From Flectonema sp. DT1601 (Eukaryota), in NCBI GenBank assembly GCA_964019425.1, contig OZ025787.1, positions 1,426,001-1,490,000 of the forward strand: DNA of 64,000 nt. Reading direction: 5' to 3'. Below the pieces are notes generated by a model. That model was not told where the DNA came from. It did no database searches and was given only the letters and a program-made list of their open reading frames with translations. Position numbers and translations under genes: made by a program. This document shows positions 1 through 64,000 of the stretch, one piece after another (position 1 is the first letter of the stretch; every line of letters starts with the position of its first letter).

Positions 1-517
1 GCAAGACATGACGAATTATGGGAGATTTTCATGAGACAAAAAAGTAATCGTAGCTTTTGATTCTTGGATGACCCTGTGTTTCACTCCCCCATCGCAAGTC
101 GTATTCCCAACTTCAAACGTTTTTTTTTCAATTGTGTTTAATTTCTTTTTTTTTAACTCTTTTCGTCTTACGCAAGATGAGAAAACAATTTTCCGAGAGC
201 TTTGATTCTCCAAGAGGTCAACTCTATTTTCTTATTATACGTTTTGTGGTTTAATTAATAATAGCGTACCTCTCACTGAGGTGGTGCTGTTTCCAACTGT
301 CGTGATAGTGGATGAGTTTCTTCTACTAATTTTGTTCGTGTAGAAGTACTCAATAATACGTCACATTGCTTACTATGAATAATATTTATATAATGTTCGT
401 CATCATTCATATCTTTCATTCATTTTATCAGAAGGAAATGACCGATGGCTTCACTAAACTGTTTGACAAGTATTCAGTAGTACACTACCACTTTAATCAT
501 AGTCACACGACCATAAC

Positions 518-2686
518 ATGAGATCCCTTCCTTGGGTGCTGCTTGCAGCGACCCTCTGCAGTGCTGACAACACGATTTGCCCGAACTGGGAAACAGACCC
601 TGCCAGTTGCCTTAAGAAGTACAACGTAGTTTGGAATGACCTGCTTCCTGAACCTAGGGATACTTTCATAAATACAATGCCATTGGGTAATGGAAGACTA
701 ACAGCGAATGTGTACTCTAATGGAGAGGACTCTGTTAGTTTATTATTTGCAGCAAGTGATGCATGGAATGAAGGATCTGATTTGATAAAAGTTGGGACTG
801 TTACCGTTCAGTTCGAACCACAACCACCAAAGGGTCACTTCAAGCAGTACATTGACTTAGCCACGGCAACTGTGTTTGTGGAGATGGGAGACTTGCAAGT
901 GTCGATGTACATTGATGCGAATAGTAACACTACTGTTGTGGATTACAACAACACGAAGTACACTGCCAAGGCAACTGCCTCGTTGGCTCGTCCTCAAGCT
1001 CAGTCTGTCCAGGGTCAGTTTGAGTGTCAGGCATACAACATCAGTGCTGACGGTAGTGCTGAAAATGGAGCAGCTTTCTACCATCGGAATCAGGGATTCC
1101 CTGAACAAGATTACTTCAAGAACATGGTCGAGGAACAAAACCTCGGCCCCAAAGCCTACGCATCGATGCCTAACTTGTTAGTAAACAGAACTACTGGTGG
1201 GTACATTACTACTTCTGGTTCAATGACTCTCATTACGATATTAACAAAACAAACTAACACTGTAGAGGATTGGGTCTCTGCTGTCAAGGCTGAAGTCGTC
1301 ACTCCGAATCAAGAAGGTCACGTGAAGTGGTGGAATTCGTTTTGGCAGCGTTCGTACATTGAGGTTTCTGACTTTAATGTAACATCGAAGTACGTATTAC
1401 AGAGATTCCTGCAAGCATGCCAGGCCAGGTCTCCATTTCCCCTGAAATTTAATGGAATGTTGTTCACGGCGACACACAAGATGGATGTGCGTGGCTGGGG
1501 TGGTCGCAACTGGTGGCAGAACCTCCGTCTTCCGTACTACAACATGTTGTCAACTGGTGACACTGACATGTTGTTCACTCTGTTGGATGGTTTTCATAAA
1601 ACACTTCCTCTTGCTAAGGCAAGAACTGAACATTATTTCAACATCACTGGTGCTTACTGGCCGGAATACACTGATGCTCTATTTGGTACTACACACGCTC
1701 AGTCATACGGGTGTGGACGTGCTGGAAAGACTGACCCACCCTACTGGTACAACTCTGATCGTTGGAACCACTACAACGTTCAGGGAAGTTTGGATCTTTC
1801 CTTATTTGCGATTGATTACCTCACTCACACTGGTAAGTCTGGAGAGTACATGGACATCGTTGTTAATGTCTTGGAGTTCTTCGCTCAGTGGAGACCTGCT
1901 AGAGATGCTCAGGGTAAGATGATACTCTTCCCGACCCAATCATGTGAAACTTGGCAATGTCCTGGATTCCCACCAGACCCGAATAACTGCGCTACTAATG
2001 ACATGCCTACAATAGCTGGACTCTACTCTGTTGTGAACAATGTCTTGCTTACTTCATTCGGAACCCCACAGCAGAGGGCTTCTTGGAAGCAATTGTTGGA
2101 TATTATCCCTCCACTTCCAGTAAACAGCACGAACTTGTTGCCATGTGAGAAGTGTCCTCATAGAACCAGCAATGTAGAGAACACTGAATTGTATGCTGTT
2201 CATCCTTACAGATTGTTTACAGCAGGAAGGATGAAGCCGAGTGAGATGACGTTGGCATTCAACGCGATGGACGATCGCAGATTCCGTTCTGATGTTGGAT
2301 GGAACCAAAATGCCATGGACGCCGCACTCTTAGGACGTGCTAAGGATGCTCAGTCGATGGTAGTCGTACGTGCGAGTTACGGTCCTGCTCCTGGTTATCG
2401 CTTTCCTGCTTTCTTGCAGAAGCTTGAAAACTACGCTCCTGGAATAGATCATTTATCTGTTCACAACAATGCTGTGGTGTACATGTTATTACAACAGGAT
2501 GATTCAATTACACACAATGTAACTATTCTTCCTGCATGGCCATGTGACTGGGATGTAACTTTTAAACTCCACGCACCTCTACAGACGATAATCACTGGAT
2601 CTGTGACTAATGGAAAGGTTCAATACAAAGTTTCTCCTGACTCTAGGGCTCCATTTGTACACGCTGCTCCTTGTCAGCAGAAGTAA
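518..2686 (+). CDS. Secreted GH95-like/DUF5703-type glycoside hydrolase, copy 1 (722 aa)
   Basis: Signal peptide MRSLPWVLLAATLCSA; MPLGNGRL resembles the GH95 N-terminal LPxGNGRL motif; C-terminal ELYAVHPYRL, GWxQxAxxAALLG and ILPAWP..WDVTFKLHAP segments typical of this (alpha/alpha)6 family. Confidence 0.75.
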   Translation: MRSLPWVLLAATLCSADNTICPNWETDPASCLKKYNVVWNDLLPEPRDTFINTMPLGNGRLTANVYSNGEDSVSLLFAASDAWNEGSDLIKVGTVTVQFEPQPPKGHFKQYIDLATATVFVEMGDLQVSMYIDANSNTTVVDYNNTKYTAKATASLARPQAQSVQGQFECQAYNISADGSAENGAAFYHRNQGFPEQDYFKNMVEEQNLGPKAYASMPNLLVNRTTGGYITTSGSMTLITILTKQTNTVEDWVSAVKAEVVTPNQEGHVKWWNSFWQRSYIEVSDFNVTSKYVLQRFLQACQARSPFPLKFNGMLFTATHKMDVRGWGGRNWWQNLRLPYYNMLSTGDTDMLFTLLDGFHKTLPLAKARTEHYFNITGAYWPEYTDALFGTTHAQSYGCGRAGKTDPPYWYNSDRWNHYNVQGSLDLSLFAIDYLTHTGKSGEYMDIVVNVLEFFAQWRPARDAQGKMILFPTQSCETWQCPGFPPDPNNCATNDMPTIAGLYSVVNNVLLTSFGTPQQRASWKQLLDIIPPLPVNSTNLLPCEKCPHRTSNVENTELYAVHPYRLFTAGRMKPSEMTLAFNAMDDRRFRSDVGWNQNAMDAALLGRAKDAQSMVVVRASYGPAPGYRFPAFLQKLENYAPGIDHLSVHNNAVVYMLLQQDDSITHNVTILPAWPCDWDVTFKLHAPLQTIITGSVTNGKVQYKVSPDSRAPFVHAAPCQQK

Positions 2687-3246
2687 GGTAAAGTTGGTAT
2701 CAGTGAGCACTCAGCTGGGAAATCTCTAATTTGATTTGAATTTGAGGACAAGATAAGAAAAACATAATATTATTGTAAACTTTTGTTTCATTCCTTCGAA
2801 ACAATGAATCTGTAGGCATTAAAAGGAGAAAAAAATTACTTTTATACCTACATTTTAAACTCACTATCTCACACCAGTCCAACATTCGACATTTTTTAAA
2901 TTTTTTTTTTTTTGTTAAGCTTTTGGAGTTCTGCAGTGCTATGGTACTGTCTCCTAAAAAGCTTCACCTAAAAAATATTCTCACCTTGGGTTTCAAGTCC
3001 TGAATATTTAAACTCCACAAGTACGGATTGAAACATTCAATAGCATAGTATTCCCAACTGCAAAGGGTTCTTCGATAAAATATAATTTTGCTCTTTTCTT
3101 TTAGTGATTTAAGTGATTTTGTGAGCAACTCGTGTTATTTTTTGGTGTTCCTTACCCTGAGCAAGACATGACGAATTATGGGAGATTTTCATGAGACGAA
3201 AAAGCAATCGCAGCTTTTGATTCTTGGATGACCCTGTGTTTTACTC

Positions 3247-3354
3247 CCCTATCGCAAGTCTTATGCTGAATTATCTTTGTGTTTTTATGATACAATACCA
3301 GTTGTAATTTTTACAAAATCGAACATACATCCCCTTCATTCCCTATCGCAAGTC
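3247..3354. mobile_element. 80-bp insertion (3261-3340) flanked by a 14-bp direct repeat CCCTATCGCAAGTC
   Basis: Repeat at 3247-3260 and 3341-3354; the homologous spacer at ~87-100 has one copy and no insert; the insert matches a dispersed repeat at ~3698-3787 and ~40279-40372. Confidence 0.65.
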
Positions 3355-3963
3355 GTATTCCCAACTTCAAACGTTTATTTTCCGATTTTTTTAAAAAGAA
3401 TTTTAAAACTAGTTTCGTCTTGCGCAAGATGTGCAAGAATTCCAACTCGTGCTCAGCTACTGAGAAAACAATTTCCCGAGAGCTTTGAATTCTCCAAGAA
3501 ATCAACTCTATTTTTGTGGTTAATTACCTCTCACTGAGGTAGTTCTGTTTCCTACTGTCGTGATAGTGGATGAGTTTCTTCTTCTAATTTTGTTCGTGTA
3601 GAAGTACTCAATAATACGTCACATAAACATTGCTTACGTTGTTTGTTAGATCCTTTCGTATCGTAATAAATCCCTCCTGTTTCTAATCACCCTTAGGCAC
3701 TGTATCTAAAACTAATGCTAAATTATCTTTATGTTTTATGATACAACACAGTTGGTCATTTTTACAAAGTCGAACATACATCCCCCCGTATCCAATTCCC
3801 CCCGTTACGTGTTAGTCGCTGTGTCATGAGTTTTTAATTTCATTATTTAGCTTTGATACAATACGGAGATTTATATTCATATAAACCTAATCAAACAGTT
3901 TACCCAACGTTGCGTGTTAACCTTGGTTTATTTTTCCAACCTCCAGTTTCTACCTAGCTCCGC

Positions 3964-4373
3964 ATCCTGTGAACACCTAACCCAATCCGAGCCCACCCTG
4001 TCCAAAAAATTCAAATCCGGTACTGGCACCCCTGGCGGCCCACCAGTTTTAAGATAATGTGGTAGAAGTCCACCTACCTGAAGGCATTCAAAGATGATGT
4101 GTGAATTTAGTTTTTTTATCCTCTCATGCTATGAGTGTCTTCATCCCTTTGAACTTAAATTTTTTTCTTTTGTTTCGTATGTTTTTCAGGTTGCAGCTTC
4201 TTAGTCAGCTCCTAACACGTTTTGTTTTCCTTTTCTTATCCACACAAGTGACCTCTATGGTTAGAAAAAATGAAATTTTGAAACTGGTGGGTGCCTCAGT
4301 ACCGGAATTGGGGTTTTTAGATAGTATTTTCGTGGGGTTGTGGGCTCTGATTGGTGCTGGGTGACCACAGGAT
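3964..4373. mobile_element. MITE-like element with imperfect ~85-90 bp terminal inverted repeats
   Basis: 3964-4049 (atcctgtg..ccaatccgagcccac..tccggtactg..cccaccagttt) is the reverse complement of 4281-4373; absent upstream of copy 1. Confidence 0.65.
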
Positions 4374-4534
4374 AGCCTGGCTGGGGTTTCTGCATGTCTT
4401 CTTATTATAATGTTCTTCATCATTCATATCTTTCATTCATTTTATCAGAAGGAAATGACCGATGGCTTCACTAAACTGTTTGACAAGTATTCAGTAGTAC
4501 ACTACCACTTTAATCATAGTCACACGCCCATAAC

Positions 4535-6703
4535 ATGAGATCCCTTCCTTGGGTGCTGCTTGCAGCGACCCTCTGCAGTGCTGACAACACGATTTGCCCG
4601 AACTGGGAAACAGACCCTGCCAGTTGCCTTAAGAAGTACAACGTAGTTTGGAATGACCTGCTTCCTGAACCTAGGGATACTTTCATAAATACAATGCCAT
4701 TGGGTAATGGAAGACTAACAGCGAATGTGTACTCTAATGGAGAGGACTCTGTTAGTTTATTATTTGCAGCAAGTGATGCATGGAATGAAGGATCTGATTT
4801 GATAAAAGTTGGGACTGTTACCGTTCAGTTCGAACCACAACCACCAAAGGGTCACTTCAAGCAGTACATTGACTTAGCCACGGCAACTGTGTTCGTGGAG
4901 ATGGGAGACTTGCAAGTGTCGATGTACATTGATGCGAACAGTAACACTACTGTTGTGGATTACAACAACACGAAGTACACTGCCAAGGCAACTGCCTCGT
5001 TGGCTCGTCCTCAAGCTCAGTCTGTCCAGGGTCAGTTTGAGTGTCAGGCATACAACATCAGTGCTGACGGTAGTGCTGAAAATGGAGCAGCTTTCTACCA
5101 TCGGAATCAGGGATTCCCTGAACAAGATTACTTCAAGAACATGGTCGAGGAACAAAACCTCGGCCCCAAAGCCTACGCATCGATGCCTAACTTGTTGGTA
5201 AACAGAACTACTGGTGGGTACATTACTACTTCTGGTTCAATGACTCTCATTACGATATTAACAAAACAAACTAACACTGTAGAGGATTGGGTCTCTGCTG
5301 TCAAGGCTGAAGTCGTCACTCCGAATCAAGAAAGTCACGTGAAGTGGTGGAACTCGTTTTGGCAGCGTTCGTACATTGAGGTTTCTGACTTTAACGTAAC
5401 ATCGAAGTACGTATTACAGAGATTCCTGCAAGCATGCCAGGCCAGGTCTCCATTTCCTATGAAATTTAATGGAATGTTGTTCACGGCGACACACGACATG
5501 GATGTGCGTTTCTGGGGTGGTCGCAACTGGTGGCAGAACCTCCGTCTTCCGTACTACAACATGTTGTCAACTGGTGACACTGACATGTTGTTCACTCTGT
5601 TGGATAGTTTTCATAAAACACTTCCTCTTGCTAAGGCAAGAACTGAACATTATTTCAACATCACTGGTGCGTACTGGCCGGAATACACTGATGCTCTATT
5701 TGGTACTACACACGCTCAGTCATACGGGTGTGGTCGTGCTGGAAAGACTGACCCACCCTACTGGTACAACACTGATCGTTGGAACCACTACAACGTTCAG
5801 GGAAGTTTGGATCTTTCCTTATTTGCGATTGATTACCTCACTCACACTGGTAAGTCTGGAGAGTACATGGACATCGTTGTTAATGTCTTGGAGTTCTTCG
5901 CTCAGTGGAGACCTGCTAGAGATGCTCAGGGTAAGATGCTCTTCTATCCAGCTCAAGCATGTGAAACTTGGCAATGTCCTGGATTCCCACCAGACCCGAA
6001 TAACTGCGCTACTAACGACATGCCTACAATAGCTGGACTCTACTCTGTTGTGAACAATGTCTTGCTTACTTCATTCGGAACCCCACAGCAGAGGGCTTCT
6101 TGGAAGCAATTGTTGGATATTATCCCTCCACTTCCAGTAAACAGCACGAACTTGTTGCCATGTGAGAAGTGTCCTCCGACTACCAGCAATACAGAGAATC
6201 CTGAACTGTATGCTGTTCATCCTTACAGATTGTTTACAGCAGGAAGGATGAAGCCGAGTGAGATGACGTTGGCACTCAACGCTTTAGACGATCGCATATT
6301 CCGTGCTGATGTTGGATGGGAACAAACTGCTATGAACGCTGCACTCTTAGGACGTGCTAAGGAAGCTCAGTCGATGGTAGTCGCACGTGCGAGTTACGGT
6401 CCTGCTCCTGGTTATCGCTTTCCGGGTTTCATGCCGAGAGTTATGTCCTACGCTCCTAGTTTAGATCATTTATCTGTTCACAACAATGCTGTGGTGTACA
6501 TGTTATTACAACAAGATGACTCAATTACACACAATGTAACTATTCTTCCTGCATGGCCATGTGACTGGGATGTAACTTTTAAACTCCACGCACCTCTACA
6601 GACGATAATCACTGGATCTGTGACTAATGGAAAGGTTCAATACAAAGTTTCTCCTGAGTCTAGGGCTCCATTTGTACACGCTGCTCCTTGTCAGCAGAAG
6701 TAA
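4535..6703 (+). CDS. Secreted GH95-like/DUF5703-type glycoside hydrolase, copy 2 (722 aa)
   Basis: Colinear paralog of 518..2686 at offset 4017; 34 aa differences counted by eye. Confidence 0.75.
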   Translation: MRSLPWVLLAATLCSADNTICPNWETDPASCLKKYNVVWNDLLPEPRDTFINTMPLGNGRLTANVYSNGEDSVSLLFAASDAWNEGSDLIKVGTVTVQFEPQPPKGHFKQYIDLATATVFVEMGDLQVSMYIDANSNTTVVDYNNTKYTAKATASLARPQAQSVQGQFECQAYNISADGSAENGAAFYHRNQGFPEQDYFKNMVEEQNLGPKAYASMPNLLVNRTTGGYITTSGSMTLITILTKQTNTVEDWVSAVKAEVVTPNQESHVKWWNSFWQRSYIEVSDFNVTSKYVLQRFLQACQARSPFPMKFNGMLFTATHDMDVRFWGGRNWWQNLRLPYYNMLSTGDTDMLFTLLDSFHKTLPLAKARTEHYFNITGAYWPEYTDALFGTTHAQSYGCGRAGKTDPPYWYNTDRWNHYNVQGSLDLSLFAIDYLTHTGKSGEYMDIVVNVLEFFAQWRPARDAQGKMLFYPAQACETWQCPGFPPDPNNCATNDMPTIAGLYSVVNNVLLTSFGTPQQRASWKQLLDIIPPLPVNSTNLLPCEKCPPTTSNTENPELYAVHPYRLFTAGRMKPSEMTLALNALDDRIFRADVGWEQTAMNAALLGRAKEAQSMVVARASYGPAPGYRFPGFMPRVMSYAPSLDHLSVHNNAVVYMLLQQDDSITHNVTILPAWPCDWDVTFKLHAPLQTIITGSVTNGKVQYKVSPESRAPFVHAAPCQQK

Positions 6704-7204
6704 GGTAAAGTTAGTAGCAGCTTATTGTTTGTGAAAAGTACGCAAACTTAAATTATTATTTCACAACCTCCCCTCTTGTTAGATTAGCACCGTGTAATCA
6801 ATTCTTGCTCCGCAGATTACTACTTTTGTGCTAAACACCGATTCCTTATTTTTATTGTTTTTATTACCAACGTATTCAGGTTGTTTCGATTTTTTATTCG
6901 TTCGATCTGTTCCCTTCCTAATATTACTATTCCTGAGCTCTACTGCTGAGGTCTCCCTGAGATTGCTTCTCCAAGAGGTCAACTCTATTTTCTTATTATA
7001 CGTTTTGTGGTTTAATTAATAATAGCGTACCTCTCACTGAGGTGGTGCTGTTTCCAACTGTCGTGTGATGGTGTATGAGTTTCTTCTACTAATTAATTAT
7101 GCAGGAAGGATGGCTCTATATTATACTTGTTATCTGTGAGTAGTCTTTGAGGGTATAAATTCTTATTCTTTCAGCCCTTTAGCTCATCACCACTACCCAC
7201 TTCA

Positions 7205-7642
7205 ATGTCTGACAACATGATTGACGAGACTGTCGCTGAGGTCGAGCAGGAGGACCCACAGATTGAGGACGAGGACGCAGAGCCAGAGGATCTTCTTGCT
7301 GCCCTTCAGCAAGTGTTGAAGAGAGCTAGATTCCACAAGGGTCTTGCCAGAGGTCTTCACGAGACTGTTAAGGTTCTTGACAAGAAGGTTGCTCACCTTT
7401 GTGTCCTTGCTGAGGACTGTGACGAAGCTGCCTACACCGCCTTGATCGAAGCTCTCTGTGACGAACATCAGATCCACTTGATCAAGGTTCCAGAGAAGAA
7501 GAAGTTGGGAGAATGGGTTGGACTTGCAAAGTTCGACACCAACTCGAACATCAAGAAGGTCATCGGAGCCTCATGTGTTGCCATCACTGAGTACGGTGAG
7601 AAGAGTAAGGCACTCGACATGATCCTTGCTCACTTTGCATAA
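7205..7642 (+). CDS. RPS12: 40S ribosomal protein S12 (eS12)
   Basis: GLARGLHE..K.LDK..AHLCVLAEDCDE..Y..LIEALC.EH.I.LIKV..KKKLGEWVGL; strongly biased codon usage. Confidence 0.97.
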   Translation: MSDNMIDETVAEVEQEDPQIEDEDAEPEDLLAALQQVLKRARFHKGLARGLHETVKVLDKKVAHLCVLAEDCDEAAYTALIEALCDEHQIHLIKVPEKKKLGEWVGLAKFDTNSNIKKVIGASCVAITEYGEKSKALDMILAHFA

Positions 7643-7689
7643 ATATTTAGCTTTTAAAAAAAAGGGTTAAAAGTGAATTAGTTATCAAC

Positions 7690-7721
<32 letters not shown>

Positions 7722-7900
7722 AAAGCAATGTCAGCAAAAGGGCAATTGTTTCGATGCTTTTGGCCCCTCCTTTGTATTATTTTTGATGAGTAGTTTCTAA
7801 CAGGTACAAAGATGATGTAAATGTGTACCTTTTAATCGAATGTCCCGTTTGTAGTAATTCCATCATCAGTTTAAACTATTTCAGGTAATCCAATTCAAGT

Positions 7901-9268
7901 ATGTCATCAGAAGCAATGCAACCCTCGACTGGGAGGATTTCTTACTTCGTTGGTAATCCCAAGAATGTTGTTCATCGAGGAGTTCTTAGAGCTTGCGCCT
8001 TATCAGACTACATCTGTATTGAAAACATTCCTAAGTTTATTACACCAACTGAATTCTTAGGTCATGTTTGTACCTTTTTAAAAGATATTCTATCGATGAG
8101 AATTCTTGGATGTCCTGCGAACACAGCTCAGTATTTTATTTTGTTAAAAATGAGAGATGCCGAAGCAGCGGCAGATCTTCGCAGACAGAACAACGGAAAA
8201 CCTCTAAATGCGTTAGGAAATGAAGTTTTATTCATTCATTGTATTGAAGAAGACAGCATCGTTGTTGAAGACGAAGGTTGTGAACCAGTTCCATTAGAGA
8301 GACTACATTCAAGTAACGAAGATAAGTGTCCGATCTGCCTTGAAGAATATGTAAACAACTCTTCAGGAGGAAATCCTCAAAATGGAAACAGTTCAGTTGT
8401 TGTTGAACAGTTGGAACGACTTCCTTCAAGTCCGAGATCCTTTACTCTTGAAATTAATGAGGAATTTTATCAAACGAATTGTAATGCAACATGGACTACT
8501 ATGTGTGGACACACAGCTCATTTACAATGTCTACGGCAGTGGGACCACACAATGGGTTGTCATGTTTGTCGATTTAACCCTCAAGATTTGGGTATGGAAT
8601 GTTCATTCCCAGGTTGTCATGAACTTGATCCTCTCTGGATGTGTTTAATCTGCGGTTCTTTAGGTTGTGGTAGGTATCAAAAAGCACACGCAGAATATCA
8701 CTACAACAACACCAGTCACACTTATTGTCTTCATGTGTATAACGGTACTGTCTGGGACTACGCAGGTGATGGTTTCGTCCACAGACTAGTCGCTGATAGA
8801 AGTGATAAAATATTAGAAATGCCTTCTGGTAATGTTGAAGCTCAAGTAGCTGCTCTCACAGATGCCTATTCTCAACTACTAGAAGAGCAATTGGACACTC
8901 AGCGTAAACATTTCGATAAACAAATTGAGTACGAACAAGCTCGTCATAATGACCACACTTCTAAAATAGCCCAACGAAGGGAGCAACTGGAATCAGATAT
9001 AGCAGCGGGGAAGTGGGATAGCAATCAAATATCAAAAGAAACAGTTAGACTAAAACGAAAGTTATCTGAGCAAAAACTACAGTTGGAAAACTTGAATGAG
9101 GAATTAGAAGTTGAAGAGAGACTTAAAAAGCAAATGGAAGAAGGCCTTCCAAAGTACGAAGAGAAATGTCAAACAATGTCAGAACCAACTCCTGCATATC
9201 GAGAAAAGGAAAAACATCTCACAAAATTACAGTCCAGAGTTGACGAGTTAATGAAGCAACTCGAATAG
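7901..9268 (+). CDS. BRAP: BRAP2/ETP1-like E3 ligase (BRAP2 domain, RING with insertion, zf-UBP, coiled coil)
   Basis: CPICLE...CGHTAHLQC...CHVCRF RING; LWMCLICGSLGCGRYQKAHA..H...H...VWDYAGDGFVHRL zf-UBP signature. Confidence 0.9.
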   Translation: MSSEAMQPSTGRISYFVGNPKNVVHRGVLRACALSDYICIENIPKFITPTEFLGHVCTFLKDILSMRILGCPANTAQYFILLKMRDAEAAADLRRQNNGKPLNALGNEVLFIHCIEEDSIVVEDEGCEPVPLERLHSSNEDKCPICLEEYVNNSSGGNPQNGNSSVVVEQLERLPSSPRSFTLEINEEFYQTNCNATWTTMCGHTAHLQCLRQWDHTMGCHVCRFNPQDLGMECSFPGCHELDPLWMCLICGSLGCGRYQKAHAEYHYNNTSHTYCLHVYNGTVWDYAGDGFVHRLVADRSDKILEMPSGNVEAQVAALTDAYSQLLEEQLDTQRKHFDKQIEYEQARHNDHTSKIAQRREQLESDIAAGKWDSNQISKETVRLKRKLSEQKLQLENLNEELEVEERLKKQMEEGLPKYEEKCQTMSEPTPAYREKEKHLTKLQSRVDELMKQLE

Positions 9269-9515
9269 CAAATTTTATTGCGATATATTTTTATTTCTGG
9301 TATCAGTCTTCTGGCCCACTTGCTAACTCCTGCCGGAGGAGGTATTTATATATTTGTTGGATACGCATCGTAACAATTCTCAGTCAAATAATTCTTTTTC
9401 AAAGGAACAAATAATTATTAACAATCAACAGAAGCTATCACCAGATTCCCAAAAGATTAAAACTCAATTCTACTATTTCACAGAAAAGTCGATTAAAAGA
9501 AGAAGATTCTTATGA

Positions 9516-10598
9516 ATGTCACGATGGAAAGGACTACAACCACTAACATCTCTTCGCAGTGATCATGAAGCTTCTAATTGGATTGTTAAGCGTCACAGAC
9601 TTAACTCAACTTCACGAGCAAGATTATTTGATGAAGTTAAAAACGACTTAAACAACTTAGAAAAACAAGGAGTAGCTGGAGAGAAGGTTTACTGCGCAGT
9701 TGCGAAATTATATGGCAAATTAGGCCTCACGGTGAGAGCAATAGCTGTAAAGGATAAAATGATATCATTGGGTCATAAACCTACAATTGATATTTATATA
9801 GCAACCTTAACTGCTTGTGCGACTAGGGGTGAATTACTTCTTTTTAACCAGCTTTGGAAGCGGCTTTTGGAAAGTGGCATACCTTGGAAAGAACCAGAAA
9901 TAATACACCAAGTGATGGTTGTCTTCTTAAAAGTTGGGGCACCTCTTACGAAGACGAGACCCTTGTTTTATAGTCTCTGTGCTGTCGCTCCTCCTAATAA
10001 GTTTCTTGTGAGGGATTTTTTAGGTTCTTTTGACAACTACACTGATGCTGAGACAGAGGTAGAGTCTTTACACTTTAAAAAAGTAATTCAAAAAAATAGA
10101 ATATCGAAAACAACAATACGAAGAGGGTTACTAAGAGCCTGTGCCAATGGAAAGGACTCAGACAAAGCCGTTATGATATTCTCTCAAATGACGAAAATAG
10201 AAAAAAGTGATTGGGATTACGAAGCTTTCATAATGTCACAAAGTGACTATTTGATCGCAGTAAGGACACTTCAATATATGAAAGTTATGAAGATAAGATC
10301 TACTCCTCCATCCTATAGGTATTCTATAACTTTATGCACAACTTTAAATGAAGTAAAATTCGTCTTCGATGCTGCTGAAGCTGCTGGTTGTGTAAACTCA
10401 ACTGTCGTTGCTGAACTGCTTCAATTCTACATCAACCAAAATGAGATGAAATTAGCCCTTTACTTAGCACATCACAAGATTGAACACCTCAAAAAAGATG
10501 TAAAAGGAAGAGAGCTGCTTGCTCAACTTAAAATTCCAATATTTCACCCGACGGTGTCAACACTTGGGAATGACACTAGGAGTAATTTCATTGTTTGA
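9516..10598 (+). CDS. Pentatricopeptide-repeat-like protein, possibly mitochondrial
   Basis: VYCAVAKLYGKLGLTVRAIAVKDKMISLGHKPTIDIYIATLTACATRG fits the 35-aa PPR pattern; basic N-terminus. Confidence 0.65.
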   Translation: MSRWKGLQPLTSLRSDHEASNWIVKRHRLNSTSRARLFDEVKNDLNNLEKQGVAGEKVYCAVAKLYGKLGLTVRAIAVKDKMISLGHKPTIDIYIATLTACATRGELLLFNQLWKRLLESGIPWKEPEIIHQVMVVFLKVGAPLTKTRPLFYSLCAVAPPNKFLVRDFLGSFDNYTDAETEVESLHFKKVIQKNRISKTTIRRGLLRACANGKDSDKAVMIFSQMTKIEKSDWDYEAFIMSQSDYLIAVRTLQYMKVMKIRSTPPSYRYSITLCTTLNEVKFVFDAAEAAGCVNSTVVAELLQFYINQNEMKLALYLAHHKIEHLKKDVKGRELLAQLKIPIFHPTVSTLGNDTRSNFIV

Positions 10599-10691
10599 TA
10601 GAAAATGTCAGATGCGGAGTTGTTTTTTTTAATTGCCATAACAAGACATACCAATGAAATAGTCTCTTTTACACAGTTAACAATATAAGAA

Positions 10692-12593
10692 ATGATAACA
10701 CCGTTGGATTGTGAGGGGATGCTGAAATTGGGATGTAGTCTTGACACTGGTGGTCTAGAGAGCATACTACAAGGAATCCATTCAGACATAAGACAAACAA
10801 CAACAATGTTACATACCCTCCATGAGGAGTTCTACCAACTCAGAAAACAACAAGAAGAATTTCGGATAAAACTAAAAGGTAGATTATCAAAATCTGATGC
10901 CCAAAGAGCTTTATTTGAACAGGAGCTACAGGGTCTGAGAGACGCTATCGACGCGTTACCTAAAACCTTTGTAGAAAAGGAGCTGTACACACCAAAGATG
11001 GCAGGCGTTCATCAACAACTAATTCAAGCTACACAACGAATTGCTGACATAGAAGCTTCAGAAGGTCGACAAATGAAAGAATATGTTAACGAGTCCTTAC
11101 AAAAAGTACTCGAGGAATGGTACGAACCCAGAGCAGCAGAAGTACGAGAACACTTAAGCTCTGAGATAGCGTACGTAAAGGTTCTTTGTGAAACAAATTT
11201 CAAAGCCGATTTACAAAAGACAACCGATACTTTCACGTCCAGACTCTATGGTGTTGCTGACAGAGCTCACGAAGAAGTGAAAGAAGTTCAATCAGAGAAA
11301 GACCGACAGATTCTGGTCGTCACTCGAATGCAAGAAGCAGAAAAATCAGAAATGAGAGAACTACTTGATCAGCAAAATAAAGATATTCGAAAAGTGTTAT
11401 TCGATGCTGACACTCGACATGTAAACAGATTCGTCATTGATGAAGAGAAGGTCACTTCTTTATTTCACGTGATGTGTATTGACGAATCCGACATCCTTGA
11501 AATATACAGAAACAGAGAAACCTTCGACATCGCAGGTCGTGTTACTGCAATGCACAACAGCGAGCCATTCGTTGAGCTCCGATCAAGAATTCAACAAGAC
11601 ATCAGATTAAGAATATCTCAAGCGAAGGAAGAAGATCAAGACGATCTCAGTAAACACCTCATCGAACTACAACGAGAACTCCGTACAAAACCTTCTCTCC
11701 AACGAGTCTTAGAACTAATACAAGAAAACCTCGACACTGAGCTATACGAGAATGTTGATTCTGTACAGTATCGCGTCTCTGAATTGGAAGTAAAAAAAGT
11801 CGGAACTGATGTCTTTGCCGAAGCCTTGAAGTCAAAAACAGACTCCAAAATAACAGATCAAAAAGCAGATAGAGCGTTCGTTAATAGCTTGTTTGAATTT
11901 TTGAGAGCAAAGGTGGAACAGTTTGCTGAAAACCAATCGAGTGACATAAGTAGAATTGTTGATGCGACACTACGAAATCAATTAGTCGAAGGAGGAAGAA
12001 CAAGAGAGAGATCCTCAACAATATTCGAAGGAATCGATCCAAATCGTTGGTCTGAACAACTTATGATTGGACAAGACGACCCAGCCTCTCATGCAAATAG
12101 AAAACCTTTATCCTTCGAAGATAAAACAAAGATTGATAATGCTCTCAACCCTGTTCCTGAATACTCCTGGGGTGCTACAAATGGTAAACGAGTTGGGATG
12201 CCGCCAAATAGAAATCTAAGAGGAGGTGCTGGAGGAGTAGCTGTCCCTTACAGATTTGATAAAGAACAAGACACTAGAAAGATGCATGGCGACCCAACAC
12301 GTTCTCGACCGCAGACAGGTAGAAATCAACAAAATGAAGAAGTTTCTCGCTGGGCTGATGTTGCAGCTTCCGGGAATGAAGCTCCCCATGATGAAAAGCT
12401 TCCTCCACTTCAACAGCAGCAGCAGCAGCTGCAACAACAACAGCAACAACCACAAACTCGATCCCATGAGGCCTACATGAAAGCAGTACAGAGTGCAAGC
12501 CAATCACTAAGTCACGCAATAGAGACATCACCCATGGATACTTATGTTTCTGAATCCGAAAGACGGAAAGTTCCCCATCCTCCTCTTCGGTGA
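10692..12593 (+). CDS. Hypothetical coiled-coil protein with disordered, polyQ-containing C-terminus
   Basis: 633-aa ORF, E/K/Q/R-rich helical composition; candidate acceptor acacag at 10671-10676. Confidence 0.75.
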   Translation: MITPLDCEGMLKLGCSLDTGGLESILQGIHSDIRQTTTMLHTLHEEFYQLRKQQEEFRIKLKGRLSKSDAQRALFEQELQGLRDAIDALPKTFVEKELYTPKMAGVHQQLIQATQRIADIEASEGRQMKEYVNESLQKVLEEWYEPRAAEVREHLSSEIAYVKVLCETNFKADLQKTTDTFTSRLYGVADRAHEEVKEVQSEKDRQILVVTRMQEAEKSEMRELLDQQNKDIRKVLFDADTRHVNRFVIDEEKVTSLFHVMCIDESDILEIYRNRETFDIAGRVTAMHNSEPFVELRSRIQQDIRLRISQAKEEDQDDLSKHLIELQRELRTKPSLQRVLELIQENLDTELYENVDSVQYRVSELEVKKVGTDVFAEALKSKTDSKITDQKADRAFVNSLFEFLRAKVEQFAENQSSDISRIVDATLRNQLVEGGRTRERSSTIFEGIDPNRWSEQLMIGQDDPASHANRKPLSFEDKTKIDNALNPVPEYSWGATNGKRVGMPPNRNLRGGAGGVAVPYRFDKEQDTRKMHGDPTRSRPQTGRNQQNEEVSRWADVAASGNEAPHDEKLPPLQQQQQQLQQQQQQPQTRSHEAYMKAVQSASQSLSHAIETSPMDTYVSESERRKVPHPPLR

Positions 12594-12803
12594 CTACACA
12601 ATTTATCATAAAAATGACTCCCTTTACAGATGATGTCCTTTTTTGATATTATTATTCGTTTCTCTAAATCTGAATCGAAACTTTGTTCGTTTAGTTACTT
12701 TTTAATTAGTTGTTAAGTTGTTACAAGAATTCGTCAATTTTTTTTAAAAAAAAAATTATTTTCAACTTCATAAGAAAAACCTTAAAAACAAAACACTTTA
12801 ACA

Positions 12804-13082
12804 ATGTGCACCACCTACCAGGAGTTCTCTGACAAGTTGGACAGACTTGATGCCGAGTTCAGCAAGAAGATGGAAGAACAGAACAAGAAGTTCTTTGCTG
12901 ACAAACCAGACGAGAGCACTCTCTCACCGGAAATGAAGGAGCACTACGACAAGTTTGAGAAGATGATTAAGGAACACACTGACAAGTTCAACAAGAAGAT
13001 GAGAGACCACTCTGCTCACTTCAAACAGAAGTTCCAGGAGCTTCTTGAACAACAGAAGAACGCTCAGTTCCCAGGAAAATAA
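12804..13082 (+). CDS. KMP11: Kinetoplastid membrane protein 11
   Basis: 92 aa; KLDRLDAEFSKKMEEQNKKFFADKPDESTLSPEMKEHYDKFEKMIKEHTDKFNKKM closely matches KMP-11. Confidence 0.97.
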   Translation: MCTTYQEFSDKLDRLDAEFSKKMEEQNKKFFADKPDESTLSPEMKEHYDKFEKMIKEHTDKFNKKMRDHSAHFKQKFQELLEQQKNAQFPGK

Positions 13083-13549
13083 AATTCTGGTGAAATCTTA
13101 CTTTAGAAAAAAAAAAAAAACTGTATAGGCGTTATAATTTTATTTTTTCCACTTTTTTATTATTATTATTTTTTTTTTTTATATCTTTTTAAACAGCAGT
13201 TGTTAAGTAACGACACAATCTCTGTGACGGATAGTCCTTTCTCGGACAGCCTCAACGAGCTGTGGCTTCTAGCAGTAACCTAACAAACGGGGATGGGGAA
13301 AATACATTTAAAAAAAAAAGAAAAAGAAAAACAATTTGTGTGAAAACACAGAGGTTTGTTATATTTTTTAGTTAAAGGCTTTTTTAAAAAAGTTGTATTC
13401 TTATAGTTGCATGTTTCCTTTTTTTATTAAAACTAGAAATAAACATCCCACACCATATGATGAGAGAAATGCGTTCGTTAACAGCCTTATTATGTCATTG
13501 GGTTTCCATTATAATATTTTTTTAAAGTTTTTAACATTACAAAAGGAAT

Positions 13550-14485
13550 ATGTTCATCTGTAATGTCGCAACAGATATCTACGGAAAGAAACACAATATT
13601 CGACTTCGAATGCCAAAAACACCTCCTTATGAAGAGTTAGTTAGGTACGTAGAATGTCATTTTGATGTTGTTGTCAGATCAACGAGACCAGAAGGGTATC
13701 TCGACATTCCATTCAAAGTTCATGTCATTCGATTATTCGATTCAATTATGTCAAAATGGGTTGATCTTTACAACTCGGCACAACTCACACACGGATGTCA
13801 ATTGTACGCTTTCCAACCAGAAAACAACTGGCACAGCGACTTACAAGGAGCGTTACCAAAAGCTCAAGCAGTTGTAACATGGCAAAGTGCTTATAAGGAT
13901 GCGAGAAGAAAAAGAGCGTTGCGTGCTGATAGAGACTGCGACACTCCACCTTCAAGAGCAGCTAAGATGGGTTCTGTTTTTGGTGATTTAGACATTGGAA
14001 GTAAAGGTTATGTTATCCTTTCTGATTTGAGGGCATCAATGAGAGATCTCGATATCAACGTGACGGAGGGGACTACACCAGCTCTGTTTAGGAAAGCTGA
14101 TAGATCTTGTGATGGTCATCTTAACTTCGAAGAGTTCTCTCGTTTTGCAATCCAACATCCCAACCTGTTAGACGCTCTGTTCTTCCGAGCACGTCCAGTT
14201 TGGAATGACGCCACAGCAAAGATCGCTGCCAATGAAGAACTCCTCGCCCTTCGTAGACAACGTGAACGTGAAATCGATCGCGTCCGTGCAAAGCGATCTC
14301 AATGGGAGCAGAGAACTCACCTCGAAAAGGTTCTCGAAACTCAAAGAAAAGCCTCCAAATTGGCTCGTCTACAGGCAGAGATTTCAACAATCAAAGAACA
14401 CGCTGCGCTGGATGACCTTTACTACAACACCAACCCTGAGAGGAATAAAAATAAATCGGATGATGATCACCCAATACTCGCTTAA
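13550..14485 (+). CDS. BILBO1-like protein (N-terminal ubiquitin-like domain, 2 EF-hands, coiled coil), paralog A
   Basis: VATDIYGKK..RP....F......D....WVDL....QL...CQLYAFQP...WH...Q..LP matches the BILBO1 N-terminal domain as recalled; EF loops DIGSKGYVILSD and DRSCDGHLNFEE. Confidence 0.8.
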   Translation: MFICNVATDIYGKKHNIRLRMPKTPPYEELVRYVECHFDVVVRSTRPEGYLDIPFKVHVIRLFDSIMSKWVDLYNSAQLTHGCQLYAFQPENNWHSDLQGALPKAQAVVTWQSAYKDARRKRALRADRDCDTPPSRAAKMGSVFGDLDIGSKGYVILSDLRASMRDLDINVTEGTTPALFRKADRSCDGHLNFEEFSRFAIQHPNLLDALFFRARPVWNDATAKIAANEELLALRRQREREIDRVRAKRSQWEQRTHLEKVLETQRKASKLARLQAEISTIKEHAALDDLYYNTNPERNKNKSDDDHPILA

Positions 14486-14905
14486 GCCTATAACCTGAAC
14501 AAACTGCTATTTTATTTGTTAATTTAGTTTTTTTAATCCGTTTTTTTTGAAATACTGACGACATTATAAAGTGCTATAAGTAGTTGATCGGTGACACGTT
14601 TTATTAAAACCCCGCAACTACAAACTTGCTCTGTATCATAATTATTAAATTTGGGAATCTTTTTGATTCTCTCACGAGAAAATCACTCGTATCTTTTGTA
14701 TTGTATTGAACTTTTTATTAATTTCTTAGAATGGAGGATATCTTACTATAAACATTTTTTTTCAAAAGCAGTAGATTTCTTTTTCATTTAACAAAGTATG
14801 TTGGACAACACGCACACGTAAACTAAATTCAGTTTGTGTCGAGACAAACAACAATTCTTTTTGTGGTTTCATTTCAGGAGGCAAAAAAAAAAGAAAAGAA
14901 AAAAA

Positions 14906-16013
14906 ATGGTGTACAACCCTGAGGAAATAATCGTACAAGAACACGGTTGTCGGGATGTAGAGACCCTGGAATCACCTTATACGGAAACAGCTAATAAAGA
15001 ACGTCCTCAAATAAGAGACGACCCACAGGTACGTTCTAATTAATATTACTTTTAAATTTTTTTTTTCAAAAAATTCAAAAAAAAAAAAAAAAAAAAAACA
15101 GATTAAAATATTAAAAAAGTGGCGTAGCTCAAGGAAAGATGTCGGACCAAAAGAAGATGAAATTGATTTTGAATTGAGGGGAACGAGTCCAGCGATAGCG
15201 AATCTGTTAAGAAGAACGATAATGATGGAAATATCAACAGTCGCTATCGACGTCGTGTTGATTCATTTAAACGATGGAGTTGTATTCGATGAAGCCTTAT
15301 CTCATCGACTAGGGTTAATCCCATTAGATATTAATGCTGACTTAATGAAGAGTGTTACTGGTAGTGTTGACCCACAAAATCCTGATGCGAGTTCCGTCGT
15401 GAAATTCACACTCGACGTCACCGCAACACGTGAGAATTATCAAGTGTACAGTTCAGACTTAAAGTATGAACCTCTGCCTGGATGTCCTGATTTTCCAACT
15501 CCACCGAAACCAGTTCATGAAAAAATACTTATCGCAAAATTAGCTAAGGGTCATCGTATTAAGGTAACTTGCTTTGCGATAACTGGAACAGGAACGCTAC
15601 ACGCTAAATGGTCTCCTGTTGGAACAGTTACATACAAACCTATTCCAATTGTAAGACCTAGAGAATCAATTCCACTATCAGAAGCGAAATTTATTAAAAA
15701 TCGATGCGCTGCTAATGTTTTTGACATCGAGGATGGACACCTTATTGCCAACCGACCAAAAGACTGTACGATGTGCAGAGAATGCATCCGAAGTGATATC
15801 GACTTATCAGACAAACGTGTTGACCTTGGACTTGAAAAGAATAATTTTATTTTTCACGTAGAATCAATAGGGATTATTCCAGCACAGGATCTTGTAGCAA
15901 AAGCAATGCGAGTGTACTCTTGTCATTTAAGAAGCTTAGCGACGCAGGTCAGATACGCTTGGCCTTCAACTATAGTAGAAAGTACCGACCCTGCCCAGGA
16001 AGACTATTTATAG
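14906..16013 (+). CDS. RPAC1: RNA polymerase I/III shared subunit AC40; exons 14906-15028 and 15102-16013
   Basis: SPAIANLLRR, DEALSHRLGLIPL, ILIAKLAKG, HAKWSPV, CTMCREC and FIFHVES motifs; the spliced junction keeps frame (…DDPQ|IKILKK…). Confidence 0.9.
15029..15101 (+). other. 73-nt phase-0 GT-AG cis-intron
   Basis: CAG|GTACGT donor, A-tract-ACAG| acceptor; contains an in-frame TAA; removal joins the ATG exon to the conserved ORF. Confidence 0.85.
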
Positions 16014-16480
16014 CTCGATAAAAAACCATTTCTCAAAGAGGGGTTTTTTATCGCGAAGGGAGCTTGCTTTTTTCATAAGCAGCACAAAGTCAGACGATGT
16101 GAGCGCTGAAATCAAAATCTCAATTTTGATTTCACAGGCAGCACACATTCCGTGTTATTTGCAACATAATTGCAACTGTATTGCCTACTAACGGCTTTTG
16201 AAGTGTTTTTTATTTTATTTTCCCTTTTTTTTTTTTTTTTTCTAGGGGTTTTCTCTAGAAACTAATCAGTCGTAAATTATCATTTTTTTCTCAGCACTCC
16301 AAGTAGTGCTCTGCTTCCTGTTCCGTTATCGCATTCTGTTAGTTGGTCATAGTAATATCTTTAGAGTGTTTGATGTTTATTTTATTCTATCTTTCTTTTC
16401 AGTACTTTTTATTTTATTTTATTTTTTGTTTTTTTTTTTTTAATTTAAAAAAAAGCGACAAAACAAACCCAACGTATCCA

Positions 16481-17395
16481 ATGGAAGATGGTTTTGTCAT
16501 TCGAGTTGCTGCCGACATCTACGGGAAGAAATACAACAGAGAATACATATTCCCTGTCGCACCACTGATTGCTGAGTTAATAAACGTCGTTGAAGCACAA
16601 TATGATGCTATTGGAAGGGCGAATAGGCCACCGGGGTTTCCGGATATCCCGTTTCAGGCTCAGACGTTTCAATGGTTCGACGAGTTGCAGTGTACATGGA
16701 TTGATCTATATTCTGCTCAGCAAATTACTAGTGGAGTGCAGTTGTTTTGTTTTCAACCTGAAAGCAGATGGCATAGTGAAGTTCAACAAGGAATTCCTGA
16801 CACTCCGAGAGTGATTACATGGGTCTCAGCAGACGGTTCTGGACGTAGACGAGACGGGTCAGATTCAGGCATCCCTCCATCATACAGCGAAAAACTCCGA
16901 TCTACATTCGCTGAATTAGATACTGGTAATAAAGGTTCGTTAATTTATAATGATCTGGCTAATGGTTTAATGCGATGCACTATGCAGTTAATCTCAACTA
17001 CTCCTGAAGAATTATTTATGTCAGCAGATGTTGACGAAGACGGTCACATATCTTTCGAAGAATGGGTTACGTTCGCTATAACTCCGAGTAACTTGGATTT
17101 GATTAATTCGATTTATTTTAGATTTAAAGATAATTGGAATCATCGTCGTGTTGGAGCCTCTGATCAACTTGCTGATTTAGCTATTAGAGATATTACTCGC
17201 AGGGGTCAAGAAATCTCACGAGAAGTTGCCTGGGCACAGCATCGACACCAAGCCCAAGGAAGATACGAAGAAGCAAAGCTTGAAGCTTCACTCATGCGAC
17301 AGGTTGCCTCAGAAGCTTCTGATAGAGAGCAAAACACTTATGAAATGATTTATGGTGCTTCTCCTACTTCATTCAACGATTCGTTAGTAAAATAG
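16481..17395 (+). CDS. BILBO1-like protein, paralog B (start at MEDGF)
   Basis: VAADIYGKK..WIDLYSAQQI..GVQLFCFQPESRWHSEVQQGIP; EF loops DTGNKGSLIYND and DVDEDGHISFEE; the upstream ORF extension is poly-T UTR. Confidence 0.8.
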   Translation: MEDGFVIRVAADIYGKKYNREYIFPVAPLIAELINVVEAQYDAIGRANRPPGFPDIPFQAQTFQWFDELQCTWIDLYSAQQITSGVQLFCFQPESRWHSEVQQGIPDTPRVITWVSADGSGRRRDGSDSGIPPSYSEKLRSTFAELDTGNKGSLIYNDLANGLMRCTMQLISTTPEELFMSADVDEDGHISFEEWVTFAITPSNLDLINSIYFRFKDNWNHRRVGASDQLADLAIRDITRRGQEISREVAWAQHRHQAQGRYEEAKLEASLMRQVASEASDREQNTYEMIYGASPTSFNDSLVK

Positions 17396-17592
17396 ATATC
17401 CTTCAAAAGACCTGTTTGTCGTTATTATTATATCTCTTGTATTGTACATTCAATTAGTTTCCCTTTTTTTTCAATATGATGTATGCTGTTGTTGTTTTAA
17501 AGATTAAATTATTTTGATATGATTAGAGACCTGCATTCGTATTTCTTATCAGCTTTAAACTTCAATCAAAAACAAACAAATAAATAAATAAA

Positions 17593-18048
17593 ATGGTAAG
17601 TGATGTTGATATCTTCTTCTTCCCTTTCGCAATGATTGCGGCCGTTGTTGGTGTTGGTGCAGTCTGCCTCGGAGGAGGAAAAAGAACATCAAAAGTTGTG
17701 AAAACCCTTCTCGAAGAGAGTAGTGATGAAGAAGAAATGGATATCGTTCTTGTAAGCCAAAAGCAGAAAAGTGATTGCAAGAAGAGAAGATGTAAAAAAA
17801 GAAGAGTAAAGAGAGTTGAGTCTCGATGCGACGATGAAATAGCAATGTTATCTCAGCAGTCAAGCGCAACATGCAGTGACATGGCATCGGCGAGTAGTAT
17901 AAATTTATCTCCTGTTAGCTCACCGTCAAGACCTACCTCAGCTCCTCCACGTTGCGACCAAAGATCATACGAAGAAGAACTTGATATTTACTACAGTGAC
18001 TTTACTCCAATACTACGCCCCCGTTCGGAATCTGTTACTATGTATTAA
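17593..18048 (+). CDS. Small hypothetical protein with N-terminal hydrophobic anchor
   Basis: 151 aa with ATG after an A-rich leader; FFFPFAMIAAVVGVGAVCLGG then a charged, Ser-rich tail. Confidence 0.6.
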   Translation: MVSDVDIFFFPFAMIAAVVGVGAVCLGGGKRTSKVVKTLLEESSDEEEMDIVLVSQKQKSDCKKRRCKKRRVKRVESRCDDEIAMLSQQSSATCSDMASASSINLSPVSSPSRPTSAPPRCDQRSYEEELDIYYSDFTPILRPRSESVTMY

Positions 18049-20247
18049 GTCAGTAGTTTTGATTTTGATCTGTTTCCAAGTCAACGTGGAAAGGCCAAAA
18101 AAAAAAAATAAAAAAATACAGAGCCTTTTTCTTGAACGGGAAAAAAAAAAAAAAAAACTGAAAGTTGAAATTATCGTGCAGTTTCCTTCCAGAAAAACTA
18201 AAAATCAAAAAAAAAAAAGTGTCCTTTTTACAATGTCTTTTAAAAGACTGCTAAGGGTCAAACTTTTACCTATGCCATTACCTACCTTTTTTTTTCTTCT
18301 TTTTTTTTACCTTTTTTTCCTCGTTGTGTAGCTCTTGTTAACTTGGTGGATTCAAAAAAAAAAAAAAAAAAAAATAGATCACTCGACTACAAAAAAAAAA
18401 CTTTTTTCATAAAGTAAAAAAAAAAAAAAAAAATTGTAGTTTTACCCCTTTATTTTCCTATTACTCTGACTTTCTAGTACAGTTTGGTGGGTTTCGAAAA
18501 AAAGAGAGAAAAAACAAAAAAAAAAACAAAACAAAAAAAAAAAAAAAAAAAAACGTAAATTAATAAAGAAGAACTCTATTTCTTCAATCGATCTTGATGA
18601 ATTTTGATTTTGAGTACAACTTTTTATGGATTCTTTTTTTTTTTTTTTTTTTTTTTTGCAACGTATTTCGGCATTCGATGGGCAAGGGGTTTGGGTTGAA
18701 CCCTCCTCTTTCTGAATTCCCGCTATTTACATCCGTTTTTTTTTCTTTTCTCTTTTTTTTTTGTTGGTTTTTTTTTTTTTTAAAATAATCTAAGGGGAAA
18801 AAAATACAAAAAAAAAAAAAAAAAAACGGAAGAACATTCTGAATTACTATTTTTTTTTGTTTGTTTGTTTTGTTTTGCAAAACCTTCTAAAACACTTTTT
18901 TTTTTTTTTTTTTTGATTTAAATTACGAGGATCGAAATAAACTTTGGAGAGAGAGAAGTTTTATTTTTGTTATTTATTTTTACTGAAATAAACCTTTTTC
19001 GATACTCTTCCCAACCTAAACAAACAGGTTGGATTGTTCACACTAACTGGTTTGATTGCCAACTAAAAATGTTGGCAGCAAGCACATTTACAATCAAATT
19101 ATGATTTTTTTTTTTTTTTTTTTTTTTTTGATTTTTTTTATATTCCCTTTTTTAAAAAAAAAAGTTTCTAAAAGATGCTGTGTATCACTACCGCACCAAC
19201 CCCTAACCCCAGGCTCTTTTCATCTATACTCGTTTTTCTATTTTTTTTTTTTTTTTTTTTTGCAGTCTAAAAATCTTTTGGAAAAGCCAAAGAAAACAAA
19301 AGAAGGAGAGAAAAAAAAAAGAGAACAAAAAAAATAGATGAAACCAGAACGAAAAAGCAGGTAAAAAAAAAAAAAACATCATTTTTTCAACTTCTGATGA
19401 AGGGAAAAAAAAAAGCAGGGGGAAGAAGAAAAAAAAAAAAAATCTTTTTTTCAACTCCCGATTTGATTTGATTGAATGTTCCCATATCATTTCATTTCAT
19501 TTTATTTTATTTTTTATACCAACAAACCCATTATTTGGCGAGAATTGTGGCATCCTGACTAACCTATTCCTTTATTAGGATTTTGCACCGGTTGCGCACA
19601 ACGAAACAAAAAGTGAGTAAAAAAAAAAGTAAAAAGTGAAGTTGGCCGATTCTTTTTTTTTTTTCCGGTTTTGTCACTAATTATACAAAAAAAAAAAATA
19701 GTTAGATAGCATAAAAAAACAAAAGTATCTTTTATTCCACATGGGTACTTGTAGAACCATTCGATATATACTGTTTCTTATTGAATGGCTGTAGAGAGCT
19801 TTTCGATTTTCTTTTTTTTTGTTAAAAAATAAAGTAAACCGGAGGCCATGAGTATCCAACACAAAAACAAAAAAAAACTAACTAACAGGAAAAAAAAATA
19901 ATAAGGGGGGAGTGCTTATTTGTTAAGTGTTTTTTTCTTTTTTTTTTTTTTCTCTGTTCTTTTAATAATCACGTAGACAACACTCAATTTTCTGTAGCGG
20001 ATTGCCACAGAGACCATAAAATGGTTATGCAAAACTTATTATTTCATTAACTTAAAACAATAACTGCGAAGAAAAAGAGGAGAGATAGGAAGAGAAGGAA
20101 AATAAAAAAGAGGGAAGAGAAAAAAAAAAAAGTCATGACACTGGTGGTCAGACTTCTGTTTTTTTTTTTTTTCTTAAAAGGTTTGGGAGGTTACGCGAAG
20201 TTCGGGTAATTACTGTAATCATAATGTTAATTACAAAATAACAGTCG

Positions 20248-20279
<32 letters not shown>

Positions 20280-23200
20280 CCCGTTCTCTATCAACCTATG
20301 CTCTCCAATAACACAGTGGACACATTACGAATATTTCTTTGAAAAAATCTTGATAGTTATCTTTGTTCTGGTAAATTTGGAAATTTTTTGCCGCCAAGTC
20401 ATGGTCATTTGGGTCTTCTTTTGTTTTTTCCGTCATTTTTTTTTTGGTGCAGAAAATTTAAAAATATAAAAAATTAAAAAAAAAGTAACAAAATAGTAGT
20501 AGTTAGTGGTTTTTTTTTTAATTTTTTTATGTAAGCTGTTTTAGCTTTAGGGCTTTCGTTAATCTGTGTAGAAAAGCAAAAAAAAATATAAAAAAAAGAG
20601 AAATTTTCTGGGAGGGAAATTTTTTCTCAAACTATTTCATCATTCAGTGTTCTTGTATAAGTTTAATTTAAGCGAAACAAGACATTTATCTGTAGGAAAG
20701 AAAAAAAAAAAAAAAAAAAGAGGGGGGGAAAGCCTTTGAAGCAATGTGAATTATGTTTGTTCCAGCAGACAGTGACTTTTTTACAAGTCATAATTTAATA
20801 AACAAGAGTGCTGTAGAGCTTTTTTTTTTTTTTTTTTTTTTTTTCATGCAGTGATCTTTTTTGTCAAAAATACTACTGTGGTGGGTAATCCTCTTGGTGT
20901 ATTTAGACTTTTTTTTATTCATTTTATTTTTTTAAAAAGTTTCTTTTCAATCACTTTTCGAATCTTGTTGGTTTATGATTTGCGTAGTCGCAAAATTCGG
21001 TTTATGTCATTGAATCGGGAAACTTCTCCTCGTTTTTGTTATTCGTTTGTATTTGGTATGTTTTTTTTCTTTCTCATCGGGAAAATTCGTTGAAATAGCG
21101 TCCAGCACTAACTGGTCAAACACTCACGGCACCTGACAAAATAAAAATAAAAATAATAATAATAAATAATTTGGACCGACGACTGTCGTTTGCCTAGTTT
21201 TTTTTTTCCTCCTCTCATTCTATTCACTTTCCTTTTTTTTACTTTAATTCACACAACAACGATTGCAAATAAAAATATAAGTTTTTTCTTGCAAAATTTA
21301 TGGCCGACATTTTTATATATTGTTATACAACACTACTTTGTGAAATGGTTTTTTTTTAGTGGAGGGCAGATTATTTTAAAAAATGGTTCTGGTTGATAAC
21401 AGATTAGGGGAATTCTCTATTTTCTGTGACCTTTATTGAGCTTAAACAAAAAATACTGTAAGTGGTTGATAGTTTTATGAAACTGTTGTTTTTCACTCTT
21501 CATTTTCTCCTTTTTATTCGATCAGGTCTTTTTTGAGGAAAAAAATATAGCTTTTATTTATTTATTTTTAATTTCTATCTTTTCTCCTCTAGTTTTTTTT
21601 TCCCTTCTTTATTTGGTGTTTTCCATTCATTCTTGTGAGTTGAGGAAAAGGGGGAAAAAAAAAAAAAGAATTATACTATTATAAAATAAAAGAAAACATC
21701 ATCTGTAGTTACGCTTAAACTAAGCTAACAAGTGGTTACGCAAATACATTTTTTTTTTTTTTTTTTTAATTTCGTCACACCTTTTTACGTAATATCAATA
21801 AATAACACGATACAAAAAATTACAAGATGAAAGTCTTTATACGGTACTTTAGTGTTTGCTACGTTGTTGCCATTATATGTGTTGCCGCTCTTTCCTGTTT
21901 TTCTTTTAGTCTGACGGTGGGCTGATGGCTGTGATCTCTCCTTTGGGTAGTAGCATTAAATTGTCAAATTGGTTATTCTCTTATGTGTTTTTTTGATGAT
22001 GTTTTTTTTTTTTTTTTTTTTTTTCCAAGGAAGAATCGAATAGTTGAGTTTTTTAACTCAATTTCGTTAATTGTGGGAAAACTGCAAACCGAAAGAGAAA
22101 ACTTTTTTACGGACTTTTTTTTTTTTTTTTTTAAAATATGGATTTTTATTATTATTGAAACAGTTTTATAATTCTTTTTTAAAAATAGAAAAATTTTGGG
22201 TCGATGGACTTGCAAATGCAGGTCCCTTTATCGATTTCAGCTTTCTTGATGCTGTTGCTTTAATAATATTTTTTTCGTTTTTCTTTCCAATTTTTATCAA
22301 AAAGTCCGTTTTAGAAGTCTGCTTTTTTGCAACTCCCTGTCGCCTATTCCTGTTTTTTTTTTTTTTTTTTTTTTTTTTTTGCATGTGTGTACTCGTTTCT
22401 CATTGGTTTTTCGCCGACTATGCCAAACAGAATTATTTCTTTTCCTCTTGGAAGTCTCATAGCCGTAAACATGCAGTGACACACTTCTGAAAAATCCCTT
22501 CGTGATGTATTTCAGCCTAGCTAGTGTGTTTGTTATGTTTTTTTTATATTTCTTCTCTTCTTCTTTAGATGTGTTTGCTCTTGATCACCTCCCTTTATTT
22601 GGTTTCTTTTCTTCATTTCGTTTTTTTTTCGACTTGCGCCTCTTCGCTTTCGCTCCTGGGTTTCCGGTGTCGCTGGTTATCGTGGTGTCTTTTTTTTAAT
22701 TTATAAAAAAAAAAAATTATATTTACAGAAATCAACGTCTTCTCTCCTTGGTAATCTTCCTTCTCGTGGTGGTAACTTTCTTTCTTGAGAGATATGTTAA
22801 GCATTGCAATGAGCGTGTCTCAATCATTTGTGTTTCTTGTGTTGCAATTCGTTGTGCACAGAGCGACAACGCAATGTTTAGCGAAGGTTACTAATCCACC
22901 GCACGTATTCTGATTGACTTTTTTCCCCTCCTCTTATTCCCTTCCCATCCTTTGTTTCTGTATATATCCAAAGTATTCCACAATACCTTTCTCGGCATGA
23001 GTTTCACGGATCTGCTGGTTGTTAGTTTGTTTGTTTTTTTCTTTCTTTCACTCAAAAAAACTGTGATTTTCTTATGGTGGGCATCTTTTTTGACAGTTCA
23101 CTCGGTTATGACAAGTAACCAAAAATAGAATTAATTCTTTCCGATGATTGACAGCCACCTCTGACACTGTTGATTAGTGCTTTCAGTGAGTCCTGGTGTC

Positions 23201-25623
23201 CTTGCCAGTGAGAGTTACACAGGCTGACTTTATCAAGCTGTGCAAATCAACATTATAACTTTCCCGGTGAAAGAAAAGAGAGTCTTATCATTAGTATTTC
23301 GAAGTAAGTGATTTTATTTTATCGAACATCGTTTTTACTTTTTAACCATTTTATATGTTTTTTTTCTTTTTCTTTTTTTTTTTTTTTTTAGGGATGTTGC
23401 TTAAGCACATCAACAAAAAAAAAAAATGGAGGGGGGAAAGAAAAAAAATAAAATAAAATAAAAAATGGAAGATAACTCCTTGACTGTGAGTTGCGTTCGA
23501 GCATGAAAAGTAAGGTTTTGCGTAGCAAAAAAAAAAAAAAAAAAATCTTTTCTTTTTCCCAACCTTTTCTTTATTGCGAAATATTATTTAAAAAACAAAG
23601 CAAACAAAAAAAAAAAAAAAAAAAAAAAACAGCATAATCTTTCTTACTCTCTACTCTATATTGTTAGTTAGTTTTATTTATTTATTTATTTATTTGTTTA
23701 CTTTTTTTTTTTTACAATAGTAAAAAAAAGAAGAAAAAAAAAACTATAAAAAAAAAAAAAGAATTATAAAAATAAAAGGAAGCAGGAAAAACTAACTAAT
23801 CGCTAATTGCTGCTTCGTTCGAGGAATAGATTCTATTTTGTTCTCTCCCTCTTTATTTTGAATTCAGTAACACACAGCGTCGCGATGTCGCGAGTTAGTT
23901 TAATTAAATAGCGCGAAGGTTTCTACTGACTAACACTCGTGTGACTTCTTCCTGAACTAGTTTTGTTTGTTGTTTTCAATCTTGCGAAAATAATTTTTTC
24001 ACTTTACGTTTTGAGTGAAGAGGCAACACTAAATCGCTTTAAAAAAAGGACTTGCGCAAAAAAAAAAAAAAATGACTGTTTTGGAGTTTTTTTCGCTTTT
24101 GCATTTTTTCAGTCTGTTTTTTTGAATGTTTGCTTCTTTTCACTCTACAACACATTTATTGTAAAAATAAAATAAAATAACGTATTGAAGTTATGTATGC
24201 AAGTTTCGGACTCGTGCATTATTTTATCTATCTGCTTTGGTTGATACTTTTGTCGAAATCTTAATTTGTAGGTGCTCTGCACCCGGTTGTTTGGTTGGTT
24301 CCTCGCAGGCCGCACATTAAGAATACAAAAAATGACACTCTGCGGAGTTAAAATAATGTAACTGCGTCAGGAAACTTGCATACGGTATTAACTTCAATAA
24401 AAATGGCAAAAAAAAAAAAAAAAAAACACATATTATTTTTTCTTCTTTTTCTTATGTTACTTTCGCTTTTGTTGTTATGTACATTTCGATTAGAGTCAAA
24501 CTACTGGAACGAAAAAAAAAAAAATCGGAAAAGAAAAATATTACATCTCCCCCCTTCCCCTGACATTATTTTTCTATTTTATTATTATTTTCTTTTTCAT
24601 CTTTTTTCATGGAACTGTTATTGGTATGTTTTCTGACCAGCAAAAGAAAGTCAAAGTCTTTGTTGTGTTGCACAAGTAAACTCAGCCTTCCCCTGATACG
24701 GGGAAGTAATTATTTCTGACCCTTTTGGTCGACTTGCAAAATAAAACAAAACAACAAAAAGTAAAGAAAGGGGAAAAAAAAAAGAACTGGAAAAAATAAT
24801 GGTGGTCTCCTGACCAAGATTATTAGTAGTTATTTATTAGTGATTGCGTTTTTAATGCCGTTTTTTGTGGTAACATTCGATCTCTTTACGTGAATTCGTA
24901 ATGATTATTGCACGGCACGCACGTACGAAACTTTTTTTTTTTTCCCTTCCCCCTTCTCTGTTCTGTTTTCCTTGATTTTTTTTTTTATTTTTTTTTTTAT
25001 GCTAGTCTATGAGAGGGGGAATTGCAGTTACGGTGAACCGAATTCCCTTCTCTTAATTACTTTAAAAAAAAAAAAAAAAAAAAAAACTGTTTTATTGATT
25101 TTATTGTTTAACAGTAAATAAACTTGTTTTTTTATTTGATTCTCAAAGTGCGAAATTACTCGTCAAGGATTACTATAAATAAGGAGAAGATAACGAAAAC
25201 GCTTCACGTTTATTTATTATTCTTTTTTCCCCCCCCATTTTTTAGTTTTTTTTTATCTTCCTTCCCCCTTCTTATGTCCCTCGGGAATAACCTCAAAAAA
25301 AAAAAAATAATAATAATAATAATTAATAATTAGGATGAAAGAAGGCAAGAGTATTATTAAGTGGGATCCCGTTCCCCAACAAACATTAAGTTACTCGGTT
25401 TTTTTTAAAAAAAAAAAAAAAAGTAAAATAAAATAAAATAAATTAAAGGTATCCTTTTTTTTTATTTTAAAAAAAAAAAAAAAAAAAAATTGTGTGAGCG
25501 TATTTATGATTATTATGAAATATTTCACTTTACAGGATCATCACAACTGAAATGAGTTACCTAGCATTCATAATATACAGTAACGTTGGATTAAATAACT
25601 AGCTAACAAAATAAATGAGAAAA

Positions 25624-25706
25624 TGGAATGAAGTCCCTAGAACTTACTGATGAAGGCCTAAGAGGGACAAGTAGTATAAGATTAAGGCCTGAAACTACGT
25701 ATTCCA
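25624..25706 (+). ncRNA. Candidate hammerhead ribozyme with nested (pseudoknotted) cleavage strand; predicted cut after A25676
   Basis: CUGAUGA 25647-53; stem II AGGCCU 25654-59/25685-90; GAAA 25691-94; stem III ACUAC 25694-98/GUAGU 25671-75; stem I UAAG 25677-80/CUUA 25643-46; extra helices GUCCCU 25633-38/AGGGAC 25663-68 and UGGAAUG 25624-30/UAUUCCA 25700-06. Confidence 0.7.
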
Positions 25707-26035
25707 CAGTGTATTATGGAACAGCAGAACAATGTGTTTTTATAACTTTTCTTTTTTATATTTTATTTTAGTGCACTTTTTTATAATAAACTCATATTCT
25801 AACTAAATGAGAAAACTTATTTCACGATGCATTTTTTGATTTAAGTGCATTCTGATTTCTGACTGGTAGCTCCTCACAGGGAATAAGAACGAATTCAAAC
25901 GTCTCAGTTTTATTTTTGAGTCTACTATTAAATATTCTACTCTACAGAACAGATGTGAAATGTCACAACCAAAAAAAATAAGAAAAACTATTTCACAATA
26001 ACTTTTTGATTACAGGAATACAAATCAACAACAAC

Positions 26036-26266
26036 ACCACCACCACCACCACCACCACCACCACCACCACCACCACCACCACCACCACCACCACCACCAC
26101 CACCACCACCACCACCACCACCACCACCACCACCACCACCACCACCACCACCACCACCACCACCACCACCACCACCACCACCACCACCACCACCACCACC
26201 ACCACCACCACCACCACCACCACCACCACCACCACCACCACCACCACCACCACCACCACCACCACC
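26036..26266 (+). repeat. Perfect (ACC)77 microsatellite
   Basis: 231 bp uninterrupted, preceded by a few AAC units, ending 10 nt before ATG 26277. Confidence 0.98.
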
Positions 26267-26276
26267 AACTCAAAGT

Positions 26277-27626
26277 ATGGAACTCGATGATGATTTATTT
26301 GGATGTCTGGGCGGTGTTTCCCGAAGCCGACAAGCACTCGTCACAACACAACAAGAAATAATTGAATTACGAGATGAAGTAGAGCGGCTTCGAAAATGTG
26401 GAAATGATCCCAGTTCCAACATCGGAAATAATAATACAGCACGCAGTAGTACATCACAATCACATGATGTCACAGCACATGTAAAAGCTGAACAAGAATT
26501 AGTTTCCCAACTGGCTGTTGTTAGACACGAGAAGAAGGTTTCTCTTGATGAGGTTCGCAACATGACTGAAGTCATATCAACTCTTCGAGAAGAACTCCAA
26601 TCCATTAATAATGAAAATGATAAACTAAAAACAACAGTTGGACAACACGAAGCAACTATTCAAAAATTAGAATACCGCGACCGCGCACAAAGTGCTTTAG
26701 CAGCAAAGTGTAAAAAGATCTACGAAGACAGCAATACGGCATTTGAAAAACTAAAAACTTTATTTCAAACTAACAAGGGAGAGAGTAGCACCCTAAAGTC
26801 TGACCTCAAGCACTGTATGTCTAAATTAGAAACACTCACCAAGAGAGAAGAGAACGTATCTGCGACCTGTATCGATCTCAAGAAGAAATACTCTTTAGAG
26901 CAAATGCAAAATCTACAACTTCGATCTACTATCGACAAGTTAGAACTTGGGAACAGTGTTGTTACGGAGTTGGCTGATAACTTATCATTAAAAGTAAATC
27001 AATATGTGGAACTGAGTAGAAGTTCTGCAAGTGAAGTAACTCATTTACAAAAACTGTTGGAAACTTCAAACCTACAACTGGAAGAAGCTCTTTGTTGTTG
27101 CTGTCCAGAAGAAGCAATCACTATTATAAAACCTGACAGTTCTTCAACTGTTGTTACGTTAACTGTTTGTACTCAGACAGAAGACTTACAATTGGGACAG
27201 AAGCAACTTTTATCAAAAGTACGATCTGAACTACACCAAGAACGTGAAGAGAGTAGTCGAATAGCTGCTGCACTTGTTGATGCTGAACGACAACTGCAGC
27301 AGTCTTGCAGCCCACAGTCAGAAGGTGAAGTCCAACTCCGTGAAAGGTTAGCTGCTCTTGAGACTGTCTGTGAAGAATTAGCAACACAAAACAAATCTAT
27401 GCGTGCTGGTCAATCATCAGCTCCACTAAGTCCACAAAACTGTTGCATCTGTAGACTTCCTATGAATACTAATGGAAGACGTGTTCGCTGTCAAGGTCAA
27501 GGATGTCGAAAAGTAGCTCACCAAGAGTGTAACGGAGCTCATCCTTCTGATTGCTGGTCGTGTACTATGTGTACCCGATCTTCAATAATGAAACGCCGTC
27601 GGATTCAAGGCATTGCTATGAAGTAG
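26277..27626 (+). CDS. Coiled-coil protein with C-terminal PHD-type zinc finger
   Basis: Long heptad region; CICR..VRCQGQGC..VAHQEC..WSCTMC = C4HC3; basic KRRR near the C-terminus. Confidence 0.75.
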   Translation: MELDDDLFGCLGGVSRSRQALVTTQQEIIELRDEVERLRKCGNDPSSNIGNNNTARSSTSQSHDVTAHVKAEQELVSQLAVVRHEKKVSLDEVRNMTEVISTLREELQSINNENDKLKTTVGQHEATIQKLEYRDRAQSALAAKCKKIYEDSNTAFEKLKTLFQTNKGESSTLKSDLKHCMSKLETLTKREENVSATCIDLKKKYSLEQMQNLQLRSTIDKLELGNSVVTELADNLSLKVNQYVELSRSSASEVTHLQKLLETSNLQLEEALCCCCPEEAITIIKPDSSSTVVTLTVCTQTEDLQLGQKQLLSKVRSELHQEREESSRIAAALVDAERQLQQSCSPQSEGEVQLRERLAALETVCEELATQNKSMRAGQSSAPLSPQNCCICRLPMNTNGRRVRCQGQGCRKVAHQECNGAHPSDCWSCTMCTRSSIMKRRRIQGIAMK

Positions 27627-27842
27627 TTTAATCTTTTCTCTCCACTCACTCTCTCTCTCACTCGCCTATGAGGCGTGCTACCATCTCTCATTACACTACG
27701 GTATTGACTTATTTATATTTGTTAGTGCTTAATTAATCTTATTTACGCAGTCGTTAACCGCACATGTGATATGAGGAAACGGTTTGTTTTTATCTTCTGA
27801 CACATCCCAATATAGAAATTACTTTACATTCCCCACACAGAA

Positions 27843-30722
27843 ATGGTATCGAAGTTGAAGCTGTTTGTTACACTTCTGGTCGCAGTATCAGCGATTGATG
27901 AGGTAACTGAATATGTTAAAGTTGATGCACAGATTCCTGGTGGGAAGGGACACAAAGATATTGGGATGGATGTAACCGTCCGACTCAAAGGAGAGATGCC
28001 AATAGCAGGACCAACTGACATTATGAATCACGTTAAGGGTGCCTGGGATCACGTAGTTGAAGAGAATCAGGAAGGTTTATCAGACGCAAAACTCGGAGCA
28101 GTCGCCGCACAACCACTTCTTGAAGAAGAAGCTTGGCATCACTACAAAGCAGGAAGAGGAGGTGTTGTAGACTCAGCGAGATTTTTAATAACTTTTAACA
28201 TGATCCCTTCTATTCAAACTGGTGGCTCTCCTCTCTTTACAGCAGCTGCTTTAGGAGACATCGACAAGATACACCACCTGATTGAAGAAGAGTCAACAGA
28301 TCCTAATATTCAAAAGAGTGATGGGAGCACTCCTCTTCATGCAGCTGCTACGATGTGTAAATCAGAAGCAGTGAAAACACTTCTAGTGCTAGGCGCAGAT
28401 CCTAATATTGTTGGTGACTGTGGTGCGACACCTCTGATGATGGCTTCTGCTATTGGATGTACGTCAGTGATTGAAAGTTTACTCACTACCCCAGACATCA
28501 TTGAAACAGATATCAATCAAAAACATAAATTCGCTGGGAACACAGCTCTCCACTTCGCAGCAGAAATGGGACGGGGAGAAGCAATAAAACTTCTCTGTGA
28601 TCACAAAGCTGATATTTGGTCTGAGAAGTCGACAGGTGGCATCGCGATCCATACTGCGGCTGATAGTAATCAAACAGAAGCAGTAGCAGCGTTGATAGCT
28701 TCTCCTTGTAACTCTCCTTTAAATACACTAATGCTTGGTGATACCACACCTCTATACCTCGCTGCTCAACGTGGTCAGGTAGAAGTGTGCAGAGTTTTAG
28801 TAGAGGCCGGCGCACTCATAAATTTTGTAATGCCGAAGGGAAAGTTCCACAATCATGTTGTGTCTCATGACAGTCCAAAAGCAGAGTACGGCTACGAAGC
28901 CAAAAATACTGAAATTGGAAATGGCGCAACAGCTCTACACGCAGCAACTGAAAACGGTCATTTAGAGTGTGTCAAGTACCTTCTTAGTGCTGGAGCGATT
29001 CAAAGTAATGCAATGGAAGGTGCTACACCATTAGTAATAGCATTGCAGTATAGACATCCACATATTGCTTTAGCCTTGTTAGATGTTGAAGATCCAGTTC
29101 AGACAGCTAAAGTAAATGAGAAGGTTCCTGTTGATGGTTCCTCTCCGCTATTTGTCGCAGTCGGTTTTGGATATCAAAAAGTTGTTGAAAAACTACTTGA
29201 GATTGGAGCTGATGTTACCATTGAGAATAATCAAGGAGCTACACCTCTTAGTAATGCTCTCAGACTTGGTAATGATAAGATTGCTTCTATTTTATACAGA
29301 TATGGTGCTGCTTCAAGTAGTCTACAATCACAACGAATGGCTCTCTTAGCAGCCATTGACAGTAACAATGTTCGAAGTGTTTCGTTGGTACTGAGTACTG
29401 CTACTGACAGCTCATTCAGAAAACAATTACTCGAAAGACCTTCTCCTGACTCTGATACAACTCCTCTTCATAGTGCTTGTTTAAAAGGTTCCTTAGCGAC
29501 GGTGAAATTACTTCACAAAGCAGGTGCCTCTCTTGACGATGTTGTTTTATCATCAAAGGCGACACCTCTTATGTTAGCTGTTCGGTCTGGTTCTTCCTCT
29601 CTCTGTGAGTATCTCATCTCTGTTGGTTCTGATCCAAACACCCGCGCTGGAAAACAACTATACTGGGCAACTCCATTGTACCTCGCCTCCCAAGCTGGTA
29701 ACGTTGCTATTATTAAATTACTTCTTGAAAAGGGTGCCAAGATCGATTCCCCCTTGCATAAAATAAACGTAACACCTTTATTCATTGCAGCAGAGAATGG
29801 ACACACTGAATCAGTTGAATTATTGATCGGAAAAGGAGCGTCGGTTCATGCGATGAATTCGGATCGGTTTTCGATATTACAAACTGCTGTGAGGAATGGC
29901 AAGAAAAACGTAGTTGAAATCCTTCTCTCAAACGGAGCCAATGCATCTCACAAGGACAGACTTGAAGACACTCCGTTATTAACTGCAATTAGGAACTCTG
30001 CTCATCCTGAAATATTAAAATTATTAATCGCAACTGATCCCACTCACGACATCATCAAATACACAAAATCAAATGGATACGGAGCAATTCATTGCCTTGC
30101 TGAAGCTAACATAAGAGGTGCGGAGAATAACCTATTAGATTTTTTACGATCTGCTGGTGCCCCTCTTGGTTCTAAAAAAGACGTGGTAGAAACACCCGCA
30201 ATGTACGCTGCACGACACAAAAACAACATTAAAATGTTGGAAAAATTGATTCAAATGGGAGACTCTCTTCAGAATTCTAAAACAACTGCCTTACACATCG
30301 CCTTAGAACATAACAACAAGGAAGGTTGTAAACGTATTTTAAAGAGTGGATTTAATATTGATACTCCGAACTCAGATGGAATTCGAGTAGACTACCAAGT
30401 CAGAGTATTGTTAGGAGATGTCGTCGATAAAAAGATTAAAAAACAACGTCAGCACAATGATATCCTCATCGCTGATATATTTTTACCGACTGATGATAAT
30501 AATGATGAAATGATCGCTCGCAATGAACTCTTTAGATCGATTCCTGCTGTGCGTTCTTTTTTTGGTCTTCCCGATACCATCAGTCAGTCTGACGAGTCAT
30601 TGCGATTATTTGAAGACATCTTTCAATCAGTCGATACCAACAGCGATCGTAAAATAGCAAAAGAGGAGTTCCTCAATTGGGCAAATAGTAGAAACCTGGA
30701 ATCACAAGATGAGGAGTTGTAA
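27843..30722 (+). CDS. Secretory-pathway ankyrin-repeat protein with C-terminal EF-hand and DEEL end
   Basis: Signal peptide MVSKLKLFVTLLVAVSA; many TPLH/TPLM/TPLY ankyrin repeats; EF loop DTNSDRKIAKEE; ends QDEEL. Confidence 0.88.
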   Translation: MVSKLKLFVTLLVAVSAIDEVTEYVKVDAQIPGGKGHKDIGMDVTVRLKGEMPIAGPTDIMNHVKGAWDHVVEENQEGLSDAKLGAVAAQPLLEEEAWHHYKAGRGGVVDSARFLITFNMIPSIQTGGSPLFTAAALGDIDKIHHLIEEESTDPNIQKSDGSTPLHAAATMCKSEAVKTLLVLGADPNIVGDCGATPLMMASAIGCTSVIESLLTTPDIIETDINQKHKFAGNTALHFAAEMGRGEAIKLLCDHKADIWSEKSTGGIAIHTAADSNQTEAVAALIASPCNSPLNTLMLGDTTPLYLAAQRGQVEVCRVLVEAGALINFVMPKGKFHNHVVSHDSPKAEYGYEAKNTEIGNGATALHAATENGHLECVKYLLSAGAIQSNAMEGATPLVIALQYRHPHIALALLDVEDPVQTAKVNEKVPVDGSSPLFVAVGFGYQKVVEKLLEIGADVTIENNQGATPLSNALRLGNDKIASILYRYGAASSSLQSQRMALLAAIDSNNVRSVSLVLSTATDSSFRKQLLERPSPDSDTTPLHSACLKGSLATVKLLHKAGASLDDVVLSSKATPLMLAVRSGSSSLCEYLISVGSDPNTRAGKQLYWATPLYLASQAGNVAIIKLLLEKGAKIDSPLHKINVTPLFIAAENGHTESVELLIGKGASVHAMNSDRFSILQTAVRNGKKNVVEILLSNGANASHKDRLEDTPLLTAIRNSAHPEILKLLIATDPTHDIIKYTKSNGYGAIHCLAEANIRGAENNLLDFLRSAGAPLGSKKDVVETPAMYAARHKNNIKMLEKLIQMGDSLQNSKTTALHIALEHNNKEGCKRILKSGFNIDTPNSDGIRVDYQVRVLLGDVVDKKIKKQRQHNDILIADIFLPTDDNNDEMIARNELFRSIPAVRSFFGLPDTISQSDESLRLFEDIFQSVDTNSDRKIAKEEFLNWANSRNLESQDEEL

Positions 30723-31142
30723 ATTAATTTAACCTTGTGTCGCTCTCTCCCTCGACTATCATCTTCTCTTTAGAGAGAACTCGTTGTGTTCTTTGGTTGA
30801 TACGCATTTCATATTTTTCTGGTTCGTCGTGCGTAAATTGCGAACCCACTGCGGGGTATTTCGCTTTTTTTCTGGTTTCAAAAAAAACAAACGTCGTACG
30901 TGCTGTGCTGTTTTCATTTTTTCTATTTTTAAAAAACCATCCGATAATGGAGACACATTGCGTGTCGTGTCCAACCACTAAATTGGTAGTACGTTTCACA
31001 AAAATAATGTAAGGATTATTTCCTCATTATCCAGGTTTGATTTGATATGTGATGTGAAGGCACTTTTTTTTGATAATGATCTTTGTTATCGTTCAGCAAT
31101 CATATTTCATATTTTTATAACTTCTAAATTAAGGACAACAAC

Positions 31143-32426
31143 ATGAATACCAGACTACTAATACGTCCATCAAGAGTCACTCTACGGAGTGTAAGAGAAA
31201 GACGATGGGCATCACAAGATATAATGGACATGCCTGGAGCTGTCGGAAGCTTTGCATCTCTTAAGCAAATGGCTACTGTGATCAGTGGAATGGATAAGAA
31301 AGGAGAGGTTCAGACAATGTCTTCGTTAAATTTTAATTTACTTCCCGGAACTGGAAATATTGACTCCACCGTCACTGGTACTCTTCAAGGTTTCGATGAA
31401 GTTGGAAGAAGTGAAGTAAGTCCAATGCCGTGTACTTTCACTCTCCCACATGAACTCGAAGAAGGCACTGAGTGTATTGTTCACTTAATGAGAGAGAACG
31501 CTACTCAAGTAGTGTATCATAACCTTCCTCCGTTACTTCCTTTTAAAAAAGATCTTAAAAAAGAAAATAATTCCACCGAAACCAACTCCACAATAATAAG
31601 TAACTGGGAAATATCAGGTGGAGGTCTCGTTGAAGAAGTACTCGGATGGAATCAGGTAGCCTACGTTACGATAAAAGCAATAACAAAAATATCCGACGAA
31701 GCCTTTCACTACATCGGAACAGTAACAAAAATAATAAACAGCAACGAAGACAGCTCTTTATACACTCCATTAACAGTAAGCTCTTTTCTAGGAAGGGAGG
31801 AATTACTTATAAAATCAATAAGAAAGAGGTCTCTTCTAATAGAAGATTGGGATCATGAAGCACGTCTGATGCTCTGCTGGTGGTTCGCCCGTAAGTATGG
31901 AAGAAACAGAAGTGCTATACTGCTACCTCCGAATATATTAACTTATCTGAGATCGTGGCAGTCTGAATCTCGTTTTAATAAAACAGAACTTCTCGCAATC
32001 CTTCATCTAGTGAGCTATTCTATGATTTCTAATTCAGGAACATCAAATTTCGACGGATTCATTACTAAAGAGAAGGAACTTATTAATCCAGAAGTCTTAT
32101 CGTCATTTTATACTCCTCAATTGTTATTATCTCGTGCAGCGAGAACTGATTTTGTTCCGTCTGATAAAAAGGATTTGGGAGGTCCGTTGTATCCAAGTAT
32201 GCCTGCTGCAGCAATTAACGAAGACTCTGCTCTTTTAACATCTGAGCCAAGCAATACCCTCGACGATGAGTTTCGAAAGGGACATCAGCTTGTCGTTCCG
32301 ATTAAGCCTGGGAAGATGCCTTCTAATTATGAGCAGTGGACTACCTTACCTGAAGGTGAGAAGGATGAGAAAATGCGATTGGGAACCCCAACAGCTTTTG
32401 CTCGCCCTGGTTTAATTGAAAAATAG
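31143..32426 (+). CDS. Hypothetical protein, likely mitochondrial
   Basis: 427-aa ORF; Arg-rich presequence-like MNTRLLIRPSRVTLRSVRERRWAS. Confidence 0.7.
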   Translation: MNTRLLIRPSRVTLRSVRERRWASQDIMDMPGAVGSFASLKQMATVISGMDKKGEVQTMSSLNFNLLPGTGNIDSTVTGTLQGFDEVGRSEVSPMPCTFTLPHELEEGTECIVHLMRENATQVVYHNLPPLLPFKKDLKKENNSTETNSTIISNWEISGGGLVEEVLGWNQVAYVTIKAITKISDEAFHYIGTVTKIINSNEDSSLYTPLTVSSFLGREELLIKSIRKRSLLIEDWDHEARLMLCWWFARKYGRNRSAILLPPNILTYLRSWQSESRFNKTELLAILHLVSYSMISNSGTSNFDGFITKEKELINPEVLSSFYTPQLLLSRAARTDFVPSDKKDLGGPLYPSMPAAAINEDSALLTSEPSNTLDDEFRKGHQLVVPIKPGKMPSNYEQWTTLPEGEKDEKMRLGTPTAFARPGLIEK

Positions 32427-32617
32427 TTCTCGTGATACTACTGTTTGCTTTATACTTTTTTTTTTTTTTTTTTTTAAATTATTATCGTAAATCACATATT
32501 TTATTCGCTTCAACGTTTTTCCTGTACGACGTAATCACAGAAGCAATTTATGTATTTTATTTTCAAATATAAACTCTTATTGATATCTTTCTCAATCAGG
32601 TCGAACAGGTAATCAAA

Positions 32618-33283
32618 ATGAAGGCAGCGATGAGAATGACGCTGCGTTCCCAGGCGAGACATATTTGGAAACGATCTGAATCCTTAGAGGGAGCAGAAGA
32701 CATGATGATGTTAAGTGATATGCCAAGGAACCCAAAAGTATTCCTAGACATCGAATCTGAAAGAGAGAAACTCGGACGTATAACAATCCAATTAGATTCT
32801 GAGAAACTTCCAAAGGCAGCAGAGAACTTCGTATCACTCTGCACCGGACAGAGAGCCACCTACGGAGGTGAAGGACACATGATCAAAAGAAGTTTAAAAC
32901 GAGGAAACTTACACTACAAAGGCACAAACTTCCACAGAGTACTCCCTGGTTTCTTAATCCAAGGAGGAGACAATGAACATTATGATGGAACTGGTGGATA
33001 CTGTTCTTTTAAAGGATACAAACACTTCGAAGACGAGTCGTATGATATTCCATTCGATTCCGAAGGTGTGGTCGGAATGGCGGTCAGCGGTCCAAATCGG
33101 AATGGATCACAATTCTTTATTACAACTGCTCCAGCTCCTCACCTTCAAAACAAGTGTGTTGCTATTGGTAAAGTTATTTCTGGAATGGAAGTAGTGACCG
33201 CAATTGAGGGCTCTGATGTCGATCACAACGACCGTCCTATTCAACATATTGAAATCACTAGTTGTGGGATCGCTAATGAGTAG
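32618..33283 (+). CDS. Cyclophilin-family protein, likely mitochondrial
   Basis: PKAAENFVSLCTG, YKGTNFHRVLPGFLIQGGD, GPNRNGSQFFIT; Arg-rich N-terminus. Confidence 0.92.
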   Translation: MKAAMRMTLRSQARHIWKRSESLEGAEDMMMLSDMPRNPKVFLDIESEREKLGRITIQLDSEKLPKAAENFVSLCTGQRATYGGEGHMIKRSLKRGNLHYKGTNFHRVLPGFLIQGGDNEHYDGTGGYCSFKGYKHFEDESYDIPFDSEGVVGMAVSGPNRNGSQFFITTAPAPHLQNKCVAIGKVISGMEVVTAIEGSDVDHNDRPIQHIEITSCGIANE

Positions 33284-33705
33284 AACACTTTGAATTACCT
33301 TTCGACTGTTCACAACCTTCCTGATTGCTGTCAAATGCCCATCAGACGAAAAGCTGCATTAAATTACTAATAAATAGTTATTTTATTATAAGAATGTGAT
33401 CACAGTGGGGGGGTTTTTTTTTTTGCTTTAAATTCACAACAGCAACAACGAAACCCCCGACTGAGATCAGTTGGTGTTATGTAATTACGAGAACGAAAAA
33501 AATTCTTTTTAAAAAAAAAAAAATAAAAAAAGAAAAGACTGACCCCCGAGGTCAAACAACGAAATATGAAAAGAAGCTGGAAAATAAGTGTCAGATTTTC
33601 ATAATGTATTCCTCTGGTGCTGTAGCAGTCAGAGATCCTGGTCACGAAAAGGTTATTTGTAGTAAGAATTATATTATTTTCAACACTCCATTCAGCAGTT
33701 GCAAT

Positions 33706-34974
33706 ATGTCCGACAAGTATAATCCGTCAAAGCCTTTTTTATCGAGAGGTGGAATAGGACAAAATGAACTTGACATGCTGGCTGATGCTGTCTATAAAGA
33801 CTTGAAAGGAGCTGGCGGTGGAGGTCGCCCGAGTATCTCAACGGCTCAACTTCCACACAGTGGGACTGCAGATGATTCAAACGACTTAATGAGTGCGATG
33901 GCAAAGAGACTTGCACAGGCAGAGACTGCTGGAAAAGTTTTAAAAAAAGAATTGATCGCAAAAGAAAGACAGCTCTTGTCATCAAAACAAAAAGAAGAAG
34001 AGCTTGAGATACTCAAAATACAAAATTCAAAATTAGCATTACAAGTAGTAGAGATGACTCAATTTCTTAAAGAACAAGGATTATCATGGGTGGGTTCAGG
34101 AAGAGTATCACCCCTTGTGAATGAAGAAAGAGAATCCCCAAGCAAAAAGTCAAACGAAGATTCCCCACCTCATCCTTCATCAGAAAAGAAACTTTCAATT
34201 CTCGGACTGTGTGATGACAATTCAAGTTGGGAACAAGAGGCGTCAATATCGAAGCTACCCATCGACATTTCAGAATTACAAAAGCGGGTAGCAGAACTTA
34301 ACCTCGTAGCAGGTGAAAAGATAATCTCCAACGACAGGTTAGCAGATGGCAAAATAGTTTCAAAACTAAAAGACCCAGACGTACTCAATGTAACCATCTA
34401 CAAGGACGGAATAGTTGTAAATAATGGAGTCTTTCGACCGTACAATTGGCCCCTTTGCACGGCATTCATAGGAGATGTACTTGAGGGTTACTTTCCTAGT
34501 GAATATCAACAAAAATACCCAGAAGGGTTTATGATGAAATTAAATGATAAATCTACAGAGTCTGGAGCAAAGGCATCGGAGACTGCCGGGTATCGAAAAA
34601 GTAATTTTTTGAAAAACATGCCATCGCAGGTTATCACTAAAAGTGGTCAAATAGTTCAAGTTAGAGATGACATTCGAGTACTCATGGGAGGTGATTCTGA
34701 ACTGAAAGAAACCGTACACAAGACAGTGTCTCAAGGAGGAGTCTTTCTACAGGTTCGCATTGTTGGAGGAGGTAAGATAGTAGCTCAGATGAGTGAATCA
34801 AATACCATCGGAGATGTCAGACGAGTTGTTGGTGAGCAACTTCCATCGGAAAACGTTGGAAGGCAATTTGAACTCCTAACTGCGTATCCTCGAAAAACGT
34901 TTTCTGACGACTTGCAGACGCTTCGTGATGCCGGGCTAGTCCCGAATGCCGCCTTACTAATGAGACTGCTTTAG
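33706..34974 (+). CDS. UBXN11-like p97 cofactor (coiled coil, SEP, UBX); start probably MSDKY
   Basis: EMTQFLKEQGLSWVG; YKDGIVV..G.FRPY......FIGDVLEGYFPSE (SEP); FELLTAYPRK..TLRDAGLVPNAAL (UBX). Confidence 0.85.
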   Translation: MSDKYNPSKPFLSRGGIGQNELDMLADAVYKDLKGAGGGGRPSISTAQLPHSGTADDSNDLMSAMAKRLAQAETAGKVLKKELIAKERQLLSSKQKEEELEILKIQNSKLALQVVEMTQFLKEQGLSWVGSGRVSPLVNEERESPSKKSNEDSPPHPSSEKKLSILGLCDDNSSWEQEASISKLPIDISELQKRVAELNLVAGEKIISNDRLADGKIVSKLKDPDVLNVTIYKDGIVVNNGVFRPYNWPLCTAFIGDVLEGYFPSEYQQKYPEGFMMKLNDKSTESGAKASETAGYRKSNFLKNMPSQVITKSGQIVQVRDDIRVLMGGDSELKETVHKTVSQGGVFLQVRIVGGGKIVAQMSESNTIGDVRRVVGEQLPSENVGRQFELLTAYPRKTFSDDLQTLRDAGLVPNAALLMRLL

Positions 34975-35283
34975 AATTAGATTACACTTTACTGTCTGCT
35001 GGCAGTTACCTTCAGTTATGTTATTCTACAATAACAAAGTGTGCCTGCAAAGTCACATAATTCGTCTTATCGATCACCTGTGAGTGGCTCTACTTGTTGA
35101 ATTTTTGTGTTTTGCTGTTTTTTATAAGTTAAGGCTTAACAAGATATTGTTTTTAAAAAAAAATAAAAAATAAAAAAAAGAAATCCATTCTGTCCTTTTA
35201 CATTCTGCGTTATTTGATATTGAGTAGGGGAAGGATGTCTTTTCAAAAATATTTTATTTTTTTATTTTATTCGAAGGCAACAT

Positions 35284-36003
35284 ATGGCAACCGGATGCCT
35301 GTTCGATCTTGACGGTACCCTCATTGACTACGAGGGTGCGAGTGCTGTGGCTTTGAACGAGCCATTAAAGAACTTTGGAGGAAGAGTTGACCAATCACTA
35401 CACAGTCGTATACTTGGAACAAGGAACCTGGACTGGGCTTCTGTTATATTGAAGGAAAACGGGATCGATGACAAAATGTTTGGACCACAGCAGTACGTAG
35501 ATAAATACTTAGAGTCCTTAGAAAAGCTTTACGACACGTTGGAACTTATGCCGCACACAACAACATTACTCACAACGCTTAAAGAACATAAAGTACCCAT
35601 GGCAATTGCTACGAGTAGTAATCGCAGTTCGTGTATACGAAAATTAAATCTTCATCCTTCAGTCTTTTCTCATTTTCTGTTGGAAGATTCTCAGGGACCG
35701 CTTACCGTTTGTGGTAATGATCCGGAAGTTAAAAATGGAAAACCCGCACCCGACATCTTTATTGAAGCAGCGAGACGTCTCTCCCTACCCCCAAGCCGGT
35801 GTATTGTTTTTGAGGATTCACCGTCTGGGGTGAAGGCAGGTGCTGCTGCTGGATGCAAAGTAGTGGCAATACCAGACATGAGGTATCAGAATACTGATTG
35901 TTGGGAAACGGTGCGTGATAAATACTTACAGTGTGGTGCCACTTGGGTAGTTCCATCTCTGAAAGACGTCGATATTCAAGAGTGGATTGTCGGAACTGAC
36001 TAA
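35284..36003 (+). CDS. HAD-superfamily phosphatase, pseudouridine-5'-phosphatase (HDHD1/GS1)-like
   Basis: FDLDGTLID motif I, IATSS motif II, GKPAPDIF motif III, VFEDSPSGV motif IV. Confidence 0.88.
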   Translation: MATGCLFDLDGTLIDYEGASAVALNEPLKNFGGRVDQSLHSRILGTRNLDWASVILKENGIDDKMFGPQQYVDKYLESLEKLYDTLELMPHTTTLLTTLKEHKVPMAIATSSNRSSCIRKLNLHPSVFSHFLLEDSQGPLTVCGNDPEVKNGKPAPDIFIEAARRLSLPPSRCIVFEDSPSGVKAGAAAGCKVVAIPDMRYQNTDCWETVRDKYLQCGATWVVPSLKDVDIQEWIVGTD

Positions 36004-36085
36004 ATTCACTGGTCGTGTTGTGTAAGGAAAAAAAAAAAAAGGAAAAAAAGAAACACAGACAGAACTATTTTATCTCTAATCAGCA

Positions 36086-37846
36086 ATGAATCAAATGACA
36101 CTATCTCGTATTAGAGGTCTCGCCGGAAGTATTAGAAAAAGAGAACGAACATCAGAAATTAACAACCTGGTAAGCGACATAATAAAATCAAAGGACTCAC
36201 GAGGAGCAATGGAAGTTATATATCTTCTCGGAAGGACAAACGAACAGGTTCAAAAACTCCCGCACAGATTCGAAGAAATGGTTAAAATGACTTCTACGAC
36301 AACTAAAGAAACAACAGGAGAACAGAATCCAATTATTAAAGCCATCAGAGGATTGACTTCTATTGTAAGTAGTAATAAAATGACAAACCTTCGACAGGAC
36401 CTTTTGAAATTAATATCATTAGTCCCTATGTCTGCTCAACTATCACCAGACGCAGCATCCTCTCTAGCTTGGGCTATCTTAAAGATAAGAGGAGATACAA
36501 GTATAGCAAAGCTTTGGATTAAGAGATCCGTAGCATCGAATATCCCAATGAAACCTCAACAAAGTCGAGAGTTGCTTACGAGCGCAGTAACAGTCCGGGT
36601 GAAGTGCTCAAACTTTGCTGCGAAACTCGTATATAATGCAATCAAATCAAAAGAACCACTCACAGCATCACAATGGGCCAGGATAATATATCCTTCATTC
36701 TGTATGAAAGCTTTAGATGAAAAACAATTTACTAAACTCTGGGAGTTAGTCCCTCCTTCAAGTGTTGTTATGTTGACCTCTGAAGGACTGTCGCGATCTA
36801 TGTATGTTGCGGAAAAACTGCGTTCCAAAGATATTGGTTCCAACCTTCTTGAGGCATTTGCTGGAAAAGGATACCTCCGTGCGAGTGATCGATCCATTTC
36901 GGGTGTTTTATGTTCGGTAGCTGCTCTGCAATTACATCTTACTGATTATCGTAAGTTTTGTAGTGCTGTTCAAAATAGATTTTGTAAGGAAAATATAGTA
37001 TCAGAATCCTATTCTATCTCGTTTAGTGCACTTGTTCGAATGCACTATCGTTGTCAAAAAGTAATTGATTTCGATTCGTGGCAGAGTTCGTTTCAAAAAC
37101 AAATTGCTAAATCGGACCCTAATCTGATTGCAGAAATAGTAGAAGGTTTTGGTAGGCTGACAGCAGTGTCTCGACTTGTCTTAATCCAGTCATGTGAAAG
37201 GATACAGTCAATGGATGTGAATCCTTTTAACTTACACAAAGTACTTACAGTAGCTCAAAAAGGATTACTTCTTCGTGAATACACAGCCAATTGGAGTCTA
37301 TTCGAGTCCCGATCCCAACAAAAACTCCGCATGGACGACATCACAGCTCTGGTAAATAATTTCACCTTTCGCTCACCTTCAGAAGACATCTCCCTGTTAG
37401 AGTTTATGTTACGACAGTTGCTTGGAAGGTATGACGATATTCCTCCAGTTCAATTCTGTCGATTGATTCAGCTGCTATCTACTGTCCACATGACTATACC
37501 ACCGGAAGCTCTTTCGCTGTTGAACACTATTCAGCTTAAGAGTGTACCTTCTCAGGTAATAATTAAACATTTTGTGTCATTAAAGAGATTGAAGATAGGT
37601 AATGTAGAACCCTGGGAGAATAGTATCCTGGCGCTGTCGATGTCAGTACCTAAGGAAGGTGTTACTGTTTATGAACGAAGGACCTTACAGGGAATATCGA
37701 GATCTGTTCCTCGTACAGTTAGTAAACTATTTGATGATGTTCTGTCACGTCTTCATTCTCATGTGATACCTGCAGGACACAGACCTCCAATACAAACTTC
37801 GAATCGAACTGCCACTACACCTAAGAATCTACCATGGCATGGATAA
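36086..37846 (+). CDS. Hypothetical helical-repeat protein, possibly mitochondrial
   Basis: 586-aa ORF; basic N-terminus; helical units such as DAASSLAWAILKI and SQWARIIYP. Confidence 0.65.
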   Translation: MNQMTLSRIRGLAGSIRKRERTSEINNLVSDIIKSKDSRGAMEVIYLLGRTNEQVQKLPHRFEEMVKMTSTTTKETTGEQNPIIKAIRGLTSIVSSNKMTNLRQDLLKLISLVPMSAQLSPDAASSLAWAILKIRGDTSIAKLWIKRSVASNIPMKPQQSRELLTSAVTVRVKCSNFAAKLVYNAIKSKEPLTASQWARIIYPSFCMKALDEKQFTKLWELVPPSSVVMLTSEGLSRSMYVAEKLRSKDIGSNLLEAFAGKGYLRASDRSISGVLCSVAALQLHLTDYRKFCSAVQNRFCKENIVSESYSISFSALVRMHYRCQKVIDFDSWQSSFQKQIAKSDPNLIAEIVEGFGRLTAVSRLVLIQSCERIQSMDVNPFNLHKVLTVAQKGLLLREYTANWSLFESRSQQKLRMDDITALVNNFTFRSPSEDISLLEFMLRQLLGRYDDIPPVQFCRLIQLLSTVHMTIPPEALSLLNTIQLKSVPSQVIIKHFVSLKRLKIGNVEPWENSILALSMSVPKEGVTVYERRTLQGISRSVPRTVSKLFDDVLSRLHSHVIPAGHRPPIQTSNRTATTPKNLPWHG

Positions 37847-38149
37847 ACATTTATCGGTTTTGAGATGCTTTATTGACCCCCTGCTGGGGGAATAGTCTCG
37901 TAGAGACAAACTGTATTCAGAAATTTTACGATAATTAAAAAGAAAAAATAAATTTTGATTTCCCTTTTCGGAAATAATTATCACCTCAATAATATGTTAG
38001 AATTGGTATTAAGATTTTGTCATCCGTTCACTCACCAGGTACTCAATGACAAAAGGAGACGTGTAGAGTCGTACATTATTATTTATCAATTTATAAAAAT
38101 AATTTTATCTCAATTCAGAACTTCTACTGCATATGAAATAATTGTAATA

Positions 38150-39229
38150 ATGTCAACAAGATCCTGGATATCTACACAGCCGGAGGAGACTCCGGGGAAA
38201 CCGCAGAAGCAGAAGCAGCAGCAGCAAAAAGAAGAACAGAAAGAAGAGCAACAGCAACAAGAACAACAAAAGGAAGAACTACAGCAATCAGTAAAAGAAC
38301 TCGAGAAATCTGTTGATAAACCTCCGACGGTATTGAGAAAGTTGACTCTTGAAAAGTTTAGTGGAGAAAAAAGTGGACCAGTAACTGACCCGAGACAATC
38401 AATTAGATCCGATAAAAGAGCAAAAGAAGGAGTCGTTAACTGGAAAGCCAGTCTTGAAAAGATTCAGTTTGTGAGAGAGAAACCTCCACCATCACCGATG
38501 GAGTACTCTGATGCTCCTGCTGGAAGTCCACTTTTCACAGATATGCTTCCATGGTTGGAAATGAATGATAAACATAACTACATGAGTCACTGTCCTCCAA
38601 GAGAGTTAGCAGGACTTATTAATACTAAAATATCAACTGACGGTGATCGATACATAATGAGACTACAATCGAATAGCTCATTCCTTGCACACTCATGGAC
38701 GAAAACAACTGGTATTGGATGCTGTAACACAAAAGGTGTTAAAAGAGAGATTATTGTAAGTACTGGACCACAGTGTCGTGGTGATCCTCAAATGATAGTC
38801 ATGGCTATTGAGAAGACACCCTCAGCAATTATTGGAATCACTCAAAAACACGGAACAGAAAGAGGAATAGGTCTCGTAGTTAATATGAGTAAAGGCGTCG
38901 TGTTGTTAGCATCAGCGACATCACACGTCTCAACAAATCAAATGAATAAATATGTTTCTGATTTAGCTGCGAATTCATCTGCTCCACCACCCGATAATAT
39001 CATTCGTCTCACGACTGATTCTTCTGCTCCGGATACGTCTTCTGCAGTTAACTGTTGCGACGACTCACTCTGCTTTAGAGACTTTAAAAGTAAATCATGT
39101 TGTCTGATGGTTAGCGAACGTTCTATAGACTTCTTCAACCCTATCAATGGACATCAGGCTTTCGCTGTGTGGTTGGCTTGGAAACTCGCTGGTCGGACTC
39201 CACGAGGAAAAGAAAAGAAAAGTAAGTAG
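38150..39229 (+). CDS. Hypothetical protein with Q/E-rich N-terminus and divergent Tubby-like C-terminal domain
   Basis: Start MSTRSW after a ttcag acceptor; C-terminal IDFFNPINGHQAFAVWLA resembles the Tubby MDYxYPLxxxQAFAIAL motif. Confidence 0.55.
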   Translation: MSTRSWISTQPEETPGKPQKQKQQQQKEEQKEEQQQQEQQKEELQQSVKELEKSVDKPPTVLRKLTLEKFSGEKSGPVTDPRQSIRSDKRAKEGVVNWKASLEKIQFVREKPPPSPMEYSDAPAGSPLFTDMLPWLEMNDKHNYMSHCPPRELAGLINTKISTDGDRYIMRLQSNSSFLAHSWTKTTGIGCCNTKGVKREIIVSTGPQCRGDPQMIVMAIEKTPSAIIGITQKHGTERGIGLVVNMSKGVVLLASATSHVSTNQMNKYVSDLAANSSAPPPDNIIRLTTDSSAPDTSSAVNCCDDSLCFRDFKSKSCCLMVSERSIDFFNPINGHQAFAVWLAWKLAGRTPRGKEKKSK

Positions 39230-40278
39230 AGTAATAACACCTAAACAGGGTGTCATAACATTTAATATGTTGCTGATGGTGATGGTTGAATGGTCGGGAT
39301 ACCGCGGACTGTAGTCTGCGACCCCCCCCTCCTCTCCCCCAACCCCCCTGCCACCTCCTGCTGGCGTTAGCGTATTGGTTTTTGTATGCTGACATGTTTT
39401 TGAGTCAAATTTAGGGAGAAAAAAAAAAATCAAAAATATCAAAAAAAAAAAAAATAACCAGAGTCCTCAACTATTTCATCTCAACTTTGAATATATGGTT
39501 CGACGTATGTTCGTTCAGCTCGCCTTTCCTCATTCTGTTTGTTGTATCAGTTTCCGCGTCTAAAGGGCTTATTCATTGTTCCGAGTCAGAAGTCTTTATG
39601 TTTCACAATCGATCACCGTTGTTGTTATAATGTTGAGCATCAAGTGACGAAAAGAAACATTCCCAACTCTGACTACAAAACATAAAAGCGAACAAGAAAA
39701 GCCTTTATGTCGTCTTAGACGATATTCTCTTTTTCAAACGAGTTTGTTATGTTTTTTAATCACCTTGTGAGATTGATGAAATGTCTCTCTTATTTAATTA
39801 CATGGGCTGTTCTTTTTATTGGATGAGAAGGGGCTGATATTGAACTTTTTAAAAATTAAAAAAAATATATTATATAAAAGAAAAAATGTCATTTTTATTG
39901 CGCCTGTTTTTTTTATTTTTTTTTGTGTGAAAAATCTTCGAACTCCCAAAAATCCCGATTTGGCAACATAGTTTTTCGACAGAAAGTAAAATAAACTGGT
40001 TTAAACACCACCCGATACATATCATACTGCCTATTCGTCTTATTTCTGTTTCTTTTTCTTCCTTTTTTTTTCCCTTCCTCTGAAGCAGCAAAAATGAAGC
40101 AGTTGCGGAGGCAAATTACTTTATTTTGTTTGTGTGTCCTGTTGACGACAATATAAAGTATTGATGGAGCGGTGTTGGTGTACACTTTTTACGAATGTAA
40201 GAAAAATAATTGTGACCCACCCCCCCAACCTTACGTCAATCGCAGAGAGTATACCTACACTAACATTACCTTTAGTAT

Positions 40279-40372
40279 CACTGTATCTCAGAACTAATGT
40301 TAAATTATCGTTATGTTGTTTATGATACAATAAATTTGTATTTTACGTACAAACTCGAACAGTTAACCCCCC
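40279..40372 (+). repeat. Dispersed repeat copy (also at ~3698-3787 and, partially, 3261-3335)
   Basis: Shared cactgtatct..aactaatg.taaattatc.ttatgtt..tatgatacaa..tacaaa.tcgaaca..ccccc. Confidence 0.75.
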
Positions 40373-41992
40373 AACCTGCAACTCTGCTGCATCAGATTTT
40401 CTGAGGAAGAAAATATATACTTGTAGATTTTATTTTCTTTCTTTCTTTTTTTTGTTGTATTTTTTTTTTTTTTTTTAAAATTATTATTATTAGTGTTCAT
40501 AATGCTTCGTGATCGTGCTCAGTGGCTTGACCTTATTATGTGATTATTTTTCTTTTTTCTTTTTTCACCCTTTTTTTAAAACGATAAAAAACCAGGAATC
40601 GAGTTCGTTCAGTGATTTGGATGCTGAAAATTTGAAAACTTATTCTTCGGGGTAGGCGACCATGTAAGGGATGTTTTCTGTAGCGTACACAGCTGTGTTT
40701 TTTGGTTTGCTAGTTGTTATTTTTTTTTTATTCCCTCCCATTCCCTTTGAATCGGAATAATATGAAATCTTCGCTTTTCTGTGACTGTGACGCAGCTGTA
40801 AGTTGCCCTGGCCCCCATGCGTGTCAGCCGTCAGCTTGTAGCTGTTATTTCGTATTTTGATTTTTTTTTCTCTTTTTTTTTTTTTCTCTCCCTTTTTGAT
40901 TTTTGTTGTTTCCGTTGTTAAAACCGATGCTACTTTGAGATGTTGTTCAGACTTTTTATTATTTTTTTTTTTCCTAAAAAAAAAATAACCAGACAACCGT
41001 TTGTAAGACACAGGTAGTCCTTTCTCTAACTCTCACGCGTCTCAACGAATTACTGAAAGTGTGCCACACAAATTATTATTTCTTATGATGAAAAGCAGAA
41101 CCCAGAGGAGTGGGTTGTGTATATCAAATTACAAATTATTTGTTATATCCACAGATCAGAGTATGAAGGGCTTCGAACGCTGAGGGTTTTTAATTCAATT
41201 ACTCTGATTAAGACAGTAGCAAGGCTTTGTTTAATTTATTTGAGCAGAAAAAACGTGAAACTTACGTGTCTGTCCAAAAAGAATTTGCAACTCAAAAAGA
41301 AAAATAGGAACCCCGATTTTTATATTTCTCCAGAAATTTGATTAGATAAAAAAAATAAAATATATTCTTCTTTCGTCGAATGATTTTGAGAAAAAAAAGA
41401 ATTCTGATCAGTCGGAATTCAGTTATTCTCATCATCTGAACCCGATTCCCTTATTTCTTTGTTCAGTGTAACCTCCTTGGTAGGAGATATCTGCTCTACA
41501 AGAGGAAGAGGTAGGGGAGAAAGAGGAATAAATTCGATCTTGCAGAAATCTCAAGTTGTGATAAAAAAAAATTATAAAAATTACTTTCCAGAGCTGCACT
41601 CTATTTTAGAGGGAGAGATGAAACAAAAAAATAAAAATAAAAATAAAAGCACCTGTGAAAACGCTGTTTTTATATTTCTTACTTACTTCCATTTCAGTCA
41701 CAGCTCTGTGTTCTTCTTATTCCTTTTTTTAATTTTTTTTTTTTTTTTTTATTCATTCCAGTTTGTCTATTCTTCTGCTACTCAACCCCCCTCGTTCTCC
41801 CTTCCTCCCCGGAGGGGTACCACTGAAAATACGGTCGCCTTATCAGTCAGATTTGGTTGAACAATATCTTAAGTGATTCTTGAATCTATTGTACTTCATC
41901 CCCTCACAGGAATTACAGAACAGGATCAACAGCTCAACATTCTTCTGGTAGCTATTCTTATATTATCTCCACTTCAGCCATTACTCAACACA

Positions 41993-43060
41993 ATGCAAGT
42001 TTCTGTGTCGTGTCCGGATTTGGGATTTCCCGTGGTGTCATTCACAGCTGTTGCGGATTCTCTCGTGAGCGACGTGTTGACTGCTGCGGCTGAGGAGTGG
42101 GGCATCGATCCGAAAGAAGTCGAACTCTCGTTCGCTGGAGAGATTCTTTGTGAAACTGGGCGTCTTGCTGTTCATGGAGTGGGTCCCAACACCGAACTGG
42201 AAGTGTGGAAGAAGCGATTTCGATTGTTTGATAAAAGTTGGTTAATAGATGAAACAAAGCGAGAGGAGTTGATTCGCCGACTAACTGACAACGGGGAACA
42301 ATGTGTTTACCTGGACACTCCAACATTCTTAGAGAATGATATCCTCGTACTTGAGGAAGAATTGATTCCTCCGGTAGTTAAACAGATTACGTTCCGCAAT
42401 TCAAATTTTGCAGTCAAAAGCATCGAATTAGCATTCTTAGCAACAAGTTCTCTCACTTCGCTTGACCTTTCTGCTCTGAATAATATCACTGAAATTGGAG
42501 AATATTTCTTAGGAGACTGTTCTTTCCTCACTTCACTTGATCTTTCTGGTATGAATAGCGTCACTAAAATTGCAGATTTGTTCTTAGGTGGCTGTTGTTA
42601 CTTGACTTCTCTTAACCTCTCTGGTATGAATAGCGTCACTGAAATCGGAGGATGGTTCTTAGAAAACTGTTCTTCCATCACTTCGCTTGACCTGTCTTGT
42701 CTGAATAGTGTCACCGAAATTGGGGAATATTTCTTAGGACACTGTGCTTCCATCACTTCGCTTGACCTGTCTTGTCTGAGTAGCGTCACCGAAATTGAAT
42801 GTTCGTTCTTAGCAAATTGTTCTTCAATCACTGCACTTGACCTGTCTTGTCTGAATAGTGTCACCGAAATTGGAGAAATGTTTTTAGCAAACTGTTTTTC
42901 CATCACTTCTCTTGACCTCTCTGGTCTGAATTGTGTGACAGCTATCAGAAACGGACCTTCCTTTCTCGAAGGTTGCGAAGGACTTCAATCAATTAAGATA
43001 CCCGAAAACAATGAACTTCTTGCAGAAGTTTCTTCGAGGTTCTCAACTGTCATAACCTGA
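41993..43060 (+). CDS. Ubiquitin-like domain plus cysteine-containing LRR (BspA-like) protein
   Basis: Start MQVSVSCP; LSFAGEIL....LAVHGV Ubl pattern; seven ~25-aa repeats CxxITSLDLSxLNSVTEIGxxFLxx. Confidence 0.85.
   Translation: MQVSVSCPDLGFPVVSFTAVADSLVSDVLTAAAEEWGIDPKEVELSFAGEILCETGRLAVHGVGPNTELEVWKKRFRLFDKSWLIDETKREELIRRLTDNGEQCVYLDTPTFLENDILVLEEELIPPVVKQITFRNSNFAVKSIELAFLATSSLTSLDLSALNNITEIGEYFLGDCSFLTSLDLSGMNSVTKIADLFLGGCCYLTSLNLSGMNSVTEIGGWFLENCSSITSLDLSCLNSVTEIGEYFLGHCASITSLDLSCLSSVTEIECSFLANCSSITALDLSCLNSVTEIGEMFLANCFSITSLDLSGLNCVTAIRNGPSFLEGCEGLQSIKIPENNELLAEVSSRFSTVIT
42443..42973 (+). repeat. Coding tandem repeat, seven units of ~75 bp (LRRs)
   Basis: Repeated cttcgcttgacctgtcttgtctgaatag.gtcaccgaaattg units. 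Confidence 0.9.
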
Positions 43061-43733
43061 AAATTGTTTGGAGTTGTTTGTTGAAGAATCCAAAGGACTT
43101 GTGGTAACCAATTACTGTTACCAATTTTTTTACACAAATAGTAATTTATAACTCGTTTACAAAGTAGATGGTGTTTACTGTTGGTATAGGTTACGAGATT
43201 CCTTTTTTTATTATTATTATTTTTTTTTGTTTGTTTCCCACCAGAAGCCTCAACAACAACAAAAAAAGATTCAAAACTGGTGACTCTTACAATTGATGTT
43301 CTTATTTCATATCACTCGTTGGTCTGGTTGGATTTGAACTCTTCGGACATATACAAACACTCCGGGGTACCGTTAGTATTTTTTATATTATCTCACTCGA
43401 ATACCTTTGTGTAAAAGAAATCATATTATCGGTTTACTGCGTGTTGTTTTATGATGTGAAAAGATCTCCTGTTAAGTCGATAATTCGTGTTGTTACAGAC
43501 TGCAAGGCATAGGACGATTTTGAAACTTCGTTTGGCCTTTTACTACTGTTTTCTGTATTGTCGAAAGATCGTTTTCCACATCACATCTTTTTATCTCCAG
43601 GTTGGATGGACAGCTGAGAGCCCCACTAGCAGAACATGCGAGTGGATCCTGTGTAGAGTTAAGACGATTAAAAAAAATAAAATATGTATTTAAATTTTGT
43701 TTTTTTTTAAAAAACAGTACACGAGAAGGGAAT

Positions 43734-44678
43734 ATGACATTCGAAGATGTGACCATGGCACTTCAGATCAGAGGATTACAGTTTGGGTATGAAAACGAAA
43801 AAGTTTACATCCGCGTTGCTTGGAAATACGACAAAGAACACGGAAGCACTAAGTGGAGACTAGCTAAAGGAGGTAACAAAGTGAACTGGGGATACGCTAC
43901 AGAAGTAAAGGGAACTAGAGCTGCGATCAAAGGAACTTCGAAACCGTTATCAATGAGTTTAAAGATATTCGAAACAACGAACCCTCAACAAGAAGGAAAT
44001 GAAAGACATTTAAAAACCCTCACATGGAAACTATTCTTCGCACATGATACCAACGGTAAGAAGAAGACTGCTAAGCTCAGCTTTAAAAATAACAGCGACC
44101 CTGGAAAGAGTTCAACATTAACCACAACTGTCTCCCTAACTAAATGTGTAAGTGATCAACAAGCTACAATGACGACGAGTCAAAGCAGTCTTCATGACAG
44201 ACATATCACCACCCCACTCAGTTATACACAAGATAGTCTTCAACACTTTAATTCGTCCTCTGGACTTCAAAATGGAAATCCTTCGCAATTAGAATTATTT
44301 AACAGTTTGAGTTCTATTCAAAGTAACGTTGCTAATGAATTCAAGTCAGCAGAATTCTTAATTGAGAAGGAGACGTTACAGCACAGCATCTCTCAAATAT
44401 ATTCACAAATCCATTCTAAGAATGACCTACTGAAGGCTAAGAGAAATGATGTGAATGGTTTATGTCATCGATATGAAGTAGTTCTTCGTGAATATGATTC
44501 AGCTAGAGCCGACATGGAGAGACAAAGTTATCGAATGGCTGATACGTCACAAGGCAACATGGAACGAGACAAAGTTATGACTTATGACATCTCCTCTCTC
44601 AGAACAGAAGTACGCAGACTCCGAGAAGATCAAAAACTATACAACGAAGGCAAGCAGTGTAACTGCTGTATTTCATAA
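43734..44678 (+). CDS. NT-C2-like domain, coiled coil and CaaX protein (start uncertain)
   Basis: Beta-rich basic N-terminus (VYIRVAWK..GST, VNWG, LKIFE); heptad region; ends CNCCIS. Confidence 0.6.
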   Translation: MTFEDVTMALQIRGLQFGYENEKVYIRVAWKYDKEHGSTKWRLAKGGNKVNWGYATEVKGTRAAIKGTSKPLSMSLKIFETTNPQQEGNERHLKTLTWKLFFAHDTNGKKKTAKLSFKNNSDPGKSSTLTTTVSLTKCVSDQQATMTTSQSSLHDRHITTPLSYTQDSLQHFNSSSGLQNGNPSQLELFNSLSSIQSNVANEFKSAEFLIEKETLQHSISQIYSQIHSKNDLLKAKRNDVNGLCHRYEVVLREYDSARADMERQSYRMADTSQGNMERDKVMTYDISSLRTEVRRLREDQKLYNEGKQCNCCIS

Positions 44679-45131
44679 GTCAAAATGCTTCAAAAAAAAA
44701 AGTGATTTATCAAAACAGTTGGTTCTTCAGGTTTTTCCTTTTAGGCACCACGAGTAGGACTGTTGTTGTTTTACAATTTCAAAGAACCTTCCACGAAACT
44801 TCCTGCTGAGCAGCAGCAGCAGCGTTGTCTACAAAACCATTTACACAACTTACTGTTATTATGAAATGTATTTTTATAACACAAAAAAAAAAAAAAAAAA
44901 AAAATTAAAGAAAAGAAAAAAAAAATGAATGAAAAAATACAAAGAAGCGAAAGCCTTCTGCGCGTTCTTTTAGAAAATAACCTCTTTTCGAATCACTTCT
45001 CACCAGACAACATGTCGGGAGGAGTCTCAGAGTATGACAGCATCTGGTGTAGTTTTCAAAAGTTAGTTCGGACTTTTATTTTTACCGTATTTTTTTGTGT
45101 TAAAACTATCTCATCAGTTGTGTTTGTTAAT

Positions 45132-47306
45132 ATGAGTGATGACGAAGACTTCTTAGGTGGACAAGACTACGATGAAGATGATGACGAGGGAGGTTTCTCA
45201 GGTGGAGGTACTGGGGGAGGTAGTAGAGACTGGTCGAGGTTAATGAAAATGATGGATGACGATAAGAAGTCAAATTCATCAGACGATGAAATACTAAGCA
45301 ACTGGATTACTAAAAGTGAGGAACAAGTTAATCAAGAATCTGATACACCCCCACCGATCTCTCAAATAACTGTCCCCCCATCTACAGCGCAGCCTGTTCC
45401 TGTTAAACCAACAGCTCCTCCACCACAACAAACAGCTGTTGCTGTTGAGAGAAAGAAGCCGACTAGGAAGCGAATTACTTCTGAACTACCTGTCGTTGTT
45501 AAGACTTCAGAACAACTTGCAGAAGAAGAACTGCAACTAAAACAACTCCAAATAGAAATGGGTGGCGACAGTGATGATGATATGGATGAGTCTTCTGATG
45601 AAGAAGAGAGTTGGAAAGGACAAGAATCGAATCAGAATATAAAAATAAGAAAACTAACCAACTCATCAGACGTATCAAATCCCCTGACTGTGAGTGGAAT
45701 ACTTCCTCCACAGCCAACAACACCTGTTAGTATTCCTTCTCCAAGATCTGCTTTCACAGGAAGTCCAAAATCTCTAAAGGAATCTTCTGATGTCGCAAAA
45801 CCAATTCAAAGACCAACACCAACAGATATCGATAGTCCTCCTCGTTGTACAAATCCAACTCCATCTTTATCAAGCTCAATACCTTTACCTGTTCATCGAC
45901 CAACTGTAGAACAGCCTGATGAGATTATGAGCTCTCCTTCGACTACTAAAATAATAAAGAAAGAAGAGAGGGAAGTTAATATAAATACACAAGCTAACTC
46001 TGCCCCGGTTCCAGTTTGTAGGAGAGAAGTGAAACCTGAAACTATTATTTCTAATCAAGAAGCTAATTCAGCCCCAGAACCAAACGATGCAAACAATGCA
46101 CAACAAAATTCAGCACAAGCGATGTCTCTAGCAACCATGTTGTTCCCAGACGTTGACGACGCTGCAGATGTTAAAAATGAAGTTCAAAACAACAGAACCA
46201 CATGGATCCATTCAATGCTGAACTATAATAGTAATGAAGAAACTTCTATAAACGACAAATGGGAAAAATTACATCGTGACAATGACTGTGAAATGAAGCT
46301 TCCAACACCAACTAAGAGTCAACTTCTAGAAGAGAACTCCATCTTAGAGATGCTTGAGAGGGATGATGAGAAATTATTCCCAACTTGTATCGAAGACTCA
46401 GTTCGTAAGACTACAGCGCATGCGAAGAATCGCAGAGGATCAGCTACTCACAGACAATACTTAGATTCAGTTGTCAACAACGCTCTTGATATTCGAATTC
46501 CCGTGTGGCTGAAGTCTAATGCAATTAGTAGGAAGTTTGAAGGGATACCAAAACTAGAAGTGGTAACTGAAAAAGGACAGCAACGACTATCTCAATTGTA
46601 CACTCGTAATGCATCAGTTGATGAAAATATTTTTTGGAAAGATTCAAAAAAAAAGCCTTCACGTCCCCCTTCTGAAAAGACATTCATTATTGGGTTATCT
46701 GTTTACTCACAGATGACAGGAGACTTGATTAGAATTCACGAAGTGTACAATTGTAATAAACTATCACTACTAAATGATATATTAAAATGTGATTTATCAT
46801 CACACCTATCAGAGATTAATAAAAAAGATAACAAGTTGTACTTACCTGATGAACATGCTTCTATGATGATACTGGCTAATGGTGTTTTTTATTTAAAAAA
46901 GAACTCGAATTCTATCGATCTGCTGGCTTCGGTGAAAGATTGGATTCCAAAAGAAAACAAACACAACCCATGGTCGTTTTGTGATGAACGTGATATTGAT
47001 GAAATGTCCTTCGGAGATTTAATGCTCGACATCGGAGGCCTTCTTCTATTCAGACACAATGGTCGCTGTGATCATTTTCTAAGAATCCACCACTTAACAA
47101 ACTCTTCTAAAGACAACCTACTCCCTCGTACTATCTTTTCCACTGTTTCGAGTAGGTATCCTCAGTGTTATATTTGTGATATGCCTGCGTCGTTTATTTG
47201 TAGTTATTGTCCGCAGCTACCGTCACACAGTTTGATTTGTTTAAATTGTAAACAACAACTGACTGATATTAAATCAATACCAATTGGGAAAGCTGCTGAA
47301 TCCTAA
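45132..47306 (+). CDS. SNAPC3: SNAPc subunit SNAP50/SNAPC3-like with long disordered N-terminus (start MSDDED)
   Basis: ANGVFY, FGDLMLDIGGLLLFRHNGRCDH and CYIC...CLNC match the SNAP50 C-terminal HxxxCxH plus zinc finger. Confidence 0.75.
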   Translation: MSDDEDFLGGQDYDEDDDEGGFSGGGTGGGSRDWSRLMKMMDDDKKSNSSDDEILSNWITKSEEQVNQESDTPPPISQITVPPSTAQPVPVKPTAPPPQQTAVAVERKKPTRKRITSELPVVVKTSEQLAEEELQLKQLQIEMGGDSDDDMDESSDEEESWKGQESNQNIKIRKLTNSSDVSNPLTVSGILPPQPTTPVSIPSPRSAFTGSPKSLKESSDVAKPIQRPTPTDIDSPPRCTNPTPSLSSSIPLPVHRPTVEQPDEIMSSPSTTKIIKKEEREVNINTQANSAPVPVCRREVKPETIISNQEANSAPEPNDANNAQQNSAQAMSLATMLFPDVDDAADVKNEVQNNRTTWIHSMLNYNSNEETSINDKWEKLHRDNDCEMKLPTPTKSQLLEENSILEMLERDDEKLFPTCIEDSVRKTTAHAKNRRGSATHRQYLDSVVNNALDIRIPVWLKSNAISRKFEGIPKLEVVTEKGQQRLSQLYTRNASVDENIFWKDSKKKPSRPPSEKTFIIGLSVYSQMTGDLIRIHEVYNCNKLSLLNDILKCDLSSHLSEINKKDNKLYLPDEHASMMILANGVFYLKKNSNSIDLLASVKDWIPKENKHNPWSFCDERDIDEMSFGDLMLDIGGLLLFRHNGRCDHFLRIHHLTNSSKDNLLPRTIFSTVSSRYPQCYICDMPASFICSYCPQLPSHSLICLNCKQQLTDIKSIPIGKAAES

Positions 47307-47313
47307 CTTTTTG

Positions 47314-47550
47314 CAATGAAGTGTCAACTTCGAACTGGTTAATTTAACCATAGCATTCGCTTCATCACTGCGGTCGAAAATGTAGATAACGGTGCGGGCT
47401 CTTTCATGGGTTTAGGTTGAAGGGTCTCTCGGGACCTCTCGTGGGCTCGGAAGCCTTCTGTGTCAGGCCGCATGTCGTGTCTACAATGAAGTGTCAACTT
47501 GGAACTGTTACGAACAAGAGGAATCCAACTGGTTAATTAAACCACAGCAT
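47314..47550. other. GC-rich fold-back segment (47381-47485) between duplicated flanks
   Basis: caatgaagtgtcaactt(c/g)gaactg at 47314-37 and 47484-507; aactggttaatt(t/a)aacca(t/c)agcat at 47333-56 and 47527-50; core ends TGTAGAT...GTCTACA. Confidence 0.6.
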
Positions 47551-47677
47551 GAGTTAGTTCGTTTTATGAAACAATATCGCATGGAAGACATGATTAACAA
47601 TGTTTTTGTTTTTCCCATAATTTCTTATAATTCTATCCATTTATGTTAATACAGACTACCCACTTTGATATGCAAAC

Positions 47678-50600
47678 ATGGAAGGAGGGCTCACAAGAAA
47701 TATTTCAGTACTTCCGAATATTAAGAAGTCCGATACCAACAGTACTGGTCAAAGAAAGAATATTAAGATTGATGACTTACTAGATCCACATCAGTTGTTG
47801 TTGTTGGAGAATGTTTTTTCAAAACATCCGAAGGGAGAGTTATCTGAAGAAGATTTCATAAAGTCATTCAAAGATGTATTGGGTCAGAATATGATAGAAG
47901 AAGATCTACGAACGTGGTTTATGAGAATTGACGCGAATGCCAACGGTTCTGTTGATTGGGATGAGTTCAGTTCACATCTTTTATATCACAATCATGGGGT
48001 GACTGAGAATGGACGTATTAAAGAATACATTCCATCATCACATCAGTTAGAAAACAGACATGCGAGATGTCACAAACAACACGTTAGTAAGATTCTAATC
48101 CACGAAAGAGCAAACACCTATTGGACGTCCTCACACGATGGAATGGTCATCGTTTGGAATCCCAACACACTCCGTCACTCTCATTGTATCAACAACAATA
48201 CTGCTCATCTATGGAGTTCATCATCATCACCTAACACTGTCATGATAACAGACATTTGTCTCAGTCCCAGTAGCGCTTCAATGTATGTTGCTGCAGCAAA
48301 CAGAACTATAAATGTTTACGACATGAGATATGCGCATATAAAAAGATATGTTGGTAGGAAGATTTATAACGAAGTAAAAGAATCAGCTGGGATGACAGGA
48401 ACAATGGCTCAAGGAAGTATAGCAAAGATAAGAGACGCGGAGTCTAAGGCTAAGTTAGAAAAAGGGATCGTCGCGACACAATATCATCCGAAAGTTGATA
48501 CAACGGCTCTACTTCAAATGGAAGATCCGCCATCCTCTCTGGAAGTTGTTCAAATAGCTGAAAGAGAACATCTGATAACAGGTTTGAATAATGGTCAACT
48601 TATAATCTATTCACCTGGAAGGGGAACTATTGTAAGAAGTCTTCCTCCGGTTCAAAAATTACAAACTCACTCATCTCTGATAACCAATACGAGGTATCTT
48701 CCTCAACTCGGAGGGTTTACATTACTAACGTCATCGTGGGATAAAACATTAAAACTAACTGATCTCGAAGTTGGGGTTTGCACTCATATTTTAGGAAATG
48801 AAACCAGCAGGCACTCAGTTTGCTGCATCGATTACAATCCAAATGCGAAGCTGATCGTTTCATCAGGTCCTGAGAGAGAGATCTCTTTGTGGAATCCATT
48901 TATATCTCAGCCATTGGCTTTACTTTCTGGTCACTTAACACCAATAGTTGGAATCGCATTTAATCCTCAAGACAATCAAGTGATATCAATGTCAGCAGAT
49001 AAATGTGTTAAAATATGGGACCTCAGAACTCTAAAACTCTTTCAGTCTTTTGCAGATGACGGACTTGGTGGTGAAGTCGCAATCTCAAGTCACGGATGTG
49101 ACAAAACTTTCACAGCGATGGCATTCGATAACAGAAATCAAAGAATTGTCGCAGCTTCAACCAGAGTTCAAGCATGGCCGATACGACGTTCAATTCCTAA
49201 TTTTGCAGCGGAGTACAGAGGACATGCTGACCAAATAGCAGCCTTACTAATTGCTAACATGTTTGATCAGGTCCTCACATGTGATGTCGGTGGATGTGTC
49301 CAGCTGTGGAACTTATCTACTGGAGAACCAGAATTCCTTTTTAACATAAAAACTCAGGAAGACGCTCGTTGTCACAACGACACTCCATTTGCTCCAACTT
49401 GTGCCTGTCTCGACATCTTTGAAAGGAGGTTTATCGTTGGAGATAATAGAGGTCGGGTTCATATTTTTAATTATTCCAACGGTCAGGACATTAGATGTTG
49501 CCGACCGCAGAGGTCGAAGAAGAAGTCTAAATTCCGAGCAGAGAGAGAGTCAAGAATAAGTGACGTCGTTCACATCGCAAAGACTGATGGATCGTATCGA
49601 TACGTTGTTGCATCTTGTGGTGTTTATCTTTATGTTTTTAATGATTGTGAAAGTACTGGTGTTGGTCCTGCGGCGGCATTCACATCAGAGAAAGATACAT
49701 TAACGATAGAGTGTCAACATGGAATAATATCATCGATAATTGCTTGTTCTCATAATCCTCTCGCAACTGTCGGTACTCTCGACGGAGAGATTATAGTTTA
49801 CAACGTGTCGTCCGCATGTGAGATAGCTGTATATTCGAAGGAAAAATCAACGATATCAGAATCACTGTCAGCAGCTACCAGGCTTCCAAGTCTTCGTGGA
49901 GCTGAACAGCGAACATCTCGACAAGTATTCTTCCTAACTGAGCCATCTGACTGTGATGTCAATAATAATAATAAATGTAATGATTCACTCTCATCTGACA
50001 GTAGCAGCAGCTGTGATATATCATCAGATTCAGACAGTGATAACGAACATATTTGTAGCCTTTTGGGATTTTCTTCAGTTGACCAAAAAAAAGGAATTAG
50101 AAATATGTGTTCTATTCCAGAGAGACAACTTTTAGCAACGATCTCTGTAGGAATTCGAATTGACTTTTGGAATGTAAAAAAACAACGTCACGTTATGAGA
50201 TACGGACTGCAGTACGATAATATCGGAACTTTTGTTGAAATCTGCGTCGATCCTAAAAGTGATTACCTCGCAGCGTCTGATAACACTGGTATAGTAGTAG
50301 TTTTTAATATCTCTCTATTGAACCCTCCAGAGTGTTCTGATATGAATGAGGAATCATTATTTAGAGCTCATGATTCGACTGTAATCGCGATTAGTATAGT
50401 GACGAATGGATTCGTCATCACTTGCGGTGCTGATCTTTATATTAAATTACATTCGTGTAAGGGAGTTCCAGTTGGTTGTTTTGGTCAGTCGTTTAAGGGA
50501 GTCACACCGTGGAATTTGAAAGATCCGTCAACATGGAAATCAAACTCAACAGTAAGTCAATATCACCTTCCTATAAAGAGAACAGGGTCGATGGTTAAAT

Positions 50601-51427
50601 CCCGTAAGAATCGAAGAAGGGAACGATCAGAAAATCGACACCAACGAGAACTCACAAGACAACAACAACAATCATCCGAAGCTTCGTCTTTTCAGGAAAA
50701 GAACGTCCAAATGGATACAAAAATTGAAAAAATCGACAACACAATTTCAAGGATCCCACCAATTCCAGTAGCAGCATCACCAACTTTCTCTAAGAAGAAA
50801 CACTGGTTTAAACAATCACCCAATATATTCATTCCTGGTAAGAGATATAAATTACTTCCTGTTGGATGTCCTAAAAAGCTTCCACTTCTTAGAAACCAAC
50901 AGTCAGAACATGATCAACGGAAGCCAGAACTTCTCAGAGCGAAGACGTTAAGAGCGATGAGAAAACAAATGAAGATATCAAAGCTTCCAAGTGTTATAAA
51001 ATCGACTGCTCTGTGTTGTCAAAACTCTCAACGGAAGGCTGCGATGAGAGAGATTAAAAACATAAAAGTTTCAACACCAGGTGACAGTGCAGACGACACA
51101 TCAAGTCCTGTTAGTATGTCAGGATTAGAAACAAATAAAGAACCGTTATCACCTGAAATCATATCTGAAAGAGTTAAAGAACTTCTCAGCAATCAGTCAT
51201 CTCAATCTCGTTCCCAACATGTCAGCGATATTTCAAAAGCTGTTTTATATCAACGAGAAGTTCATCCGAAGGAGTGGGTTGAAAGAGCAGTTTCGCTGCT
51301 TCCACTAAAAGGAAAATCAGATTTCTATTCCGTCACACATCCAACTGCATCCTGGTCGACTACTATTCAACAAATAGCATCTCGGAAGAGGAATACAAAG
51401 TCTCAACGTCATCAGCCAATTATCTGA
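47678..51427 (+). CDS. EF-hand plus WD40-repeat protein, WDR49/CFAP337-like
   Basis: FMRIDANANGSVDWDEFSS EF-hand; WD repeats e.g. LWNPF..LSGH..SMSADKCVKIWDLR. Confidence 0.85.
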   Translation: MEGGLTRNISVLPNIKKSDTNSTGQRKNIKIDDLLDPHQLLLLENVFSKHPKGELSEEDFIKSFKDVLGQNMIEEDLRTWFMRIDANANGSVDWDEFSSHLLYHNHGVTENGRIKEYIPSSHQLENRHARCHKQHVSKILIHERANTYWTSSHDGMVIVWNPNTLRHSHCINNNTAHLWSSSSSPNTVMITDICLSPSSASMYVAAANRTINVYDMRYAHIKRYVGRKIYNEVKESAGMTGTMAQGSIAKIRDAESKAKLEKGIVATQYHPKVDTTALLQMEDPPSSLEVVQIAEREHLITGLNNGQLIIYSPGRGTIVRSLPPVQKLQTHSSLITNTRYLPQLGGFTLLTSSWDKTLKLTDLEVGVCTHILGNETSRHSVCCIDYNPNAKLIVSSGPEREISLWNPFISQPLALLSGHLTPIVGIAFNPQDNQVISMSADKCVKIWDLRTLKLFQSFADDGLGGEVAISSHGCDKTFTAMAFDNRNQRIVAASTRVQAWPIRRSIPNFAAEYRGHADQIAALLIANMFDQVLTCDVGGCVQLWNLSTGEPEFLFNIKTQEDARCHNDTPFAPTCACLDIFERRFIVGDNRGRVHIFNYSNGQDIRCCRPQRSKKKSKFRAERESRISDVVHIAKTDGSYRYVVASCGVYLYVFNDCESTGVGPAAAFTSEKDTLTIECQHGIISSIIACSHNPLATVGTLDGEIIVYNVSSACEIAVYSKEKSTISESLSAATRLPSLRGAEQRTSRQVFFLTEPSDCDVNNNNKCNDSLSSDSSSSCDISSDSDSDNEHICSLLGFSSVDQKKGIRNMCSIPERQLLATISVGIRIDFWNVKKQRHVMRYGLQYDNIGTFVEICVDPKSDYLAASDNTGIVVVFNISLLNPPECSDMNEESLFRAHDSTVIAISIVTNGFVITCGADLYIKLHSCKGVPVGCFGQSFKGVTPWNLKDPSTWKSNSTVSQYHLPIKRTGSMVKSRKNRRRERSENRHQRELTRQQQQSSEASSFQEKNVQMDTKIEKIDNTISRIPPIPVAASPTFSKKKHWFKQSPNIFIPGKRYKLLPVGCPKKLPLLRNQQSEHDQRKPELLRAKTLRAMRKQMKISKLPSVIKSTALCCQNSQRKAAMREIKNIKVSTPGDSADDTSSPVSMSGLETNKEPLSPEIISERVKELLSNQSSQSRSQHVSDISKAVLYQREVHPKEWVERAVSLLPLKGKSDFYSVTHPTASWSTTIQQIASRKRNTKSQRHQPII

Positions 51428-51664
51428 TTTGAATAAAAGTACAGCTTTTTTTTATAATTTTTTTTTGATTGCAGAGCAAGATCGAAATACGGTACTCCTG
51501 TGCCTGTAGATCTGCTCTCTATCGCCTGTTTAGTTTTTGTGCGCTTCTCATTTACACTTCAGCGACCATTAGAGGACAAGCTGTTTTTACTTATGTTTTC
51601 ATTAAAAGGAAAGGAACGTATTTATAAATTCATAAATCATTCTTACTAACAGTGTACTAACAAG

Positions 51665-52378
51665 ATGGAAGCTACGATGCTATTCCCTCGTGAGATTGCA
51701 GTGTTGAGGGCAGTACAAGGAAGCTTTAATCAACTTAGAGAACAGAAACGCAGTGTTGAAGGACTAGTTCTTCAAGTAGCCACACGATTAGATGAAGTAG
51801 GAGAGAGAGTACCAGGTTACTGGAGAGCTGATAATGGTAAAAGAGTAAGAGGATGGTTATTATCTCCGTGTGGATTACCATCGTACCCGAGGATAAGAAG
51901 AGCAACCTCTCCAATGAGAGGTAAGGTGATGTCACCTCCGAAGTATCAGCAGCCGCAACCAGAACAGTCAACTCCAGCAGCAGCACCCACAAAAACATTT
52001 CGCAGAGCCATAACAAAACGACCAGGTGGGGCTTCCACAACTCAAAATATGTTTTCTACATCTCCACCTGAAACACAACTACCCGGATGGGGAGCAGACT
52101 CAGTTCTCTCAGCTCTGGAAATGTTGAATGACCCGACTCCAATCTCAATTAGTAGATCTGTCTCACCGCAGAAGTTTCAACGTCTTCCCTCTGCGTCTCC
52201 TTCAAGTCTGGTGACACCAGACGTACAAATGATTAGAAGTTCTTCACCAGATCTTCCAACAGCTGGTTCTAATCCATCTTCAGTAGTAGCTGCTTCCTGG
52301 CAGTTGTATGATGAGGCTCTTCGTAGATTCTGTGCTGCTTGTGATGAATCAGATTCAAAGATAAGAGGAGGGACATAA
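51665..52378 (+). CDS. Hypothetical protein, Ser/Pro-rich
   Basis: 237-aa ATG ORF on the cluster strand with coding-like composition. Confidence 0.65.
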   Translation: MEATMLFPREIAVLRAVQGSFNQLREQKRSVEGLVLQVATRLDEVGERVPGYWRADNGKRVRGWLLSPCGLPSYPRIRRATSPMRGKVMSPPKYQQPQPEQSTPAAAPTKTFRRAITKRPGGASTTQNMFSTSPPETQLPGWGADSVLSALEMLNDPTPISISRSVSPQKFQRLPSASPSSLVTPDVQMIRSSSPDLPTAGSNPSSVVAASWQLYDEALRRFCAACDESDSKIRGGT

Positions 52379-52936
52379 GAAATACCTCTTCCAACGACTA
52401 CTTCCACTTCACAACTGGACATCATCATCTGTTGTTGTTGTGACATACGACAGGTCTCAGTGATGATATTAAAGGAACGTTGATTTGTTTATTTTCAAAA
52501 AAAGTAAATCAACTTGTTCAATCCTTATCCGCATTTCAACAAGACTACTTTCAAAATAGAAATTCTCCAGTCTGTAATAAATGATTGTCACGCAGTCAAG
52601 ACCACCACCGTGTGATATTTCTATCGTTCCTACTTAGTCCTCATGTCAAAGTTTCTCATAAGGGTAACCTTTTGACTGTTAGTTTAGTTCCCTTTATTGT
52701 CAATAGAAGTTAACAATTCCTCTCGCGGGTATTATTATAATACAATTGATTGAGTTGAGTCACTTCGTAGAGTTTTTTTTGTTGTTTAGATTTGGTGTTT
52801 TGTGCTGTTTCCTGCTGATGATTGTGTTTTTTTTTATTTTTTTATTTCTTTTCTAAAAAACAGGTGATAAGTGAAAAATATTTTGATTCTGTTGATTTCC
52901 AATCAGATATTATAAGAAAGTAAATGAATATCATAG

Positions 52937-55135
52937 ATGAGGAGATTCACTGTGAACAGGCTACTGCCTTCACTTGTAAGAGGAACTGATTTAACTATTG
53001 AAGAATGTGAGTTCCTCCTTACAAAAAAACACCCAAACAGAAGTTTAGATTACGCAAACGCTGAACTCGTGCGCGAAGTTCTCAGAGCGAAGACAGGGAT
53101 AAAATTGTTTCCATTACAGAGTACGATTCAATGTCTTAAATTATTAAATAATAACATTCCATCTGCACCACTTCAACAAGTACTTCATATAATAGAAGAA
53201 CAGGATCACTACGGAATACTATCGAAGAAGAGTCTGTTGTCTTTAATCGAATTATCAACTGCAGTTGGGAAAATTGACGACATCAAAAAACTAATTTACA
53301 AAACAAGTAATCCAAATGAGGCGATATTACCAAAATATAAACAGATCATGGGAATCGAACCCAAGCCAACCCAGCATGTTCCTCTGCGTAGTGCTATTCT
53401 TAAGTATGACCCACCTGATGAACATTTATTATCGTTATTGAGAAACTGCAAGCATAGTGGAAATGGATTTGTGGAATTGTTGACTGCGGCGGCAGGGATA
53501 CTGTTGGAAAGGCATCCGGAGTCGTACTGTGTTAATATCACAAGTATGACTTTTCTTAATGTTTCACCGTCGATTGTTAAACATGTTGCTGCTATCTGTT
53601 CCTCATTACCACATTCTAATAACCTGATCGATTCATTGGTGTGGATCACTCCTCGGATGCAAACAGATTTCTATCCAGACGTTCGTCTGTTGTCCAGGAG
53701 GGTTGTAATCAACTCATCAACAGATATTAAAAAAATAGAACTGATTTGGGAAAATTTATTAAATCATAAAATGGAAGTTTGTTTGGACCTTACAATAAAA
53801 AACATATCAAAGAAACCGAATAAGAGAAATCAACTGCAAAAATACGACAACAAGAAACTCTGTTCACCAAACATGTTGTATTCATTTGTAACAACTAAAG
53901 AAATGATGAAAGTCTTGGGGAAGGTTGGAGTTATACTTGACACGCTTGTGAAAGCAACTGGTGAGTACATCATAAATAGAAATAGAAAATTAATTCTTCC
54001 AAATGGTAAAGTTATACAATTGCTATTCAAGTACTTGTCTCGCATGGACGATAGTCGACTCACATTCGAAGTACTCTCAACATGCATCCAACGATCAAAG
54101 AATTTAAGTAAATACATCTCACCAAAAACTGCTATTTCTATAACTCAATCAGCTTTGTCTTATTGCTTTAAAACAGAAGTTTTAAAAGATAGAGCAGTGG
54201 AACTGGTGGTGTGCATAATAAAATCATGTTGTATAATTAACAATGCGACGTCCGATAGGAAAGAGTCAGCGAAGCTTTACAAAGATTTACTGTACAGCTA
54301 TCGAAATGAAGAAATTTCATCGCAACTGAAAGAGATTGCGACGCAAGCGACCATAGCGACGGAACGGCATGGGAATGTAGTTCCCATGAGTGTAATGGTT
54401 TTGCAAGAGTTGTTAAAGAGTTATTTATCATTCAATATCGGAAGAGGAATGCTTCCTTCATACCATTTCAATGAATTATTCCGTGCTGGTTGTTGTGAGT
54501 ATCTACTTCATGATCTACCTCCTTCCTTCTTAATCAAATTATTATACAGACTAGCACTTCTAAGGCATAAGACACAATCCTCACTTGTAATAAAAAGTAT
54601 TAATTTATTACTTCAAAAACAACTGTCGAATAAAGATGTTAATTTATTAGTTTGGTCGTCTGCTATGATGTCCGTAACAAGTGATAAGAATTTAGGATTC
54701 GCACTGTCATTGAAGGTGAAGGAGTTGGATTTTAATTCGTTTTCTGATGTTCATTTCTTAAGGATTATTTGGTCTTATTCTTTTTTCGATCAAACTGTTA
54801 GAGTAAAACAGGTAATCCAAAGAATTAAAGAACGAACTCTATCTATTAATATCCTTCCAGTGATTTACGATGGAGTTGTGGATGCTTTTCAGAGATTACA
54901 GCTGAGTCAAACTGAACTTCAAATTGCCTTTCAAAATAGTCTTGATCGACAGCCGCCATCAGCGTCTACTACTTCGAGGAGTCAGGTTGTTCATAAGAAG
55001 ACTAAACTTGATGATATAATTTTGAAGTTTTCGAAGGAAAATAATTTAATTGAGAAGCAGCAACAGCGAAACCAATGGAAGAAAGAAAAAAGACGTGATG
55101 AGAAAAACCTTCTCAAATTAGCTAACTCTGCATAA
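52937..55135 (+). CDS. Hypothetical helical-repeat protein, likely mitochondrial
   Basis: 732 aa; presequence-like MRRFTVNRLLPSLVRG; units DVNLLVWSSAMM and HFLRIIWSYSFF resemble RAP/FASTK-associated helical repeats. Confidence 0.7.
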   Translation: MRRFTVNRLLPSLVRGTDLTIEECEFLLTKKHPNRSLDYANAELVREVLRAKTGIKLFPLQSTIQCLKLLNNNIPSAPLQQVLHIIEEQDHYGILSKKSLLSLIELSTAVGKIDDIKKLIYKTSNPNEAILPKYKQIMGIEPKPTQHVPLRSAILKYDPPDEHLLSLLRNCKHSGNGFVELLTAAAGILLERHPESYCVNITSMTFLNVSPSIVKHVAAICSSLPHSNNLIDSLVWITPRMQTDFYPDVRLLSRRVVINSSTDIKKIELIWENLLNHKMEVCLDLTIKNISKKPNKRNQLQKYDNKKLCSPNMLYSFVTTKEMMKVLGKVGVILDTLVKATGEYIINRNRKLILPNGKVIQLLFKYLSRMDDSRLTFEVLSTCIQRSKNLSKYISPKTAISITQSALSYCFKTEVLKDRAVELVVCIIKSCCIINNATSDRKESAKLYKDLLYSYRNEEISSQLKEIATQATIATERHGNVVPMSVMVLQELLKSYLSFNIGRGMLPSYHFNELFRAGCCEYLLHDLPPSFLIKLLYRLALLRHKTQSSLVIKSINLLLQKQLSNKDVNLLVWSSAMMSVTSDKNLGFALSLKVKELDFNSFSDVHFLRIIWSYSFFDQTVRVKQVIQRIKERTLSINILPVIYDGVVDAFQRLQLSQTELQIAFQNSLDRQPPSASTTSRSQVVHKKTKLDDIILKFSKENNLIEKQQQRNQWKKEKRRDEKNLLKLANSA

Positions 55136-55328
55136 ACAGAGTTGTAGTACGACCGCTTTCGGTTTATTATTTATCCGAATTACGCGAGGATGTCAATATT
55201 CTATTTTCTTTCTTCGTCCAGATAATAATAGAAAACAGTTGTTAAGTTGATCTTTTAGATTGTTGGGTGGGTATTGAATTTAATTTTAGTTTTTCTTTCC
55301 AACAGTTTTATACAGCCTTTTTATAATA

Positions 55329-55712
55329 ATGGGTGTCTGTTCATCGAAGACTGAGATGTCAAGACCGGTTGCACGCAAATCGTCAATCGAAACAATGAAG
55401 AGGAAGGAATGCACTGAAAGCTCTATGTCGAGATCAAGTGGGGAAGCAACCATCCCGCAGGAAGTTAGAAAAGAGGGAAGCAATATTGAATGGTTCCCAG
55501 AGGAGACAGAAAGCAGCTGGTCACTCACTGTTAGTAGTATGAGTCCGAGTGAAGGAGAACCAGAAAGCTTTTTTTTCAATGATGAGCTTATTGCTGAAAA
55601 TGATCTTCGTTCAAATATATCGATCTCACCTCTTTCGATGTCTCTCTCAACGTCGAGAGCGGAAAAATATAGCGTTCCTCCTTTGAGGCTTCCTTGCACA
55701 ACTGTCATATAA
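55329..55712 (+). CDS. Small Ser-rich protein with dual-acylation-type N-terminus
   Basis: MGVCSSK (Gly2, Cys4, Ser6, Lys7); ATG follows a tacag acceptor. Confidence 0.65.
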   Translation: MGVCSSKTEMSRPVARKSSIETMKRKECTESSMSRSSGEATIPQEVRKEGSNIEWFPEETESSWSLTVSSMSPSEGEPESFFFNDELIAENDLRSNISISPLSMSLSTSRAEKYSVPPLRLPCTTVI

Positions 55713-58700
55713 ATTGTGAATTCTAAAAACATTCGTCGTGTGGTAATCACATGTTGCATCACTCTGAAGAGCATTCTTGTGGAAATCATGTGACCGCTGT
55801 TTTTATTTGTATGCAGTGTGCTCCGATAAAAAAAAAAAAAAAATATGAAAATGAAAAATGAAAATAAATAATTAAAACAACAAAAATATTAACAAACAAA
55901 AATAACAAAATATTTTTATAAAAAGAGGTGCAAAGTTGCCTGGTAAAACAAGAAAAAAAAAAAGAAAAAGTTTTCTCTTGTAGGCTTACGATTCAATACA
56001 CAAATAAAGCAGAAGAGCGTACTTGAAGTTTTCGGTTGTTCACAACCGGACTAGTTTTCAAGCACTCTATCAAACCTTCGTTTATCCCTTATTTTTTTTT
56101 TTCCAGCTCCCTTTTTAGTTTTTGCTTCTGTAGCTCTGTTCTGTTTCTTTTTTTTATTCGTATATATATATTTTTTTTTCTCCGTTGTTTTTTTCTTCTT
56201 TTTTTTTTTTTCCCGTTCTTATTCTTACACTCTGCCTCAGTTCGACAGGGTACTTCTTTCAACCCATTTGGATATTGTTACATTGTACAGCAATGTGGAA
56301 TATTCTAGAGAAGAAAAAAAAAGAAAAATACAAAGAACATCAGAAGATGTATATTTGGAAAGAAGGAAAAAAAAAAAAAAAAAACAGAGATGGCGTTTTG
56401 ATTCATTTTATTGGTTCTTTTTTTTTTTTATTGTTCTTTTTTTTAATATGGTTGCTCAACTCAGTCTGTCCATTTGAATAAAAAAAAAAAAAAAAAAAGA
56501 GAAAAGAAATCTTTATTTAGAAATAATCACGTCCCATATATTCACGTTGTTCCAGTTGGTGGGAAGTAGCCTCAGCTATTGAGTACTTTACAGTTTTTGG
56601 TGTATTCCCACTATTTTTTTTTATTTTTTTTTTTTTTTGATGTTCGGAAGGATGGTATTTCTTTATGTTGTCACTCTGCGTATTATAAGTAGTTTCATTG
56701 TCACTTTTGATTATTTTCTTTGAGATTTAACGTCATTGCTGAAACCCGGTTCCTTTTTTTTATTTTTATTTTTAAATTTAATTTTTTCAAATTTGTAGTT
56801 GACTTTATTTGATTCAGTTCCTGTCAACAACTCACAGCAAGGTTCCAATTAGTTTGATTAATTTAAAAAGAAATGAATAAGTGCAAAGTAACCACTTTTA
56901 AGACTACCCTGTAAGACGTAATGAGTACAACATTTGAAGACTTCCTTTCCGAACGCGAAGTATAAAAAGAGAAGACTGCTAGAAATAGAACAATAAAACT
57001 TGCTCCCCTTCCCCAAGGTATAGTTTTTTTTTCTTCTTTTTTTTTTTTGAATTACTGCTGTTTGGAATCTGAGTGACCCGTTTCCCACCGTACCTCTCCC
57101 ACTCCCCAACTCTCAAAAGTTATTATTGGTTAGGTTTGTGGTATTGTTTTGGGGTGTGCCCCTGTCTCATTATGCTTTCTATACGGCCTTCAAGGTGGTG
57201 GTGTTTGTGAAGATATTTTTTTTAAATTTCTTTCCTAGTAAGTTCACATCACGGGAATTGGCATTCTTTTTTTTTTTTTTTTTTGTTAACAACGCATTCC
57301 AGCCATGCAGTGGTGGATACTGGCACGGGGCACAATTTTTTTTCTTTTTCCCCCTTCTCCCTCGGCCGAGAAAACTTTACCGGCGCGAGAAAGTGTTTTT
57401 ACGGTTTACTTTCCTCACGGACATGGATGACGAAAAATATTCGGTCTTTTTATATTATTATTATTATTGTTTTTTGGTCTTGCTAGATTACCGTTGCAAA
57501 AATTGTTTATTTTTGAATTTGCAGCGGAATTAAAAAAAAAAAAAAATTATTATTTATTATTGATTTCTTTTGTATCTGTTTCTGTTCCCACTTATTTATT
57601 TATTTTAAAAAAAAAACAATACAATCATCATGACGAAAGAAGTAATGGAAAAAAAAAAAAAAAAAGATTACCTCTCAAGTGTTCAAAAAAAATTTTTTTT
57701 TAAAAAAATATGTTTAGGCTATGTTTGTAGTAGGAAAAAATAAACGAAACGCCCCGGCAATAATATAGCTGTTATTGCCGTGGTTCGGCTTAAGTCTGTT
57801 TTTTTTATATTTTTTTTTTTGTCTTTTTTATAATCATTTAGTGAAGCATCTTTGTCTTATGCCGGCGTAAGCAACAGCTTAACGCCCACAAGCAAAGTGC
57901 CTCTTCTTCCTACTATGGTATGCTTAACTGGAGGTGAGTAAGGCGGTTTAAGAGCGCATATTCATCTCCTTTTTTTTCCCCCCACCAATAATTATTTTTC
58001 CTCCATTTTTTTGACATCAGAACACTTTTGGGAAATTTTGTTTTCTTTTCTTTTTTTTTTTTATATTAATTGAAACCTCGTTTCCAGTGCAAGAAGAAGG
58101 GGAAAAAAAAAAAAAAAAAAAAAAAAATTACTTTGTTTTATTATTTAATGCCAACTCTTTTTTGGTTGAAGTTGACTCTTTTTCTTTTTTTTTTGTGACC
58201 TCGTATTTCGGTACTTTTCCAACATCTGTTTCCAACAATAACGAATAGTATTATGACGTTATGGCTACTGCTTAAGAAATTGCGAGATTCACTTTTTATT
58301 TTTTTATTACAAAAAAAAGAAAAAAAAGTCAGCTTCCGTGGAGAAGGTCTACAAGTTAACAAAGTAATAATCCCAATTGTGGTAGACGTTAGGGGACAAT
58401 GGTATCTTTTCTTATTTATTCATAGTCGTGAGTCCACTTTGGGATTTTTTTTAAATTTTTTTTTAAAGAAAAAAAAGAAAAATTATACGACACTAACATT
58501 TCTTCAGTTTTTAATATATATTCAAAGGTGACAATGGGTCCGTCACGCCGAGTCCCTTTGTGATATTACTTTGTTAGTTTTTGCTACACTTTTACTTTTT
58601 AAGTTATCATTGAAAATGGACACTTATTCGTTCCTATGCGCAATGAAAAACTAAAAATCCTTCCCCTTCTCGTGCAGTATCACGATGTAAGTGTAAGCAA

Positions 58701-61700
58701 CTGTTTTTATTATTATTATTATTATTTTTTTTTTAAAAATCATCTGAAGAATTATTTGTACAATGTCGTCATAAGAATATTCTTTTTTGAAAGTGAAAAC
58801 GGGAAATGAAAAAAAAAAAAAAAAAAGAAGAAGAAGAAAAAGAAATTATGCATCGATGATTCAGTCACCGATACGAACGAAAAAAAAAAACTAAGAAAAA
58901 ATCAACCACATGACGAGGAGAATAAACTCCACTAGTGAAAATAGTGATGTTTGAGATTTATTTTCTGAAATAAATGTTTGCATTCTTACTAACTAGTGTG
59001 TTTTTATTCCCTTCTTTTCCAACTCTTGACACGGACTGCTGGACACCCCGATGTCTGCAGTCTTTTCATTTCTTTACTCTGAAGCAACTTCTCACCCTGT
59101 TACTTGTTTTTTTTTTTTTTTTTTAGTTGTACCTTTTTTAACACATCATATCTACTCAATTCAATCACCTGAACCACATGAAAAAAATAAAAAGGAAGGT
59201 CACGCCTCCTTTCGTAGAATGTTACTGCCTCGGCGTAGCGTCCTGTCTTACACAGAACTCTGATCAGGAAAATCTTGTTTTGTGAACCCGAAGTACACAG
59301 TGCTTAGGGGATTCTACAATGTCACACAACCCATGCTGTGTATGTTTATTTGTGAACACCAGAAAATACGGCTTCTGATCTGCAAACACTTGTATGCAAT
59401 TAAATGGGGTGATCATTTTATGAACCCAAAAAAACAGAAAAAAAAAAGAAAAGAAAAGAAAAAAGATGTGTACAACCCCTACAACCCTCTAATATTGTTA
59501 TTTTTATTTTTTTTTTGTAATTTTTGTGAATCAGAAGTTGCTTCAGAACACTTTTTAAAAAAAAGAAGAAACGGAAGTGTAAAATCACATCCTTTGTTGC
59601 GGTGCATCATGCCCGTGTACACCCAGACGTATGAAATGAAAGGCCTGGTGTTGTTACTGTAGTTACCGTGTCACAGCAAAACAGATAATTGTGAACTAAC
59701 TGTGTCTAGTCCTAGTTTTTGATGACCTTCTGAAACAGTTTTTAGTGCAAGAGACGCAGTAGTGTTGTCTGATAAGTGTGTTCACGTTTTTTGGGGTTTT
59801 TTAATATTTTTTTTTTAAAAAAAAAAGTTTTTCTAATATGTTTATTTGACTCGCCTTTCCATCACTTCAAAATGCAAAAAAAAAAAAAAGCTTCTCTCTC
59901 TTGCTTGAATCGACCGAAGCCGACTTTCGGCTTTGGTCGATCCAGCGAGTTAAACCTCAATAAAATAAAATAAAAATGATTAAGTTCTCAATCAGAATGA
60001 AAGAATCGCTGCTCTAAATACCCGTCAAGGAGAACTCGCAATAAGTTATTCCTGCTTGGTGGGCTTTAGAAGTAACACAAAGAGAATAGTATTGAGCGTT
60101 GAGGACTGGAAAAGATTCCTGTTTGAAAAAGGTCACAGCGTGTGCAGCTTGCAGCCTGCTTTGATTATTATGTAGATTCGAAAAAATGATGTAAAAAAAA
60201 ACCCCCCTTTTAAACTCTATCGTAGCATTAATGGAAAAGATGGGTAGGAGTCAACAGTTCTATCGCAAGCAATTAAATTGTACTATTTCTCTGTCTTAAC
60301 GTAGTGCCCCCCCTCCGCCCCCTTTTTTTTATCATTCTTGGAAGCGATTGTCCCCCTCCGCTCCAAGAAGAAAAAAAAAACTGCAAAATTCCAGAAGCAG
60401 ATGTATTTCAAGTAGTCTCCTTATATTCCACTCTGAGTATCAATCCTGGCGTTTCTTAAATATAAACCTATGTTGTTACAGACGTCTGTTGGATGGTTTC
60501 CGGTCCTCATTTCCCTCCACGGTCATAAATTTTTACAATGTGACCATAGTGATGGACATGAAATGATCTTTTCTTGCCGACTGTGTATAACTTTAAGTCT
60601 ATTTTTAGTATTAAAAAAAAATGTATGAAAATAAAACATAACAGTTTCTATTGTTATATATTGGTTTTGTCCTCTCCTTTTTCAACCTGTTAAACAAGCT
60701 ACGGTTTGTTTAGCTGTTGATTACTTAAAGTAAACCTGACTCATTTTCTTTTTTTTTTTAGCATTTAACTTTTAAAATAATTTCAACTAAACTTGTTTGT
60801 TGTTTTTCTTTTTTTGGTTCGATATGTTTTTTTAATCTCGCCTAGAAAGTGTCGGGTGCTCTGCTTATTGATTTCAGCTCTTGACATTTTCCCTATTCTC
60901 TGTTTTCTGTAGTGAAGGATTTACTACTAGGCTAGTCCTTTGATTTGTTGAGAGCGGCCTTGCAAAAAAAACAACACTCAAGCTCTGTAGAGCTGAGTGT
61001 GTTCTTTATCACGTTTGGTCATATTCACCACATCTTGCTGACGTCTATTCATCTTCACAAAATCTTCTTTTTCCTATTTTCTTTTTACTCCTCCTGAACC
61101 TCGGTGCTGCTGCTTTGTCTCCGTCAAGGAAAGCTCAACACTTCAGCAGCAATTATTAAATTCTCTTTTCTGGGTTTCAAAATGCGTTTCTTACGCACAT
61201 TGAAAAAAAAAAAAACTTTTTTTAACACACAAGTATTATTGGTTTGGTGTGAAATTTCGCCTATTCCAAGAGTCTTAAGCTTCGTATATGCTGATTGTGA
61301 GTTCATGCATGAAATTAATTCAATTGAGGCTATTGGTGTTTATTCAAAACAATCGGAGTGTCTTAGAGACTTTTGTTTTCTAGTTTTCACTGCTATTTCT
61401 AATATGTGATGATTGCACAGTTCGTGATGTATTTTGCGGTAGTCTGCCCTTACATTATGATCGCAATCTCTTTTTTCACTTCAACACAAATAGCTCAGAA
61501 GGGAAACATCAGTTTGTAAAAACAACAACAAACTCCTGATATTAACTAAATTTTTTTTTCTTTTTTTGTATCTTGTACACTATTGTAAAGTAACATAGGC
61601 TTACTCAGCCTGATTCTTTCAACACCTGGTTGGTGTGATGAGTACAATCGCGTTTTAACAGTTTACGTGATGATTTGTAGTCAATATAGTCTCGCCTTCC

Positions 61701-64000
61701 ACAGGGTCATTACTAGCGTATTTCAAATCAAACAAAGACGTCAACTGTTGCACCACAAGATAATAGTTGTTTGTCAACCAAATCCACCATTATACATATT
61801 ATGTAAGACTGCAAGAATAAGTCAGTTTTTCGTAATCTACAAAACAATCTATGAGCAGGGTTTGCGAGATTTGCAGGTCTTTTCCTCACTATCTCACTCT
61901 TACTCTTCAGATTGAAATGTTTTGAAAAAAAAAGTTAGCAAACCGTTGGAAAGCCATAATTGTGGCTTGACATCGCTGTCTTTTTTTAATTTTTTTTTTT
62001 TTTTTTTTTTACCTTTTTTTTTCTTCCAGTTCTTGGAATGAAATACCTCTCTTCTTATTACATCCGCCCTTCAACCTGAAGTAGCCAACTACTGGGCATG
62101 ATGGGTAAATATTCATTTTCTATCACATAGTCTTGTTACGCAAGAAGTCACCTCTTTTTAATCATGTCCTCATCCCCATTCGTCAATTTTAAGTCATCTT
62201 TTTCTAAGAATTTATTTTATGAAAGATGATATCATAGTATTTATTATATTTCTGTTGTTTTTTTTTTTTTGTTGTTGTTGTTCAAAGATAAGTTCCTGGG
62301 ATCATGCTGTGCTGTCTTTTTGGACCTTACACTGTGACGTTGTAGACAGTGTCGCTCTGAAATGAAAAAAAAGATCCAAGACCGCGTGTGGTCCCGCTGT
62401 TGTTGTCATTGGCAACTTAGATACGTTATGGGTATCGCTTCCAGCCATCAAATCACCTTCCCCCCTTTTTTTTTTTTTTTTTTTTTTTTTTGTTCGGTCA
62501 TTCAGACTACATGTCACCCCCCTTTTCACTGAGTTCCAAGCAGCAGTTTAAAAATAGAAAAAAGAAAAGGAAATGAAAGAAAATGAAAAAAAAAAAAAAT
62601 GAAAAAATCGAATTATCAAACGAGACTGAAAACAGGTTTTCTACTGTTCATCGATAGTACTTCTCACGTGGAGTGTAACTAAAAAAACCTCCACAAAGAT
62701 CATCCTGTTTCATCGTTTACTCGTACGTTTAGCAATTGCTATTTGTGAAAGTGACAAAAGAAGGGGAAAAAAAAATCAATTTTTTCTCCTAAAATAAAAA
62801 GATATTAGCAACGTCGAGGGATGAGTTGCTTCACTTTGAAGAGATTAATAATAGACTATCTACTACGTTTCGTTTTCTACATCAACGATCTGAGAATCTC
62901 TCTTCCATTACCTAACTTATTATGTTCTAACTTCATACTTTCTCCTTGTAAATCACGTACTGGGACGCAATTTATGTCTTTATTGCAAGCAATTATGATT
63001 CATTGCACAAGACAGACTAATTGTTGTTTGCTGTCGTCAAAGGATGTTTTTTTCTTTCTTTTTTTGTTGTGTTTAAAAAAAAAAAAAGTGTTTTGTTTTA
63101 TATTCATTAGTTTCCTTATGGTTTATTCTTTTTTTATTTTATTTTTTTTTACCCCCTTTCCCTCAGACCTATCATCCATAAGGAAAGGGTCGTATTAAGT
63201 AGTAAGCATTTTTGTCATGTTTGTTAACCTGACCTAATGTGAGTAGCCATCTTTTTCATGTCACAAGGCTTGTACTGGTAGCAGTGTTCGGCATCAAATG
63301 TTGCCCCCTGCCAAAAATATATTCTGTATCCAGCTTCTTCAAGGTTCTCCTACTTCCTGTTCCTTTTTGTTTACTTTTTTTTTCTCCCGTTTTTTTTTTT
63401 TTTTTTTTTTTTTTGCATTTCAAGCAACAAAATTTGTGTGAAACGACAGAAGAAGCCAACTGCAACTTAAACTACTACCTGCGTTAATAAAAGAAATCCG
63501 GTTGACTTTTTTTTTTTTTTTTCAATTTTGATAAAGCAGATGATTGCTAAGAGAAGCCTGACTGCGATACAAAATAAAAGGTACCTTTTCTAAACACACA
63601 GCCATATTGTTGTATGATGCCGTGTGTTCCTTTCCAGATTTCCAAAGAAAAGGATCGCAACAGAAAAAAAGAGACTTTTCAAGTATCACATGTTGTTTTT
63701 TTTACTCGCAGAATTTTTGATCTCGGAGAATATGTACTGCTGTATTCGTTGTTCTCGTAGAGTTTCATTTTTTGATACTGTGCATCCGTAGTCTGAGTAG
63801 CTTGTTTGCATAAAAATCCCCACGCGAGTACCACTGCTGAAGTGCAATGTAAAATATGATTTTTCATAAAAATATGACATTTCGTGTGATGACTTACACA
63901 TTGTCAAATTGTAATAATATTTTGTTTCTGTTTAGTGCAGTCTATTTATTTGGTTTTTTCAAAACAGTTCGGAATTGTGTAAAAAAAAAAAAAAAAAAAG

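What the first reader, a model, noticed from the sequence alone, without database searches (positions are those of the whole stretch)
25624..25706. Hammerhead ribozyme core with a non-standard caged topology: the cleavage strand lies inside loop II
Seen in the sequence: every conserved hammerhead core nucleotide is present with correct adjacency. CUGAUGA (25647-53) is followed directly by stem II (AGGCCU 25654-59 with AGGCCU 25685-90), then directly by GAAA (25691-94). The GUA triplet (25674-76) is neither upstream nor downstream of the core but inside loop II. Its 5' side GUAGU pairs perfectly with ACUAC of GAAACUAC (stem III, 5 bp). Its 3' side UAAG pairs perfectly with the CUUA just before CUGAUGA (stem I, 4 bp). 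Two more helices use most of the remaining bases: GUCCCU/AGGGAC (6 bp) and UGGAAUG/UAUUCCA (7 bp), joined by 1-4 nt purine-rich linkers. Established knowledge: natural hammerheads are classed as type I, II or III, circular permutations of one strand order. Inference: this strand order is not one of those permutations, so standard descriptors would probably miss it. It would form a cage with two extra three-way junctions, or work as a dimer through the palindromic AGGCCU. I cannot confirm that it is undescribed or catalytically active.
Basis: partly seen in the sequence, partly recalled or inferred. Interest (0 to 1): 0.93.

Follow-up and report, generated by a model that had tools for sequence, protein, structure and literature searches.

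The report
Caged hammerhead ribozyme in plankton retroelement
This stretch encodes a predicted self-cutting hammerhead RNA with its parts in a rare scrambled order, reported in 2023 from two soil sequences, here closed by an extra helix and sitting in what is likely a recently jumped element in the genome of a marine protist.

Summary
The order is not undescribed: it is 'type CSG' of Eckert et al. 2023 (PMC10085705), two soil-metagenome sequences that self-cleave slowly. The window copy has the same 66-nt layout, including the helix that joins stems I and II. This scan also noted a type-CSG copy earlier in another genome (e1-7368731).

New here: (1) a fifth, closing helix, with a compensatory G-C to A-U change in a sister subfamily; (2) an A-U pair at 10.1-11.1, which the published descriptor excludes; (3) the setting: a diplonemid nuclear gene cluster, inside a 180-181 bp insert flanked by a 12-bp target-site duplication whose edges match the points where public contigs switch to other flanks. 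Most likely the 5'-truncated 3' end of a young retroelement carrying the ribozyme about 128 nt from its end, as Penelope-like elements do. Cleavage is untested, no reverse transcriptase gene was seen, and a palindrome-driven dimer is not needed.

The parts
25612..25623 (+). Left copy of a 12-bp direct repeat (target-site duplication; the first base can belong to either side, so 11-12 bp)
   Evidence: exact repeat, 12-mer occurs only at 25612 and 25804 in the window
25624..25804 (+). 180-181 bp insert, read as the 3' end of a longer mobile element, cut short at its 5' side
   Evidence: contigs of runs X1 and X2 match from exactly 25624 and share another left flank; X2 leaves at 25804, X1 at 25807
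25624..25630 (+). Closing helix P0, 5' strand (pairs with 25700-25706); absent from the published CSG consensus
   Evidence: G-C to A-U double change in sister subfamily; published structure line lacks it
25633..25638 (+). Helix that joins stems I and II, 5' strand (pairs with 25663-25668)
   Evidence: same place as the 'I' helix of CSG-1/2; lengthened on both strands in X6 record 14
25643..25646 (+). Stem I, 5' strand (pairs with 25677-25680); may extend by two pairs beyond an A-A mismatch
25647..25653 (+). Block C core CUGAUGA (C3-A9)
25654..25659 (+). Stem II, 5' strand (pairs with 25685-25690); first pair A10.1-U11.1; palindromic
25663..25668 (+). Helix that joins stems I and II, 3' strand, followed by the AA linker 25669-70
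25671..25676 (+). Block S: stem III 5' strand 25671-75 and GUA triplet 25674-76; predicted cut after A25676
   Evidence: cut site by analogy with CSG-1/2
25677..25680 (+). Stem I, 3' strand, followed by the AUUA linker 25681-84
25685..25698 (+). Block G: stem II 3' strand 25685-90, GAAA 25691-94, stem III 3' strand 25694-98
25700..25706 (+). Closing helix P0, 3' strand
25804..25815 (+). Right copy of the 12-bp direct repeat

Best explanation
This is a hammerhead fold in the non-circular C-S-G order with a fifth closing helix, predicted to cut itself after A25676, and it lies in a 180-181 bp insert with a 12-bp target-site duplication that is likely the 5'-truncated 3' end of a young retroelement of a diplonemid. 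Shown: core, five helices, block order, the duplication, other flanks in public contigs, sister subfamilies, diplonemid neighbours. Inferred mechanism: during transcription the closing helix, the I/II helix and stem III fold first as a nested three-way junction (predicted); their two loops then zip together through stem II and the short stem I, which builds the ordinary hammerhead active site with stems I and II already held side by side; G12 and G8 would catalyse 2'-OH attack after A25676 as in all hammerheads (established chemistry, recalled). It would work as a monomer and probably slowly (CSG-1/2: 0.004 and 0.026 per min). In the parent element it would process tandem or read-through transcripts, as proposed for hammerheads near the 3' ends of Penelope-like elements. 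A copy with the whole ribozyme arises when uncut RNA is reverse-transcribed from a fixed point about 128 nt downstream of the cut site at a staggered nick in AT-rich DNA and synthesis stops early. The copy now lies in sense within a one-strand gene cluster, so it is likely transcribed with the polycistronic precursor, probably as a passenger.
For: Structure. Match to CSG-1/2: 66 nt from the I/II helix to the end of stem III, CUGAUGA at position 15 and GAAAC at position 59 in both. By-eye comparison with the published alignment, anchored on the core: 14 of 14 pairs of stems I-III are Watson-Crick in both, 6 differ on both sides, 8 are identical, 0 are broken; the AA linker and an AUUAA string at the stem I-II link are shared. 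Family: 8 of 20 listed contig pieces from 4 runs (at most 4 studies) cover 30 nt or more of 25633-25698 (table 8). In X1 record 3 and X6 record 14 the closing helix reads UAGAAUG/UAUUCUA against UGGAAUG/UAUUCCA here (3' side also in X3 record 10); in X6 record 14 the I/II helix gains one U and one opposing A; in these contigs likeness to the window falls off at about the two ends of the closing helix (tables 4, 7). Mobile setting: unique 12-bp repeat whose inner edges coincide with where X1 record 2 and X2 record 6 begin to match (25624) and X2 record 8 stops (25804); X1 record 2 is identical over 184 nt and has 641 nt of other sequence upstream, the last 30 letters of which are the same in X2. 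Geometry: in the Penelope-like element PAc the cut is at +26 and reverse transcription starts at +111 to +118, with an optional 30-40 bp tail, and uncut RNA is the main template. Host: closest named relative of ORF 13550-14485 is a Diplonema papillatum protein, 67% identical; 22 of 22 ORFs >=200 aa are on the + strand, as in the co-transcribed clusters of D. papillatum.
Against: No cleavage data. The first pair of stem II is A-U, whereas G10.1-C11.1 is described as the most conserved pair after A15.1-U16.1, though weaker variants are natural. Stem I is 4 bp and unstable alone (+0.3 kcal/mol). Within the family no double change was seen in stems I-III; the two compensations are one event each and lie in the outer helices. 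X1 record 3 and X6 record 15 carry a 2-nt insertion in the 3' strand of stem II with no matching change listed on the other strand, and X6 record 15 lacks block C, so some copies look decayed. Three metatranscriptome contigs span the predicted cut intact (records 14-16); contigs cannot show ends, strand or transcription. No reverse transcriptase or GIY-YIG ORF was seen in the window (13 ORFs scanned against Pfam, plus inspection) and there is no poly(A) tail. X2 record 8 continues 39 nt beyond 25804 on a single path although two upstream copies feed into it, so the element may run on past 25804 in some copies. The organisms in the runs are coded, so it is not shown that the other copies sit in a diplonemid. 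The comparison with CSG-1/2 is by eye and cannot tell descent from convergence.
Confidence: 0.68

Rival explanations
1. A true CSG hammerhead in a short non-autonomous unit that begins at the closing helix: the 5' edge at 25624 is an RNA end set by the knot itself (for example a 5'-3' exonuclease stalling there) or by copying of a circular RNA, as in non-LTR retrozymes, and not a random truncation.
For: The left edge of the insert falls on the first base of the closing helix to the nucleotide, which random truncation over 641 nt or more would rarely give. Size (181 bp) and low GC resemble metazoan non-LTR retrozymes of about 150-300 bp.
Against: X1 and X2 share one left flank, and X1 and X6 share another for the sister subfamily, so both continue 5' as repeated sequence; X2 record 7 joins at 25713, a second 5' edge. 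No tandem unit and no second ribozyme in the window. We look at this copy because it is complete, which biases the edge.
Confidence: 0.13
2. A hammerhead-derived fold that is now inactive or nearly so in this subfamily; the element copies itself without cleavage and the cage serves as a protein-binding or protective structure.
For: A10.1-U11.1, weak stem I, stem II insertions in two related contigs; in PAc, ribozyme mutants still insert in vitro and the ribozyme cuts only with protein present.
Against: All catalytic core bases are intact here, and no difference is listed at a core base in the contigs laid (tables 3-4; some differences are unplaced); both published CSG RNAs cleave.
Confidence: 0.12
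3. The active form is a dimer formed through the palindromic stem II.
For: Both stem II strands are the same self-complementary hexamer; two copies co-fold at -47.5 against -41.0 kcal/mol for two monomers. Minimal hammerheads of animal Penelope-like elements are thought to act as dimers.
Against: Those dimers make up for a missing stem III, which here is 5 bp and well formed. The predicted dimer pairs like strands and would block the core. Published CSG RNAs and two related contigs lack the palindrome.
Confidence: 0.04
4. Chance arrangement in AT-rich intergenic DNA.
For: Folding energy is not unusual; loose descriptors do hit shuffles (87 hits of any order at 4/4/4 in 2,500 shuffles).
Against: 1 of 2,500 for this order and quality before the two extra helices are counted; same length and linkers as CSG-1/2; compensatory changes; 0 of 52 unrelated motif matches formed the three stems.
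Confidence: 0.03

Closest known systems
Type-CSG hammerhead ribozymes CSG-1 and CSG-2 (Eckert, Friedrich, Weinberg, Weinberg 2023, PMC10085705; seen: abstract, main-text parts 3-5 of 8, methods, discussion part 1, supplement part 2 of 42 and the CSG passages; figures not seen)
   Same: [quoted passage not shown]
   Different: Extra 7-bp closing helix; I/II helix 6 bp plus unpaired purines instead of 8 bp; stem I 4 bp instead of 6; A10.1-U11.1 instead of G-C; GUA instead of GUC; outer sequences unrelated; found in a eukaryotic nuclear genome inside an insert with a target-site duplication, whereas the published ones are 2 unique (5 total) soil-metagenome DNA sequences with no known host.
Hammerheads of Penelope-like elements (PMC4209133 passages; PMC11167929 passages and second half of main text; PMC8557442 passages)
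   Same: Hammerhead near the fixed 3' end of the inserted DNA (128 nt here; 85-92 nt plus an optional 30-40 bp tail in PAc, my subtraction); whole uncut ribozyme copied; AT-rich target.
   Different: Those are type I, often minimal; here the order is CSG. No RT or GIY-YIG ORF, pseudo-LTR pair or inverted arm was seen here.
Non-LTR retrozymes (PMC7761336 passages)
   Same: Small non-coding hammerhead-bearing inserts of similar size and low GC.
   Different: They are tandem 150-300 bp repeats with type I hammerheads; here one copy, part of a longer sequence, no tandem array in the window.
L1Tc/ingi clade of kinetoplastids (PMC12278014 passages; PMC4035085 listing only)
   Same: Euglenozoan retroelements with a self-cleaving ribozyme and target-site duplications (about 12 bp, recalled).
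   Different: HDV-like ribozyme in the 5' 77 nt and a poly(A) tail; here a hammerhead near the 3' end and no poly(A) tail.
Split-core permuted hammerheads in Naiad and Hero elements
   Same: Non-circular hammerhead wiring near the tail of eukaryotic retroelements.
   Different: Those notes describe a broken core strand in animals; here each of the three blocks is intact and the order is plain CSG.

Membership tests
Hammerhead ribozyme | CUGAnGA between stems I and II; GAAA between stems II and III; NUH with A15.1-U16.1 | tested here: met
Hammerhead ribozyme | Three helices directly adjacent to the core | tested here: met
   4, 6 and 5 Watson-Crick pairs
Hammerhead ribozyme | G10.1-C11.1 (typical, not absolute) | tested here: not met
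   A25654-U25690; natural departures exist
Hammerhead ribozyme | Site-specific self-cleavage | not testable with these tools
   Only assembled contigs were available
Hammerhead types I, II, III | Circular block order CGS, GSC or SCG | tested here: not met
   Order is C-S-G; no Rfam hit
Type-CSG hammerhead | Block order C, S, G with uninterrupted blocks | tested here: met
Type-CSG hammerhead | Helix that joins stems I and II | tested here: met
   25633-38/25663-68, pair probability 0.94; same place as in the published structure line
Type-CSG hammerhead | Covariation in the helices | tested here: inconclusive
   6 of 14 core pairs differ on both sides against CSG-1/2 (by eye); one double change and one double insertion in outer helices within the family; no alignment deep enough for a statistical test
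Type-CSG hammerhead | Match to the published search descriptor (a search tool, not a definition) | tested here: not met
   Needs CUGAUGAG or CUGAUGAUG and CGAAA; none present
Target-primed retroelement insertion | Target-site duplication | tested here: met
   12 bp, unique in the window, edges match contig switch points
Target-primed retroelement insertion | Fixed 3' end, variable 5' truncation | tested here: inconclusive
   3' edge 25804-25807 in window, X1, X2; 5' edges 25624 (window) and 25713 (X2 record 7); too few copies
Target-primed retroelement insertion | Poly(A) or simple-repeat tail | tested here: inconclusive
   No poly(A); the insert ends in a short TAACT, and a related motif flanks X2 record 7
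Penelope-like element | RT plus GIY-YIG ORF | not testable with these tools
   Upstream part lies only in run contigs that cannot be read out; no whole genome held; none seen in the window
Penelope-like element | Hammerhead about 85-130 nt before the 3' end of insertions | tested here: met
   128 nt; a resemblance of geometry only
Penelope-like element | Pseudo-LTR pairs, tandem or inverted arms | tested here: not met
   Single copy in the window
Non-LTR retrozyme | Tandem 150-300 bp units, each with a hammerhead; circular RNA | tested here: not met
   One ribozyme in 64 kb; circles not testable
L1Tc/ingi clade | 5' HDV-like ribozyme (Pr77) and poly(A) tail | tested here: not met

The most novel reading that the evidence does not exclude
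Diplonemids, among the most abundant marine protists, host an active retroelement family (Penelope-like or a new non-autonomous kind) that uses a five-helix caged type-CSG hammerhead where other elements use a type I hammerhead. That would give the CSG topology its first known host lineage and biological job, show that non-circular hammerheads are a eukaryotic retroelement device, and suggest that the knot also fixes where copies begin.
Probability: 0.45. Interest if true: 0.78.

Novelty: new variant of a known kind. Interest (0 to 1): 0.6.

Why it matters
The discoverers of type CSG called its support weaker than for type SGC because they had two similar sequences, no host and no role. A distant example that keeps every core pair through different bases, in a eukaryote that belongs to a culturable group, and inside a mobile insert with sister subfamilies, supplies the missing covariation and a setting in which a function can be tested. 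It also shows why such RNAs are missed: Rfam models and the published descriptor both fail on it. The closing helix makes a compact, fully caged 83-nt construct that suits structure determination of a non-circular hammerhead. I found no paper that reports type CSG in a eukaryote or a retroelement (searches; open-access library only).

Tried and rejected
Homologue scans with a degenerate core pattern: 6 viral, 31 metagenome and 15 prokaryote-genome loci; 0 of 52 formed stems I, II and III at the match. The published CSG contigs fit that pattern but were not returned, so the metagenome collection is incomplete for this purpose and these blanks are weak. A family-specific 20-mer gave 0 viral loci; blastn of the insert gave no match in phages or plasmids. 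No whole genome is held, so copy number is unknown. None of the four runs laid has depth at 25300-25549 or 25825-26030; a part without cover proves nothing, and part of that range was skipped as repeat. A 47-codon frame runs through the ribozyme from the ATG at 25628 but single-base insertions in the sister subfamily break it, so coding was rejected. Tandem-repeat reading of 25490-26025: only short local likenesses; 25600-25790 against 25790-25970 scores within the shuffle range. No hammerhead on the minus strand. The protein atlas gave nothing useful for ORF 31143-32426. A literature search for data on A10.1-U11.1 returned 0 papers. Earlier scan notes by sequence and by place: nothing.

Full report
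Observation. Read 5' to 3': closing helix 5' strand (25624-30), I/II helix 5' strand (25633-38), stem I (25643-46), CUGAUGA (25647-53), stem II (25654-59), I/II helix 3' strand (25663-68), stem III and GUA (25671-76), stem I (25677-80), stem II (25685-90), GAAA and stem III (25691-98), closing helix 3' strand (25700-06). A descriptor for all six block orders finds this one site in the window. In 2,500 shuffles that keep local dinucleotide content, the same order with stems of at least 4, 6 and 5 pairs arose once and any order six times, without asking for the two extra helices. The closing helix, the I/II helix and stem III are mutually nested and are recovered by ordinary folding; stems I and II cross them and each other, so energy models cannot score them. 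Rfam does not see the RNA.

What it is. Eckert et al. 2023 (PMC10085705) split the hammerhead into blocks C, S and G and showed that non-circular orders exist in nature. The order here is their type CSG, of which they had two unique sequences (five in all) from soil metagenome DNA; both cut at the predicted site at 0.004 and 0.026 per min. They found none in genomes of known organisms and judged the support modest. The window RNA has the same 66-nt span from the I/II helix to the end of stem III, with CUGAUGA and GAAAC at the same offsets. Comparing by eye outward from the core, all 14 comparable pairs of stems I-III are Watson-Crick in both; 6 differ on both sides and 8 are identical. [quoted passage not shown] Differences: an A-U first pair in stem II, which the authors' descriptor excludes, a 4-bp stem I, GUA at the cut, and the closing helix, which their structure line lacks.

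Relatives. Pattern scans of viral, metagenome and prokaryote collections gave 52 loci, none with the three stems; the published contigs were not among them, so these collections are not complete for the purpose. Six public runs share words with 25490-26030; four were laid. Eight of 20 listed pieces cover at least 30 nt of the core. One group is 99-100% like the window (X1 record 2; X2 records 6 and 8; X3 record 9). A sister subfamily (X1 record 3, X6 record 14, X3 record 10) changes the second pair of the closing helix from G-C to A-U, and in X6 record 14 lengthens the I/II helix by one U and one opposing A; its likeness to the window falls off at about the ends of the closing helix. These are single events, not a statistical test. 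Against: X1 record 3 and X6 record 15 have two extra bases in the 3' strand of stem II, and record 15 lacks block C. X6 is a marine metatranscriptome, but contigs show neither strand, ends nor transcription, and three of them span the predicted cut.

Setting. The window is diplonemid nuclear DNA: the closest named relative of one neighbouring ORF is from Diplonema papillatum (67%), and 22 of 22 long ORFs lie on the + strand, as in the co-transcribed clusters of that species. The ribozyme lies in sense, 7.6 kb after the last upstream ORF and about 570 nt before the next ATG. An exact 12-bp direct repeat brackets 25624-25803/4; it occurs nowhere else in the window, and it is the only non-trivial 11-mer repeat at that spacing among 6,396 positions tested (the spacing was chosen after seeing it). 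Independent support comes from the contigs: X1 and X2 begin to match at 25624 and share a different left flank, and they stop at 25807 and 25804. So the insert is a piece of a longer repeated sequence, with its right end shared and its left end cut short, which is the pattern of target-primed reverse transcription (established knowledge). One caveat: X2 continues 39 nt past 25804 on a single path, so some copies may run further.

How it likely works. Shown: sequence, pairing potential, duplication, sister copies. Inferred: co-transcriptional folding of the nested three-way junction, then loop-loop pairing of stems II and I to form a normal hammerhead core with stems I and II tethered by a helix, the role that loop contacts or pseudoknots play in fast hammerheads; cleavage after A25676 in a monomer, probably slow. 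In the parent element the cut would process tandem or read-through transcripts. The closest model is the Penelope-like element PAc, where the cut lies 85-92 nt (plus an optional 30-40 bp tail) before the start of reverse transcription and uncut RNA is the main template; here the distance is 128 nt. No RT gene was seen, so the clade is a guess: Penelope-like is my first choice, a retrozyme-like unit second, ingi-like unlikely. The left edge falling exactly on the first base of the closing helix is unexplained and keeps rival 1 alive. The palindromic stem II is more likely a liability than a mechanism.

Novelty. The topology is known. The closing helix, the A-U first pair, the eukaryotic host and the mobile insert are not in the papers found (open-access library only; figures and most of the 42 supplement parts of PMC10085705 were not seen). 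Earlier notes of this scan report a type-CSG copy in another genome (e1-7368731) and differently wired, split-core hammerheads in animal retroelements; these are unchecked and had no sequence likeness to this window. Verdict: real, new variant of a known and very rare kind; interest 0.6; not categorically new.

Noticed in passing
window 25553-25607: A second piece just upstream is also found with other flanks in two runs (X1 record 1, X6 record 13); it ends in a motif like the end of the insert, and 25545-64 resembles 25621-40. Possibly the tail of another mobile element. No Rfam match of note.
   Followed up: partly
window 25805-25841 and 25976-26011: Degenerate local repeat (81% over 37 nt) that begins with the duplicated target motif, so the insert landed in a locally repeated AT-rich sequence.
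   Followed up: partly
window 26029-26268: A run of about 80 CCA/CAC units lies in frame, as poly-proline, with the downstream 449-aa ORF (stop-to-stop frame 26010-27623, no ATG before 26277). Microsatellite or spliced exon; not decided.
   Followed up: no
window 518-2686 and 4535-6703: Two tandem 722-aa paralogues, 97% identical in DNA, with a DUF5703 N-terminal domain; look like secreted glycoside hydrolases (recalled resemblance, untested).
   Followed up: partly
window 18046-26276: An 8.2-kb stretch without long ORFs inside an otherwise dense one-strand gene cluster.
   Followed up: no
window 41993-43060: ORF with 75-bp internal repeats encoding BspA-type leucine-rich repeats.
   Followed up: partly
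L003, minus strand about 4316-4405: A loose C-S-G descriptor match (stems 7/5/4, long spacer) in a viral contig, away from the pattern hit; probably chance.
   Followed up: no
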